Positions 1 through 64,000 of a DNA stretch of 64,000 nucleotides are shown here, piece by piece; the stretch's first letter is position 1, and each line of letters starts with the position of its first letter. Position numbers and translations under genes: made by a program. Origin of the DNA: Lama guanicoe (lineage: Eukaryota); NCBI GenBank assembly GCA_013239625.1, contig MU053758.1, positions 806,001 to 870,000 on the forward strand, read 5' to 3'. The notes under the pieces were generated by a model that did not search any database, had not been told where the DNA came from, and worked only from the letters and a program-made list of their open reading frames with translations.

Positions 1-578
1 GGTTGCATAGGCTGTAAACTAGAATTATAAAGAGGGAACTTCCTTAAGATTGCAGAACAAGTAGTGATTTAAACTGGAATAGTCCAGGTTCTCTCTAATT
101 TTACTTCCCTTATTTTTCAGAGAAGGAAAGAATATTGACTTTGCTGTATTATATTATGTATAAAAGTTTAACCTTTTATGTAATTTATTCTCTTTCATTT
201 GGAAATAGAGGCATTCAGGGTAAAAGTTGTAATTAATGGAGACACAGTATATATAAGTTTTATATATTTATTTAGCTATGTTTTCATTTTAAGTGTGATG
301 GAGAAATTTCCCTCTGGTAGCAAGAGGTCTCCTCACTCTAAGCTAACCAACAGATTCTAAGTTCTAATTAGTTGAATGGAAAATTTCCCATCAAGATAGG
401 TTGGTTCTTGAGTATATTTATATGTTTCTCTTATGTTAATGGATAGTGGCCATATCCATCAAGTAAAAGACATATCTTTTTGGTATATCTGGTATATTTG
501 AATAACAGAAGGAATCTACAAAGACCTTTATAAAGGTATCAAAAATATGACCTTCTTTTCTTTCCTTTGGGCCCTCAG

Positions 579-695
579 GAGGAGACCACGCTGAAAATTA
601 CTTTGGACAGGACAGCTCTGATGATAATCACAGTGGACCTCATGGCCCGTCTCTCACATCAGATGCACCTTTTTTGTCAGATTATCAGGATGATG
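579..695 (+). CDS. SKAP1: SKAP1 (Src kinase-associated phosphoprotein 1 / SKAP55) internal coding exon (exon 4 by human numbering), phase 1-1, 117 nt
   Basis: Polypyrimidine tract + CAG acceptor (551-578), donor G|GTGAGT (696-701). Translation [38 protein letters not shown] matches human SKAP1 [33 protein letters not shown] recalled from memory. Both splice phases match. Confidence 0.95.
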
Positions 696-2555
696 GTGAG
701 TGTCATCTTCCTGGCTTTAGGGTGACCATACTTTGTACTTTTGTCCTGGTGTCTTTGCCTTTGGTCATATTGAATCAAGCAGCCTTCACAGGGTTCTCTG
801 TATTGGTAATCATTAGTTTGCAAAGAGCAACTATTTGTTTCATTGTGGTGCTGATCCTTCTAGGTAATTCAGTACTTCTAAAGTTAATGTATTTACGGAA
901 ACACTAATTCCATATTGGAGCAGGAAGACATCATTATTGACCTTTTTGTAAGAACTGTAGCTGAAAAGCTAAGAGGGCATTTTAAGATTGCAGGGCCCAG
1001 CTTACCAGTCTTTCAGATTTCTTAGCTTCACTGAGTTTCGTGAGAATTAGAGCTTTCATTTAATGATTATTGAATTATTGCTTTATTGTGGATTATTTGA
1101 GACCCTTGAGCTTATCATATTATAATAAGATATCATTTTTACCCATGCTTTCACATGCTCTTAACCATATTGGTGTTGTTCAAGGGGAAGGGGAAGCCAC
1201 AAGAACCACAATGCAAATCTTCCTGGAGCATCTATTTTATTTGAGTTTGAGAATGAGAGGAGTTAAATAATTCAACTGTTATGAACATTATTTTTATATT
1301 AAAAACACATTGATATGTAATGCAAAATATATATGAATTTTTAAGATACAAAGATACATGAATATAAAAATATTGGCCTTGTGGCTGCCAGTTTCTGGCT
1401 CAGGCTCAGACATCCCGGGAGTGGGGTTTCACTGTGTCTTTTCTGGCATCTGGCCACTTGAACAGAAGGTTTGATCATCACTGATGCACATGGTTATCTT
1501 ATCAAAGTCTCTCTTGTGCCTCTACAGTGGGGGAAAAAGGTAGAGATGCTACTAAACTGAATATTAAATTGGAAGCATATTATTCACTTAGGGATTGGGA
1601 GTAAAGTTGGTAAATTACTCTTTATTTTTCATTATTAGTCTGTGATCTTTCTATTTATTTTTCTTCCAAATTTCCCTCCAACTTTGGCATTTTCCAAGCA
1701 TTTGTAATCCCTATATCCTCTTCTGTTTTTAATTTATCCATTAATTCTTACTTCATTTAGCCCTTTTGGTGATTCATATTTTCTCCCTTTCATTGAATAC
1801 ATAACCACCGAATGAGAGCTGTAGATTCAGTCACACAGAAACGGTTATTTTTGCTTGAGCTTTGTATACTACCACGATTAATAACACCCAAGGTTTAGAA
1901 TTGAGCCTCGTAGTGAGATCTGTTTATTGGTTCAGGTATTACACCAAAAACATTGTTTGGATTGAAAGTTTAATAATTACCTTGGTAGCTGATTAATAAT
2001 TATAGAAAATTAACAGTGCAAAGCATTAAAAAAAAAACCAACCTTTCATTTGTTTTTGATCAATCTAATGCTTGACAGCATTAGAACAATAGTACTTCAT
2101 TAATCCATAGGTCACTTATTTGGTATTTGATATTTCCAGCTTCTCCAAACACGGCTGAGAACACAATAAGTAAACCAGAAGACTTCTAAATGGAAATAGA
2201 TGTTTCTGAGTCCCAGATTAACATTTATGTACCTTATTCTTGGGAAAGCCCCTGAGGCCCTCACTGGGGATTCCTCTTCTTACAAATGTCTAGCCATTAC
2301 AATGTTTTGATTTCTCAGCCCACAGTAAAGCATCCAATTAGAGGGAAAAGTACCATAAAGTCATTAATTAACAAATAACATTGAGGAAAGAAACAGGAAA
2401 ATAATTTAAAATCTATACAAAAACGAAATATATAAATAAAACAAAATTTATATACAAACTAAAAGAAGTAGCAGTCTGGGACCATATTGAACTGTGGAGA
2501 GAAATGGAACAAACTCTCCTCAAAGAGCTCAGTACCTTAATACAGTGAAACTTTT

Positions 2556-2802
2556 TGGCTATCATTTTTTGAGCTCTTACTATAATGCCTTGCATTTGTA
2601 TTCTAAGCACTTTGCATGTATCACCATATAATCCTCAGAACAGCCCTAAGAGGTGGATAGTAGGATTATCCTCAATTTACAGATAAGGAAACTGAGACTC
2701 AGGGAAGTTAACTTATCTAAGACCACACAGCTAAGTAGTATTACCAGGATTTACGCCTACACAGTCTGGTTCTAGAACCTCTGCTTTTAACCATTCTGCT
2801 AT
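2556..2802 (-). mobile_element. MIR SINE
   Basis: Reverse-complement MIR core: 'tttacagataaggaaactgagactcagggaagttaacttatctaagaccacacagctaagt...ctgcttttaaccattctgctat'. Confidence 0.85.
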
Positions 2803-3399
2803 CCTTAAAGCACTATCGTTATGTGAGTTATCAAAAAAGATGGATTCATATTCCAGATATTTTGGTTAAGACTATACAGATACATATAGTAGGTTTTAAA
2901 ATATTATCATTAAAATGGTTGAAATTAAAGGAAATAGCTTTGAAAGAAGTAAACCTATTACCTGGAAAATTCCAAAGTGGAAGCTTTGTTCCATTATAGT
3001 TCCCCACAAGAGGGGAATTAACTGTGTTAGTAATAATATATTTTACTTAATAGATTTTTATTTTCAGTTCTGTGCATAAAGGTTAAAAAAAATTCCCAAA
3101 ATCACACTGTCAATGGCAGAGGTAGGAATAGACTTGTTTATGTGTTAAAATTTTGATTGTAGGATGATGAGATAATGTTTACATATGAGTTTCTGCAAAG
3201 CATTGACCCTAACACAGTACCTGAATGCCTGATGCATAATGGGCACAATAAATGTTTGTTTCATTCCCCTGAAAAATAAAGATATATATATTTCCTGTGA
3301 AATTAAAGAGAAGCTTATGAAGATGTTAAAATTTTAAGTAAACTTTACATCCTACCTAACTAGATTGCACCATTATAGAGAACAGTAACACTTGATATG

Positions 3400-3545
3400 C
3401 TATTTATCCATTATTTTAGCAAGTACTTATTTAGATATTATAAGGTAATAGCAAGGGACTGTGCTGAGCTGTAAGTGAAATAGGCAGTAAAAAGTCGAAC
3501 ATAGTCGCTGTCCTCACAGAACTGACCGTCTCATTGGGAAAACAC
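3400..3545 (-). mobile_element. L2 LINE 3' end fragment
   Basis: 'gggactgtgctgagctg...aggcagtaaaaag...gtcgctgtcctcacagaactgaccgtctcattggga' resembles an antisense L2 tail. Confidence 0.55.
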
Positions 3546-5174
3546 ACTATTAGTAAGTTGACAAATGGACAAATATAAAGTCAGTGTCTTCATTTGCTGG
3601 TAAGAGAGCTAAAGTGACCCTTTAGGAATAAAAGTTATTCTTTAACTTTCTTTGTAGTGACATTATTTTAGACTTCTGGAATTTTTATCCTTATTAGAAA
3701 AATGAAAGATCATTGTTAAAATATTTCAGCTTTGTTGCCTTCCGCCTCCAGCCAGAGCAGTGTCCTAAATGTACAGTAATGAAAGGACACACAGTCTGAC
3801 CCATTCGCCCATAACTTCAGTGATGAGAAGCAATAACCATAGTGCATGTCGTGTATGGGTCGTGCTTTTGTGGAAACTACAAAGAGATCTAGAAGAATAT
3901 AGAAATCTAGCCAGGTGCAAAAAATGAAAACCAAGGTTACAGGCTAAACCATGCATAAAAATGAGAGCATGTTGCTACCTAGTCACAATCCCTTCTCCTT
4001 TTCCTTTGTAAATGCCCTCAGTCTGGGACTGTCAGGCTGTACAGCCTATTGAGAGACACCCACAAACATGAGCATAACTCTACCATCAGAAGTGAAAACT
4101 TGCTAACAAGTGATAACACTTAGATTTCTAGACCTAGAAATAGTTTCTACCATATTGAAGGAAAAAAATTAGTATGAAACACTAACTACAATAGCTATAC
4201 AAAAAAATAGCCAATTATGTATGATCTGATTACTTTCATCATCTAAAATATACAATGGATTTTAACGTGTCTATAAATTTATTTCATTAGTATAATGAAG
4301 AACCTCCCATGTACATACATTTTTTAAAGATGGGTTAGGGAAAGTGATTGTTCTAGAGAAGGGTATAGTGACTCCTTCTGGAAGAAAAAGAAAAAATAAA
4401 ATCATTTTATAAGAGGAAGAAACCTAAAATCTGTAATAATGGATTATGTATAATATATTTTACTGCATTCTAATTAAAGAAAAGGGAATGAATGGTGCTG
4501 GGCAGATATATCTAAGAAGTGAGAATGTTTTTAGAACTTATTTTTACATCAGAATATTAAAGGCTAGAAAACGTTCTTATTCTCCAGCAAAATGAAAAAT
4601 AGAATTGGAAAAGTAAAGACCTATAACCATCATTGGAGAAGAGTAAAAATGAATAAGTGCTATTGCCTGTTATTGATCAGTTTATTATATGCTACTTGAT
4701 TTAAAAGAAATTGCAGACCTGTTAATGTACCAATAGTGGCCATTTTCAACTCCATGCCTTTTCTGAAAAGTACATTAAAAAACATATAGAATATTTTGAA
4801 AATAAACAGAATCAGTTTTTTTATGGCTTTATTTTTAGCACTTTTTTTTTTTACATTTATCTGCTTTCAATTTGGTTCTGAAATAGAATTCAGTTTTTGG
4901 ATTTAATATTATGAATAACAATAGACAAGCTTTTGTTAATCACTGTTTGTTTTATTTCTATACCAATAATAATAGGAAGAAGGTATTATTTTTGTATCTT
5001 CCCTAGTGGAAAGGAAGAATATATTTTAAATAAAACTTTTATTATTGTGAAATTAAAATGAAGGTCTAATACATTGATCAGATTTTTGTGGCTGGAATTC
5101 ATGCATATCTTAAATTTCTTTGTATCAAAGTTAGAATCTGGAATCTGGGAGTTGGAAAGGATGATGGTCATCTA

Positions 5175-5395
5175 GTAACAGGAGCATTTTATTGAGCACT
5201 TTCTATGCCATACTAAGTGCTTTTCATGGATTATCTCACTTAATTCTCAGACTAGCTCAGAGAGGAAGGAACTGTTGTCCTCATTTTACAGATAAAGAAA
5301 TTAAATGACTTGGCCAAAGATGACATACCTAATCTATGGGAGGTGAGGGTTGGGTGTAGGATTCTAATAGATTCCAAACCTGCTTTTTGAAGAGC
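5175..5395 (-). mobile_element. MIR SINE
   Basis: 'ttattgagcactttctatgcca...cctcattttacagataaagaaattaaatgacttggccaaagatgacat'. Confidence 0.75.
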
Positions 5396-5534
5396 TCTGA
5401 TTAGCTGGGTGTTTCTCCTCTGAAATTATCACTCTTACGGGCTTTACACATCATTCTCTTACTGCTTTTATTTCACTGACTATAATATTTATTTAAAAAA
5501 TAAATATATTCAAAGCTAAAAATTATCCTGTAAA

Positions 5535-6035
5535 AACTACTTTACCTGCATCGTACAAAATTTGGTATGTACCATTTTCATTATAATTCATAATTTCATT
5601 CTAAGTGTTTTGTAATTTCTCTTATATCTTTTTTAACCTATGTGTTATCAAGAAGCATTTTTGTGTGTTTTTTCCTGGTTTTTTGTTTTGATTTGTTTTG
5701 TTTTAGTTTCTAGGGATTTTTAAATCTGCTTTTAAATTTTGACTTCTAATTTTATTATATAATAGTCTAAGAACATAATCAATATTATACTGAGATTTCT
5801 TTTGTGGCCTAGTGATCAGTTTATTCTTATGTGCTATGTGTATTCCTGAAGTGTTTATTGAATACACTCTTACTATTTCTATACTTGTAAATAGTATTCT
5901 TTAAATCTTTTGTATCCTAGATTTTTTTTTTATCTGCCGAAAGGCTTATGATAAAATCTCCAATTAGAACTGTAGATTTATCCATTTTTCCCTGTTTTGT
6001 CGTACATTTTCAAGGTCATGTTTTAGATACTTGTA
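5535..6035 (-). mobile_element. Old L1M internal (ORF2 5' region) fragment
   Basis: 'caaaatttggtatgtaccattttcatt...tgacttctaattttatt...gagatttcttttgtggcctagt...aaaatctccaatta...gtagatttatccatttttcc' is typical of the antisense L1 endonuclease region. Confidence 0.65.
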
Positions 6036-6039
6036 AAGA

Positions 6040-6225
6040 ACTCTAATTGTTTGAAAAGATTTCTTCTTATTGACATGAAATCCTATCCCTAGAACTTCCA
6101 CTAATTAAGCTAGTTTTGCCGTCTAATCTGCTTATAACACCCCCAATAGACTTTATACTCAATGAGGATTAAAAAACGTTTGTTCACAGGCCAGTCTGAG
6201 ACCCTCATTGCTCTAAGTTTTTATA
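6040..6225 (-). mobile_element. L3/CR1-like LINE fragment
   Basis: 'ctctaattgtttgaaaagatttcttcttattgacatgaaatcctatccctagaacttccactaattaagctagttttgcc' resembles the antisense L3/CR1 3' region. Confidence 0.45.
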
Positions 6226-7439
6226 AGGCCTGATTTTAGTGTATTAATTATATTGTTTCACAGAATAAATAAAACTGCACTTCTTAACAGTATTTACTGA
6301 GGTCTGTGAATTAATGGTGCAGTGATTAGCAGTTAAGTGACCTCTCTGATCAGGTAACTTTTAGGCCGAATACTACTGACAACTTTGGAGGAAAATGTGC
6401 GTGTTTTATGGCTGCTTTACTGGGAATGTTAGAAGCCTATTGCTGGCTCAGTCATTGGTACCCTAGTAGAATGAAAGAGTTAATGGACTAAAAACAGCAA
6501 GCCATTTGCTTCCTTCTCGCTGATAGGGTAGAGCCAATTACTTTCTTCATGTGTATTTTTCTTAAATTACATAAACTAACTATATGAACATATTTAGAGA
6601 TGTTAGTTTCTTTTTATTCTATGATATAAAGATAATGAAAGTGACTCAAGATAGTCCCTCTCCATATATAAACATGTAAATAAACATACATGCATTCAAA
6701 CAATCATTTATCTCATTCTCCTTTTATTCTTCAGACACTTGCTTTTGTCTTTGTTGCTTGCAGGTATGTTTTTCTTTAATAAAGGCACATGACTCCTGTC
6801 AACCCTAACAGAACTTATGTCTGTGTGTTTAGAGTGCACACTGTGGAAGAACGAAAACTGGTTTCCACGTCTGTGTTTTGGTGACCAAAGAACAAATTCC
6901 TATTATAAAACACATACTTTTATGAGCATGGTAGATTTCTGAACAAGTTTCAGTTGGCTTCAGGTGAGTCCATCAGATTTCAGATCACTGGGAGAAATTA
7001 AGGACTCGATGTTGAGTTAACTGTGATAAGGGTAAGTAAGCTGTCACTCAGGATGGCAGTGGCCTCCTTCATGAAGATAAATGTCTTATTAGATCTAAGA
7101 CATCATGTCATTTATATAGGTTGGTATAAATCACAGATGAAGATGACAAACTGGGTTTCAAAGTTGACAGTAATTTATATAACTTAAACAAATGATTACC
7201 AAGGATTATACATGTTTTGTGAAGAATAAAAAAACAATAACAATTATCTGTCTATGAACTACCCATTTTTCATTCTTCAGCCCAGCGTGTTGGGCTCTTG
7301 GTGCGTGTTTAAACTCTCACCTTCCGTCCAGCACCCAGTAAAGTATTCTCACATGTGTTGATGGCTGGATATCTTCCATACTGTTTATTTTACTAGAAAA
7401 ACCTCCTTGCAAATTTAACCCAAGTTTTAACATAAAACC

Positions 7440-7590
7440 ATGGCATTAAGAGACTTGGTAGTCACCTAATCTAATCTCTATTTTACCAAGAGGAAACTAC
7501 ATTTTAAAAAGGCTAAGTACCTAGGTCCTATGGCTAGCAAAACAGAGTCAGAACCGAAACCCAAGGCTACCTCCCTGGGCATGGCCTCCC
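7440..7590 (-). mobile_element. MIR3/MIR fragment
   Basis: 'gagacttggtagtcacctaatctaatctctattttaccaagaggaaact...ggctagcaaaacagagtcagaaccgaaacccaagg'. Confidence 0.5.
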
Positions 7591-9009
7591 CTGACCCCTA
7601 CTCTGCCTCCCCTCACCTGCATAATCTCAGCATGCTTTTCAGTGCAGACCTGAACAACTTTGCAGGAGGCCTGACTGTGGTCTCAAGCTATTTTTCACAA
7701 GTTTCAGTCAAGTCCTTCAGACATGTGTGTCTCTCTGGCTTATGTATGTTCTTATCTTCTTCCCAAAATGATTTGGGAGCTGTGTATTTTGTAGAGAATT
7801 TCAAAGGGCTCCATAAAAGCTAATGATTATAATTGTGAATAACATAAAATAAGTTTCTGAATTGATTTGACATGGAACTAATTAGTTATCTTTTTTTGGC
7901 CTTTTCAACCACATTATAGATTTTAATATACTGCCAATGAAGAGTTAGTTATTGAATACCTATATTGAATGCCCTTATTCAATCATATGTTTAGAGGTTG
8001 TGTGGAGGATACAAAGAGGAATAAGATGTGGTTCTTTTCTGCAGTGAGTAAATAATCTAGTGGAAGAGAGAAGATTAGACACCCCCACAGTGAAGTATAT
8101 GGTATGTAAGTGCTGATTATCAGGGACTGAGTTTTCAGGGAAAAAAAATTGCTTGGATTTGCAGTAGTTTGGAAGAAATTCAATATAATATTTGGCCTGT
8201 GCTGTGGCCAAAGTGTTTTTAGAAGTCTTTTCCAGGCTGAGAGTATGAGCAAAAGTCCATTCTTTGAAATGTCAAACATTTATTGAGCTTCCACTATAAT
8301 TAGTAGTGAAATAACAGTGGCCATTTTTAAGCACAAATAGTTGATTTTTAAGCGAGTGACTTGGCAGATGAAATTTAGCTTTTTCATATTGCCTCAAGTA
8401 TTCTTCATTTCTCTCCAAATTCTGAACTAGGCAATAAGTGTAATGGTAATATGAAAGTTCTAGTATATGATTTTTGAAGTCTTTAGTGTGGTCATTACAG
8501 TGGTGGTATAATGATATGCCACATTTTAGTTGCTAATGTAATATATGTGTCTGAATGATACATAAATCAGTTCCAGGTGAGGAGGGGTTATATATCTTTG
8601 CGTGCTGTTTCTTAGAAAATCTTGTATTCGATGCTTAATTACTTTGTTCTTAGAATCTATAAATATGTTATAATTAAACATAGCATCTGCCTTATAGATA
8701 AACACTGAATCACCTGAGGATTAGCTGCCTTACCTAGGGCACTCATGTCTAAAGTTTAGAGTTCTAGATTCTCAGGTATGATTTTTAACTACCAGACCAT
8801 CCTTCCTCAAGCTCCAAAACTACTGACCATTTTTGTATCTCAAAGTTTAATATTCACTTAAATGTGAAGGAATTTTGTTTAAGCATAAAACTTTCAGGCC
8901 TAGTATATAGACACATACACTTAATTTACATAAGTATAAATTAATATTTATACTTAATATATATGTATGCTTTATATATGTGTCCATAAAGCATACATAT
9001 ATAGTAAGA

Positions 9010-9029
9010 GTGTGTGTGTGTGTGTGTGT
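9010..9029. repeat. (GT)10 microsatellite
   Basis: Read directly. Confidence 0.95.
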
Positions 9030-9739
9030 ATGTCATTTCTTCATGCTTTGGTGATCTTTGTTTTTCTACTAGCCATAAATTCTTTTGCCCTGTCATAGAA
9101 CTCTGACTTTTCAAGTATAAAGTAAATGTTAGTAATGCTGTTTAAAACAATACTGAAGCACCTGTTAATCTAGAATATTATTGTGTACTAGAGAAATATT
9201 GTTGAATTCACAAACTATAATTACGCTTATGCTCTAGACTGCCTTTCTGACTTTAAGCAATTGTCGTTTTTATGTTGGGCCCTAAGTAACTTAAACCCAG
9301 ATACATTAGTCTAGTGAGAAAGAAAGATTATACAAAGTGGTTTCTCTGGCTTGTAAAATTGGGATTTATAGGGGAGTTGATCTTTCATGGAAAGTTTTCA
9401 CTTATAAAAGCCTTTATCCAATTATTTGCAGGTCCATTTCTATAAACTGTTAGGCTATAGCTTATATGGTATGGTATTTTTAATGAAATATTTGCCCCAA
9501 GAGATAAACATTATTGTCGTGGTTAACTTTATAATTATGTTATTTCATAATAGTACTCCAGATTTTGTTTTAATCAAAAAAAATAAGGTTTCTTTTTTTA
9601 ACTTCTTTTTTTTAATTGCTTAAGAAATAAAAAAAAACATAGGGTTAACTGGGATCATGAGCACTCTCTCTACAAATGACCATTATCATCGCTGAAAGAC
9701 ATTTATGAATGTCCAAGAACATAGTTGGGCCTAGAGATT

Positions 9740-10105
9740 GTCACAGCTTAGGGAAAAAAATCACTTGAGTTATCTAATCTAGCCCTTCTAATGAATTCAC
9801 ATCATTCTTACTAATATCTCATTTAATTAATTATCAAATATAGCCATTATGCTCTGTATCCTTCCTTTGCAGGACATCTTTCCCGCCCAACTATTATTAC
9901 TAATTTATTCTTCATGTCTAACCTAAAGTTTTCCTTCCTTAGTTTCAGGTCATTGCTCTTTTCTATACCATCTTCCAAGACTGAATAATTCCCCTAATTC
10001 ATTTATATTGTTACCTTTAGAAGGTATTTAAAGACTGTGAACATTTATCCCCAGAGTCTTCACTTTTGCAAACTGCATAAATTTCAGTTCTCTTAATCCT
10101 TACTT
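9740..10105 (-). mobile_element. L3/CR1 LINE 3' fragment
   Basis: 'ttcttcatgtctaacctaaag...ggtcattgctcttttctatacc...gtatttaaagactgtga...ccccagagtcttcacttttgcaaactgcataaatttcagttctcttaatcctt' follows the antisense CR1/L3 RT-end consensus as recalled. Confidence 0.7.
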
Positions 10106-13100
10106 CACTCTGCCCCTGTCATACTCTCCAGTTCTTGAGTATTTTATCACATTCCTTGATCTTTTCCATTCCAAGGGGATCACCTAACCAAGAGAGCTGC
10201 CTTTTGGGGAAGCAAGCTCTAAAGCGTAAAACCTCATATAAACCATTAGAAAATGCCTAAGTGTTTACTTGATGTTGGTGTTGGTGATCATCTGGTGGGC
10301 ATGCCAGTGTAGTGCTTGCTTTGGCATATGTTGGGATATATGTGTATTTTAATGCCTTAATGTATTATGGCCTGTTGTAATTGAATGTCTATAAAGTAGC
10401 AGTTAAGAGGGTTTTATAGACCTTAGAAGAGATCAGAATTCTCTAGCCCCCTCTTGTGGTGGAAAAAAATACTACTTTTTTAGCTTTTCTGGATTGTTTC
10501 AGTTGAAAGACGAAGGCTAAGTAAGATACGTAAGTTCTCAACGTGTTGAGTGTAGAGAATGAATCCAATGATTTAAAAATTACATATTATCACATATAAA
10601 AATTATATATATATATATCCCAGCATATATACACACTCATATCTGAGAAACTCCTGTTCTTTTATTTTATTAATGCCCTAAAACCTAAAAGATAGTACTT
10701 TCTTACAACAATTATTTCAGTATATTCTTATTACCCAAGTCAGGAAGCAGACAAATAAAACCGTAATCTTGAGGAGTATATATTCCTAAATCGGTAAATA
10801 AGGGAGGTTTTGACATGAACTTTAAACCAAATTTGCAGATACTTTTTCTTCGCCATTATAAATGAATACTTATTAGCATTTCTAACAGATTTAAACAGAT
10901 ATCCTATATCTCTTATAACAAATTAATTTTACCCATTTTATAATTTATTATTGTAGCATTCCTTTTATGGTAGATGAATTTTAGATATACATTAATGACT
11001 AGTAAGTAGCAAACAGATGAAGGGAAGACTGAACTGGCATGCAAATGATTTCATGTGTCTTGCTTATGGAAAAAAATTCTACATGTAGCACAAAATTATG
11101 TTTGTTTTTCTAGTAGGCCACTAAAAGTAGCACTTCTGTTCTGTCTTAGAATAACTGATCTATAGACAAGAACCAATGAAGAGTTACTATTAATATGCCT
11201 AACACAGCAATCCAGGAAGTGAAAAGACTAAAATAGACACTGTTCCTAAGTAGTTTTTTATTTTAAGCTACTTGAAAAACTTGAGTAATGGTGAAGGTAG
11301 ATTGTCTTTATGCTCAAGTCATATTCTAACAAATTCTGAGAACTCTAGAGATAAATTTGAGACCATGCTTTTTTAAAATCAAATATTTTTTTCCAGAAGA
11401 GAATATTAAATATTACACTAATTGAGGAATTGCAAGCGAATGGCATAGATAGAAGAACAAAATGAAAAGAGATTGGTCACAGGTGAAATAAGTGAGAATA
11501 TTATAATGATTTAAATATTAAATAGAAAACTGGTAGTTTTGACTGATTCTCTTTTTTTCTCCCCCACTTGAAGAGATGATCGTTGTTATTTTTGTCAAAT
11601 AGGGAAATTAATTCACTTTTTGTGCTTCTCCCTTAAGATTTGTGAATAAAATTTGAATCCCAGCTATTTATTAATTTTTAGTATTGACATTCCTCTGTGC
11701 ATCTGAAGACAAAATTTAACAAACCTAAAGATGAAATCTCTTAATAAGTAAGCATTTATGGATCTTCATAAGAATAGTCTAATTTTTATACCTTTATAAA
11801 AACATAATTTGACATGTTTTTGAAATTTATTTGTAATCAGATTAGGTGATCTTATATACCCCTATTTCCTGATCTGTGTCAGGTTTCTCAGGCAACTGCT
11901 TGATCTGATTTTTTTCACATTAAGCCTGCACTTTTCATAAGATCGACTAAATTGTGGATTTTCTTAATAACTTTGGAACATTCTTTATGAGTAGAGGTGC
12001 AGAAAATATCCCTTAGTTATTGTATCTGTGCTATTTACTACCATATATATTTCAATGGGTTTGGTCACCAAAAAATTGTGACTGCTCTTAAATACACATT
12101 CTTTGACTATTGATTTAAAATTAAATGTATATACTTTCACAAACCTCTTTTAAGTGTAGCTTTCTTACTTAGAGATAGATCTTTACTTGGCTTTTGGAAA
12201 AAGATTCATTTTAGAAAAATTATTTGTTAATTCAAATCTATTAACCAGTTTAAGATTTTGTATTCTTTCTTTTAGTGTTAAAATTAGGGAAATTGAAATG
12301 ACTGATTTCCTAGGTGGTTACAGTTAATAACGTTATAATATAGAAATTACAAAAATTTGACTTTGTAGCTAAACGGAGGTGTCAGAGAGGGTCTTTTGGA
12401 ATGTTGTGGTCATTGTCAAAGTATAGGATAGAAGAGATTTTCCTAGAAAACTACATCTGAGTTCTTGTTAAACATCTTGTTATAAATAATTACTATTTTC
12501 CATATTATATCATTGAAGCTACGAGTAAGGTAGATTTCTTCTTTCTTCTTTGTTGTTTCACTCTGTATGTGCAAATACCTTCAGCTAAAAAGCAAGAAGT
12601 TTTCTGAATTTTCCTAAGGAACACCGGGGCAATTAAAGGAGCTCTTTTTGTGAAATCTTTTGTATATTTGTTTCTTCAAAAATAACAAATTTATTTAAAT
12701 TTGATAGTGTTCTTTTTTAAGTGTTTCCCCCTTAATTTGAAATTAATTAAAACTCCCTTTTTGTTTAGGATGAGATGCATTAAAATGGAGCCAAACAGAG
12801 AAAAATTCTTACTGTCTTTTTGATTTGTCCAAATCCTGCTTTTCAAAAAAGCAACTTCTTACTACTTTTGTATTTGTTCCATGGATAAATTATCAAATTA
12901 TAATATAACTTAACTCTAAATAAATACTCACTTCTTAAAGGGTATGTTTCATTTTGTGTTAAGAGAAATACATATAGCTTGTCTTACCAGTGGAAAAACA
13001 TTTTTCAGCTGTAGAAGAAGTCCAAGCTTTAGCTAAATGAGAGAGAAAGGTACATATATGAATAATGATTTTGCATATTGGGTGCAAAGAAATTTAGAAC

Positions 13101-15683
13101 AAACACTGGAAAAGTTGATATTAATTCCTGTTTAGTTAGGAGGGCTAGATTAGTCCACTAAATAGATACAGTGAAGATAAATGCAGACTAACTTGTTAAG
13201 GCACATATATTTATAAACTTTTAGGATGTTTACATTTTGTATCTAATGGTGGCCTTCCTTCAGCATTTCTGTTGTTTCTTATATTCTTTTTATTTGTTTT
13301 AAGAAGTTAATTAAGGGGAAATCACTGGAATTGCACAAGTGGTTAGTTAGTAAATTCTAACAGTTGAGTTAGTAATTACAGCATATTTACAGTTCACTTA
13401 GGATTATTACTAGCGTTGCTGTCATGACTGTTACAGTATGAATCGCTGTGCAGAGAATTGCAGAGATCCTGGTCTGGCTCTACAGATGCCAGACCTAGGT
13501 AAAAACATTCACAGCTTTAAGTTTACTTTTCCTACATGGAAAGGCAAAAATTGAGTTCTGATTTAGTTATAATATTCCTTAAACTCTTACCCAAGTTATC
13601 ACTGACAGTAATTCTAACATACTCTGTTTTTCAGTCCAAGTGATATGAGAGCATGTTGGGTATGATTTTCAATATATGACAAAAGTATAAAATTAAGAAG
13701 AGATTTCTATAAAATTTTTGCACACTCTGCTAAATGAATTATTGAAATTCCAATAAAGAATTTTTTTAAAAACTCTAAAAAGCAGTATGGGTTTTATTTT
13801 TCCCTCAGTCCTTTCAGCTCTCATAAATGTCCCCATGAAAGCTAAATCTGCAGGGTTAGAAAAGAATATATTCTGTAATATTTACCTGATCAGGAAGATT
13901 TTTAAAACGTGGCATCTCAGTGTGAGGTATTGACTGAGGTGGACTGGCAGGTTTACTGGCCTGGCAGATACAGCAGGTTTGCAGTAAATCCACGTGGTAA
14001 AAAACTCCTGAGAAGTTTTTGATTAAGAAACTTCTGCTATCCTTTTAAAATGAAATATGCTGGTCATTTTTTTTAATGATAAAAGCAGATATTTTATGTT
14101 GTTGTCTGAGTCAGATTTTGAAATATATTTTAATAAGTTTGTTACATGAAAGTTCCTGGATTTCTAAGATACTAACTTAAATTATTTGTCCATAGTCCAG
14201 CATTTCCAGAGAACATGTAAAAAGAAATGATGAAAATAAGCCTATTCAGCAAAAATAAGAATAAAATTTTACATCTAAAGCCACAAAACCTGCATTTAGA
14301 GAAGAATTAATATTGTTATTCTTTGATAAATGTTATCAGTGATTTAAACCTGTAATAATATTATAAACTCTACTTAATGGTAAAATTAAGAATATTTTAA
14401 AATAAAAAATGTAATTTAAAATATTTGTCGTTTTTAAAGAGCAAACTATAATTATGAGGTAGTTTTAAAAAATGCATTACAGGTTACACTTCTAGAGTCT
14501 GTGAGAGCAGTGATTAATTCAAAGCATAATATGAAGAAACTGTTAAGTGGTAAACAATTTTATTGGGAAGATGAATTTAGAAATAATATTTTATATAGAA
14601 GTTCACAATTAAAGTTTATAATTTATTGAGAATTAAATTTTGAAGATGGTGCTTTCCCTTTCAAAAAGCCACATGCTCAATGAACATATTAGCTCCCTCC
14701 TTAGATGTTTTATTAACAAGTCCTTCTTGAATTTTGCATAAAAGCTAGTGTTTAACCCAACTAGACTTATTTAAGTCTTATATGACTGTGTATTTAAAAA
14801 CTTCTTGATTTAATGAGGTTAGAGCAGAGGTTAAAAAGAGATCTATGCCTCAAATTGATTTCTGGTTGGTGTTAAAGAAGAGCTATGTATCTATATACTC
14901 TCCCAAATTAAACCTAATTTTTTTTAAATCCTCAGCACCACAGTAACAAAAACTGCTCCTTAACTCACTGAGACCCTATGTTCTACTTCACGATTTCAGG
15001 AGAAGCAAACTAAAACAATCAGAATCATTCTTCACCTAGATCATGCTTCTCTGCAGCTAATAGTTCCTTGTTCATCAAGGAAACGAATGTGCACAGGGGT
15101 GACACGCTCTTCACCCATCTCCTTTGTTCTAAGGTCCCTCAGACTGATTATATCAGCCACAGCATTGACAAATATCCCCCCAAACTTTAACACTATGTTA
15201 AATTGAGTTATGAGGTTTTAAGGTTACACTCCCCTAGCTGAAGGTTGATTGTTTCTGAGAGATAAAGGAATTGTGCTCAGTGATAACAGAATCCTTGCCA
15301 TGGAATAATCCTGGTTATTGAACTCATAACTCTCCTTATTTGGTTACTTGGTCACTCCTTCTCCCCCACCCCCTAAGGAATGACTAGATACTAAATTGGT
15401 GATTCACCACTCTTCACCTACTTCTCCAAGAATATTTTTGAAAGACCCACAAGCGTTCTAGCAGATGAAGGAACAAGACATATCAAGGAAATAGAACAAC
15501 TCCTGGAAATGGGCTCTCACTTAGGGAGTGTCAGCTACTAGAAGCAAGAGAGAGACTTGTTTGTCCTTCTTCTGGCAGCATGAATTTGTAAGAGGGTCTG
15601 AGGATGCAAAAAGGCTTCCCTTCTCTTTCCCCCAGCCTTCCAGTTTTTCATGCACGCATTTAATCTCTGTGTTGTTTTGGGGT

Positions 15684-15710
15684 GTTGTTGTTGTTGTTGT
15701 TGTTGTTGTT
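15684..15710. repeat. (GTT)9 microsatellite
   Basis: Read directly. It is the source of the poly-V and poly-L runs in ORFs 15528 and 15682. Confidence 0.95.
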
Positions 15711-16209
15711 TTTGAAGATTGTGGGTTTTTTTTTTTATGCTCTGGAGGCAGAAATTTCAGATTTGCTGTCTGGGCAAAATTTTAAGCTACAGCCTTATTT
15801 GGTGACAGTGATGGTAAAAATTCTTTATGCCAATCTTTGCAGTTCCAATCCAGCATGCCACTCCATAAATGCCTCTATAGTAGTAAAAAAAAGAAAATAC
15901 TGAGTAATGGTAAGTTAAAGCCTGTCTGATGAATTGTGAATACTCAATTTTTTCCCTATATCATACAAATTTAAGAGAACTTTTATGAGTGGAATTGATA
16001 ATACCATAGAGAAAACCTTTAGTTTAGCTGCATTATTGGAATATCAGAGAAAGCCCTACTTAGGAAAAGTGTTTAAACAATGCATAACACCATCTTACGA
16101 AAGATTTACTAGTCTGACCTTCATTACCAGCAACAACAATTACTTCGCATGCAACTGTGCTGCATACATGGCACTCTGTAAGGTGAATTAACAATACCTG
16201 CTTCCTATA

Positions 16210-16443
16210 ATAAATTTATTGAATGCCTGCCCTATGCCAGGCATAACATTTTATATATGTTATCTCTAATCATCATTACTACTGTGCAGTGTAGGTATTA
16301 TTACTCCCATATTACAGATGAAGAAACTGAGCACCAGAGAGATTAAATTGCCCAAGGTCCTAAAATAATAAAGAGGCAGAGGAGGGTTGGAATAAGTCTC
16401 CATACATCCAAAGCCTGTAGTCTTTCCAGTATGTCACACTGCC
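16210..16443 (-). mobile_element. MIR (MIRb-like) SINE, near full length
   Basis: 'atttattgaatgcctgccctatgccaggca...cccatattacagatgaagaaactgagcaccagagagattaaattgcccaaggtc...tccaaagcctgtagtctttccagtatgtcacactgcc'. Confidence 0.88.
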
Positions 16444-16549
16444 CCACAGAAAAGGAAGTAACATTTGTTATTGGTCCTTCAGATACTTGTATACACTTAT
16501 GAAAGGAAAAATTAGAGATTCTGGAGTCACTTGGGAAAGGAGTAGTGCA

Positions 16550-16705
16550 TTAATGGCTACCATTAATTGAGCACCTACCCTCTGACAGGCATTGTCCTAG
16601 GCACTTACACAATTTCATATCGTCACCTCTTAAGTCCAGTATTCAAAAACTAAAGGATATCTAATTTCAAAACTCCTATTTCTTCCACTATACCACATTG
16701 TCTTC
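16550..16705 (-). mobile_element. MIR fragment (internally deleted)
   Basis: 'aatggctaccattaattgagcacctaccctctgacaggcattgtcctaggcactt' and 'tcttccactataccacattgtct'. Confidence 0.55.
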
Positions 16706-16745
16706 CAAGATTGTAGAGGAGAGGGACAGGAAAGGGGCTGTAGCA

Positions 16746-16943
16746 CAGTGCTGTCCTACAGAACATTCTGTAATACTTCCACTGTGCAATAGGACAGCCA
16801 CTACATTTGTAACTACTGAGCCCTTGAAAATGTGGCTAGTGAGACAGAGAGACTAAATTTTTTTAATTTAAAAAATTTGCTTAATTTAAATATACATTTA
16901 AATAGCCACACGTAGCTGGTGGATACCATATTGGAAAATGCAG
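16746..16943 (+). mobile_element. MER3 (hAT-Charlie) non-autonomous DNA transposon
   Basis: Ends 'cagtgctgtcc...' and '...ccatattggaaaatgcag'; internal 'ttgaaaatgtggctagtg...atttaaatagccacacgtagctggtgg'. Confidence 0.85.
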
Positions 16944-17609
16944 ATCTAGAATAATTCTTAACTAGATAGTCAAGACAACCTGGAAATAGTATTTTAGAAG
17001 CTTCTTGAAAGATGGATTGGATGGAAGTTGGGTGGGCAAGGGAAAGAAGAAAGGAAGGCTTAGGCTTAGGCTGTGGCTGAGGAGGTCAGAGGTGTGAGGT
17101 AGGTGAATAGGCAGAAGGGCCCTCAAGTAAATTTATGTGAGAAGCCCAGAGAAAACAGGATGTGGAGTGGAAGAAGGGAAGTGACCTGGCAAAAGGCTTT
17201 GAAGAAGAGCGTTCGAATCCATAGTTAATGGATTTGCACAGATTGAAAGGTAAATAAAAATCAGCATTTTTTTCCCGTATTCACCCGCTATAAATCATTA
17301 CTCGACGTTTTGATGAGTGGCTTTGGAGTGAGTTGTTTAAATGGTACTGTGATATTTGTGTATGCTAGAAGCTTACACATCCTCATCCTCCAGAACTCAG
17401 AGCTCCTGAGTCACAGGGCTGTAAGTCTCCAGGCTGGGTTGGGAGGCTGTCATTTATTCCTCCACAAGTATTCATTAAGTCAGTGAATCATCTTCTTGCT
17501 TTGTGTCCATGCCATATCTAACCTTTCTCAAGAAATTAATTCTCCAAAACATTAAATTTTTTACTATAAAAATATTTAAGCCCCTGCTAAGGAGTAATGC
17601 TGTCACTAA

Positions 17610-17960
17610 TTTGTATGCTCTTACAGCACTTTACAGTTTAAAAACCTTGTTTGAATGCATCGCTCTAGTTAACCCTCACAGCAATCTCATAAGGTGAGTG
17701 GTATCTTTGATAAGTGAGGAAACTGAGCTTGAGGTTTGTCTGGGATCACAAATCTTCACACGTAGCAGAGCTGGAACCCAGACCAGAAAACCGGCAATTG
17801 CAGGGCCTGAGTTCTTCAACAACGCTCTCTCCGTGGTTGTTCTCAGCTTTCAACCCCTTCCGCAATGATACATACAGACCTCTCAGTGAGATGTGTGACT
17901 TTCATGTGTGGGTTTCCATTTTTCAGATTAAGAAACTGAGGCACAAAAAAGTCAAACATA
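17610..17960 (-). mobile_element. Two adjacent MIR fragments
   Basis: 'cagcactttacagttta...gtgaggaaactgagcttgagg...gcagagctggaacccagacc' and 'tccatttttcagattaagaaactgaggcacaaaaaagtcaa'. Confidence 0.7.
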
Positions 17961-19651
17961 AGTCATCAAGCTTTTGAGTCCAACTGCCAATTTGCAGGGG
18001 AAAAAAAGGACAGAAGAACATGCTGAAATGCCCTGCAAGTACGCAGTTAGCAAAGTGCTGACAGTAGGAAATTCTAACAATTAAACATCCTAGGTTTTTC
18101 AACGGATAAATTATAAGGAAAAGTAAGAGATGAAAGGCAACATGTGGATTAAAAGATTTACAAGACATAATTTTTTTTTACACGGGCAAGATTTAAAAAA
18201 AGAAAAAATTAAGGTGCAGTTGTACTAGAACCCCAGTCTGAAAACTGTGATTTATTTTCTGGTTTATCACTTAGTCTTTCGAACTTTATGCTTTTCTGTA
18301 CTTAAATTGAAAGAATATTCCAATAGTTTAATATTTGACAATCACTTTGGAAAATACATAGTTAAATGTTTTCTTAAAAAAAGAAATAAACAGTAGCTGC
18401 TCTTTTGTGTGTTGACCCTAATCGTCCATTCTACATGACTATAAACCCTTTGCTCATTCAGTTTTCTTACCATACACCTTGTGGTCATCACTTAAAATGG
18501 TTCTTTGGAAAGAAAGCATTTTGGATTGAAGAGCTTTGTAAGTTCCTAGTGTTCTATAAATCTTGATAATGCTCAAGTTTATGGTCATCAGAACAAGGAA
18601 TAGTCTAGAAAAACAGGAGAAACTGTTGGATATGCTGTTAATGTCCTGCTCTGAATTCTGATCTGCAATCAATATAAGAATGAAAACAAACATTAAAAAA
18701 AGATTTCAAACATAAAACGAATGCACTTATACTGTGAACTGTTACTTCCAAGTGTATAAATTTGGCCTAGATAAATCATTGAAAACAAAATTAGTTCTTT
18801 ACTCACAGGGGTGCTGAGTTTGCAGAAAAAAATATTCCAATGAGAGACAACCTTACAGATGCTGTTTTCAGTAAATTCCAAAGCTCCAGATTTGAAGAGC
18901 CTGAGTCATCTGACCCACAAGTTTCCCACAAGCTATGATGGTTCCTTTTGTTTTTATCTTCTATGTTGCCCTGGATTTGAAACAAATGAACTTATCAAAC
19001 TTTCAAGAATAATATGGGACAGGAAGATTTTGACAGGCATCCTAGTTAGTCTGACCCATACTAATATAAACAAATGCATTTCCCTCCATTATCAGGACAG
19101 TTGTAGGAAGAGCAAGATGTATGTTCATATTTTGGGTTGTTTATAATAAAGATGGAATTATTGATGCTTTACAGCCTTGGAAGGGTTGCAGAGTGTTATA
19201 ACGTTAGTGTAACACAATTGTATTTGTTTCCCCATATTCTACTTGATTGGAACCTATGATCTAAGTGGTTTGAACACAAAGATTTTCTGTATGTGTGTGC
19301 GTGTGTGTTTTTGTCAATGCAAAGTGTGCATTAATGAGCAACTTCTCTTTTAAAATGAAAGCTACTTATATTATTTAGACTTTTTTGCTTATAGATATCT
19401 GGTACAGCATTTTTGCCAAGAATTCTGAAATAAATGGTCAAAGTTTGGAAATACATGCCTTGTTTTTCCTTCTATAAAGATTACTAATGAACCCTTCCTA
19501 CTAGATTATACTTTAAAAATCTTGAATACTTCCTATTTTTGTTTCACACCTATGGATTCTTGTACAGCACATTATATCAAGAATTGAAATCCGAAAGCAA
19601 ACTTGCAGCATCTTCTGTAGGAAAAGATGGGAAGTTCTGACAGTAATCTGC

Positions 19652-20020
19652 ACATTCATCCAGCAGATACTTGTTGGTGCCTCTTATGTGTCAGACACAG
19701 CCAGGCACTGGGACTACAGCAGTGAATAAGACACGGCCCTTCCCTCCAAAAGCACACAGGCTGGTTGGAAAGACTAATATTTGAATGAGTAATTTGACCA
19801 CTAAAGCACTGAAAATGAGGAACATAAATGGTGTTATGAGAGCAGAGTCGGGGGAGCAGTTACTACACCTGGAAAGGAAACTAGAGCTCAGGGAAGGCCT
19901 CTTAAGGAGGTGGTATTTGAATTATGTCTTAAAAGATCAACTGGAATTTATTAGGCTGACAAGGGTTGGGCAGAAATAAGTCAAAATACTTAGTGTTGGA
20001 CAGAAGTGTAGGAAGTGGCC
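19652..20020 (-). mobile_element. L2 LINE 3' end
   Basis: 'cattcatccagcagatacttgttggtgcctcttatgtgtcagacac...ggcactgggactacagcagtgaataagacacggcccttccctc...cagggaaggcctcttaaggaggtggtatttgaattatgtcttaaag'. Confidence 0.8.
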
Positions 20021-20084
20021 ACACCCTGCATGTGGGTATATTGTTTAGGACACTCTTTCCAGAGGTAAATTGGGGGAAAATGTA

Positions 20085-20500
20085 ACAAAAACCCTTTGCA
20101 AATGCTCTTTGACTTAACAATTCAACTTTAAGTGTACTTTATAAATGGACATAAAGATATTTAAGGATGTTCATTCAGACTTGTTTATAAAAGCACAAAA
20201 TTGAAACAGGTTAACATCTACTACCAAACAATGGAATATATGCAACCATTAAAAGTGATGTTTGTAGGGGAATATTTAATGACAATGGAAAGATGTTTAC
20301 ACTTTAAGTGAAAATATAAGGTTATAAGACAGCACATACAGTAAGCTCCTACTTTTTGAAATATATGTTTTTCATATATGCATAGAAAAAAACACTATAA
20401 TGTTCTTCACCAAAATAGTTTAACATACTTTTATTTCTAAATTTTATACAGTGAACATGTATTATTTTTAGAATTAAAAATAAACAATGAAAGTTATTTT
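20085..20500 (+). mobile_element. L1ME-type 3' end fragment
   Basis: 'aaggatgttcattcagacttgtttataaaagc...caatggaatatatgcaaccattaaaagtgatg...ttctaaattttatacagtgaacatgtattattttt'. Confidence 0.7.
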
Positions 20501-20531
20501 TCAAAAATCTTGAAAATCTGCAGAGCTCTAG

Positions 20532-20900
20532 GCCCAGAAGTTTTCACTTGTAGGGATTTATTCTAAGGAAATAAGCCAGTATAGCTCCTAGTACATCAAG
20601 TAATTGAAAACAACCTAAACGTCTAATTACATGGGATCGGTTTAATAAATTACAGTACTCCATATGATGAACTGCAGTACAACCATTAAAAATCATGTTG
20701 TCAGTTGAGGAGTCATTATTGTCGTAGGAAAATGTCCATGATATATTAAAGGGAAAAAGCGGGACACAAAACAGTATGGAAAGGGCATATACCAATATTA
20801 ATAGCGGCTTTCTCTGGGTTATGATATTATGGGGTTTTTTCCTTTGCACGTTTCTGTATTTCCTGTTTGCTGGCTTGAGCATGTTATTTTTTAAAATTAA
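20532..20900 (+). mobile_element. Second L1ME-type 3' end fragment, tandem to the previous one
   Basis: 'cccagaagttttcacttgtagggatttattctaaggaaataa...ttgaaaacaacctaaacgtcta...aaccattaaaaatcatg...ctttctctgggttatgatattatgggg'. Confidence 0.7.
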
Positions 20901-21249
20901 AGGTCATTGATTTGTTTTATTTAAATGAGTGTGCAGTTAGTTGTGACATTAACTAAGAGTCGACTAACAGCTGAGGATACACGAGAGTCCACAGTGACAT
21001 GAGTACATATAAGGAGCAAACATTAGGCACAGCATGTGTTTGTAAAAGGATAGATGTCCTATAGAATATGCCAGCCAGACCTGGGAAGACTTCCTGTCCC
21101 TGGGGCAGTGTTAGAGAAGCAGACACCGAACACCCACGGTCCCATTTGGAACCTGCCCTCGCTGAGCATCGTCCCTCTCTTCCCTCTTTTTGGTCCAGGC
21201 CTTCATGTCTGTCTCCCTCTTTATTATAACCTGTTTTGCAGGTAATGAT

Positions 21250-21360
21250 AGTGCCTAATCCAACTTTGTGTTGTTCTTCCTCTTGTAGACTTTAGCATCT
21301 AGCATGGTACTTCTCACTTAGGAATGCTCAGTAAATGCTTGTTGAACAAATGTTAAAATA
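21250..21360 (+). mobile_element. L2 3' tail fragment
   Basis: 'tagcatctagcatggtacttctcacttaggaatgctcagtaaatgcttgttgaacaaatg'. Confidence 0.6.
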
Positions 21361-21794
21361 AATAAATTAAAAAATAAAGGTCACAATGCTTTCTATCATA
21401 ATGCTTCCAACTTTGTGTCCAGTTTGCCCAGAGCAGCCCATTAGACTAATGCCTTTAAGAATCACTTTCTAATTATCTAATTGAGAAACTTTTCGTCGGT
21501 TTTAATTGTTGAATATCCACAATCTACTAAGTATAATTTGGATTCTGTGAGTAAAATTTCTTGTATACTTTCCCTGTAGTAAAAAAAATTAACTAACACT
21601 TAGGTACACCAGAGCTCATCTGCCACTTACTTCTCTTCCCAGTGATTGATGCAGTCTTATGAGGCTTTTCTGCACTTAGTCCACATGAACTTGATTTATT
21701 TTCTCTAGCTTTGTTTTAATGTTGTCTGAAAACATAGTGGTTTCACTGTCTTCCTTTTGCTAAGTTATGAGAGGCTCTACTTACTGTATATCGG

Positions 21795-22065
21795 CATCCA
21801 TTTCACTTTATTCCTTACTTGCAGAACCCTGATTTTGTCCACGGTGGTAATGTGCCTAGCTGAAAACATTTGCCTTCTTAGACAGACCTGCAGTTAGATG
21901 CAGTTAGACATAGTTTTCGTCATGAGAAGGTGTAACTAGTCACTAGCGGAAGTTTCTCTTCTAAAAAAAAAAATGCTGAGGAAGCCCTTTGCCCCTCCTG
22001 TCTTTGCTTTTCCTTTTGTCCCTTTACCTTCTTCCTGCCTGGATTACAGACTTATTGCCTTGAAA
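21795..22065 (-). mobile_element. ERVL-type solo LTR fragment (LTR16/LTR33-like)
   Basis: 'ttccttacttgcagaaccctgattttgtccacggtggtaatgtgcctagctgaaaacatttgcc...cttcttcctgcctggattacagac'. Confidence 0.6.
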
Positions 22066-22289
22066 TATAGTTTGCGCAGAAATATTGTGACATGTCCTGG
22101 CCATGGCTAGTAAGTAGCAAGGCTAGAAGAACATAAATGTTTAGGCCACTCTTTCTCTTGTACCTTGAGTGTAATTATTACAGAACTTCCCTTTATTATA
22201 GATTTTGTGTTGATTTACCCATCCCCTACCCTCAAATGAACTGCACTTCAAATGAAAGGGATCTAAATAGACATGCATACACAAATATG

Positions 22290-22930
22290 CATAATTCAGC
22301 ACAGATTTGAGTGCCTTCCTGTGCAAGCTTCTTGCCAGGAAATAAAGAGGGAACAGCAAGACTATCCCTGTCCTCAAGCGGCTTACAAATAGCTTTCTAT
22401 GAAAATGCATCGAAGGTAGACTCTGATAATTCTGCTACTCAGTAAGAGAACAAAGGAGTGTAAGCTCCATCGTGAATGGAAAATTCTGCAGAAACTTCAA
22501 GAAGGTAATGGGCCTAGAAGTACAGTCAACAGTTAAAGATGAAGGAAAGATCATTTCAGGCAAAGATATGAAAGGAGGCTTTCTTAAGTAGAGTTGGGTA
22601 GTTGGGCTGGAGCAAATGCTGCACAGGTAGGAATAAGAGGAGACAAGGCTGGAAAAATAGTTTGGGTGTGGATTGTGAAGACTGTGTTTGTTTTGTAGGT
22701 AGTAGGCAGCTATGAAAAAAATTTTTAATTTTGAATTTACATGGTCAGACCTATGTTTTGAGAGGAAGGAAACATTAGAGACAAGGTTAGGAGATTCTTG
22801 CCATGGTGTTGGTGAGCAGCGGTAAGGACCTTTCCATGTCACTGGTATGGGAGAAAGGAGAGAAATGGATTGGAGAAAGCATTTTACCTTTAAAAAATGA
22901 TGAAAGAGGAGGATGAACTGGATCTCAAAG
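22290..22930 (-). mobile_element. L2 LINE fragment
   Basis: 'tttgagtgccttcctgtgcaagc...ccctgtcctcaagcggcttaca...gaggagacaaggctggaaa...catggtcagacctatgttttgagagg...ggagagaaatggattggagaaagcatt'. Confidence 0.75.
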
Positions 22931-23426
22931 ATCATTGTAGAATATTGTTCCTTGAAAATCTTTTAAAGTAGGGTGACTAACCATCTATCTTGAATGTTAC
23001 ATATTTATATCTAGGAAGATAAGGAATTGGCCCTAATGATTTCTTGAAGGACCATTTTCTGCTTCTGGGGAAATGGGAAACATGTACAAATGCGTAGCCC
23101 CTTCTCTAATCTGGTTGGATTATTGTCAAAGTCTCTTGTTTTTTTCTCTCCATCCTGTTGTAGACTGCTAACAATATTACTGATTAGTATGACATTCTCA
23201 AAAAAAAAAAACCTGGAGAAATTCTGAGACCTCGCATGCCAAAGTCCTCATTAAATGGATGCCTGCCTTTGGTTTGAGTGTCCTAAGACTGAATACATAG
23301 ATTTCCACTAGAAACAGAAAACGTTAGAAGTGTAGTGCGTTCAATACTCACTGTCTTCTCCCTGGCCAGCATGATAACAGTTGAATGAGTTTTCAAATAT
23401 CTATGAATTTCATTTATTATTGCTCT

Positions 23427-23663
23427 CCCCCCAGCTTTATTGGGAAATAATTGACAAATATAATTGTATATATTTAAAGCATACAACATGATGATTTCTT
23501 ATACATACTGAGGAATGATTACCAAGATGAAGATAATTAACACATCCATCACCTCACACACTTAACTCTCTCTTTCTTTTTCTTTTTTTTTTTTCTGTTT
23601 TTTTCTTTTTTGGCTAGAATGCCTAAGATCTACTCTGAGCAACTTTCAAGTATAATATTGCAT
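23427..23663 (-). mobile_element. 5'-truncated L1MA-type 3' end with 14-bp target-site duplication
   Basis: 'ccagctttattgggaaataattgacaaatataattgtatatatttaaagcatacaacatgatg...aacacatccatcacctcaca...taagatctactct'. TTTATTATTGCTCT occurs at 23413-23426 and 23664-23677. The right flank reads TT/AAAA on the minus strand. Confidence 0.88.
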
Positions 23664-26600
23664 TTTATTATTGCTCTTTTAACAGCCATTATTGCTGATA
23701 AGAAGAAATGCAAAGAAAATTTTGCACTATTTTTTCTTTTTTTCCTTTACCTTAAGAAGATATTAAAGAGAAGCTTACTTTCTTTTGTATACTACAGTAA
23801 CTATTACTATTTTTAGAAGTTACAGAGTTCAGCCCCAATAATTCATTTTTATTTAACATTTACGAGTTTGCTGGGCACAAGAGCTTCCACCATGTTACGG
23901 GTTTTTATAGCAACCTTATTCCTAAAATGATAAAGGAAAGTTTTGCTTTTGAAAGACATCCTTGTCTAGAAATATAAGTTTAATTTTATGGTAATATTAT
24001 TGATTTATTTAGCTCCCAGAATTGATTTATAGGTTTTTTTTTAAGGTATGCAAAGACCTCATTTAATTCATACTTAGGCCAGGTTTTTCCTGATGACATG
24101 TTCTTTAATCATTACTTGTTTGTGGTTCGTGAGAGACTATTTCCTGGTATAATCGACATCATTGATAAGAAACTCATCCTTCTTTCCTTTTGGCCTGATT
24201 TTTGTTCCTGGGCTATTTTGTATACCTTTGAATCTCTTGTCTTATGAAATATTCTGATAATCATGCTTCTCATGCTTTTTTCACTTGTTGATTACTTTGG
24301 TTATGTGTCCATTTGTTAGATGGTTTCATATAAGGGATATTTTAGATACTTGGTCATAAGCTTCCTTATCAAGGCTTCAGTTTTTATTAAAGGAGAAGCA
24401 TCATCTCAAAAGCAATATTCAGAATTTTAATATAACTCTTCTGATCTAGTTGTGGAGCACCATGATCTGCTGTGATTTCTTATGTCCAGAATACACTGAT
24501 GGAGAAAATGATAGGCTTCTCCACGTTTGTCACTATTTTCCCAGTTGGGAGAAGTCTTCACCTGTTCTTTCATAGTAGCTTAAATATCATTCTAGCTCTA
24601 TCCGTAAGTTGTGTGCTCCAGGGCTATAGAAAGGATGTAGCAGGTGAAGATCTTTCCCAAAGGAGGTTCCTCTGGAGGTGAGAGGACCTTGGGATCTATG
24701 CTTGAAGTGCTTCTGAACACGTGAAGGACACTTGAATCTGTAAAGGACTGGAAACTAGTGAGACACAGCTCTAGTTTCCACTCCTGATTGTCTGCCTGCC
24801 TTTTGCCATTCCACTCTATTTCTATCTTTTTTTTTCCACTGTCAGAGAGCCATCAAAACAAAGTTCTAGACCTCATTTGTTCCAGAGAATTTCTATCAAA
24901 AGGTTATTCTCATCACTCTGTGTATTTATGGTTTCCTTCAGATGTTAAAGGTTAGTGTTTCCTTTCTGTCTCTACTTCAAGAGGGTCATTTATATTAAAT
25001 TGGGAATACTCAAGTCTTGAAAATGTTGATGCTAATAATAGAAAACCTTGATTTTTAAGAAAGCGAAGATTTTTAAATCATCAGTTGCTAATACAAATAA
25101 AACCATTTGTATTATACCTACGTGATTCCAAACTCCTGAGAGTCTAACAGTGATAGTGGAGACAGCAAACTTGTGAAACTAGTTTATTGTGTCAGAAAAG
25201 CCAAGTAAATGAAGATAGCGGTCTTGATGCAATTTTAAGTGAGACCTCTTAAGCGGGCCACCCAGCATGAAGTCAAAATGAGGCAGCCTCCTGCTTTGGG
25301 TAGAAGATAATTGCCATCTGAGGTCAAAAAGAAATGATGTTCTTGATATAGAATTGCATCATTAGGTGTATTATTGGATTTGGGTTGGTGAGAGTAGAGC
25401 TTTCCTCTGAAACATCTGTTCTCTGTCAGAGCATCATGGCAAAAGGGATGGACCACCGGTCTGTTTCAATATGGCAATTCCTGCATAAGTATATAGAAAC
25501 ATAAATGCCTTCTTAGGCCATTGTGAATTATGATGCTGTATACGAAATCTAAAAATCATTATTTTCGCTGCTGTGTCATTTGCCCTTCTCTGTTGCCGTG
25601 AGATCTTTAACAGTATTACGTTTTCTAAACTTTTCCTTTTTGTTGATACTGGTATTTTGGATAATTTTTCTCCCAGACATGTTGATTACAGTTTTTTCTT
25701 GATTAAATTCCATTTTACTCTGTTCTTGAAGTACTTCAGTTTCTACCGCTACTCCACCCTTTGCCTGTTTTTGTGGACCTTTGTGATACCGTCTAAGTTA
25801 ATGTCTCATGAGAGTTTAATATAAGCACCCTGAAGAACCCAACTAGCTTCTTATTTGAATTATAACCATTGAATTGTTATAATTCAAGTAAGAAGAGATG
25901 AAGAAGTTATTTATTTCAGTTCCTTTCATTTACAGATAATGATACTAAGTTACCAGAAGTGTTAAGTAACTTGCTTATTATCATTTGTTTTCTACATTTA
26001 TCTAATTTTTGGTACATAAAAATTATTCATGTCCAAGTCTTTTTGAGTTTTTTTCAAAAGGAGATTTTTGTGGGCTTTTTGTATGACCAGCCTACTGGTC
26101 TAAGTATAGAATTATGCTTTGCTTAGTCCAAAACTTTGAGCACTTTAATTTGATCATCCTTAAACTTGTTTCTATTGCATAACTTTATTTCTTAAGTTTA
26201 TTCACTACAGTATTTGTCCTAAGAATTATTATTTGAATACCATGTTTATGATATTTCTACTTCTGTTTGGGAATTGACCTCTAAAAAAAGATGAAGGTTA
26301 TCTGATAACTTAGGTTTAGTCTCTGTGTTCATCGTTCTTTTTATCAACATTAGGACTGTTTTTCCCTCCATTATCATATAAGGAATTGGTGATTTTTCAT
26401 AGATTCATTTCCAGTACGTGTCTTTTTTCTTCATTCAGCCTTGTCAACAGATGAATGCCCATGAACATCCATCTGAGTGTAGTCAAGGATCATCTTTCAA
26501 GGTGGCTCCAAGGGGCTGTCACCTCTCACTCCTGCATGAGCAGCTGGACCTCAATTTGTCATGGTCAGGATGTGACTGTCAGCCCCACCCAAAATCCAGG

Positions 26601-26879
26601 GGCTGGGTACCTGCTACATGTTGGATGTGGTGAGGAGTAAAATAAAGGGTCAGACTGGGATTTTTTTTTCCTGCCAAGGCTACTAATGGAGACAGGATCT
26701 AGATGCAAATAAGCATGGTACAAAAGAAACAGAAATAGGCCCTGTAAGGCAGATGTGATTCTGATGTTAAGGAAGTTGAGAAAAGAGAGAGCTGAATTTT
26801 AGCTGATAGTTCGTACTAATGTAGTACGTGAACATTCTTTTGAGGTTTGTTTTCAAATGAACAGCAGGTAGAATATCTG

Positions 26880-27530
26880 TCAGTTGCTTTGATGCTTACA
26901 GTTGAGGACTTGTGTGCTAGAACTAGGTTGTTGGGGACACAGAGATGAAACTGGCAAAATCCCTCACCACATGGACCTTATATTTTACTTAGTGGGGATA
27001 CATAGTATAATGTCAGGCCACGCATGGTGAGTGCCCTGAAACAAAACAAAACAAAAAAACACCAGAGTGCACAGAAAGTGACTGGAAAAGGATGGCAGTG
27101 GGACTCTGAGACAGTACTCAGAGGGGAACATTGAGGAGAGACCTGAATGAAGTGAAATCAAACCAGGCAGGGATCCGTAGGAGGAGTATTCCAGGCAAAA
27201 GGAACAGCAAGTACAAAGGCTTCGAGATAGAAACCATCTTGGAGGGTTCAAGGAATAATTAATAAACCTGTGTGGCTAGAGCTAAACGAGTGGGACAGAA
27301 TGAGGAGATGATGTTGAAGAAGCAGAAAGAACTGAATCCTGGAGGGCCTTTGAAGCCATTGTAAGGTATTTGGATTTTATTTTGCATATGATGGGAAGCA
27401 ACTTGTGAGTTCCAACCAGAGACTGGCATGATATAATTTACATTTCTAAAAGATTTCTCTAATTACTCTTCATAGAATTGATTAGAAGGGGCATAGGAAT
27501 GGAAAAAGAGAGAGACCAGGGTAAGGTATA
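26880..27530 (-). mobile_element. L2a-like LINE fragment
   Basis: 'ggggacacagagatgaaactggcaaaatccctc...gagacctgaatgaagtga...attccaggcaaaaggaacagcaagtacaaaggc...ccattgtaaggtatttggattttatt...ggcatgatataatttacatttctaaaagat'. Confidence 0.85.
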
Positions 27531-29399
27531 CTAGATGATTCACAGCAGATGAGAAGAAAATACTGGAATATGTGTGTGAATGAAATTAAGCTTTTCTGAT
27601 AATAACAGATTAGTGGTAGTATATGTATTTAATTTATAAATTAATATAGATATATTTTGTGTCCAATAAAAAATTTACAATTGGGGCAATCAATTTTGAA
27701 AAGTTTAAGAACCACTGTCTTAAGGGAGAGATGATGGTGGCTATTGTTGGCTTCCAACATCTTTTCTTTGGAAATGTAATAATCATTTTTTGTGCGCTTT
27801 TATTCGTTTTCTTATCACTATGTAGCAGTGGTTCTTCTTGCCATAAAAATGAGCATGCACAGGCAAGCACACACGCACATTTGCATATAATTTCAGGGTG
27901 TTCACAGATACCACATTAAGAATCTCAACTGTAGACGATCATTTCACAACACACTCCACCCAAGAGATATAACATTTGTCCTTTTTTCTGAACATTCTAC
28001 TCCAGCATTTCTATCCCTGTTTGTGTCAATTCTAAAATTAATATATAAGTGCAAATTTTTAATTTACCCTTCAAGTCTAGAATTCTGATCTGCAAGTGAA
28101 CACAGTTTCTTTTAGTTCTATTTTGCTATCCATCCATTTTGACAAGGAATTATCTATCTGGAGGTTCAGAATAATGGCAAACACGTTATTTCTATTTCTG
28201 TCACAGCATAGGTACCCCACTTCTCTGTTTCCTGGAGTGTTGCCTAATATACCAGTATTCACATATATTGATAAAGGTCCTTGTGATAGCCAAACAAAAG
28301 TTAGAAGCAATGTTTTTATAAATAAGTAATGTGACTTTAACATGGACTCCGGCCATCTGCCTATATGTTTGTTTTCATCAGGGAAGTTCTGTGACACTCT
28401 TCTGTACTTCTTTCATTATACCTCAAGCCCTTGGGCAGAAGTAAGAGTAGAAATCAGGCATTTTTCAAGTATTCCTCAAGTTCTTTATTATTTTTGTGCT
28501 TTTATAAAGAAGCAAATTTGTCCTGTCCTCTTTAGAAAACTCTGTTTAATGGCCCAGCATCGTGGGAACCTTTCAGTCTATTTTGCAATGTCTATCCAAT
28601 TCTAGTTACACTTGACATCATAAAAAGTTAATCTTTTAAAGATATGCCTCAGTGCACACTGTGATAATTTCCTACTTAGAAAGTTTGCCCGCATACTTTT
28701 TTTTCTTTTCCTGTTTGCTTAGGCCTTTGGTTTCAAAGTATAATTAAAACTAACTGCTGAGACTAAAATGCAGATGCTGGTCCACCACGGCGATCAGGTG
28801 AAGGATTACTTTTTCTTTCACGTTGTTTAGTTCTTGTGAGAGGACTCAGGTAGCTCCAGCAAAAAGAACAGGTGATTCAACTTCATAGGTGTTTTCTTTC
28901 CAGGCCTTTTGTCCCCCTCCACCTGTAATGCCTCTTAAAGTTTGGAGTGATGTGATGCAAACATGACATAAAGGAAACTTGACTGTCATTTCATTTGTGA
29001 GAGAACATGATGTCTCTGAACATAAACTATGACATAAAGAAGTTGATACAATTTCTTCTTTGTTTATTCTTTGCTGTTGAGCTTTATGCAATTCATCTTT
29101 ATTTTTCAGTTGTCTAAGACAAATACTGAAAACTCTGTGGTTTCAGTTTATTCCTTTTAAAAATATAAGTTGAGGTAGAGAGAAATACAAATACATTTTT
29201 CAAAGTCAATTTATATAGTTTCTATTAACTCTAATTTTGCTTTTAGATCACATATTTAATTTTTTTAATGTATTCCATGATTTAAGTTTTCTTATTAAAG
29301 TCTTTATTTGGGATTTATTGCACTAAATTTAGTGGACACCTTCCCCCCCAACACACACACACACATTCCCTTTAAAAAAGACAATCCCCCATAGTTTAA

Positions 29400-30400
29400 A
29401 TTGATTATACTAACTCTGTTGGTATTGCCTCTGTCTGCGTTATAACCTGAAGTTTGTAAATTATTAGGATAGAGTCAGAATCACAATAGATTGATGCTAA
29501 GAAGTCAGATAATTTCAGGATCTTGTGGGAACTTTCTAGCTTCCACTCTTTTATCTCCTCAGAAGACTTTTTCATGAAAGACGGGGATTAGTGACGACTT
29601 TCTAATGCAGAGTTTGTCTTTAGTTTTTTGTTTAAAAATGACACTTTGAACATGTAGTGCATAATGCATTTGAAAGTCTGTTGCCAAGCAGCTTGAAACC
29701 TAGGGGGCATTGTTGAATTTGAAGGAATAGTGGGTTCAGGGAAGGGGCCAAAAGAAAACTTGAGAAAAATAGAGTAAGACTGAAAGTGTTTTATGATAAT
29801 TAGAATAAAAATTGGTTATCAGAACTTCACGGGTCAGCTTCTGTTCACACATTTAGCTTTCACCTTGCAAAGAAAGGGATGTATCAGGTAATTAGGTCAA
29901 ATCAATGATTATATATCTTTAACTCAAGTGGAAGGGACTGTAATTGTGATGAAATTTGTCTGAAGGGGAACGCATGGGGAATCTTGTCAAAGGTCATGGG
30001 TTCAAAGGGGAAATTAAGTTCAAGGTTCGGTTCCTGTTCACACATCCCCACCAATAGTGCATAGCAAGAAACCAAACAGCCAGTATTTCTCTAAACAAGT
30101 TATTTTATCATTTTGAAATAAGCAGAATCTTCCTTATTCATATCCCTTAAGGGATACAGAATTTAAGCAGTTAAACCTCCTTAACAGGGCATTTTCTCCT
30201 GACATGGACAGAAAGAATACCTCTAATACTATATTTCTTGCTTGTTGGTTTCTTCTTCTTTGTAGCTGCTCACACACAGGACATCCAGCTGCATGGAATG
30301 CAAATAAATAGCCCATCTCCAAGAGATCACGTGGCCACGTGCCCCCTAATGCAAATTCCTGACTTACAAGATAACAATAAAATATTTTAAGTTTAAGATT
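29400..30400. promoter_or_regulatory. Candidate enhancer: DR2 RARE, DR1, DR5-like, RORE, octamers, tandem E-boxes, CTCF-like motif
   Basis: AGGTCAtgGGTTCA 29991-30004; AGTTCAaGGTTCG 30017-30029; GGGTCAgcttcTGTTCA 29831-29847; TAATTAGGTCA 29889-29899; ATGCAAAT 30298 and 30349; CACGTGGCCACGTG 30328-30341. No recognisable repeats. Confidence 0.6.
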
Positions 30401-30440
30401 GGAGGTAACAGGGAGATAGCTAAGAAAGTTGTTTGGGGCC

Positions 30441-30490
30441 CTCCTTCTCTCCCTCTCTTTCTCTCACTCTCTCTCACTCTCTCTCTTCCT
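30441..30490. repeat. CT-rich simple repeat
   Basis: 'ctccttctctccctctctttctctcactctctctcactctctctcttcct'. Confidence 0.8.
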
Positions 30491-31399
30491 GAATTCAGTT
30501 TCCCCTTAAACTTGACAAAGTGGAACCAAAATTCACCTTTGTCTTGGTTATTCTTCTGAAACAAAGGGTCTATTCTTCCTTTTAATGCATGTAGAACTTC
30601 CATTAAGGTTGACCGTAAGCTCTTGCATGGGATGAAAAAAGAAAAAGCCCTCAAATCTTTTCTTTACCCTGGTATGATTTTTAAAGGACAAACAATAAGA
30701 ACATAGTTTCATATAGTGGTAAAGAAATCCTGGCTGAAGGGACGTGGCCTTTAAAAGCCAATGCCCTTTAAACATTCTGGATTCCATGTGTAACCTCAAT
30801 ACATTAAAATTTTTAAGATTGTTTTAATGTTTTAAGAAAGAGAAATATATGCAAGAAAAAATATATAATTGTTTAAAGCAAATCAAGAAAGTTCTTGCAG
30901 ATATTTTTAAAATATTTTTTCACCCAATCAGGTATTACATTTTCAGCTCATAATGTGACACTATTACTGACTGGAAACCAAGAAGCATAACTGGTGAAAG
31001 AAAACCTCATCAGTCTGTTTTGTCTATTCTGCAGGGATCGGTGTATGTGGATCTGCAACCACACATGCCCCAGGACTCCCAACAAACTGGGCTAATATGA
31101 TTCATGTAACAGAATACAGAAATATTTCAAATATAAACATGTGACCAAACTCCAGATGCTTGTGTCCTCCCTAGAAAGATTTTCATTAAAGTAGACTTTT
31201 GCCATAAAACAGGACAAGAAGGCATTTGATGAAAGTCTATCCATATTTTTGCTAATGAATTTCCTTGTGTTTATCACGTCTGATGCTTGGATGGACTTCT
31301 TATCCTGGGGTGTCTTCTTGAACAACTCTATCTTTTTTGTGTCCCAGTAGACATGATTTTGGTCTGTAAACTCTAAGATACTTGCCAAGTTTTAACAGA

Positions 31400-32760
31400 A
31401 AAATAATCTCTGACAGATTGTGATTGATAAACTATTTGGGGATAAACTATTTTGGAATAAACAGGCCTGTGAGTGGAGAACATTCTGGGAGACAGGTGCC
31501 TCACTTGACTGAATGGGTTTGAGAAGGGAGGATAAAGGGCTGGGGCAGTTCACACTCCGGTTTAACTCTAGCAACTAAAATTTCTACCCTAGTAAAATTT
31601 AGAAGTTCAAGGAACAACATTGCCGTGATACTAATGACCTTTGAGGGCGTATAGAGTTCAGAGTTCATTTTCTGTTTACAGCATCCTTTGCTGTTCTCTC
31701 TCTTACCCTTCCCCCTTCAAAAAAAAAAAAAAGCAATTATTTAGGACATTGTGACATTCAGCCTGGCTAATTTTTATACAAAAACAGAGAGAGTGTAAAA
31801 TATAGCAGTTAAGTATTAGTAATGGATAGAACTAGGGGTGCCCAATGTGGAGAGAGGGTATCTCCTGAGCAGTTCAAAGTTCATTCTTTGTTCACATATA
31901 ATGAAAAGTCTTCAGTTATCAGGTATTTAAACCCAAATCAGCAGTTCCATATCCGTAACCTGAGCTGAGTGTTCCTCCATCTAATGGCCATGCTGCTGTC
32001 GTTTGCAGTGAGTTGGGTGACATTCGATTTGTACTCCGAGACGGGAACAGATGGGCTTTCATTGTGAGGCTCCGCCTGTATGCAAATGTGAACCGAGTTT
32101 CACCCGATCCCGGGGCCTGACCTGACCGTGCACATGCATTTACTCAACGTGGCTCAGCCTGGGGGGGCGGCGAAGGGGGAATAAAAAATGGCAATCGGAT
32201 AGTACCAGCGGCAGGTCAAGTTTACCATCCGTCTTTCAGCGGGACTGAGATGGCAACACAGTTATTTAGTTTCAGTGTTGATGTGCGTTGCAATAAACTC
32301 CATCATTTCACCTGTTTATGAACCCAGCCTCGTATGAGATCTCTGTGAAATCAAACAAAGCTGGCAATCAACTCTCTTGTTTCCAGCAGAATGGGGGATT
32401 ATGGACTTTTTTTTTAAGCATCTTTATTTTTTTCCCTAGCCTCACATACATAAATCAATGATTTTTTTTCCCCAGCCCTTTTTATTTCTTACATTGAATT
32501 TATTAATTTCTTATTTGGAGGGAACAAAATACATTTTCCCCAAATGCTTTTTGTTTCAAATTAAGAAATATGATCATTAATGTCAGAATAAACAACCAGC
32601 ATTTTAGATGTCGATTAACTGTTTTGCATGTACCCAGCAATGTACAGTATCTAATAAATCTTACAATTAAATGTGCAGCCCTTCATTAGAGTGAAAATAT
32701 GAACAGCTGTAATCATACACATTCTACTGACAGAGAAAAATTTGGTTTCATTTGTAATTT
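31400..32760. promoter_or_regulatory. Candidate enhancer with CpG-rich core: MEIS+PBX-HOX module, two DR1, two Hox-type DR5, octamer/SOX
   Basis: TGACAG 31411 + TGATTGAT 31421; AGTTCAgAGTTCA 31655-31667; AGTTCAaAGTTCA 31871-31883; minus-strand GGGTGAaactcGGTTCA 32089-32105 and GGTTCAtaaacAGGTGA 32308-32324. CpGs are dense at ~31950-32340. Confidence 0.6.
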
Positions 32761-34327
32761 TTCACACTGGGATAGAATGAGAGATGGATTGAAACAGGAC
32801 TGTTTCTGTAACTGTGGGCTTTTTCTTCACATGTGCAGAAGGACCACAAACCAGTGTCTCTGACTTCAGGGTCTGACAGCAGTGATTTTCCTCAATTTTC
32901 TTCTCTCATGAAAGTAAAATTTCTCTTGGGAAACATATAAGCCCTTGGCTAGAAAACCCATAGGACAGACACCCCCAAACTGTAGCAAATAACAAATTGA
33001 TGCATTTCTTCAGTACATCTGTTCTTTAAGGGGTTCTGTTAACTGATGTCTGAAACTGGCATAAAAGAAAGAGTTGCCAAGAATATAGTGAAAGTTGATG
33101 CATACAGCAAAAGTGCTTCTGGCAACAAAAGACACCGCTTCTGGTTGCACATACGTATTGCTCAGGATGGAAAAGGGGTCTTTTAAAATTGTATTTGTGC
33201 AAATGTGGGCAAAACCAAAGCAGGTTTCCCTTAAAGAAAGGTGCTAAATTGTCTCTGCAAAAGGATTCCTCTCCACTGCCCCTTATTCCAGTCCTCACTC
33301 CAAGGTGCAAGGCCAACATATCAGGATAGCATTTTCAAGCAGTTCTAAAGAGTTAGGCTTGAAATAATTCCAAATAGAAATAAATGATCAGGACTGGGAC
33401 TAGCATTTGTCTACTAGGCACCTAGTAGTAGCTGACAGAGATAATAAAGAATAAAGAGTTGCATGACAGTATAGCAGGTATTAAAAAATGTCAGACTTCT
33501 TCCCTTGGCCATTGAAAATTGATTTGCTTATCTCGCTTGGTCTCTAAATATGTAATTCCATCTATTTGGAATAGGTATGGATGGCATACATGTGGACCTG
33601 TATGTAATATATACATACCGACACATACATATATATTTACATCTATGTATACAGCTCCTTCCTTATACAAACAAGGATTTATGTGAATGCAGGATTTTAT
33701 GTCCACATAAACTTTTGCTCATGGTTGAATTATTGTAGGTCACCTTAAGTTAAGGATATCATTTGTACCCTTAGAAAATTTGTTTGAGAGTTGTCAAGGC
33801 AGTGCTTACAAGGGAATTTGAAATGTTTATTTACTTAAGAAGCGGGGGACTCATGTGTTCTAAGTTTAACAAAAGGCTTAACAAAGTTATATTCTGGCAT
33901 GAGTAAGATACTGAAGTTTTTTTTAATATAGTGAAAAAAGAAAATTACAATCACATTAATTAAAATTACAAAAGTTACAACATGAATATTGTAACCAAGT
34001 TATTAGAACCACCACTTCCAGTTGTTTGCTTCAGTAAAATGACACAATTGCTAAAGTATTATGTAACACAAGCTTGAGAGGTGGAAATCAGTAGTTTATT
34101 TTTTAATATCTGTTGAAAGCAATATCATGAATTTTGAAGAAATGCTTATTTTTTTAAGTTTCTTGAGGAGGAAAAGCTCAGACATCATAAGTTATCCCTG
34201 ATCAGAGCATTCAGGTATCTAGAAAATTATACTCTTTGTGTCTTTACAAAATCCATGAAAGTTCATTTTCCTCAAATGTTTGTGTCACAAAGTACTTGCA
34301 AAAGAGGAGGTATTGAGCTAAAATAAA

Positions 34328-34485
34328 TTAATGATAATAATGGCAAATTTATATCGCTTTTATTATGTACAAGGACTCTTGTAAGTGCTTTACATATATT
34401 AACTCATTTAATCCTGACAAAAATTCCATAAGGAATAGGTCCTATTTTTATCTCCATTTTACAGATGAGGAAAATGAAACTTGCT
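34328..34485 (-). mobile_element. MIR SINE 3' half
   Basis: 'gtaagtgctttacatatattaactcatttaatcctgacaa...tctccattttacagatgaggaaaatga'. Confidence 0.85.
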
Positions 34486-35907
34486 CAAATAGCTTTTCCC
34501 CAGAACAGAAAACAGAAAATATGAGAAATTAGGACTCAGACTTTTGGAAAGACCTTCCATGTAATAGGACAAATGATTTGTTTCCCTATGCCTCTTTCAT
34601 CTATAGAAAATTATGATGTGTTCTGTAAAAATCACATTTATGAAATATGGACCTTGTTTCCTAAGCAGCAAGAAGTAAATGTGTACTATTTCTACAACTT
34701 TGAAAGCCCTGCAATATTAGAGATCACTGTTCTTCATCTATGACATGGTGTTGGACGTCTAAGAAAGTACTTCAAAGTCCTCATGAAAACTTCCTTGTGA
34801 GGAAGTTATCAGAACCAGAAAATCTAAACCCTTTTCTTATTCCAAATGCAGAATCCAGTTTGAGTGAGATGAAGTTGTGTACTATCCTAAAAATTGGCCC
34901 TATCTAGTCTATGACTCCAAACAAAATTAGGTTCCTCTAGAGTGTTTTATTATTTTCTGTATTTTGCCCTAAGGTTAGTTAGTCAGTTGTACCCTTGAAG
35001 GGATGAGTGAAGAGAAATTAGGCAGGACACGGAAGTCTTTTCTTTCTCCTGTTTCCAAAGATCAGTTTTGCACTGTATTGTCTTGTACCAGATCTGTGTC
35101 GTGATCTGTTCAATTCACAATGAAATTAATGGTATTTATAGGTCATAATTAGCCTCTGTATCCTAGTCTGCCTGGAGCAGTCAGCAAAGGTGTACACCCT
35201 GTTGGCCTGCAAGAAGGGGTGGGGGGGAGCCACCTTGTGGCTGGAAGACGACCCAGCAGCCTCCAGGACTCTTGCTCTGTTCTGAGCAGAAAGGAAATGA
35301 GGGTAGAAGCCAGAGGTAAATCAGAAATATCAATCACTAAATATTTGTGGAAAGTGGTAAGGGATATAAATAGAATCTATAACTACAATAATACTGAAGC
35401 AGTAGTTGTAAATATACATTATCCTCTTTAATATGACATAGAGTAGATTGAGAACTGAGAAATTATTAAGACCCCCACAAAAAAAAATTGAAAGAAAGAA
35501 TGAAAACATTTAAGTTAAAATTATGTTCATTTTGTAATTCAATAAAGAAATCCCAGAGACATATTTTTAAATTTAATGTTGTTTTCTAAAGCACAGAAAA
35601 AGCCCCACAGACATCTGTTTGCATACATTGTGTGTCAGGCAACATCAGATTTGAATGGAATTTATCTAAATTTTATATGCATGGCTTGATGTAAATTGAA
35701 ATAAATTGTACAGCATACCCTGCATGGACATATTGGTTTTTCCATCGCTGCTTGAACTTTTAACCCCAGGGCCTGAGCCGGTCACATGTTGACCTGTCTG
35801 AACTCTGCTGGTAGATCCAAGTGTGGAAGGCTGACCTTGCCTCCATGGCAACCATAAAGTAGGGTCCATGACTCTTCTCTCCCTTTCTCTCTCTTTTCTC
35901 CACACTC

Positions 35908-35935
35908 CAAACAAAACAAAACAAAACAAAACAAA
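35908..35935. repeat. (CAAAA)n simple repeat
   Basis: Read directly. Confidence 0.9.
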
Positions 35936-36547
35936 TTAGTATATTCTCGCACAGCCAGTAAATGTAATCTTGGAATAGTTTTGCCAAAATGCATTTTGCC
36001 CCTAACCCAAGCCCTAAGCAAAGCTTTTTCAGCTTGCTTGTCAGATGTTAATGAAAGTTTGAAATGAAAGCCTTTATAAAAGTTAATGGAAAAGACCCCT
36101 TCCTGGGACACATTCAGTTTGCTTGTCTACTATTATAATAAAATATACTTCACATACTCATATATTAAGTAATGTTGCTCTAAGTGTATTATACATGCAG
36201 ATGAAAATTTTTCTTGTGTGGGATCTCAGGATTAAAAAAAAAATACTTAGACTAGGCTTTACCAATGTCTACATTATCCACGTCAGATCTAACATTTTCC
36301 AGTGTCATAGAGCTAATGTATCTGAAAGGAGTAAGCATTAAGGATCTAGAGTTAATTTCTCTATTGTGGGTTGTAGTCTCTATTTTAATTAAGGTACTTT
36401 TATACTTCTGATTTGTTTTAATTTTGACAATTTATCTTTAAATTCATGTACCAACAAATTACATTTTCATCATCTTACCAGTAGTTTAAAGGTATTATTT
36501 ATTCATCACTAAAGTTAAAATTCTGTTCATAGGATGTATTTGTGGCT

Positions 36548-36830
36548 ATTCATTTATTAATGCAACAAGCATTTGTTGAATGCCTACTATGTAAACAACT
36601 TCAACTAAGTACTGTGGGGGATTAAAAAAAAAAAGTTGCATGCCTGGTCTTAAAGAATTCCAGTTTTGTTGCAAGATAAGATGTACTACTTAGAGAAAAA
36701 CTGGAGAACAGTTAGCAGTGACAAGTGTATAATTGTTTAAAATTGTATACCAACTGACAAAGAAATATGGCATAATGGAGTGACCATTTGGGAGTGGATT
36801 TAATGAAGAAAGGCCTCTTATGAACCAAGC
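36548..36830 (-). mobile_element. L2 3' end fragment
   Basis: 'attcatttattaatgcaacaagcatttgttgaatgcctactatgt...aagtactgtggggga...gcctggtcttaaagaattccagtt'. Confidence 0.7.
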
Positions 36831-37465
36831 ACTGAAGAAAGGTGGCTGTCCAGGGCTAGTAAACAAACATTCGGCTAGGTTTCAGAGGTTTCATAGAGTA
36901 AGGAAAACCTGGGTTGGTGTTGGTAATGTGCAAGGGTTGGTAAGAAAGAAAAGTGACAAGAGAAAATGGACTATGTTACACTGAAAATAACAAATATCCT
37001 TGAATGCTTATGGACTAATCTGCTATTCTTCAAATCCTGAGGTCCTTAGGAATGCCTCAGTTACTTGTTTCTGAAGTTTTTGCGGCAAATATTTTAAAAA
37101 GAACAGACTTGTTAATTGTCACTTGTAAGGGACTCCTATTGTCGTTTTTAGAAAGCATAAAGAAAATTTTAATTTCTAGATGTTTGAGGTAGAAACCTGA
37201 CAATCCCAAATGTTCTACAAGTTACCTTTGGGTGACTTTAGGTGACAGGATTGGTAGGAGACCAGCCTGATGAAACTGAAGTTCTCATTTAGAGTAGATT
37301 TGAGGTAGTTAAAAAAAAAATCACAAGAATGTTTTTCTTTGTGAGGCAATATAGAAAATTTTAAAAGGCAGCATAGTGTGGGCAAGAAGAATCAGAAAGT
37401 ACTTCTGCCTGTATCAAATTCTGTGGCTTTGTCTCTGTGGGCCAGAATTTCTTCATATGTAATAA

Positions 37466-38028
37466 CAAACATATCTAATATTTACTGAATTCTAACTTTA
37501 TACCAGGCACTAATGTCTAAGCACTTTCACTTAATTCTCATTGCAACCGTATCAAGTTAAGTACCATTTTCCCCCCCAATTTACAGATCAGGAAACTGAA
37601 GCACACAAACTTTTCCAGGGTCACACCCAAGTAGTCTAGCTTTAGACCTGATGTGCTTCATCCATTGCACCAGGCATCAGCAAACTTTTTCTATAAAGGG
37701 CCAGAGAGTAAAGTATCTTAGGATTTTCAGACCATACAGCTTCTAGAGTGACTCCTGTGCCAGCGTAGTTACAAAAGCAGGTACAGGTAAGATGCAGATT
37801 AATGAGTGTGGTTATATTCCACTAGGACTTTTTTAATAGACACTGAAACTTGAATTCTGTATAATTTTCACATGTCATGAAATACTATTATTTTGATTTT
37901 CCCCCTGTCATTTAAAAAATGTTTTTAAAAGAATTTCTAAGCTTGCAGGCCCTACAGAAACAGAGTGGGTCAAATTTGGCCCCTGGGCCATAGTTTGCCA
38001 GCCTCTACACTGCACTATGCTGCCTCTC
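37466..38028 (-). mobile_element. MIR SINE interrupted by MER58B
   Basis: 'atttactgaattctaactttataccaggcact...caatttacagatcaggaaactgaagcac...gtgcttcatccattgcac' resumes after the MER58B as 'tatgctgcctct'. Confidence 0.75.
37671..38007 (+). mobile_element. MER58B (hAT-Charlie) DNA transposon with 8-bp TSD
   Basis: TIR-like ends 'caggcatcagcaaac' and 'gtttgccagcctcta'; internal 'gacactgaaacttgaatt...ataattttcacatgtcatgaaata'; TSD cattgcac (37663-37670) and cactgcac (38008-38015). Confidence 0.9.
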
Positions 38029-40014
38029 GATGTATAGGATGCAGAGTCAAGCTAGATGGTCTCTAAAATTATAACCGTTCAAAAAAACATTAAATTCAAT
38101 GACTTTTTAGCTCCAAAACAGGGTAACCAGTTTGGATTCAATTCCATGTAACTAAAGAATTGAAAGTTCCCTTGGAAAACAAGCCTGCCTATCCCTTTTC
38201 TTTGGAAAGGACTATCTAAACTATCTCAGAAGGATGAATAATTATTTGTTTAATTGGTATTTTGAGAAACAGATTTCATTATCTTCTTTAACAAGCCATT
38301 TTACATTAATTGCTGTTCCTATCAGGATTGTAGTCCTAATATCTAGCCTGAGTCCCTTACGAGTCCGTGGAAGCCCACTTGTGCTCCTTTTTAGAGATAA
38401 CAATGAATTTGTGTCTTCTACACAATTCTACACTACCTCCTACAACTTCTGCATCACTTTCTGCAACTGAAGGTCAGAACCTCCCATCCTTTTCCCAGGC
38501 ATTTTTTTCCTTACTCATGTAGATTGTCTCCTAGCTATTATTGTAGTGTTCAAAGGATCCTTTCCAAAATATCTTTATCTCCCTTATTTGATAGAAACAG
38601 GACCTGGGCTGGATAGAGACCTCTTTTCCTTATCTGTGTGTAAAAGTGTGGTTTTCCAAAAGATGCATATATCAAAATTTTTTATAAATGTCATTATTAC
38701 CTGAAATAAGTGTTTTGGGAGGTATCCATAAGCTTAACTCATAACCTCTTTAGTTGTATAATATGTTAAAATTATGATATATGTAGTAAATCATCTCTTC
38801 CTTTAAAATCAAGTATTATAGCTGATTGTAAATTTAAAACTCTTTTATTTTTCTTTTAGCTTTAAAGCTCATAGCCATTCCAGAGTTTACTTCTGATCCC
38901 TTAGTGTCTATTGAAGTAATGTGATAAAAACAAAATAATAAATCTCATATTTAATGATGTTCCTACATCCTCAGTTACAGCCTTAACATTCAAACTCTTG
39001 AATAGTCTACTAAGCTGTATGCCTTGCAGCTTCCGAAACATTGACAGTTTATTTCATAGATAGCAAGAAAGTAGCCCCTTATTATCTAATAGCCTTGTAT
39101 ATGTCCTAGCTGTGATAAATTCAGAGAATTGTGTTTTTATTCTTAGAAATGGCCGTTGGAGTCAAATTTTTGAAGACTTTTCCCAAGCCTGTGTCTTTAT
39201 AGACATTTCATCATAAAACTATTAGCACATATAGAGCTTTTTGAAATAAGATGGTTCTGTAGCCACAAAATTGGAGGTACATGAAGGAAAGTAGTCTGGT
39301 TAAAAGTCTGCCTCATTTATATGCGTGTTCAACATGGTCTTGGAGTACTCACTCAACAACTTTGGTCATAGAGCTGTAGTGAGACCAGATGAATAAAGTG
39401 CTTTTTGAGAGTAAAATGTTCATCTAATTATATTTCTAAGACTCCAGAGTACTTCTTAACAGATTACATAGGCAGGTTTTTACAGATTAATGTAAAGACT
39501 ATTAACAGGTTATTTGAAGGGGTTGAGATAAAATATGATGTTATCTGGGAAAATATATAGGGAAAGAGAGCCTTAAAAAGAGAAAACAGTATTGTAACAG
39601 GGAGATCCCGTTCCCTACAAACAGTGTCACAGGACAGGGGCACTGGATAGCCCACCACCTGGTAACTTCTTAGCGTAACCACAAGACAGATTTAAAGTTG
39701 CTGGTTGAAGTGAGTCTCTCATATTTCTTTGCCCCAACAACTGTTGTATGAAAATGTTTACTGCCTTTAAGGAACTTTATTTTGAGAAGAATCTGTTCAG
39801 TGAGTAGACTGATCAGTGTTTTTCTATTTTCTTTTAGTTTGTACTTGTTTATTTTATTAGCATTTTAGGTTTTAAGTTTGGGCAATTCTATATTTCAAGA
39901 TACACTTTGAATTTTGTCTTAAAGTATAGAATTGCCCAAAATATAGTACACCTTTTTATTTTTTTAAATCCCTGCCATCCTTATACTGGAATTCTGTGTT
40001 TACAAATCTCTATC

Positions 40015-40100
40015 CTGCACTGGACTCTTACTCCTTGAAGGCCTAAAACAATGCCTGTCACAGGGTAAGTGCTCCCGGAGTGTTTGTTGACCTAACTGTT
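40015..40100 (+). mobile_element. L2 tail fragment
   Basis: 'actggactcttactccttgaaggcctaaaacaatgcctgtcacagggtaagtgctcccggagtgtttgttgac'. Confidence 0.55.
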
Positions 40101-41084
40101 GAACCAAGTAGTGACAAAGAGAACGGATTTTGACTGAAGCATTAGAATGTTGTGCAGAATCCGTGGATTCTTTACATTTTTGGTGGGTAGGCCCATTCTA
40201 AAGGAATGCTGCAAGTAAACAACTGTAACAAGCCAATTTTGCTGGCTTTCTTGGGCATTTCATGTTGCTTGCAGTTAGCTGTGCAGCAATTCAGATAGAG
40301 AAGTGGCTGGTAACCTCCATATGCATGTGAATGAAAGAAGTTGTGTGATACTTGAGATGTTCCTCACTATTCCTAAAGGTTCTTGGTGAAATGGAGTTCA
40401 TGAGAGACAGGAGAAGGGACCTCCACTTCCTGTTAGTGAAATTCCATATAATAGAAGACACCCCAGGGAAATACAGAAGTAAAAAAGTGTTCCCACATCC
40501 CATTGATTATCCTTACACATTTGGGTTTGAAGTAAGAATGTTTGTTTTTATACCCTCTGCAGAAAAGAAGCCTATTTATTAAAGATGTCATATCAATGTA
40601 TTCATAGTGACTGGCTCAATTTCTGGCTATATTTTAGTTTATCTCATGTCTCAGCCACTTGTAGAGCTTTCTTGGGAAACTCTTAAGAAATATACAAGAT
40701 CTTACAGCATGGTTTGTTTGGGTCAACAGGAAGCCACTTGATAAGTTTGGCAAATCAGTGTGTCTCGGATTCTTCATCTTTGATTCTCTTGATCACCACC
40801 ATTGATCATCATGATATATATTTCATGTTGGTCATCTATTGTTGGTTTTGTATATTTTAGCAACAAAGCAAAATAACACAATCTTCACCATACTCTCTGG
40901 TAAATGAGAATTTTAAAATAATTTTGTTGTTGACAACTGAGGATGAGATGTTTCTCTAAACACTTTAGAGAAATCTACATGCCCTGATACCAGTTGTAGC
41001 ATCTGAGGCCATTGCTAGGTTCCTAACATGGTGGGAGGATATCAGGCATCCTGGGGACAATGAGGAAAGTTGAAGAAATCCAGA

Positions 41085-41760
41085 TTCAGTTTAAATACTC
41101 ATGGAGTTTCTGCCATATACAAGGCATAATGCTAGGTGTTGAGGGGATAGAAAGGTGGTTAATTGACAACCCCCCCCCTTTGTGTTGTATGTTTTTCAAT
41201 ATGGGGCTAGGAGGGGCAAGGATAAAGGAAGCAAAATGAGAAGTTCTTTGCTAATCCTTTGAGGAGCAGTTTCAGTAGTTTAGTAACTGTAGAAGCCTGA
41301 TTTTAGGGATTGAGGAATGAGTGAGAACTGAGAAACTAGAGGCTGTGGGTATATGACACTTTAAAAAAAAGATTGGTTGGTGAAGAGAAGGGGAGAAATA
41401 AGTGGTAGTGGGGAAGAAGAACTTTTTTGGTTGTTTTGTTTTTGTTTTAGGGGAGGGTAGATCTGAACCAATTTTCCTGAAGATGAGAAAGAACCAATCT
41501 GAAAAGAAAGGATAATGGGTAGAATCAAGTCCTGGGAAAGATAGAAGTGGGTTGTATAATACTATTCAAGAATCGGTCTTAGCTAAAAGGCAAGGCACTC
41601 ACTCCTTAGAGAAAGGAGTTAAAGGATAGAAGGGGTGAAGATGCAGAGCTATTCTTACCTGGAAGGAGAGGAGGGCGAGGCCATCTGCTGAGAATAAAGA
41701 GTATGGAGTAGGGGTTAGCCCAGGGCTTAGAGAAATGGAGAGTGGAAGTTTAGGGGAGCT
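41085..41760 (-). mobile_element. L2 LINE fragments
   Basis: 'aaatactcatggagtttctgccatatacaaggcataatgctaggtgttgagggg' and 'ctttgaggagcagtttcagtag...agaagcctgattttagggattgaggaatgagtgaga...gtgaagagaaggggagaaataagtggtag'. Confidence 0.65.
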
Positions 41761-42624
41761 AAACTTTAGTTTAAGAAATGATAGAGTCAAGAAAAGAAAT
41801 ACTGCTAAGCAGTAATTAATATACGGTGAGAACCATCTCAATCTATTCAACAAACATTAAAACGTTAAATGGAGAATTCGTGGAGGAATGAAATGGTAAA
41901 AGCTCCTGATCCATTTCATTTTCAGGCTCAGCCCTCATAGCTCTGTCTCAGTGTAAAGTGAGGCACAGCCTCCAGTGCACAGAAGATCATATATAATCTC
42001 ACACTGAGCGGTCCTGAATCTTTGCTTACCTATTGTCCCTGTTGACACCAGGACCCAGTCCTGAAGACGTGTCACATTCACAGATGCACAATAAGAGTAA
42101 GCATTTCAGTCCTTAAAAATACCTGAAGTGTATCTCACAAGGCAACTTTCCCCTCCTCAGAAGCCCCATAGCTCCCTGGAGCCTCCCACTCTCCTGCCCC
42201 AGAACTCTCTCAAACAGGCTGTTCAGCCCCATTCCTCTTGATCCTCCACAGTACAGGGTGGAGACTACTGCTTAGTTCTCTGTTCTCTACTGTCTATCCA
42301 AGTGCCCTTTGTCCTTTGAAACCCCTGTCTCGTCCTTATTCTCCCTATATGCATCACAAAAGCCCAAGACACTTATCTGAGGATCGCAGAGCCCTCCGTG
42401 GATGAGAGCAGTCCTGGGAAGGAACTGAACCAGTGAAGCCAGAGTCCTTGAGTGTACAGAATTATCGGCTAGGAACACTCATTGTTAAGAACTGTCATCT
42501 AGTTACACTGCAGCTTCATGAACTCAGCTTATGTTGTGAAGAGGATTTGAAACCATGATCTGAAATACAAGTTATAATTCTGAACGTGCCTTTCATCTCA
42601 CCTCCTACATTTGAATCCTGTGCC

Positions 42625-42990
42625 CTAAATTCCAGCCTCATTGTTCGTCATTCCCCAAACCCAGCCCTGTGCCTTCCCCCTAGAATGCCTTTCCCCTCCT
42701 CTCCAGCCCCCTGTGATCCACTGATCCTTCAAGATCCTGCTCATCTTCTCTACATGGCTTTCTAATTGCTCCAAGTCAGACTCATCCTCTTCCTGTCTTG
42801 TGTTTTACTTGATGAGTATCCATGCTATAAGTTGTCATCACCATTTGCGTTGTTATATTACTTAACGTGTGCTGGCTTCTTTAAAAGATTGTGAGCTCCC
42901 AGAAGGTAGGGTGGCGTCTTAATTATTTTTTTTAATCTCTCACAGGTTTCAGCATATAGTAGACTTTAAATAAGTATCTGTTAAATTGAA
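42625..42990 (+). mobile_element. L2 LINE 3' end
   Basis: 'ccctagaatgcctttcccctcc...atccttcaagatcctgctca...agattgtgagctcccagaaggtaggg...catatagtagactttaaataagtatctgttaaattgaa'. Confidence 0.75.
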
Positions 42991-45900
42991 CCTTTAAAAA
43001 GTATGATTATACATATATATATTTGTCATACCCTAAAGAACCTTCAGAGAACCTTGGGATAATAGCAGTGTCTTGTTCTACAGTGTTTCTCAATGTGCCA
43101 CAGAGTGACTGCCTCCCTCTCTCCCCATCTTCCATATCTGGAGGTTTTCCTTCCTTAGACACCAGAAATACTGAGGTGGAAAACACCATCCCGGATAGGT
43201 CCAAGATAAATGTTCACTTCCTTCAATAGTATAGCGTATGAGTACAAAGGCAAATGCTGGACAGGACACAGACACTACAAAGACAAATGAGAGTCAGGAA
43301 CTTGAGAAAAGGGAAAAGAGGCAGCCAACAAGGACATGTTCCCCTGTGTGTTAAAACTCAGGGAAGAGAAAATGGCAGAAAAACCAAATACACAAGAGTT
43401 TATATCCTGTTCACTGCTGAAATACGTTTATGCTGAGATGTCAATAATCTATGATAGCCCACGTGAAATGAAAATGCTCATATTTATATGGTGCTTTTCA
43501 TCCAGAGAATCCCAAGATACTTTATAAATTATAAACATGAATGCTCCTTATGCATTCTCTAATGTTCTCTATACATGAAGTCCAGTTACTAATGGCCCAA
43601 ATCAAGCCCCAGCTGCCCCCCACAACACTGAATATCTTAAGATTTTTATCAGATCATAGTATTTTTCTTTGAAAAATCCTTTGTATCATAAAGTCTGTAG
43701 TTTACACTATTTGTCCTCTAACATATGCAGCATCTCTCCTACCTACCTCCCTTCCCCAACTAACATGGAAAGTGAATTCAATTAGATTTAAGACAAAGAG
43801 TAATTGCATTGGAAAATAGAAAAAATATCTCATCCCAGAATGATTAAACCCTTTACCTTATAGAGGGAGTTTAACTCTTTCAGGAAAACAGAATCCTGTA
43901 TAATAAATGAATACAGAGATTTGCTAAATGGAAGTGTTATGTCCTGAGTCTAATTCCTCAGTCATCAGTGAGCTCTTTGCTCCAAGGAATAGTGTACTCA
44001 TTGTAAGGTGTGTAAGAAATATAAAATAAAGACTAAGTCAGGTAAGGGTTTTAAAATTTTAACTTTTAACTATTCTTATTTTTAACAGTAAGTGTCTCAA
44101 AATCTAAAACTTATTTGAAACTCTTGGATTCTTGAAAGTGAATTTAATCATCTACTTTCCTAGAATTATGTTGTGCTTTTGGTATCTTGATTTTGATAAA
44201 CCCTTCCACATATTCTTTGAGAACTGGTCCAAGCAGAGCCTGAGTTACCCATGCTACAAAAACTGTTTTGCCAGCAGCTTCTGACTCGTTGCCTGTTGGT
44301 GCTCATTCTGGAACTTTTGCAGAAAGATGATGAAGTACCCTAATGTGACAAATTCTTTTTAGAGGGAGCCTCACAACTTTAGATGACCAATCATAGCAAG
44401 GGATGACATACAGTACTTTCATTTGCAATGCTCCATGTTTGTGGTGGGGAGAATTGCGTCAGTTGCAGGGGAAACTTAAAAGGTGAATGTTAGAGCATCT
44501 GTGAGAATCCAGAATAACAAGTCAAATGTGCAAGTGTAGGCTGCAGCCAGCCTGTGGTGGGGTGGGGCTGTTCAAGGTTGAAGTGCAGCAAACAGAAGAG
44601 GTGCCTTGAACTAAGAAATCTCCCTTCTTGGTCTTTTTCCCACCTATATTATTCAGATATTTCATACCTATCACTGTAGTTTGGCTTAAGTAAGACTGCC
44701 AAAATTTCTGAATCTGGCCCTGTTTTAATACCTTAGCTAAACTGTCCTTTGTAATGGTAAAGTTCTGTAGACCCAAGCCAATATATTTCTGTTTGTTCTC
44801 TTTAATAATCAATAAAACAGGTACTACACATTTTTATGTCGCATTTAGAAAAATTCTAGCAACACAAGGCATTGGCTCAGTTTGACTGGAGTTTCTCACA
44901 GCAGCATGGATTTTTCTCTTTTGAGTAGTGCCCAGACTGAACCGGGGGAGGGGGGTGTTGTTTGTTTGGGGTTTTTTTGTTTTGTTTTGTTTTTTTATGT
45001 GCCAGGCACTGTGCTAACTGCTTTAGATAGATTATTATTATTTAATTGTTTATATCAACACTAAACTTTTAAGTTGTGTCTTGAGCCAGATGTTTTTTAT
45101 CGTTGATGAGACCCTACTTTTAATTGGTTGATGTTCTAACAGGGTGGTAGATCTGATTTTAAAACATAAAGCAAGGGAATAAAAGCTAAATACTTGTCCT
45201 AGAAGTTTTGCTCTACCTGTCTCACCGTATGATCTCGTTTTGTCCCATTCCTAACTGGGGATGTAAAAGCTATAATTCTTTATGAAGTCATTTATATTGT
45301 TCTTTGAGATCTGCTTGTGAAAGGCACTATATAAACTAATCCCAATGTTAATATATCTATATTTTTCCCATATCTTACAAACTCTGTTGTACATAGGACA
45401 GATTCATTTATTTATGATATGTTCTTAGTTTGTTACTCTTAGCCAAATTTGTGTCATGATAAATACTTTAAAATAATAATACACATTAACCAGGGATTAG
45501 AGAGACTGATTTATAGACTTGGAGCAGGAAGAAGAATAAAATAAAACCACCATCTATTTGGGTCATGGAATCAAATAAGTTTAGAAGTTCTAAGTGAAGT
45601 GTTCTTAGTCAAGTCAACAACAAGGTGGGTCACATCAAAAGGAGCATCTGCAATGAAGTAACACAAGGAATTTTTTAAATCTGGAAATGAATGACTTAGG
45701 AAAATTAATGGCTCTTCTAACTCCTTAGACAGAGAGTAGTCCTTTCAAGTTTGATGAAGGTCATTTTCAGGACAGTCTAAGAGAGAGGTTACAGTTCAAC
45801 TTCCACCAGCGGTACTTCAGAAAAGGCAAAACTGGCTTGAGTTTCTGAAGCTTGTTTTTTTTTTAATTAAAGCTAATAAAAATGCAAATACCTATATTCT

Positions 45901-48049
45901 GAATATTTTATAATAATATTTTATATTTTTCTTCCCCCCCAAAGTTATGAATTTATCGCCTTTTCCAAAGACTGGAATGGAGAAAATGCCCACTAACCAA
46001 GATACAGTGAATGTTTGCTAGTGTGTCCTCCCAGCTGCTCATGTAAATCTTTCTTCACAGCAGGATTTGAACAAAAACTCACCACTTAATTGAATAGTTC
46101 AAATGCCACTGAGTAGGAAATTTTAGTAAGACCAGAGTATTTGTAACCTTAAAGTAGATGTAAGTGTTCTGGCAACATATACAGTGTTTTGACATAGCAA
46201 AAAAATGTAAAGGAGTCTTTTGCATTCTGAGGCCAATCATGGGTATTACTTGTTTTAAGACTTTGAAAGTATTCCTTTTATACTGTAGCTGTTTTTTTCT
46301 AACAACAACAACAATAACAACAACCTTGCTTCATTTTCCTTTTTATTTTTGAGCTGTTTGCAACCCCCTTTTGAATAGTGAGAAACAATGCAATTAATTT
46401 TCTCCAGCGCAATCATGCATAGATTTAATAAGCATCCGAAGGTAGGATCCATCTGTAAAGTATGCGTTGCATGCTAAATTACTTCTCTTCTGTGGTTTTT
46501 TTTCTTTCCAAACCTTAATTAATTGAAGAAAAAAAATGTTTATTAAAGTGGGAACAGGCTGGGCTCTGGCTCTCCGCCTCTGGTTCAAAAGTTCATACAA
46601 TTCCCTGAAGGCTCATCTGAATGTGTGTGTCTCCCTCTCACAATCTTTCTTTCTCCGTTTCTATAGTAGGGATGAATGCCTGGAAAAGGTATATTATTTT
46701 GTTCCCAGGATCAATTTTAATAATCTTAACTTGAGTAAACTAATTTATTTGTGTATATAGATTTGCATGTATTATATATGTTTACATAAACAGCATATAT
46801 GCATAGACACATAAATGTGTTATTTATCCATTTTCCTATTGCTTAGAATATAAAACTGATATACTTTCAGTGGCATCTTTAAACAGGATATAGATAGAGA
46901 GCAGGAAGTATAATTCTACAGGTGGATCTCAGACAGGAAACTGAAGGAATTACGTACGAACATAAGCTAAATCCTTATGAATAAATTTAGACCAGAAAAA
47001 AAATATTAAATCTATCCCAAGTAGAAAAATATTTACCCATAAACAAAGAAATGGGAAAACATAGGAAGTGACTCACTCCTGCGAGATGCTTTGGAAACAA
47101 GATATTTCCTGACCTGCAGAAAGTTTTACGTGACCTAGGTGAAAAACAGTAAGTTTTTTGTAAAATAAAAATATTGTTTTCAAGATGGACTCAGAATTTT
47201 TTCAACTATCTCAATCGCTTACCTAGGATGTCATGATCTTTCATATGTTTTTTTCAAAGTATTGCTTTTTTCTCTTTATTGTATGCTATAATTTTTAAAT
47301 CCTTTTTTATTAAAGTAAATACAAGTTGTAGTTTTCATCCAAATTACTAGTTTCTTTTTTGCTTTAAAGTAAGATTCGTTTTCTCCTTTAATACAAGTAA
47401 AGTTTGCACAATCACTTCCAGATTTAGGAGTTGATGGAATCAGAAGGCAGTGCTGAACTTGACTGTGATCTTGCCTTATTGAAGTCTATTTGCCTTTGCC
47501 CAGTCACTTCTTGCAAAGCATGGTATTCACATAGGAGTATAGCAGAGGGCTTTCTACAGGTTGTTTCATTTTCTTTGGAAAATGTACAGGGTACCTAAAG
47601 CCACTGGTCTATTAGTCATTTTAACTTTTTAAAAATTGATGTTTAAGTAAGAAAAAATGAGCAGCATGGAAAACTGTTTTAGTTTGGGATATATACAAGT
47701 TTAGTCCTATTGGCCCTTTTATCACATACGTGCCTACCATCCTATACACTTGCCATGTGAGTGTCAGATGAGCCATGGGGACATTCCTGGAAGGAATTTT
47801 GAGGAATCAGCATTCCATATTTTTTTCTCAAATGTTGCTGCTGCACATTGACATGTATACATTTGGGCCACATCTGCACACTTGTGAATCAAATTACTTG
47901 GAGGTGATGCTGAAATATGATCACCAAGTAACAATTGTAATTAACTTCTTGGAAGCTTGAAGACTGTCACCCACTATGTGCGTATCTATTTGCGTGTATA
48001 CCGTATCATCGTCTCCCCACACCCAACATTCTGTGCTTCCTGGAAGAAT

Positions 48050-48900
48050 CTCACTGTTGCTTTCTGAACAGATTTTGGTTTAGACTTCCTGTGAAATCCC
48101 TGAATTGAATAGCTGTGGGTTTCACAAATTACATGCATGTAAACAACCTACCTTTGAAAGGAGGATGTGTAGGCCCTTTCTCCTATGTGCTTATGTCTCT
48201 GTTGTTGTAGATTGGCGTCCTTTGTGAGCTATTCAGTGACATTTCAGAACCATTTCGCTCTGCAGAAAACCCGCAGTTGTGTTTCTTTAGCTGACACTGT
48301 GGCACTTGCACTCGAAATTGCTAGTTAGAAAAAAAAATTGTTGAGGCCGGTGGCTGTAATCAGCGTTGTTGCTGTCTGTTTCCTCAGACTAATAGCAGAG
48401 CGATCCGAGTCTGAGAGTTCAAACAGAGGTTATCTTTCCCAGGTAGCATCTCGTCCAACGAGAATTTGATTTTTTTCTATAGGACTTTACTCCATTAGAT
48501 TAATGAAATTTCAATGAGAGCCTGGCGCCCCCTGAAGCTTTGTTAAGAAAACAAATGGTGATTCTGTAGGTGTGACAGCTTGCTTGGAGAGTTACGAGAA
48601 GGTGAATACATCCCCACAATCCAGGCAGCCTGGAACACATTGATCTCTATTTAAAGCACCAATCGGATTTTTGTTAATTATAAATGATTGATCTGCAGTT
48701 TTTCCCTCTCTCTCCTCTTATATGTGTGGTTCCCCCTCCTTTCCCCACTTCTAACTTCTTTGCATGCTGAGTGCAGAGCTTTTTGTTTAAAGGGACAATC
48801 ATAGAGAGCAAATTATAGCAACACCCAGCAGCGATGCTATTGTGAATGTCATTGTCAGAACGTTCACTGTTCACCGACTGAGGTGAGCTCTGAAGTAGAT
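48050..48900. promoter_or_regulatory. CpG-enriched, repeat-free candidate conserved regulatory element with CTCF motif
   Basis: Many CpGs in an AT-rich background. Minus-strand GCTTCAGGGGGCGC 48525-48538; T-box/MEIS AGGTGTGACAG 48568-48578; ETS ACTTCCTG ~48084. Confidence 0.5.
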
Positions 48901-49510
48901 TTCAAACTGACTCTGTTCTCCCTTTACTTGGATTATTCCTCAAATAAATAATTATTTTAACAAAAATAAAGCATTAGAATCATTAAATAGTATCATAGAC
49001 ATTCCCATTATTATGTTTTAAAATCTGACTCGTGAGCCCTATGAACCAAATATCCTCAATATTAACTCTGAGCCACAGTGTGTACCTTGTACGCACCAGG
49101 ATGTGATGTGTGACCAACCAACCCCGTGTGAGACAACAGGGTGAGTGAAGGTAGTATCTCTGACCTTAAATCTCAATTTATGGGCATTTAGGTGATTAAT
49201 CCACCTTTTATCATCTTTGTGGAGTGGATTTTTAAAATAATGTTTAGAAGTAATACTATACTCAGAAACTGACACATATGTTATTCCTGATAATTGGTCA
49301 CCACACATAGTTCTGAAGAGCACAGAAAAATGTTCCCAGCTTCTTTGTGGACCTCTGTTTAGTGAAAATGTCTGAGCATTAAATGTATTTATTTATTGAC
49401 TACAAAAGCACATAGTTGCCTCTTTGTTATTTATGACATATACAATATATAAAGAAGATCATTCACACAGATCTCAGGAAATGTATTTGTAAAAATTACA
49501 GTTTAACTGC

Positions 49511-49692
49511 AGATAAACAAGTTTCTTCTGTGTAGCACAGGGAACTGTATTCAATATCTTATAGTAACATATAATGAAAAAGAATACAGAAACAAATAAA
49601 TGTGTATATATGTATGACTGAAACATTATGCTGTACACCAGAAATTACAACATTGTAAACTGACTATATTACATTTTTTATGTTAAAAAAAA
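49511..49692 (+). mobile_element. Cetartiodactyl-type (camelid-like) L1 3' end with A-tail
   Basis: 'ataaacaagtttcttctgtgtagcacagggaactgtattcaatatcttatagtaac...atgactgaaacattatgctgtacaccagaaattacaacattgtaaactgactata'. Confidence 0.8.
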
Positions 49693-51709
49693 GTACAGAT
49701 ATTAGTGGGTTACACTGAAAACTACATTGATTTCACAGTTCTAACTCAAACGTAGATTTTTATGAATGTCTTTCTTAAGTTTGAGCCCCTAATTAAGTTC
49801 TAGGACATATCTTTTCAAGTTATAATAATGAATTTAACCTAATATTCTTTTTTTAACTGTCTAAATAATCCACGCAATGCACAAGAGACCTTTTGAGGCC
49901 AAGAATCTTAAAATAGTTTACAATTTTCAGTGACACTCTTCTGAAAAGTCCTCTAGATTAAAAGAAGTATTGCCTCATTTCTTTGGATGGCTTGAAACTT
50001 GTTCATCTCCCTAATGAGTTGTGGTATCACTAATTGTATAAGATAAATTCTCAATAGTGCCTGCCTTTAAAACAACAGTATAAAATGGGCAAGAACCTCA
50101 TGTTTAACATACCAGTCTCCTCATACCCCAAATTTTCTGATGTTTGGAAGAAGTTCTCTCTTGCTTTCTAAATAGATTCTAAGTCTGTAATAATCACCTA
50201 AATATGAAAGGTGCTCTGACCGCATGAGCTGATTATTTAATGATCCTGTAAGTACTCTCTCAGGAATACTCTACTTAAAGTGTAATTTTTGCAATGTAGT
50301 GGGGTTTTTTTTCCAGTATTTAAAAATATTTTTTCTTTATCACTGCTTATTATTTTTATTATAACACTTTTTTAAATTAGCAAAAGTCATTAAGGCACAT
50401 TTATAAATAATTATAACTATGACTTTTTAAATCAGATTTTAAATTAGCCAGAAAACACAGTGTGGCTTTTTTACAAATATTAGCACATCAGAATCGTTGT
50501 TGACGTCAATGTCTAAATAAGTGACCAACGACAACGTTAAGAAATGGTGATCATGGGAAATGCACCAAGTTATTTTTATAACATGTTTCCAAAGGGCTGA
50601 TTTTAGAATGTTTTAATTTTATTCCTGTTGGTTTTGTTTTTGAGTAGCCTAACTAATGATTTTCATTAGTGTATTTGTAATTTATGTGATCTTAGTAGGT
50701 TCTACCAAGGTTAAATAATTTAAGGAAATAAACCTTTATCTGATGTAAGATAGCTAATGAAGTATATTAGATACTTGCCCTATTGCTGTACGAAATGGAT
50801 CTCCAAAGCTAACAACAGCTTTCTGTGGGAACACAAATCTCTGTATAAATATCCAAATGTAGCAAGATGTTGCAAATTTTTAAAGATATGCCATAAAAAT
50901 AGATTAACGCTAGTATGCAGTCCTGTTCAGCTGAATTACAAAGGGATATCATGGGATTGCCAGTGACATTCACATAAATAAAAAATCAATTCTTAATGAT
51001 GAGGCAGACTTGTTTTAGCACATTACCCAGGTTAAATGGGAGCACACAAAGACATCAACTCCTATAAGACTAGTGGAATCATTGTATATTAATATGATTT
51101 AAGGAGCTACACACCTCGATGGAATAATTGTTATTATATCTATAGAGCCAGATGGCACTTGGTGTAAACAGTCATTGAGCACCTCAAACACAAGTGCGGC
51201 AGGTGATCTTTAAGGTGTTCTTGCATCCTACTCACTCATCTTATCATTGGAATCTGCGTTACTGTTTGCAAAATGGTTTGATTCCCAGTATGAAAATTTT
51301 TCAGAATGGTCCTATTGTTCAGTAGGAATACAGAACACAGAATTTCCTTAGCAGGAGAATAGATGAGGCAGCTACCTGGATTTGGGTGGTTAGTACTGTA
51401 TTTTTTTACAAAAAAGGGAACAGAGAGAGTCATTTTTTATTCCAGCACTAGTGGATTTAAAAAGTGGTGTTTTCAGAAAATTTTTTTAATGAATTCATAA
51501 ATTTTCAGTGAAGTGGGCTCTATTAATGACTGTTATCAAAATAACCCTATGCAGGAAACCAAAAGTTATAAAAGTTTGCGTTTCCAAAGTAAAGAGAAAT
51601 CTTAAGTTCTGAGCAGAAGTATCTGTAATTTCTTGTAAAATGTCTTTGTTTTGAAGATTTAAATTGACTTCTAATTCAAAGTATCCAATTAAAGAAAACT
51701 CATTTTTTT

Positions 51710-51810
51710 AACAGTTACTTATTGGAAACTTACTATGTGCCAAGTACTGTGCTAGGTATTAGGGTAAAAACCCCACCTTCATGGAGTTTACATTCCTCCA
51801 GGGGGAGGGG
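51710..51810 (-). mobile_element. L2 3' end fragment
   Basis: 'ttattggaaacttactatgtgccaagtactgtgctaggtattaggg...ccaccttcatggagtttacattcct'. Confidence 0.7.
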
Positions 51811-52659
51811 GGCAATAAATGATATAAGATATGAGAGAAATGGATTAGTGAAAGACAGACCATGTGCTAAGAGTAGGGTAAGATTTGCCTTGTTCCCTTT
51901 AAAAGCATAAAAGAGACCATCTAGAAATAATAAAAGAGGCTGGGAAAGTTCTTATTTATCTTCCAACTTCATCGATCTTGTGAAATTTCTGGTGAGTTAT
52001 CTAATACTACACCTGCTGTTATAGCCTTAGTTCAGTGGCCAGAGTTAAATAGTTGTCATGAGTTCAGTGTAAGCTTAGATTTTCTTGGCTTAAATTAAAT
52101 TTAATAATGTTACATAAATTTTTTATGGTTTGGTTTCTTTCCTTTGATAATAGTATTAAAAAACATATCATCTTTAATTAGAAATAATTCCTAACTTTTT
52201 CCCTTGCTTTACCATGTATAATCCAGGCTTTCTGGTTTCTAAATATAAAGGACATAAAACTAGCTTCATACAGGGATCTTTATCATAGTAGATTCAGTAG
52301 ATTTAGATTTCTAAATATATAAAACAGATTTTCCAAGTATCTAAAATATAAGATATTCATCAAACTTTCAGCATCTCATAAATTAACCCTTTTGTTCCCT
52401 AATGACAAAGTTCATCTTAATCTATAAAATATATCCCCCACACCACTCCATGCTGCTATTGACTAACTCCTGGATTTTAAACTAATGTTCAGTTCTTCAC
52501 CAGAAGTAGTTTATCGTATAACTGCAGCTGCTCTTCAGATGGAACATAGTACACTCTGTGAAATATTCCTTTAGTTTACATGAAAAGCTAAAATTCATTT
52601 TGTAATATGGCATAGTCTTCATTCAGGTTTATCTTTGGTTAAATACTAAGAATCAAAAA

Positions 52660-52830
52660 TATATGTGCTTATTGCTACATAGAAAAAATATTGAAAGGCT
52701 GTGCTTCAAAGTGTTAATAATGGCTACAGTTTATAACATAATATTAAGGATAATATTTACTCTTTTCTTTGCATTTTTCTGTATTTCAATTTTTTCTGCA
52801 ATAACCTTGAATTCCTTTTGTAATAAAAAA
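52660..52830 (+). mobile_element. L1ME-type 3' end fragment
   Basis: 'catagaaaaaatattgaaaggctgtgcttcaaagtgttaataatggcta...tttttctgtatttcaatttttttctgcaataac...ttttgtaataaaaaaa'. Confidence 0.6.
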
Positions 52831-55800
52831 AATCTCATTTTTTGAAAGCTAAAGGAGCCTAAAATTGATATTTTTACTTAACACAAAACCTCATAGCTGG
52901 CAAGTGTATGCAGATCAGTTCTGCAGATAATACAAGATAGTAGAAATCAGCAAGCATCACGATTTAGATAATGCCATGAATTACTAATTTTACCTATTTC
53001 TGTTTCATTGTGCTACTTGAAAAGTGCCATGCAAAATTTGACCAATCTATCCTTTTTTTAATTTCGAAGACATCAAACTTCCTTTTTAAAAAATAGTACA
53101 CCGGGACATTTCTATAGCAACATGCCAGATAAACCAAATTTCAGAAGGAAACATGTTTTTAATTTCAGGCCTTTGAATGTGGTGTTGCTCGTAAGGATGA
53201 GTATTTATGAATGTATAAGAAAAAAAGAGGGTTGGAAACTTTATTTCTTTTAACAGTCAACAATATTTAGCCTATCAGAATGCTTAAATGGATAAACATT
53301 CCTACTGTTTTAATTTTGAATATAGATTGTCTCGTGCTGATGGGAAGTATTGTTAATTTTAATAAAATTAACTTTATATTGTTATTTCACCGCTTTATAA
53401 TAATTTTACACGGCGCCCTGGGGATGCCTCTGTTTTACATTATCAGGTGTCACATTTGCCATTTGGTTGGTATAGCAGCGTTCAGCTTCACTTCTCTATT
53501 CGATTGCCTGAAGCCACACTGTTCACGTTACATTAAAAGTAGCTATATTACACTGCACAAGTTTATATACTTTTATTTTATATGTGTATATCATTTTTGT
53601 ATTTTCTTAAAATCATTGTTTTATGCTATTTCCCAGCATTCCTGTTGCTTGCCTTTAGGTAGGCACAGTTATGATAACAAGTTGGCTAAGACACCTTAGC
53701 AGTCTGCCTCAAGTGCTAACACGTTTAAATTTATTTTCAGTCTGGTAGTCAGCCACAATTTTGATACAATCTTAGCGAGTATTTCATTGTTTTTGGTAAG
53801 AGTTATAGCTTGATAAATCTATTAAAATATAACTTTTTACATAGAGTTATTGCAATTTAAAAATAAGGGGAAATCATTGACAACTTTCATAACTCACTGT
53901 ATGTCAGACAGATCACTCAGAGATAATGAATCAGAACATGCCTCTGTTAAATGTTACCACTTGGCTTAAACTCTCCCAGGAATTCATAGAAATCAGACAG
54001 ACTAGCAAACAATCAGTAAAATAATTGAGTATTTGTCAAATTAAACACCACTGTTACTAAATACACAGTTGTTAAATTAAAGATATACCAGTCCCTCTTG
54101 ACTAGGTCGTTTTTACATTTTATTTTTTTTTTAATGTCAGTTTATGGCATAGCTTTGAGTTTTGTCTACTTTGAGTTGTTCTATTACCTACTTTTATCAT
54201 GCTGCTATTTAAGGTCTAAGAGTGTGCTAAGACATTTTGGTTAGCTGTGTCAAATATTTATTGTGGACAATTCAAGATATGCATTTTAAAATAGAGTTTC
54301 TTTTTTACTGGAGTTTGTGTATGTATGTTGATAAACAAGCTGGTCTCTTGTTGAGACCTTATGTGCAGCTGGCTGTTATTTGATTGATAACTAATGATCC
54401 CTATAATCTGAGGAGCATTTAACTGATAACTGATAACAAACAGACTAATCAATTTAACCTTCCCTTAGTACTTCATAGTCAAAAACTGCATAAAAATGAG
54501 CACTGAGGGGTTTCTATAAAAATATGCTATATATTGGGATTTTTGTTTTTCAGAAAATGCTCCCTTTTTTCTTTTCTTACCAAAACTTCTGTGTAATAGA
54601 AATTATGTTTCTGCTTTGAATTTTACCATTATTCCATGTTATTAGCAACCATGTATCACTTCCTTCACATCTTCAAGTTTAATATTTGGTGTACACTCTT
54701 TTAGTTAGAATCTTGGAACAAAATATTATATAATAGTCTTAGTTTTGTTTCTACTCAATAAATATAATTGCCCTGCCATTCTCTGAAAGGTAAGTTGCTT
54801 ATTGGATACATATTTCATTTTCTGTTACTGTGAAATTTGTGCATTTGGGGGTTGTTGCTGACTATAGGTAATGAAAATGTGGAACCAGGTGTAAGAGTCT
54901 GTTTGAGTTGTGGCACTGATACAATTTGCCAAGTGACTTTGATGAAGTAATTAAAATTATCTAGCTAATTGAGATGAGCTGTATGAAGAGGAATTATGGG
55001 GGGAGGCGCAATTATTAAGCCGATTTCATGCCAAAAAGAATTCTTGCTCTTGAGAAAGAAGTGTATGTGTTTGTTATGAGGATATTGTAGATGTTGGTTG
55101 TAAATATTGTGTGCCTACTGAATGCCTATGTAGCCTAGATCCACTTGGTAATTCCTAGTTGGCTGTTTGCCTCTGGGTGGAATTCATAGACTTTATGTTT
55201 GCTTTTCTATTTCAAATATTTAGAGATCCTACATGTGCCATTTGAAAAGTCATATCTATGCCATTACAAAGGCGGTGTTACAGAGAACTTCTTGTAAAAA
55301 TTTAGCAGGACATGGAAAGAATTTGAGGTTAAAACTAGTTTTCATAATCCCCATTCTGAGCCAAAATTGGAGGCAAGTGACCCACAATGTATACAATTTA
55401 ATGGCTATTAATATATTTCTGAATTTTTAGAGGAAAGTTTAATGGGAAAAGATTTTATGAAGTCTCTGAATGTAGGTAATTTGAATCATGTTTATAAATA
55501 TTTTACCTACCTTGAATAGATGATTCGTTTTGTTCAACAACAATTTCAGACTAGCTAATGTGGCAATATAAATATGAATGTTTAGAGAAGCATTTTTTTC
55601 TTTATATGGTAAATATGTGATTAGTAATGATTTCCTTTACGAAATTTTTTTTTAATGGCACATTGCTTTATAAAGAAAATGGAGTTAAGTCTGAAGAATT
55701 ACATAATGAAATCTTCTGGGAATATGTGGTTTAGGTATAATTACAAAAGTGAAAGTGTATAATTTACTTGCATAATGCCTTTCACTGAAGGTTATGAAAA

Positions 55801-56139
55801 TAAGTCTTATGATGTACTCCGGGCTTCAGGTTTCTTATATGCCTCCCTATATAATTGAAACAACTTCCCTGCTATGGTCTAACAATAGCCCTACATCCCA
55901 AAATACCTGAAATTTAGCATCATGTAGCAAATTTTCTGAATAAGGTAACATAAATAATGCCTCTTTTGTCTTTCTCTTAATTAATTGTTTATATGTTTCC
56001 TCCTTCCACCAAGCATTTGAGGTAGATAGCCCTCTCCACCTTTTTGAAGACTTTTACTCAAGCTATATAACTACTAATTATCAAAAATTAAAATTGCACC
56101 AAAAAAAAAATACAAACACACACACACGCAAATTGTAAC

Positions 56140-56365
56140 CATTTGAGAGCCCTGTTAGTGCTAAGCCTTGTACCAGCTGATTTCCATATAATATCTCATT
56201 TTAACTTTCACAGTAATTCTTTAAGCTAGATATTACCAACCCATCTGTTTTACAGATGAGGCAACTAAGACTTGGAGAGGTAAATAACTTTTCCAAGACC
56301 ATATTACTCAGCTGTGGCAAAGCAGGAATGTTAATTTACATCTGACTCCAAAAGTAGATCTCTGA
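56140..56365 (-). mobile_element. MIR SINE
   Basis: 'atctcattttaactttcacagtaattct...ttttacagatgaggcaactaagacttggagaggtaaataacttttccaagacca...tctgactccaaaa'. Confidence 0.8.
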
Positions 56366-56608
56366 GAAGATGAACAGAGTAAGGAATGACATTCAGAATT
56401 CCTGTCTCCCATTATCACTATAAAGTTTTTCTTAATGGCTTTTATGGAGTAAAAGTGGAGTAAAGATGAATGTTAAAAGCACAGCATTTGTTTAGGGCCA
56501 AAAGATCAAAAGGGCTCATGGGAAATGCTGACATATGGGCTCCCTTTTTCTCTCTAGACCCAGCATGACCAGCAAAAGGAGTTGGCATGATATAAAGGAG
56601 AGTAGGTG

Positions 56609-57795
56609 TTTAATATAGTCCCACTTATTGAGTTTTTGCTTTTGTTGCTTTTGGTGTCATATCCAAAAAAATTGTTATCAAGCCCAATGTCAAGGAGCTT
56701 TTTCCCTATGTTTCCTTCTAAGAGTTGTATGGTTTCAGGTCTTATGTTTAAATCTTTAATTCATTTAGTTAACTTGCAAACCATACATCTGATAAGGGGT
56801 TAATACTCAAAATAAATAAAGAACTCATACAACTCAACAACAACAACAACAACAACCTCAAATCAATTAGAAAATGAGCAGAGGGACTGAATAGACATTT
56901 TTCAAAAAGAGACATACACATAGCCAACAGGTATGTGAAAAGATGCTCAACGTTACTGATCATCAGGGAAATGCAAATCAAAACCATAGTGAGATGTTAT
57001 CTCACAACTATTAGAATGGCTATTATTAAAAAGACAACAAATAACAAGTGTTGGCAAGTTTGTGGAGAACAGGGAACCATGGATCGTTGTTGGTAGGAAT
57101 GTAAATTGGTACAGGCATTGTGGAAAACAGTACAGAGATTTTTCAAAGAACTAAAAATAGAACTACCATATGACCCAGCAGTCCCACTTCTGGGTATATA
57201 GTCAAAGGAAATGAAAAAAGTATCACACAGAGGTGTCTGTACTTATCTGTTTATTGCAACATCATTCACAATAGCCAAGATATGGAAACAATCTAAGTGT
57301 CTATCAACCGATAAATGGATAAAAGATGTGAAAGATATATATATGAAATTTGAGGGCATTATGCTAAATTAAATACGTCAGAAAAAGAAAGACATTATAT
57401 ACAAGTATATAATAACTTATATGTGGAATCTAAAAACACTGAACTCATAGAAACAGGGAATAGAATGGTGGTTACCAGCGGCTTTGGGTAGGGTGGTCAA
57501 AGGGTACAAAATTCCAGTTAGAAGATGAGTAAGTCCTGGGTATCTAATGCACAGCATTGTGATTATAATTAATGATACTGTCTTATATACTTGAAAGTTG
57601 CTAAGAGAGTAGATCTTAAGTATACTCACAACAAAAAAGAAATAGAAATTACATGATGTGATGGAGATGTTAGAAAATGCTACCTACTATGGTGATCATT
57701 TTGCAATACATAAGTGTATCAAATCAACACATTGTATACCTTAAGCCTACACAATGTTATATGTCAATTATATCTCTATAAATCTGGAAGGAAAA
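56609..57795 (+). mobile_element. L1MA-type LINE, 5'-truncated with 5' inversion, 15-bp TSD
   Basis: Sense L1 ORF2 end/3'UTR from ~56773 ('ttgcaaaccatacatctgataagggg...catcagggaaatgcaaatcaaaacca...tgtcaattatatctc'). 56609-~56770 is antisense L1. TSD AAAGGAGAGTAGGTG 56594-56608 and AAAGGAAAGTAGGTG 57796-57810. Confidence 0.92.
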
Positions 57796-58890
57796 AAAGG
57801 AAAGTAGGTGGAAATAAGCCTTTGCACTCCTCTCCTAGAATCACTTCTCCCATCTTATTCACTACTTACTCAGAAATGGCTCGAATATTTTGCTAAATGC
57901 TTCTTTTCCCGTCCCTAACAACATTGTAAAATCAAGCAAATACTCCAAAAGAATATTCAGAGATGGCTGTGAAGATTTGGAAAGCTTAGAGAGTGAGTAT
58001 ACTGAAAGCATAAAAAATGGCCCTCCCTTTGTGTCAGTAGAGGCCTCAGGCTTACTAGGAGAGAACTCTCCATTTAATTGCTTTGCAGGCTAATCTATAC
58101 CTCCATGTCTTGCAATATGACTTCCATAAATCTCAAGCAACTAAGAATTTCGGTATGCACTGCCCGCCATCTGATGCTGAAAACTACTGATCTGGTAACT
58201 TGATCAGAGTTTAATGACTACTGTGAGGGATTTTTGTTGAGCTGTGAACAAACCCAAATTCTTTCAATCATATCATGTGTGTCTGTGCCAGACTCTTTGG
58301 CAGCCCATGAAAGCCAGGTCCTCCCAGATTTGGCTAAAGTCCAGTTTTCTTTAAGATTTCCAAGCTTCCAGAAATGCTAAAATATATACTGGTTGACACA
58401 GATATCATGTCCTCTAGTGTAAGGTGAGAGTGAAATTGTCACAATGTCTGAATCCCTGAGTTACTTATAGAAAAGGGACATATCTAATATTAGTGTGTTT
58501 TTTCCCACACTGGGCCAATTGTGCTTTTCAGAAGCAATTTATGATCATGGTGATAGAGTACATCTGAACATAGAAGTCACCTATGTATTCACATTCAAGC
58601 CTGCTTCACAGATGACCACTGCCAGAATTGGCAGAGCCCTGCATAGGCCCACGTGCCTCTGAGTACACTGAAAGGAATGACTATTTCATAAATAACCTAT
58701 GCTAAGATGGCAAACAATTTTTCCTGCATGTTCGGACAACTACCCATGAGTGGTCTGCTTCAGTGTTTCAAACTCACCATGAAGTTTCTATTTGACTTAG
58801 AATGTCTTGAAGAAACTGACCTCCACAAATTATTCCTTATCTTTATTAGCAGTTATAAATGACCTATAAATGACCTACTGTAAAATATAC

Positions 58891-58908
58891 ATATATATAT
58901 ATATATAT
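58891..58908. repeat. (AT)9 microsatellite
   Basis: Read directly. Confidence 0.9.
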
Positions 58909-59654
58909 AAAAGATCTCTTCATTAAAATCAGAGCAACTACCAATGTTTGCCATAAATGGTGTTGGGCTGGCTAAACAACAGGTTGGTAGCTCCCACTAG
59001 GAGAATGGACCATGTTGGATTTAGTTAAGCAGAAGCAGAAGGCAGGGGAAAAGTAACAGGAAGATATAGGGATGTGAAAGGGAGGGAGCAGCTGGTTTTC
59101 CCGTGAGCTGAGTTTGAGCTGGGCAAACAATTTCAAAGTTACGTTCAAGGTGTTCAACCTAGAAGATCAAAATAGACTCAATAATGATGTTCAAAGGCCT
59201 ATGGTACGAGTCTAGGGCATTCACCTGGGAGTTCCATGTGGGATGGGGGGAGGCGGAGTCTAGTCTTAGAGAAGAAGGCTGGCTGGAGTCCCCTTTCTAC
59301 CCTGGCTGGAGTCAAGCCCATAGGGAACTAGTTAGGTACAAGAAGTCCAGACAGAGGGCTAATTAGGCAGACACAGAGCACACTGTCCTCCTGACACCTG
59401 AGTTACTTCCCTACCCTTAGGGAAATGGAAGGGAGCAGCAGCTTGTAACCTGCCCTCACTTGCAACTGTGGATGAGTGTATTCAGGAACCAGTGAGACCT
59501 CACCCCTGCCTGCCCTCAGATTTCAGTTATCACCAGTCAGCCAAGTCAACAAACATTTGATTGCCTCTATGTGGGTCTTATTATCCCATGCCTGCTGCAT
59601 CTTATTATTATAAGCACCTATAGTCAAGCAGAGTTTGAAAGGGTTTTAAAAAAA

Positions 59655-59757
59655 AAGCATTCCCCAAGTCAGAGCAACAGGGCTTTGAACTGAGATTTGA
59701 ACCCAAGTAGTCTGACTCCAGAGTTAATCTGGCTTTATCCACTATGTTATGCTACCT
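59655..59757 (-). mobile_element. MIR 5' fragment
   Basis: 'ctgagatttgaacccaagtagtctgactccagag...tatccactatgttatgctacct'. Confidence 0.7.
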
Positions 59758-60744
59758 TAATCATATGCACTTAAATTTTAGATACAATTTTAAACAGAGC
59801 TTCCCTTAGGAAACTTCCTCTGTTCTCTATCATAGTCCACCCTAATCACAGTTTTTCTCTGTGTCCTCTCATCTGTTATGTATTTTCTCTAAAGAGTCTA
59901 AACTCTTTACTTCTCACTGTTGTTAATGCTGCCTTGGAGTTCTTCTCAAGTCATTTAAGATACATAATTATTTTGATGACCTTGACAAAATTGTGAGCTC
60001 CAAAATGGTCTCAGATGTGTTTCTTACTATAGTTCACTTATTTACTGGAGCTACAGACAGAGACAGCATGCGAAACCCACCAGCTCTTAAGGGTCTACTA
60101 AGTGCTGTTTTAGTCACCCTGTCCAGGGGAATCAAGGAAGACTTACTCCTGCAAGGTCCTCAAGCCAAGGATCCCAAATATTTGATAGTTTGGATAACTC
60201 ATTATGTTTCATGATTAACAATGGAATTTTGAGTGGTAGGGGAAACTCATTTGCTTGGAGCAGGAGTCTCTTGACATTGTAATTATCTATATTTTAGAAA
60301 ACAGCCGATGTGTCTGGGCCAAAACTTTATTGGTATTTCTGTGTTTAGATAATTATTAGATCATATTCTGTCCCTAAAATAGGAACTTGACTCTCCCAAA
60401 CATCTTGTTAACTAAAAATTTCATTCTTTTATGACTACTTTAGAGATCTTACAGTACTTGCTCTTTTTTAGCCAAATTAAGAAAATAATTACAAAGAATT
60501 ACAAAATGCTAAGGGTGGATAGTGTTTTATAGTTATTGTTTCCTCAAATGGGTGGTTTTGCACGCAGCAGAGGAGCACAAAAATTATGCAGTTTTTCTTA
60601 CAGAAAAATAAAACCAGTTTCTTGGTGTGGTTTTGCAGTGTGTTCACATTGAGGGGAGCTGGTGAAGGAACTCTGTACCACTTTAGCAACTTTCCTGAAA
60701 AACCTAAAATCATATTAAAAGTTTTTTTTTAAGCCATTAATTTG

Positions 60745-60905
60745 GGTAGAGGTGAGGAGTGAATGGGGAATAGAGGAAATAGGATTGGCCGTGAGTTGAA
60801 TTGGCCATGAATTGTTGAAGCTATAATAATTGGTGATAGGTACAAGAGGTTTGTTATATTATTTTCTCTACACTTGTACATGTTTGAACTTTTTATGATA
60901 ATGTT
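60745..60905 (+). mobile_element. L1MC-type 3' end fragment
   Basis: 'aggattggccgtgagttga...ttgttgaagct...ggtgataggtacaagaggtttgttatattattttctctac...atgtttgaactttt'. Confidence 0.65.
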
Positions 60906-61714
60906 TAATCTAATAAAATTAAGAAGAAAGACATAGAAAGAAAAATTATACAGTTTGACTTTGGGCAAACCCAAGAATTTTCTAAATGGCATTGTTAGCT
61001 GAGACAAATTTGTACTATTGTTAGATACCAGGGGTGTTTTGCCATTCTTGTCCCTTGGTGCACAAAGAATCAAGTATATGCTTCTGTAATTTTTAAAATC
61101 CTAGAATATATATTCTTCGTTATATTTAGCTACTATTCTTCAGGTTTTCTCTATTACTACAGTGCTACAAATGTATACCTAGGCTAAACGAGAAGTTTTT
61201 TCAGTTGTCTTACCTGTCCATAGACTAGTGGATAGTAATATTCATTTTATAAGTCTGTTTTTCAGTTTTGTTTTTATAAATAAAAAATGTCACACCACTG
61301 GCAGGTATTTTTCCATTATTTTTAAAATAAATTTATGCTGTTACAAAGATAATACATAACCAGATCAACACTTAAGAGAAAGAGGTTTTAAGTGCCATAT
61401 AGAAATTAAGCTGTGGACCACTAAATAATGGCCACAATGTTATTTTCTTGTTTTCTAAGTCCTCCCTTTAAAGATATCTGAATTAGAGGATTTCCTTACA
61501 AATAAATTCCTTAATTAGTCTGGAATTACAAAGGACCTTTTTTAAAGCACAATTTGAAGTCATACTGATTTTGCCCATCAGTCTTAATGAGTAATGTTTG
61601 ATATGGGAGCAGGCAGCCTCTAGTTGGAGAGCATCACAGGAGCCAGGAGCAGTCAGGAATGTTAGAAGGGGTGCCATGATGATGGCCAAGAATTTCATGG
61701 TTCCTGATTGGACA

Positions 61715-61785
61715 CCAGTGGAGTGGAGTGCTTAAAAACTTGGGCTGTGAATCTAGACTGCCTGATCTGAATACAGATTCTATCT
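61715..61785 (+). mobile_element. MIR 5' head fragment
   Basis: 'gagtgcttaaaaacttgggctgtgaatctagactgcctgatctgaatacagattct'. Confidence 0.55.
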
Positions 61786-61786
61786 T

Positions 61787-62255
61787 GAGTGTTTATAACA
61801 GCTTTATTCACAATAGCCCAAAACTGAAAACAACTCAAGTATCCATCAGTTGATGAATAAACAAACGTTGATATATCCATATGATGGAATACTATTCAGC
61901 AATAAAAAGTGATAAACTACTGATACACGTAATGACATCAATGGATTGCAAAGATTTTATGCTAATCGAAGGAAGCCAGACATAAAAAATTAGATACCAT
62001 ATGATTTCATTTGCAGAACATTGTTAAAAAGTCAAAACTATAGATAGAAAAATAGATCAGTGGTTGCCAGGGCCAGGATGAAGGGAGTACACTGACTGCA
62101 AATGGGCACAAGGGAACTTTGTGGAGTGATGGAAATATTCTGTATCTTGATTTGGTAATTATTATACAAATATATAATGTATTTTTTTCAAAATTCATTA
62201 AACTGTACATTTTAAAAGAATTCTATTTTATGTAAATGGTATCTCAATAAAATAT
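61787..62255 (+). mobile_element. L1MB/L1ME-type 3' end
   Basis: 'cagctttattcacaatagcccaaaactgaaaacaactcaagtatccatca...tggaatactattcagcaataaaaag...gatcagtggttgccagggc...gtgatggaaatattctgtatcttga...atctcaataaa'. Confidence 0.88.
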
Positions 62256-63419
62256 TCAAAATCAAATATATAAAATACATTTTCCAGAACCCTTTTTGAT
62301 TTGTCTGGCTTCTGTGAATAAGCCTCTTGTTATTGCTGAAGGTCATGTCTTTCTAGAACCAAGGGATATACGAGTTCTTTGTCACATGTATATCCTCTTA
62401 TATATCTTCCATCTTCTGGTAAAACTATAACAACAGGGCCCCAGGGGGATAAAGATAGCAAAAGGGACCCTGAGTTAAATATTGGTCTTAGAAGACAAGC
62501 TCCCAGAAGGAACTGTAAGCCCAAAAGAGAGGGACTTAAGGAAAGTGAAGCTGGCCCAGGCTACAGAGAGAGGAAGACGGAGACCAGAGTGTTGGCTGGC
62601 CCTAGGAAAGGAGGAGGGGATGAGGTGGCCTTGTTGGGGAAAGGGAAGCTGAGAGAGTGAGATGAAATGTACCTCTTAAGGTGTCACAGCTCTCAAATTA
62701 ACATGTTTACACATTCATGACACCCAAGTGGCTTCAATTTCTCGGCAGTGGAATTTCTCACATAATTAAGTTTTTAGAAAAAAATTCATTTTTTGCCATT
62801 AAAAAACCTGACAAATGGTCCACATGTATCATTTGGACACAGGTCACATTACCCAGATAATGAAGTCTTTCATGTAAAATTTCCAGTAGATTTTTAACAT
62901 GCAAAAGTCCTCCCCATATGTTATCCTGCATTGATCTGATTGGAGCTGTTAGTGTCTAGTGGATCAATGATCAGCAAACTAAAAAGTCACTTAGTGACTA
63001 TGACACTCATGGCAGTGTTAGAATCTATTGTGTCAGGAATTCTTGTTTTATTAACTCTGTAATTGCCTGTTCAGCTGAACCGGTGAATTTTATTACACAT
63101 TTCCTTTCACCTGAACAAGACCTTTGCACTGCTACCAGTGCCCTGAGGATGCTCCATTTTTTCTCTGCTCCATGTCTTTCTCAAATGCCCTATGGCTTTA
63201 CTGCCATCTGTTTAGGCAGAGACGTGTGTGGGAAGGAGGGCTTTAAGAATACCACCGCTTTGCTCTGAAGCTGTTAAGCGGCCCCACCCTGCAGCAGGTT
63301 TGCCTCCATTGGGACACTTAGGCCTTGAGAAGAAAAAAGTCGACAGTGCAACTCTGCTTGCTATGTGTTGGTGTTTCTCTAAACAAGGACCATAATGCCA
63401 GGTGGCATGGGAATTAACA

Positions 63420-63550
63420 GCATTCACTTTGGAGGCAGGTCCAGGGCGGACTCCTGGCTCTGCCAGTTGTCAAGTTAAATAAACTCTCTCAGCCTCAGTT
63501 GCCTTGTGTGTAATGGGGGAGGACAGGAATAGTTCCTCCCTCATAGTAAC
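63420..63550 (+). mobile_element. MIR fragment
   Basis: 'ctttggaggcagg...tcctggctctgcca...caagttaaataaactctctcagcctcagttgccttgtgtgtaatggggg...cctccctcatag'. Confidence 0.7.
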
Positions 63551-63552
63551 AC

Positions 63553-64000
63553 ATGGATGTCTTGCCAGCACCTCAGATTCAACATGCCTGACACTTCCTT
63601 CCCTCTGACACATCCCTGTGCCTCTTCTACTTTCTCTTGGAAAATGGTACAATCTTCTTTGACCAACCAGTGCTCTTGCTCATCCCATCCCAACATCCAG
63701 CAGTCACCACATCCTATCAACTTGCCTCCTAAATGTTTCTCTGATACATCCATTACTCTTCATCCCCACCGTCTCTGCCCAAGCCCATGCCATTACCATT
63801 TCTCATCTGGACTACTAATCATTCAACTGGACTTCCCAAAATCACTCTTAGCTTCTTTTAATAAGGTTACCATGCTGCCATTATTCAATGATTTCTGTTA
63901 TCCTTAGAATTGAATTCAACATCACTAACACATCCAAAAAGACTCTGTATGATTTCATTCTTTTCTCCACCCTCATGTCACTCCTCTTGGGTATTGTTGT
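63553..64000 (+). mobile_element. L2 LINE internal fragment
   Basis: 'tggatgtcttgccagcacctcagattcaacatgcc...aacatccagcagtcaccacatcctatcaacttgcctcctaaatgtttctc...ccatttctcatctggactact'. Confidence 0.8.

Follow-up and report, generated by a model that had tools for sequence, protein, structure and literature searches.

A 64,000-nucleotide stretch of the guanaco genome (Lama guanicoe, contig MU053758.1; the window, whose numbering is used throughout) contains a non-random cluster of nuclear-receptor motifs in an intron of SKAP1, which is likely the mammalian orthologue of the retinoic acid receptor (RAR) sites described in skap1 intron 4 and probably serves as a long-range enhancer of the anterior HOXB genes. 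We put the probability of this reading at about 0.7. The clustering of DR1, DR2 and DR5 motifs goes beyond chance and is specific to RAR spacings. Binding of the cluster by RAR/RXR and its responsiveness to retinoic acid (RA) are predicted with high confidence, and HOXB is, with good probability, its main target.

The host gene is identified by a coding exon at 579..695 on the plus strand (117 nt, about residues 60-99), located by a splice-site scan and protein matches; 41 matches were found among 44 candidates, and most of the named ones were SKAP1, with 65-87% identity. The number of this exon within SKAP1 is taken here as an assumption. A tblastn search with six full-length proteins found no further SKAP1 exons elsewhere in the 64-kb window, leaving one long SKAP1 intron after this exon (no exon across 63 kb), which is intron 4 in the annotation of the skap1 papers. 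The exon and the tblastn search thus confirm the host gene named in the initial annotation, and the motif cluster begins 29 kb downstream of the exon. The HOXB genes lie outside the window.

A coding explanation for the cluster was rejected, as no long open reading frame speaks in its favour. Searches found neither an Rfam match (scanned over 30000-64000) nor, in the whole window, a tRNA gene. The region had been called repeat-poor; within the scope of TRF and self-BLAST, it holds a TC tract at 30441-30487 and a 15-mer at 31426-31462, and there is no second copy of it in the window. Stop-to-stop frames here measure 91-109 aa in the three that overlap 30.1-30.8 kb and 99 aa in one that overlaps 31.1-31.4 kb. 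A shared-word search gave 22 matches to parts of 29.4-33.0 kb, and several other organisms share 0.26-0.55 of the words of this interval; these matches were not counted as conservation.

The motifs fall into four modules: A (29.8-30.0 kb), B (31.65-31.9 kb), C (32.1-32.3 kb) and D (35.75-35.8 kb). All elements of modules A and B are on the plus strand. Module A opens with the first copy of a composite element (29824..29849), a DR1-like motif with one mismatch overlapping a DR5-like motif whose last half-site, TGTTCA, is unusual in the 3' position of a DR5. It continues with a DR2-like element with one mismatch (29886..29899), a perfect DR2 (29991..30004) and a second composite copy (30017..30042), 193 bp downstream of the first. 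Module B holds composite copy 3 (31655..31680), consisting of a perfect DR1, 5 nt and TGTTTAC, and copy 4 (31871..31896), a perfect DR1 overlapping a DR5-like motif 216 bp past copy 3. Module C lies within 31951..32350, the 400 bp with the highest CpG content in the window (19 CpG). It comprises two inverse DR5s on the minus strand, both perfect under the RGKTSA core, of which the first (32089..32105) embeds an ER2-like pair and the second (32308..32324), 219 bp further on, has its spacer covered by a forkhead core; between them lies a plus-strand DR0-like element with one mismatch (32213..32224), which is weak by itself. Module D (35753..35804, minus strand) combines a DR2/DR1-like element (35753-35766), an IR5-like element at 35779 and a perfect DR3 (35790-35804). 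By crude consensus patterns, modules A-D contained no CTCF core, no MEIS and no notable PBX-HOX pattern.

All ten motifs listed in the initial annotation were recovered at their positions, with partial overlap among them (31871 with 31878, and 29831 with an unlisted DR1-like motif at 29824). The cluster was confirmed in the range proposed for it, 29400..32900, but extends further, to 35.8 kb, as module D lies outside that range and corresponds to the third mouse RAR/RXR peak (see below).

We searched both strands of the 64 kb for pairs of RGKTCA at DR0-5 spacing with at most one mismatch in total. Eleven of the 27 elements fall in 29824-32324. After merging overlapping elements, 29.4-32.9 kb contains 8 DR1/2/5 elements, compared with 0.92 after local dinucleotide shuffling. 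This count of 8 is also that of the best 3.5-kb interval, and it was reached by none of 400 shuffles (maximum 6) and none of 300 order-4 Markov sequences (maximum 4), which bears out the proposed excess over shuffled background. Among 720 column permutations, the true half-site ranked first. Control spacings were not enriched (no DR3/4 in the region; 3 DR6-10 against 1.2 expected). Under the RGKTSA core, as defined in PMC4446430, the window has 7 perfect DR1/2/5 elements (1.17 expected), 5 of them in the region, and perfect DR2/5 alone were as numerous in 1 of 300 nulls.

A chance pile-up of motifs in an AT-rich intron, or a functionless relic of local duplication, would agree with some of the counts: single half-sites exceed the shuffle mean only about twofold (17 against 8.7, shuffle maximum 16), the best 3.5-kb interval without the four composite copies holds 4 elements, the same as the Markov maximum, and over the whole window there are 18 DR1/2/5 elements, not many more than the 12.75 of the average shuffle. 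The modest enrichment of single half-sites means, however, that the signal resides in their pairing, and the null sequences and permutations above, the divergent flanks of the composite copies and the fit to mouse ChIP peaks all stand against this explanation, which is largely refuted and exceedingly improbable.

The mouse data come from RAR/RXR regions in F9 cells, with centres on mm9 chr11 at 96438303, 96440440 and 96444043, all classed as RA-dynamic (clusters E, G and G). These centres project to window positions 29997, 32097 and 35759 with an error of at most 30 bp, at this single locus only, and fit the elements at 29991, 32089 and 35753; the inverse DR5 at 32089 is 29 bp off the projected centre of the second peak. 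Two of the peaks were fitted post hoc; the position of the third had been predicted in advance from module A. An equally good fit of the peak spacing was found in 1.6% of 5000 random spacing pairs, and the reversed peak pattern fits as well, loosely, at a tolerance of 75 bp. The strongest RA-dynamic peak projects to 29739-30239, spanning the whole of module A with the perfect DR2 at its centre, and a 1043-bp peak in a conserved element projects to 31391-32433, spanning modules B and C with both minus-strand DR5s. A fourth peak, weak and non-dynamic, would fall at about 49.2 kb, where the nearest DR5-like element is 750 bp away. At the place predicted for the good motifs at 45.8-46.6 kb, the F9 data show no peak, indicating that binding does not follow from motif quality alone. 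The peak table was fully covered for 96436-96440, 96443-96444 and 96453-96456 kb, and in part beyond (the first 9 of 13 places in 9645x, the first 9 of 14 in 9646x, hardly any in 9647x). Spacing, orientation and intron make the cluster a likely orthologue of the mouse and zebrafish skap1 intron-4 RAR sites, an indirect argument in which the spacing carries the weight.

The four DR1 sites of the region proved to be copies of one 26-bp composite, in which a DR1 is followed by a pyrimidine-rich 5-nt spacer and TGTTYAC, at an identical offset in all four. They form two pairs, with offsets of 193 and 216 bp between the members. Their cores share 17-21 of 25 letters, their flanks just 5-14 of 40, and these unrelated flanks are unlike a plain duplication. 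A duplication of module A into module B was rejected: the alignment is confined to the core, 4 of 284 random segments equal its score, and the flanks are at background level. This unit was not found in the literature that we searched, nor is it described in the accessible part of PMC4446430.

DR1 elements are known for a ligand-insensitive polarity of RAR/RXR and are common to other nuclear receptors. Composite sites, too, are common to other nuclear receptors, according to PMC4446430. Modules A and B might serve mainly other factors, which would weaken or confine the response to RA, with module C as the only classical RARE; the candidates would be NR2F/COUP-TF, HNF4 or RXR homodimers on the DR1s, ROR/REV-ERB at 29886 and forkhead proteins on TGTTYAC. 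The fixed offset of TGTTYAC in every DR1, the full forkhead core in one copy (TGTTTAC, 31655..31680), the unusual TGTTCA half-site and the promiscuity of DR1 favour such a view, which we nevertheless consider distinctly unlikely. The strongest RA-dynamic mouse peak covers all of module A, and three of the four copies read TGTTCAC, which suits a receptor half-site better than a forkhead core. The retinoic acid-related orphan receptor element (RORE) reported at 29889 matches the consensus that we take for it (an AT-rich extension followed by RGGTCA), but the window contains 2 such matches against 1.99 expected. Its reading as a ROR/REV-ERB monomer site was rejected as chance-level; the same letters also make up the DR2-like element at 29886-29899, which presumably resembles the Hoxb1 3' DR2. 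A literature search for the string of this DR2-like element found no paper.

A more specific role for the composite, as a distinct three-half-site retinoid switch that was kept or rebuilt four times and sets the RA threshold of long-range HOXB activation, is tentative and rather unlikely. In both registers RXR would take the central half-site, and RAR would bind on its upstream side (DR1) or on its downstream side (DR5, activating); alternatively, a forkhead protein would sit at a fixed distance. Selection retaining or rebuilding the unit four times would then tune the threshold of RA input to HOXB.

The reading of the region as a distal retinoid-responsive HOXB enhancer is right in outline, apart from its chance-level RORE, and is not new, given the published RAR sites and the spacing of the mouse peaks. 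The idea is essentially known and was proposed in 2021 (Lopez-Perez, PMC8608873), and the composite adds one testable motif puzzle. For both zebrafish and mouse, that work describes four strong RAR sites within intron 4 of skap1, the second carrying a conserved inverse DR5-like motif, for which the inverse DR5 at 32089 appears to be the best candidate in the window. A DR5-RAR-skap1:GFP reporter was induced by RA and silenced by BMS493, in a pattern resembling hoxb1b; the RA-responsive fragment measures 812 bp, and the accessible text describes no half-site mutant. A Hi-C contact with hoxbb genes is given as unpublished ("not shown"). Gene, long intron, several close RAR sites, the inverse DR5-like motif, mouse peak coordinates that fit our modules and HoxB as the proposed target, at a distance of over 200 kb in mouse and human, are shared with the guanaco cluster. 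The species differ, and one DR5-like motif is described there, whereas the DR2s, the second inverse DR5 and the four-copy composite are not listed in the accessible text. Two published zebrafish primers matched the window best outside the cluster (17/24 and 15/22) and were uninformative.

The cluster could also be a true RARE cluster with SKAP1 itself or a local transcript as its main target and HOXB as incidental. In zebrafish endoderm, skap1 is RA-induced (log2FC 3.87 and 3.64) and reduced after BMS493, the distance from the skap1 start to the RAR peaks is 5-12 kb, and one mouse peak is annotated in a 3' UTR, which implies a local transcript at that place. Because of this 12-15-fold induction, a pure bystander role of SKAP1 is unproven: the behaviour expected of a genomic regulatory block, in which a distant gene responds without the host, holds in mouse F9 cells and fails in zebrafish endoderm. 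In RA-treated F9 cells, however, Hoxb1-b9 were induced and Skap1 was not in the list of changed genes, the zebrafish reporter mimics hoxb1b (PMC8608873), and embryonic Skap1 is confined to blood progenitors at E7.0-7.75 (PMC9286507). We therefore regard SKAP1 as a quite improbable main target.

In favour of the anterior HOXB genes as targets, 4C shows increased contact between the Hoxb1 side and the Skap1 region in E9.5 embryos (PMC9286507), and deletion of another SKAP1-intron enhancer reduces HOXB7/8 in human cells (PMC8017555); the literature on Skap1 and HoxB yielded no mammalian deletion of the present element. According to the paper tables, the first mouse peak is 209 kb from Hoxb1, zebrafish hoxb1b is 14 kb from skap1, and the SKAP1-HOXB linkage is kept across vertebrates (mouse and zebrafish). 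RAR/RXR would bind the cluster in response to RA, and the cluster would loop to HOXB promoters, act as one among several long-range enhancers of anterior HOXB genes and contribute measurably to their expression.

Comparable elements are known. H-AR1 by Heater, 3' of Hoxa1 (De Kumar 2015, PMC4510006), also lies 3' of a Hox cluster and has several DR motifs, and RARs and RXRA occupy it over 2.5-2.6 kb; it differs in belonging to HoxA, in being linked to a lncRNA and in its location outside a SKAP gene, some 50 kb from Hoxa1. The Skap2 e-site (Su 2019, PMC6649716) is an enhancer in the SKAP paralogue with an anterior Hox partner: it loops to Hoxa1, carries Rara peaks and is required for induction by RA, as demonstrated by capture-C and deletion, neither of which we found for the SKAP1-intron cluster, and it overlaps the Skap2 start site rather than intron 4. 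The rs9303542 enhancer (PMC8017555) is SKAP1-intronic, and its deletion or activation alters HOXB genes, but it acts in ovarian cancer cells on HOXB7/8, with no retinoid link described in the accessible part. Finally, in Chatagnon 2015 (PMC4446430), overlapping DRs with a common central half-site are frequent under RAR/RXR peaks, an ER2 embedded in a DR5 occurs as at 32089, DR0 with DR2 or DR5 (DR8) is stressed, and DR1 is called unselective.

The present analysis adds a base-level mammalian map of the sites to mutate, the extension to 35.8 kb and the repeated composite motif. If the enhancer reading is right, RA would act on the anterior HOXB genes from afar, by way of a multi-site enhancer in SKAP1, as well as through the Hoxb1-adjacent RAREs, an arrangement that would mirror the SKAP2 side of HOXA and help to explain the lasting linkage of SKAP1 and HOXB.

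Direct repeats (DRs) of the receptor half-site RGKTCA, scanned at 0-5 nt spacing and allowing no more than one mismatch overall, numbered 27 across the window, 11 of them within 29824-32324. All ten motifs of the initial annotation, which had described a retinoic acid (RA) response-element cluster here, were present where it had placed them. Once overlaps were merged, the 29.4-32.9 kb region held 8 DR1/2/5 elements, compared with 0.92 after dinucleotide shuffling within 2-kb blocks. Eight elements in the best 3.5-kb window were matched by 0 of 400 such shuffles, anywhere along the sequence, and by 0 of 300 order-4 Markov sequences. The true half-site ranked first among its 720 column permutations. 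Control spacings in the region showed no enrichment (DR3/4, 0; DR6-10, 3 vs 1.2), and lone half-sites were enriched just twofold (17 vs 8.7 under the shuffle null). Under RGKTSA, the receptor core used in PMC4446430, both minus-strand DR5s are perfect, and five of the window's seven perfect DR1/2/5 elements lie within the cluster region. The motif cluster is real. The RORE (ROR/REV-ERB site) that had been counted as part of the signal drops out, being at chance frequency (2 in the window vs 1.99 expected).

Removing four copies of a composite unit reduced the best window to 4 elements, equal to the Markov maximum. This 26-bp unit, overlooked in the initial annotation, comprises a DR1, five mostly pyrimidine letters and TGTTYAC, and its copies lie at 29824, 30017, 31655 and 31871. 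A repeat finder, unprompted, grouped the four as one family with 73-85% identity to the reference. TGTTYAC stands at that offset in four of the window's seven DR1s with at most one mismatch, the other three lacking it, and in those same four when up to two mismatches are allowed (n = 56). Seven of eight columns are identical throughout the four copies, which 0 of 300,000 random quartets equalled in a post hoc test, the motif having been spotted first and 35 quartets being possible from seven DR1s. The copies are paired at 193 and 216 bp, and the two inverse DR5s are spaced 219 bp apart. Copy-to-copy identity is 17-21 of 25 letters in the cores and 5-14 of 40 in the flanks; because the cores are alike and the flanks are not, either the unit has been under selection or an ancient duplication has kept nothing but the unit. 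A partial copy at 43397-43414 has a half-site with one mismatch, 5 nt and TGTTCAC, the upstream DR1 half being missing.

Read as receptor sites, the unit would be a DR1 and a DR5 with a common middle half-site. In a DR1, RXR occupies the 3′ half, and in a DR5 the 5′ half; it would therefore sit on the middle half-site whichever register is used, an arrangement suggestive of a toggle. Alternatively, the last part of the unit may be a forkhead site, matched exactly in one of the four copies. Composite elements are known as a class (PMC4446430 section 24; PMC4591280), and this unit was not found in the literature covered, mostly the text of papers free of subscription. A three-half-site switch, repeated four times, is an unlikely reading.

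The host gene was recognized from a 117-nt exon at 579-695, located by a splice-site scan, whose translation matches 41 of 44 candidate proteins, most of the named ones being SKAP1. Whale and bat proteins match best (81-86%), and human SKAP1 matches at 68% with a five-residue gap; the five extra residues at the exon start also occur in cattle, peccary and pangolin proteins, as well as in those of whale and bat. The match pattern suggests a placental mammal outside the primates. With six full-length SKAP1 proteins as queries, no further SKAP1 exon was found in the window, which places the cluster ~29 kb into an intron of >63 kb. From the known exon structure, together with mouse-peak annotation, we take this to be SKAP1 intron 4. 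HOXB lies outside the window.

Lopez-Perez et al. (2021, PMC8608873) reported four strong RAR sites within intron 4 of skap1 in both zebrafish and mouse. In that paper's tables, two mouse peaks fall in conserved elements, the mouse annotation reads 'intron 4 of 12', zebrafish peaks 590-593 lie within 2.7 kb and peak 594 is marked as highly conserved. The second site is described as vertebrate-conserved, with an inverse-orientation DR5-like motif. An 812-bp fragment drove GFP in the gut and posterior hindbrain, in a hoxb1b-like pattern that increased with RA and was abolished by BMS493, while Hi-C contact with hoxbb genes is given as 'not shown' (PMC8608873); the bioRxiv version agrees. The cluster is probably this already known element found again in a further mammal.

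Orthology to mouse was judged by peak spacing. The two mouse peaks in conserved elements correspond to RAR/RXR-bound F9-cell regions centred at mm9 chr11:96440440 and 96444043 (PMC4446430, supplement 6). Their 3603-bp gap approximates the separation between the inverse DR5s (32.1-32.3 kb) and a motif group at 35753-35804 absent from the initial annotation, a fit made post hoc. This fit predicted a third peak near 96437-96438 kb for the 29.8-30.0 kb group; the F9 table contains one, centred at 96438303 and the strongest (PMC4446430). Slid along the window, the three-peak pattern fits a single locus with errors ≤30 bp, pairing 96438303 with the perfect DR2 (29997), 96440440 with the first inverse DR5 (32097) and 96444043 with a DR2/DR1-like site (35759); 1.6% of 5000 random spacing pairs fitted equally well. 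A 1043-bp mouse peak projects onto 31391-32433, covering the modules at 31.65-31.9 and 32.1-32.3 kb. Against orthology, reversing the pattern still gives a fit when 75 bp of error is tolerated; a fourth mouse peak, weak and non-dynamic, projects to ~49.2 kb, 750 bp from a DR5-like element (48416) and ~130 bp from a DR3-like one (49033); and the F9 table has no peak at 96453-96456 kb for good motifs at 45.8-46.6 kb. By spacing, the cluster is likely orthologous to the published mouse sites, and, of the two inverse DR5s, that at 32089-32105, which lies within the window's most CpG-rich 400 bp, is the stronger candidate for the published motif.

Other elements were also observed. The segment 48150-48600, second in CpG-richness (12 CpG per 400 bp), contains the DR5-like 48416-48432 and is a possible further module, near the projected weak peak and the DR3-like element. 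At 45758-46595 lie a DR5-like (45758), a DR1-like (45786) and a perfect DR2 (46582) element, beside a second RORE match (45555). An isolated minus-strand DR5 at 58860-58876 is the window's sole perfect one under the strict RGKTCA core, with no mouse peak among the F9 table rows listed. Between the modules at 32.1-32.3 and 35.75-35.8 kb, a DR5-like element (33737) and a perfect RGKTSA DR8 (33723) share a half-site within 33723-33753. Self-BLAST gave one interspersed repeat pair, inverted (23431-23654 and 57586-57787; 76-82% identity), probably two copies of a single old mobile element.

The RA-dynamic clusters to which these three F9 regions were assigned are E, G and G, denoting sustained (2-24 h) or maximal (24-48 h) classes (PMC4446430), and by published coordinates the first peak lies 209 kb from Hoxb1. 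In F9 cells Hoxb1-b9 are induced, and the changed genes include Skap2 but not Skap1. Compared with ES cells, E9.5 embryos showed more contact with the Skap1 region in 4C from the Hoxb1 end (PMC9286507), and deletion of another SKAP1-intron enhancer lowered HOXB7/8 (PMC8017555). Comparable cases on the HoxA side are a Skap2 enhancer with Rara peaks, which loops to Hoxa1 and is required for its RA induction (PMC6649716), and H-AR1, which spans 2.6 kb, contains several DR motifs and is bound by RAR/RXR (PMC4510006). One study of undifferentiated ES cells took an unmarked control region from within Skap1 (10.1101/111773), which speaks neither for nor against an enhancer. The chief contrary fact is that zebrafish skap1 rises 12-15-fold with RA, which shows that SKAP1 can be more than a bystander. 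The distal retinoid enhancer proposed initially is largely right and likely the published element, with HOXB its probable target in mammals; the bystander role given to SKAP1 agrees with F9 expression and fails in zebrafish endoderm. No deletion of the element was found in the literature on Skap1 with HoxB. Taken with F9 expression, 4C and the SKAP1, SKAP2 and H-AR1 enhancer cases, the RA-dynamic mouse regions point, with a probability of roughly 70%, to a multi-site RA enhancer working with nearer RAREs (RAR/RXR elements) on anterior HOXB. Such an enhancer would loop to HOXB and may affect its expression.
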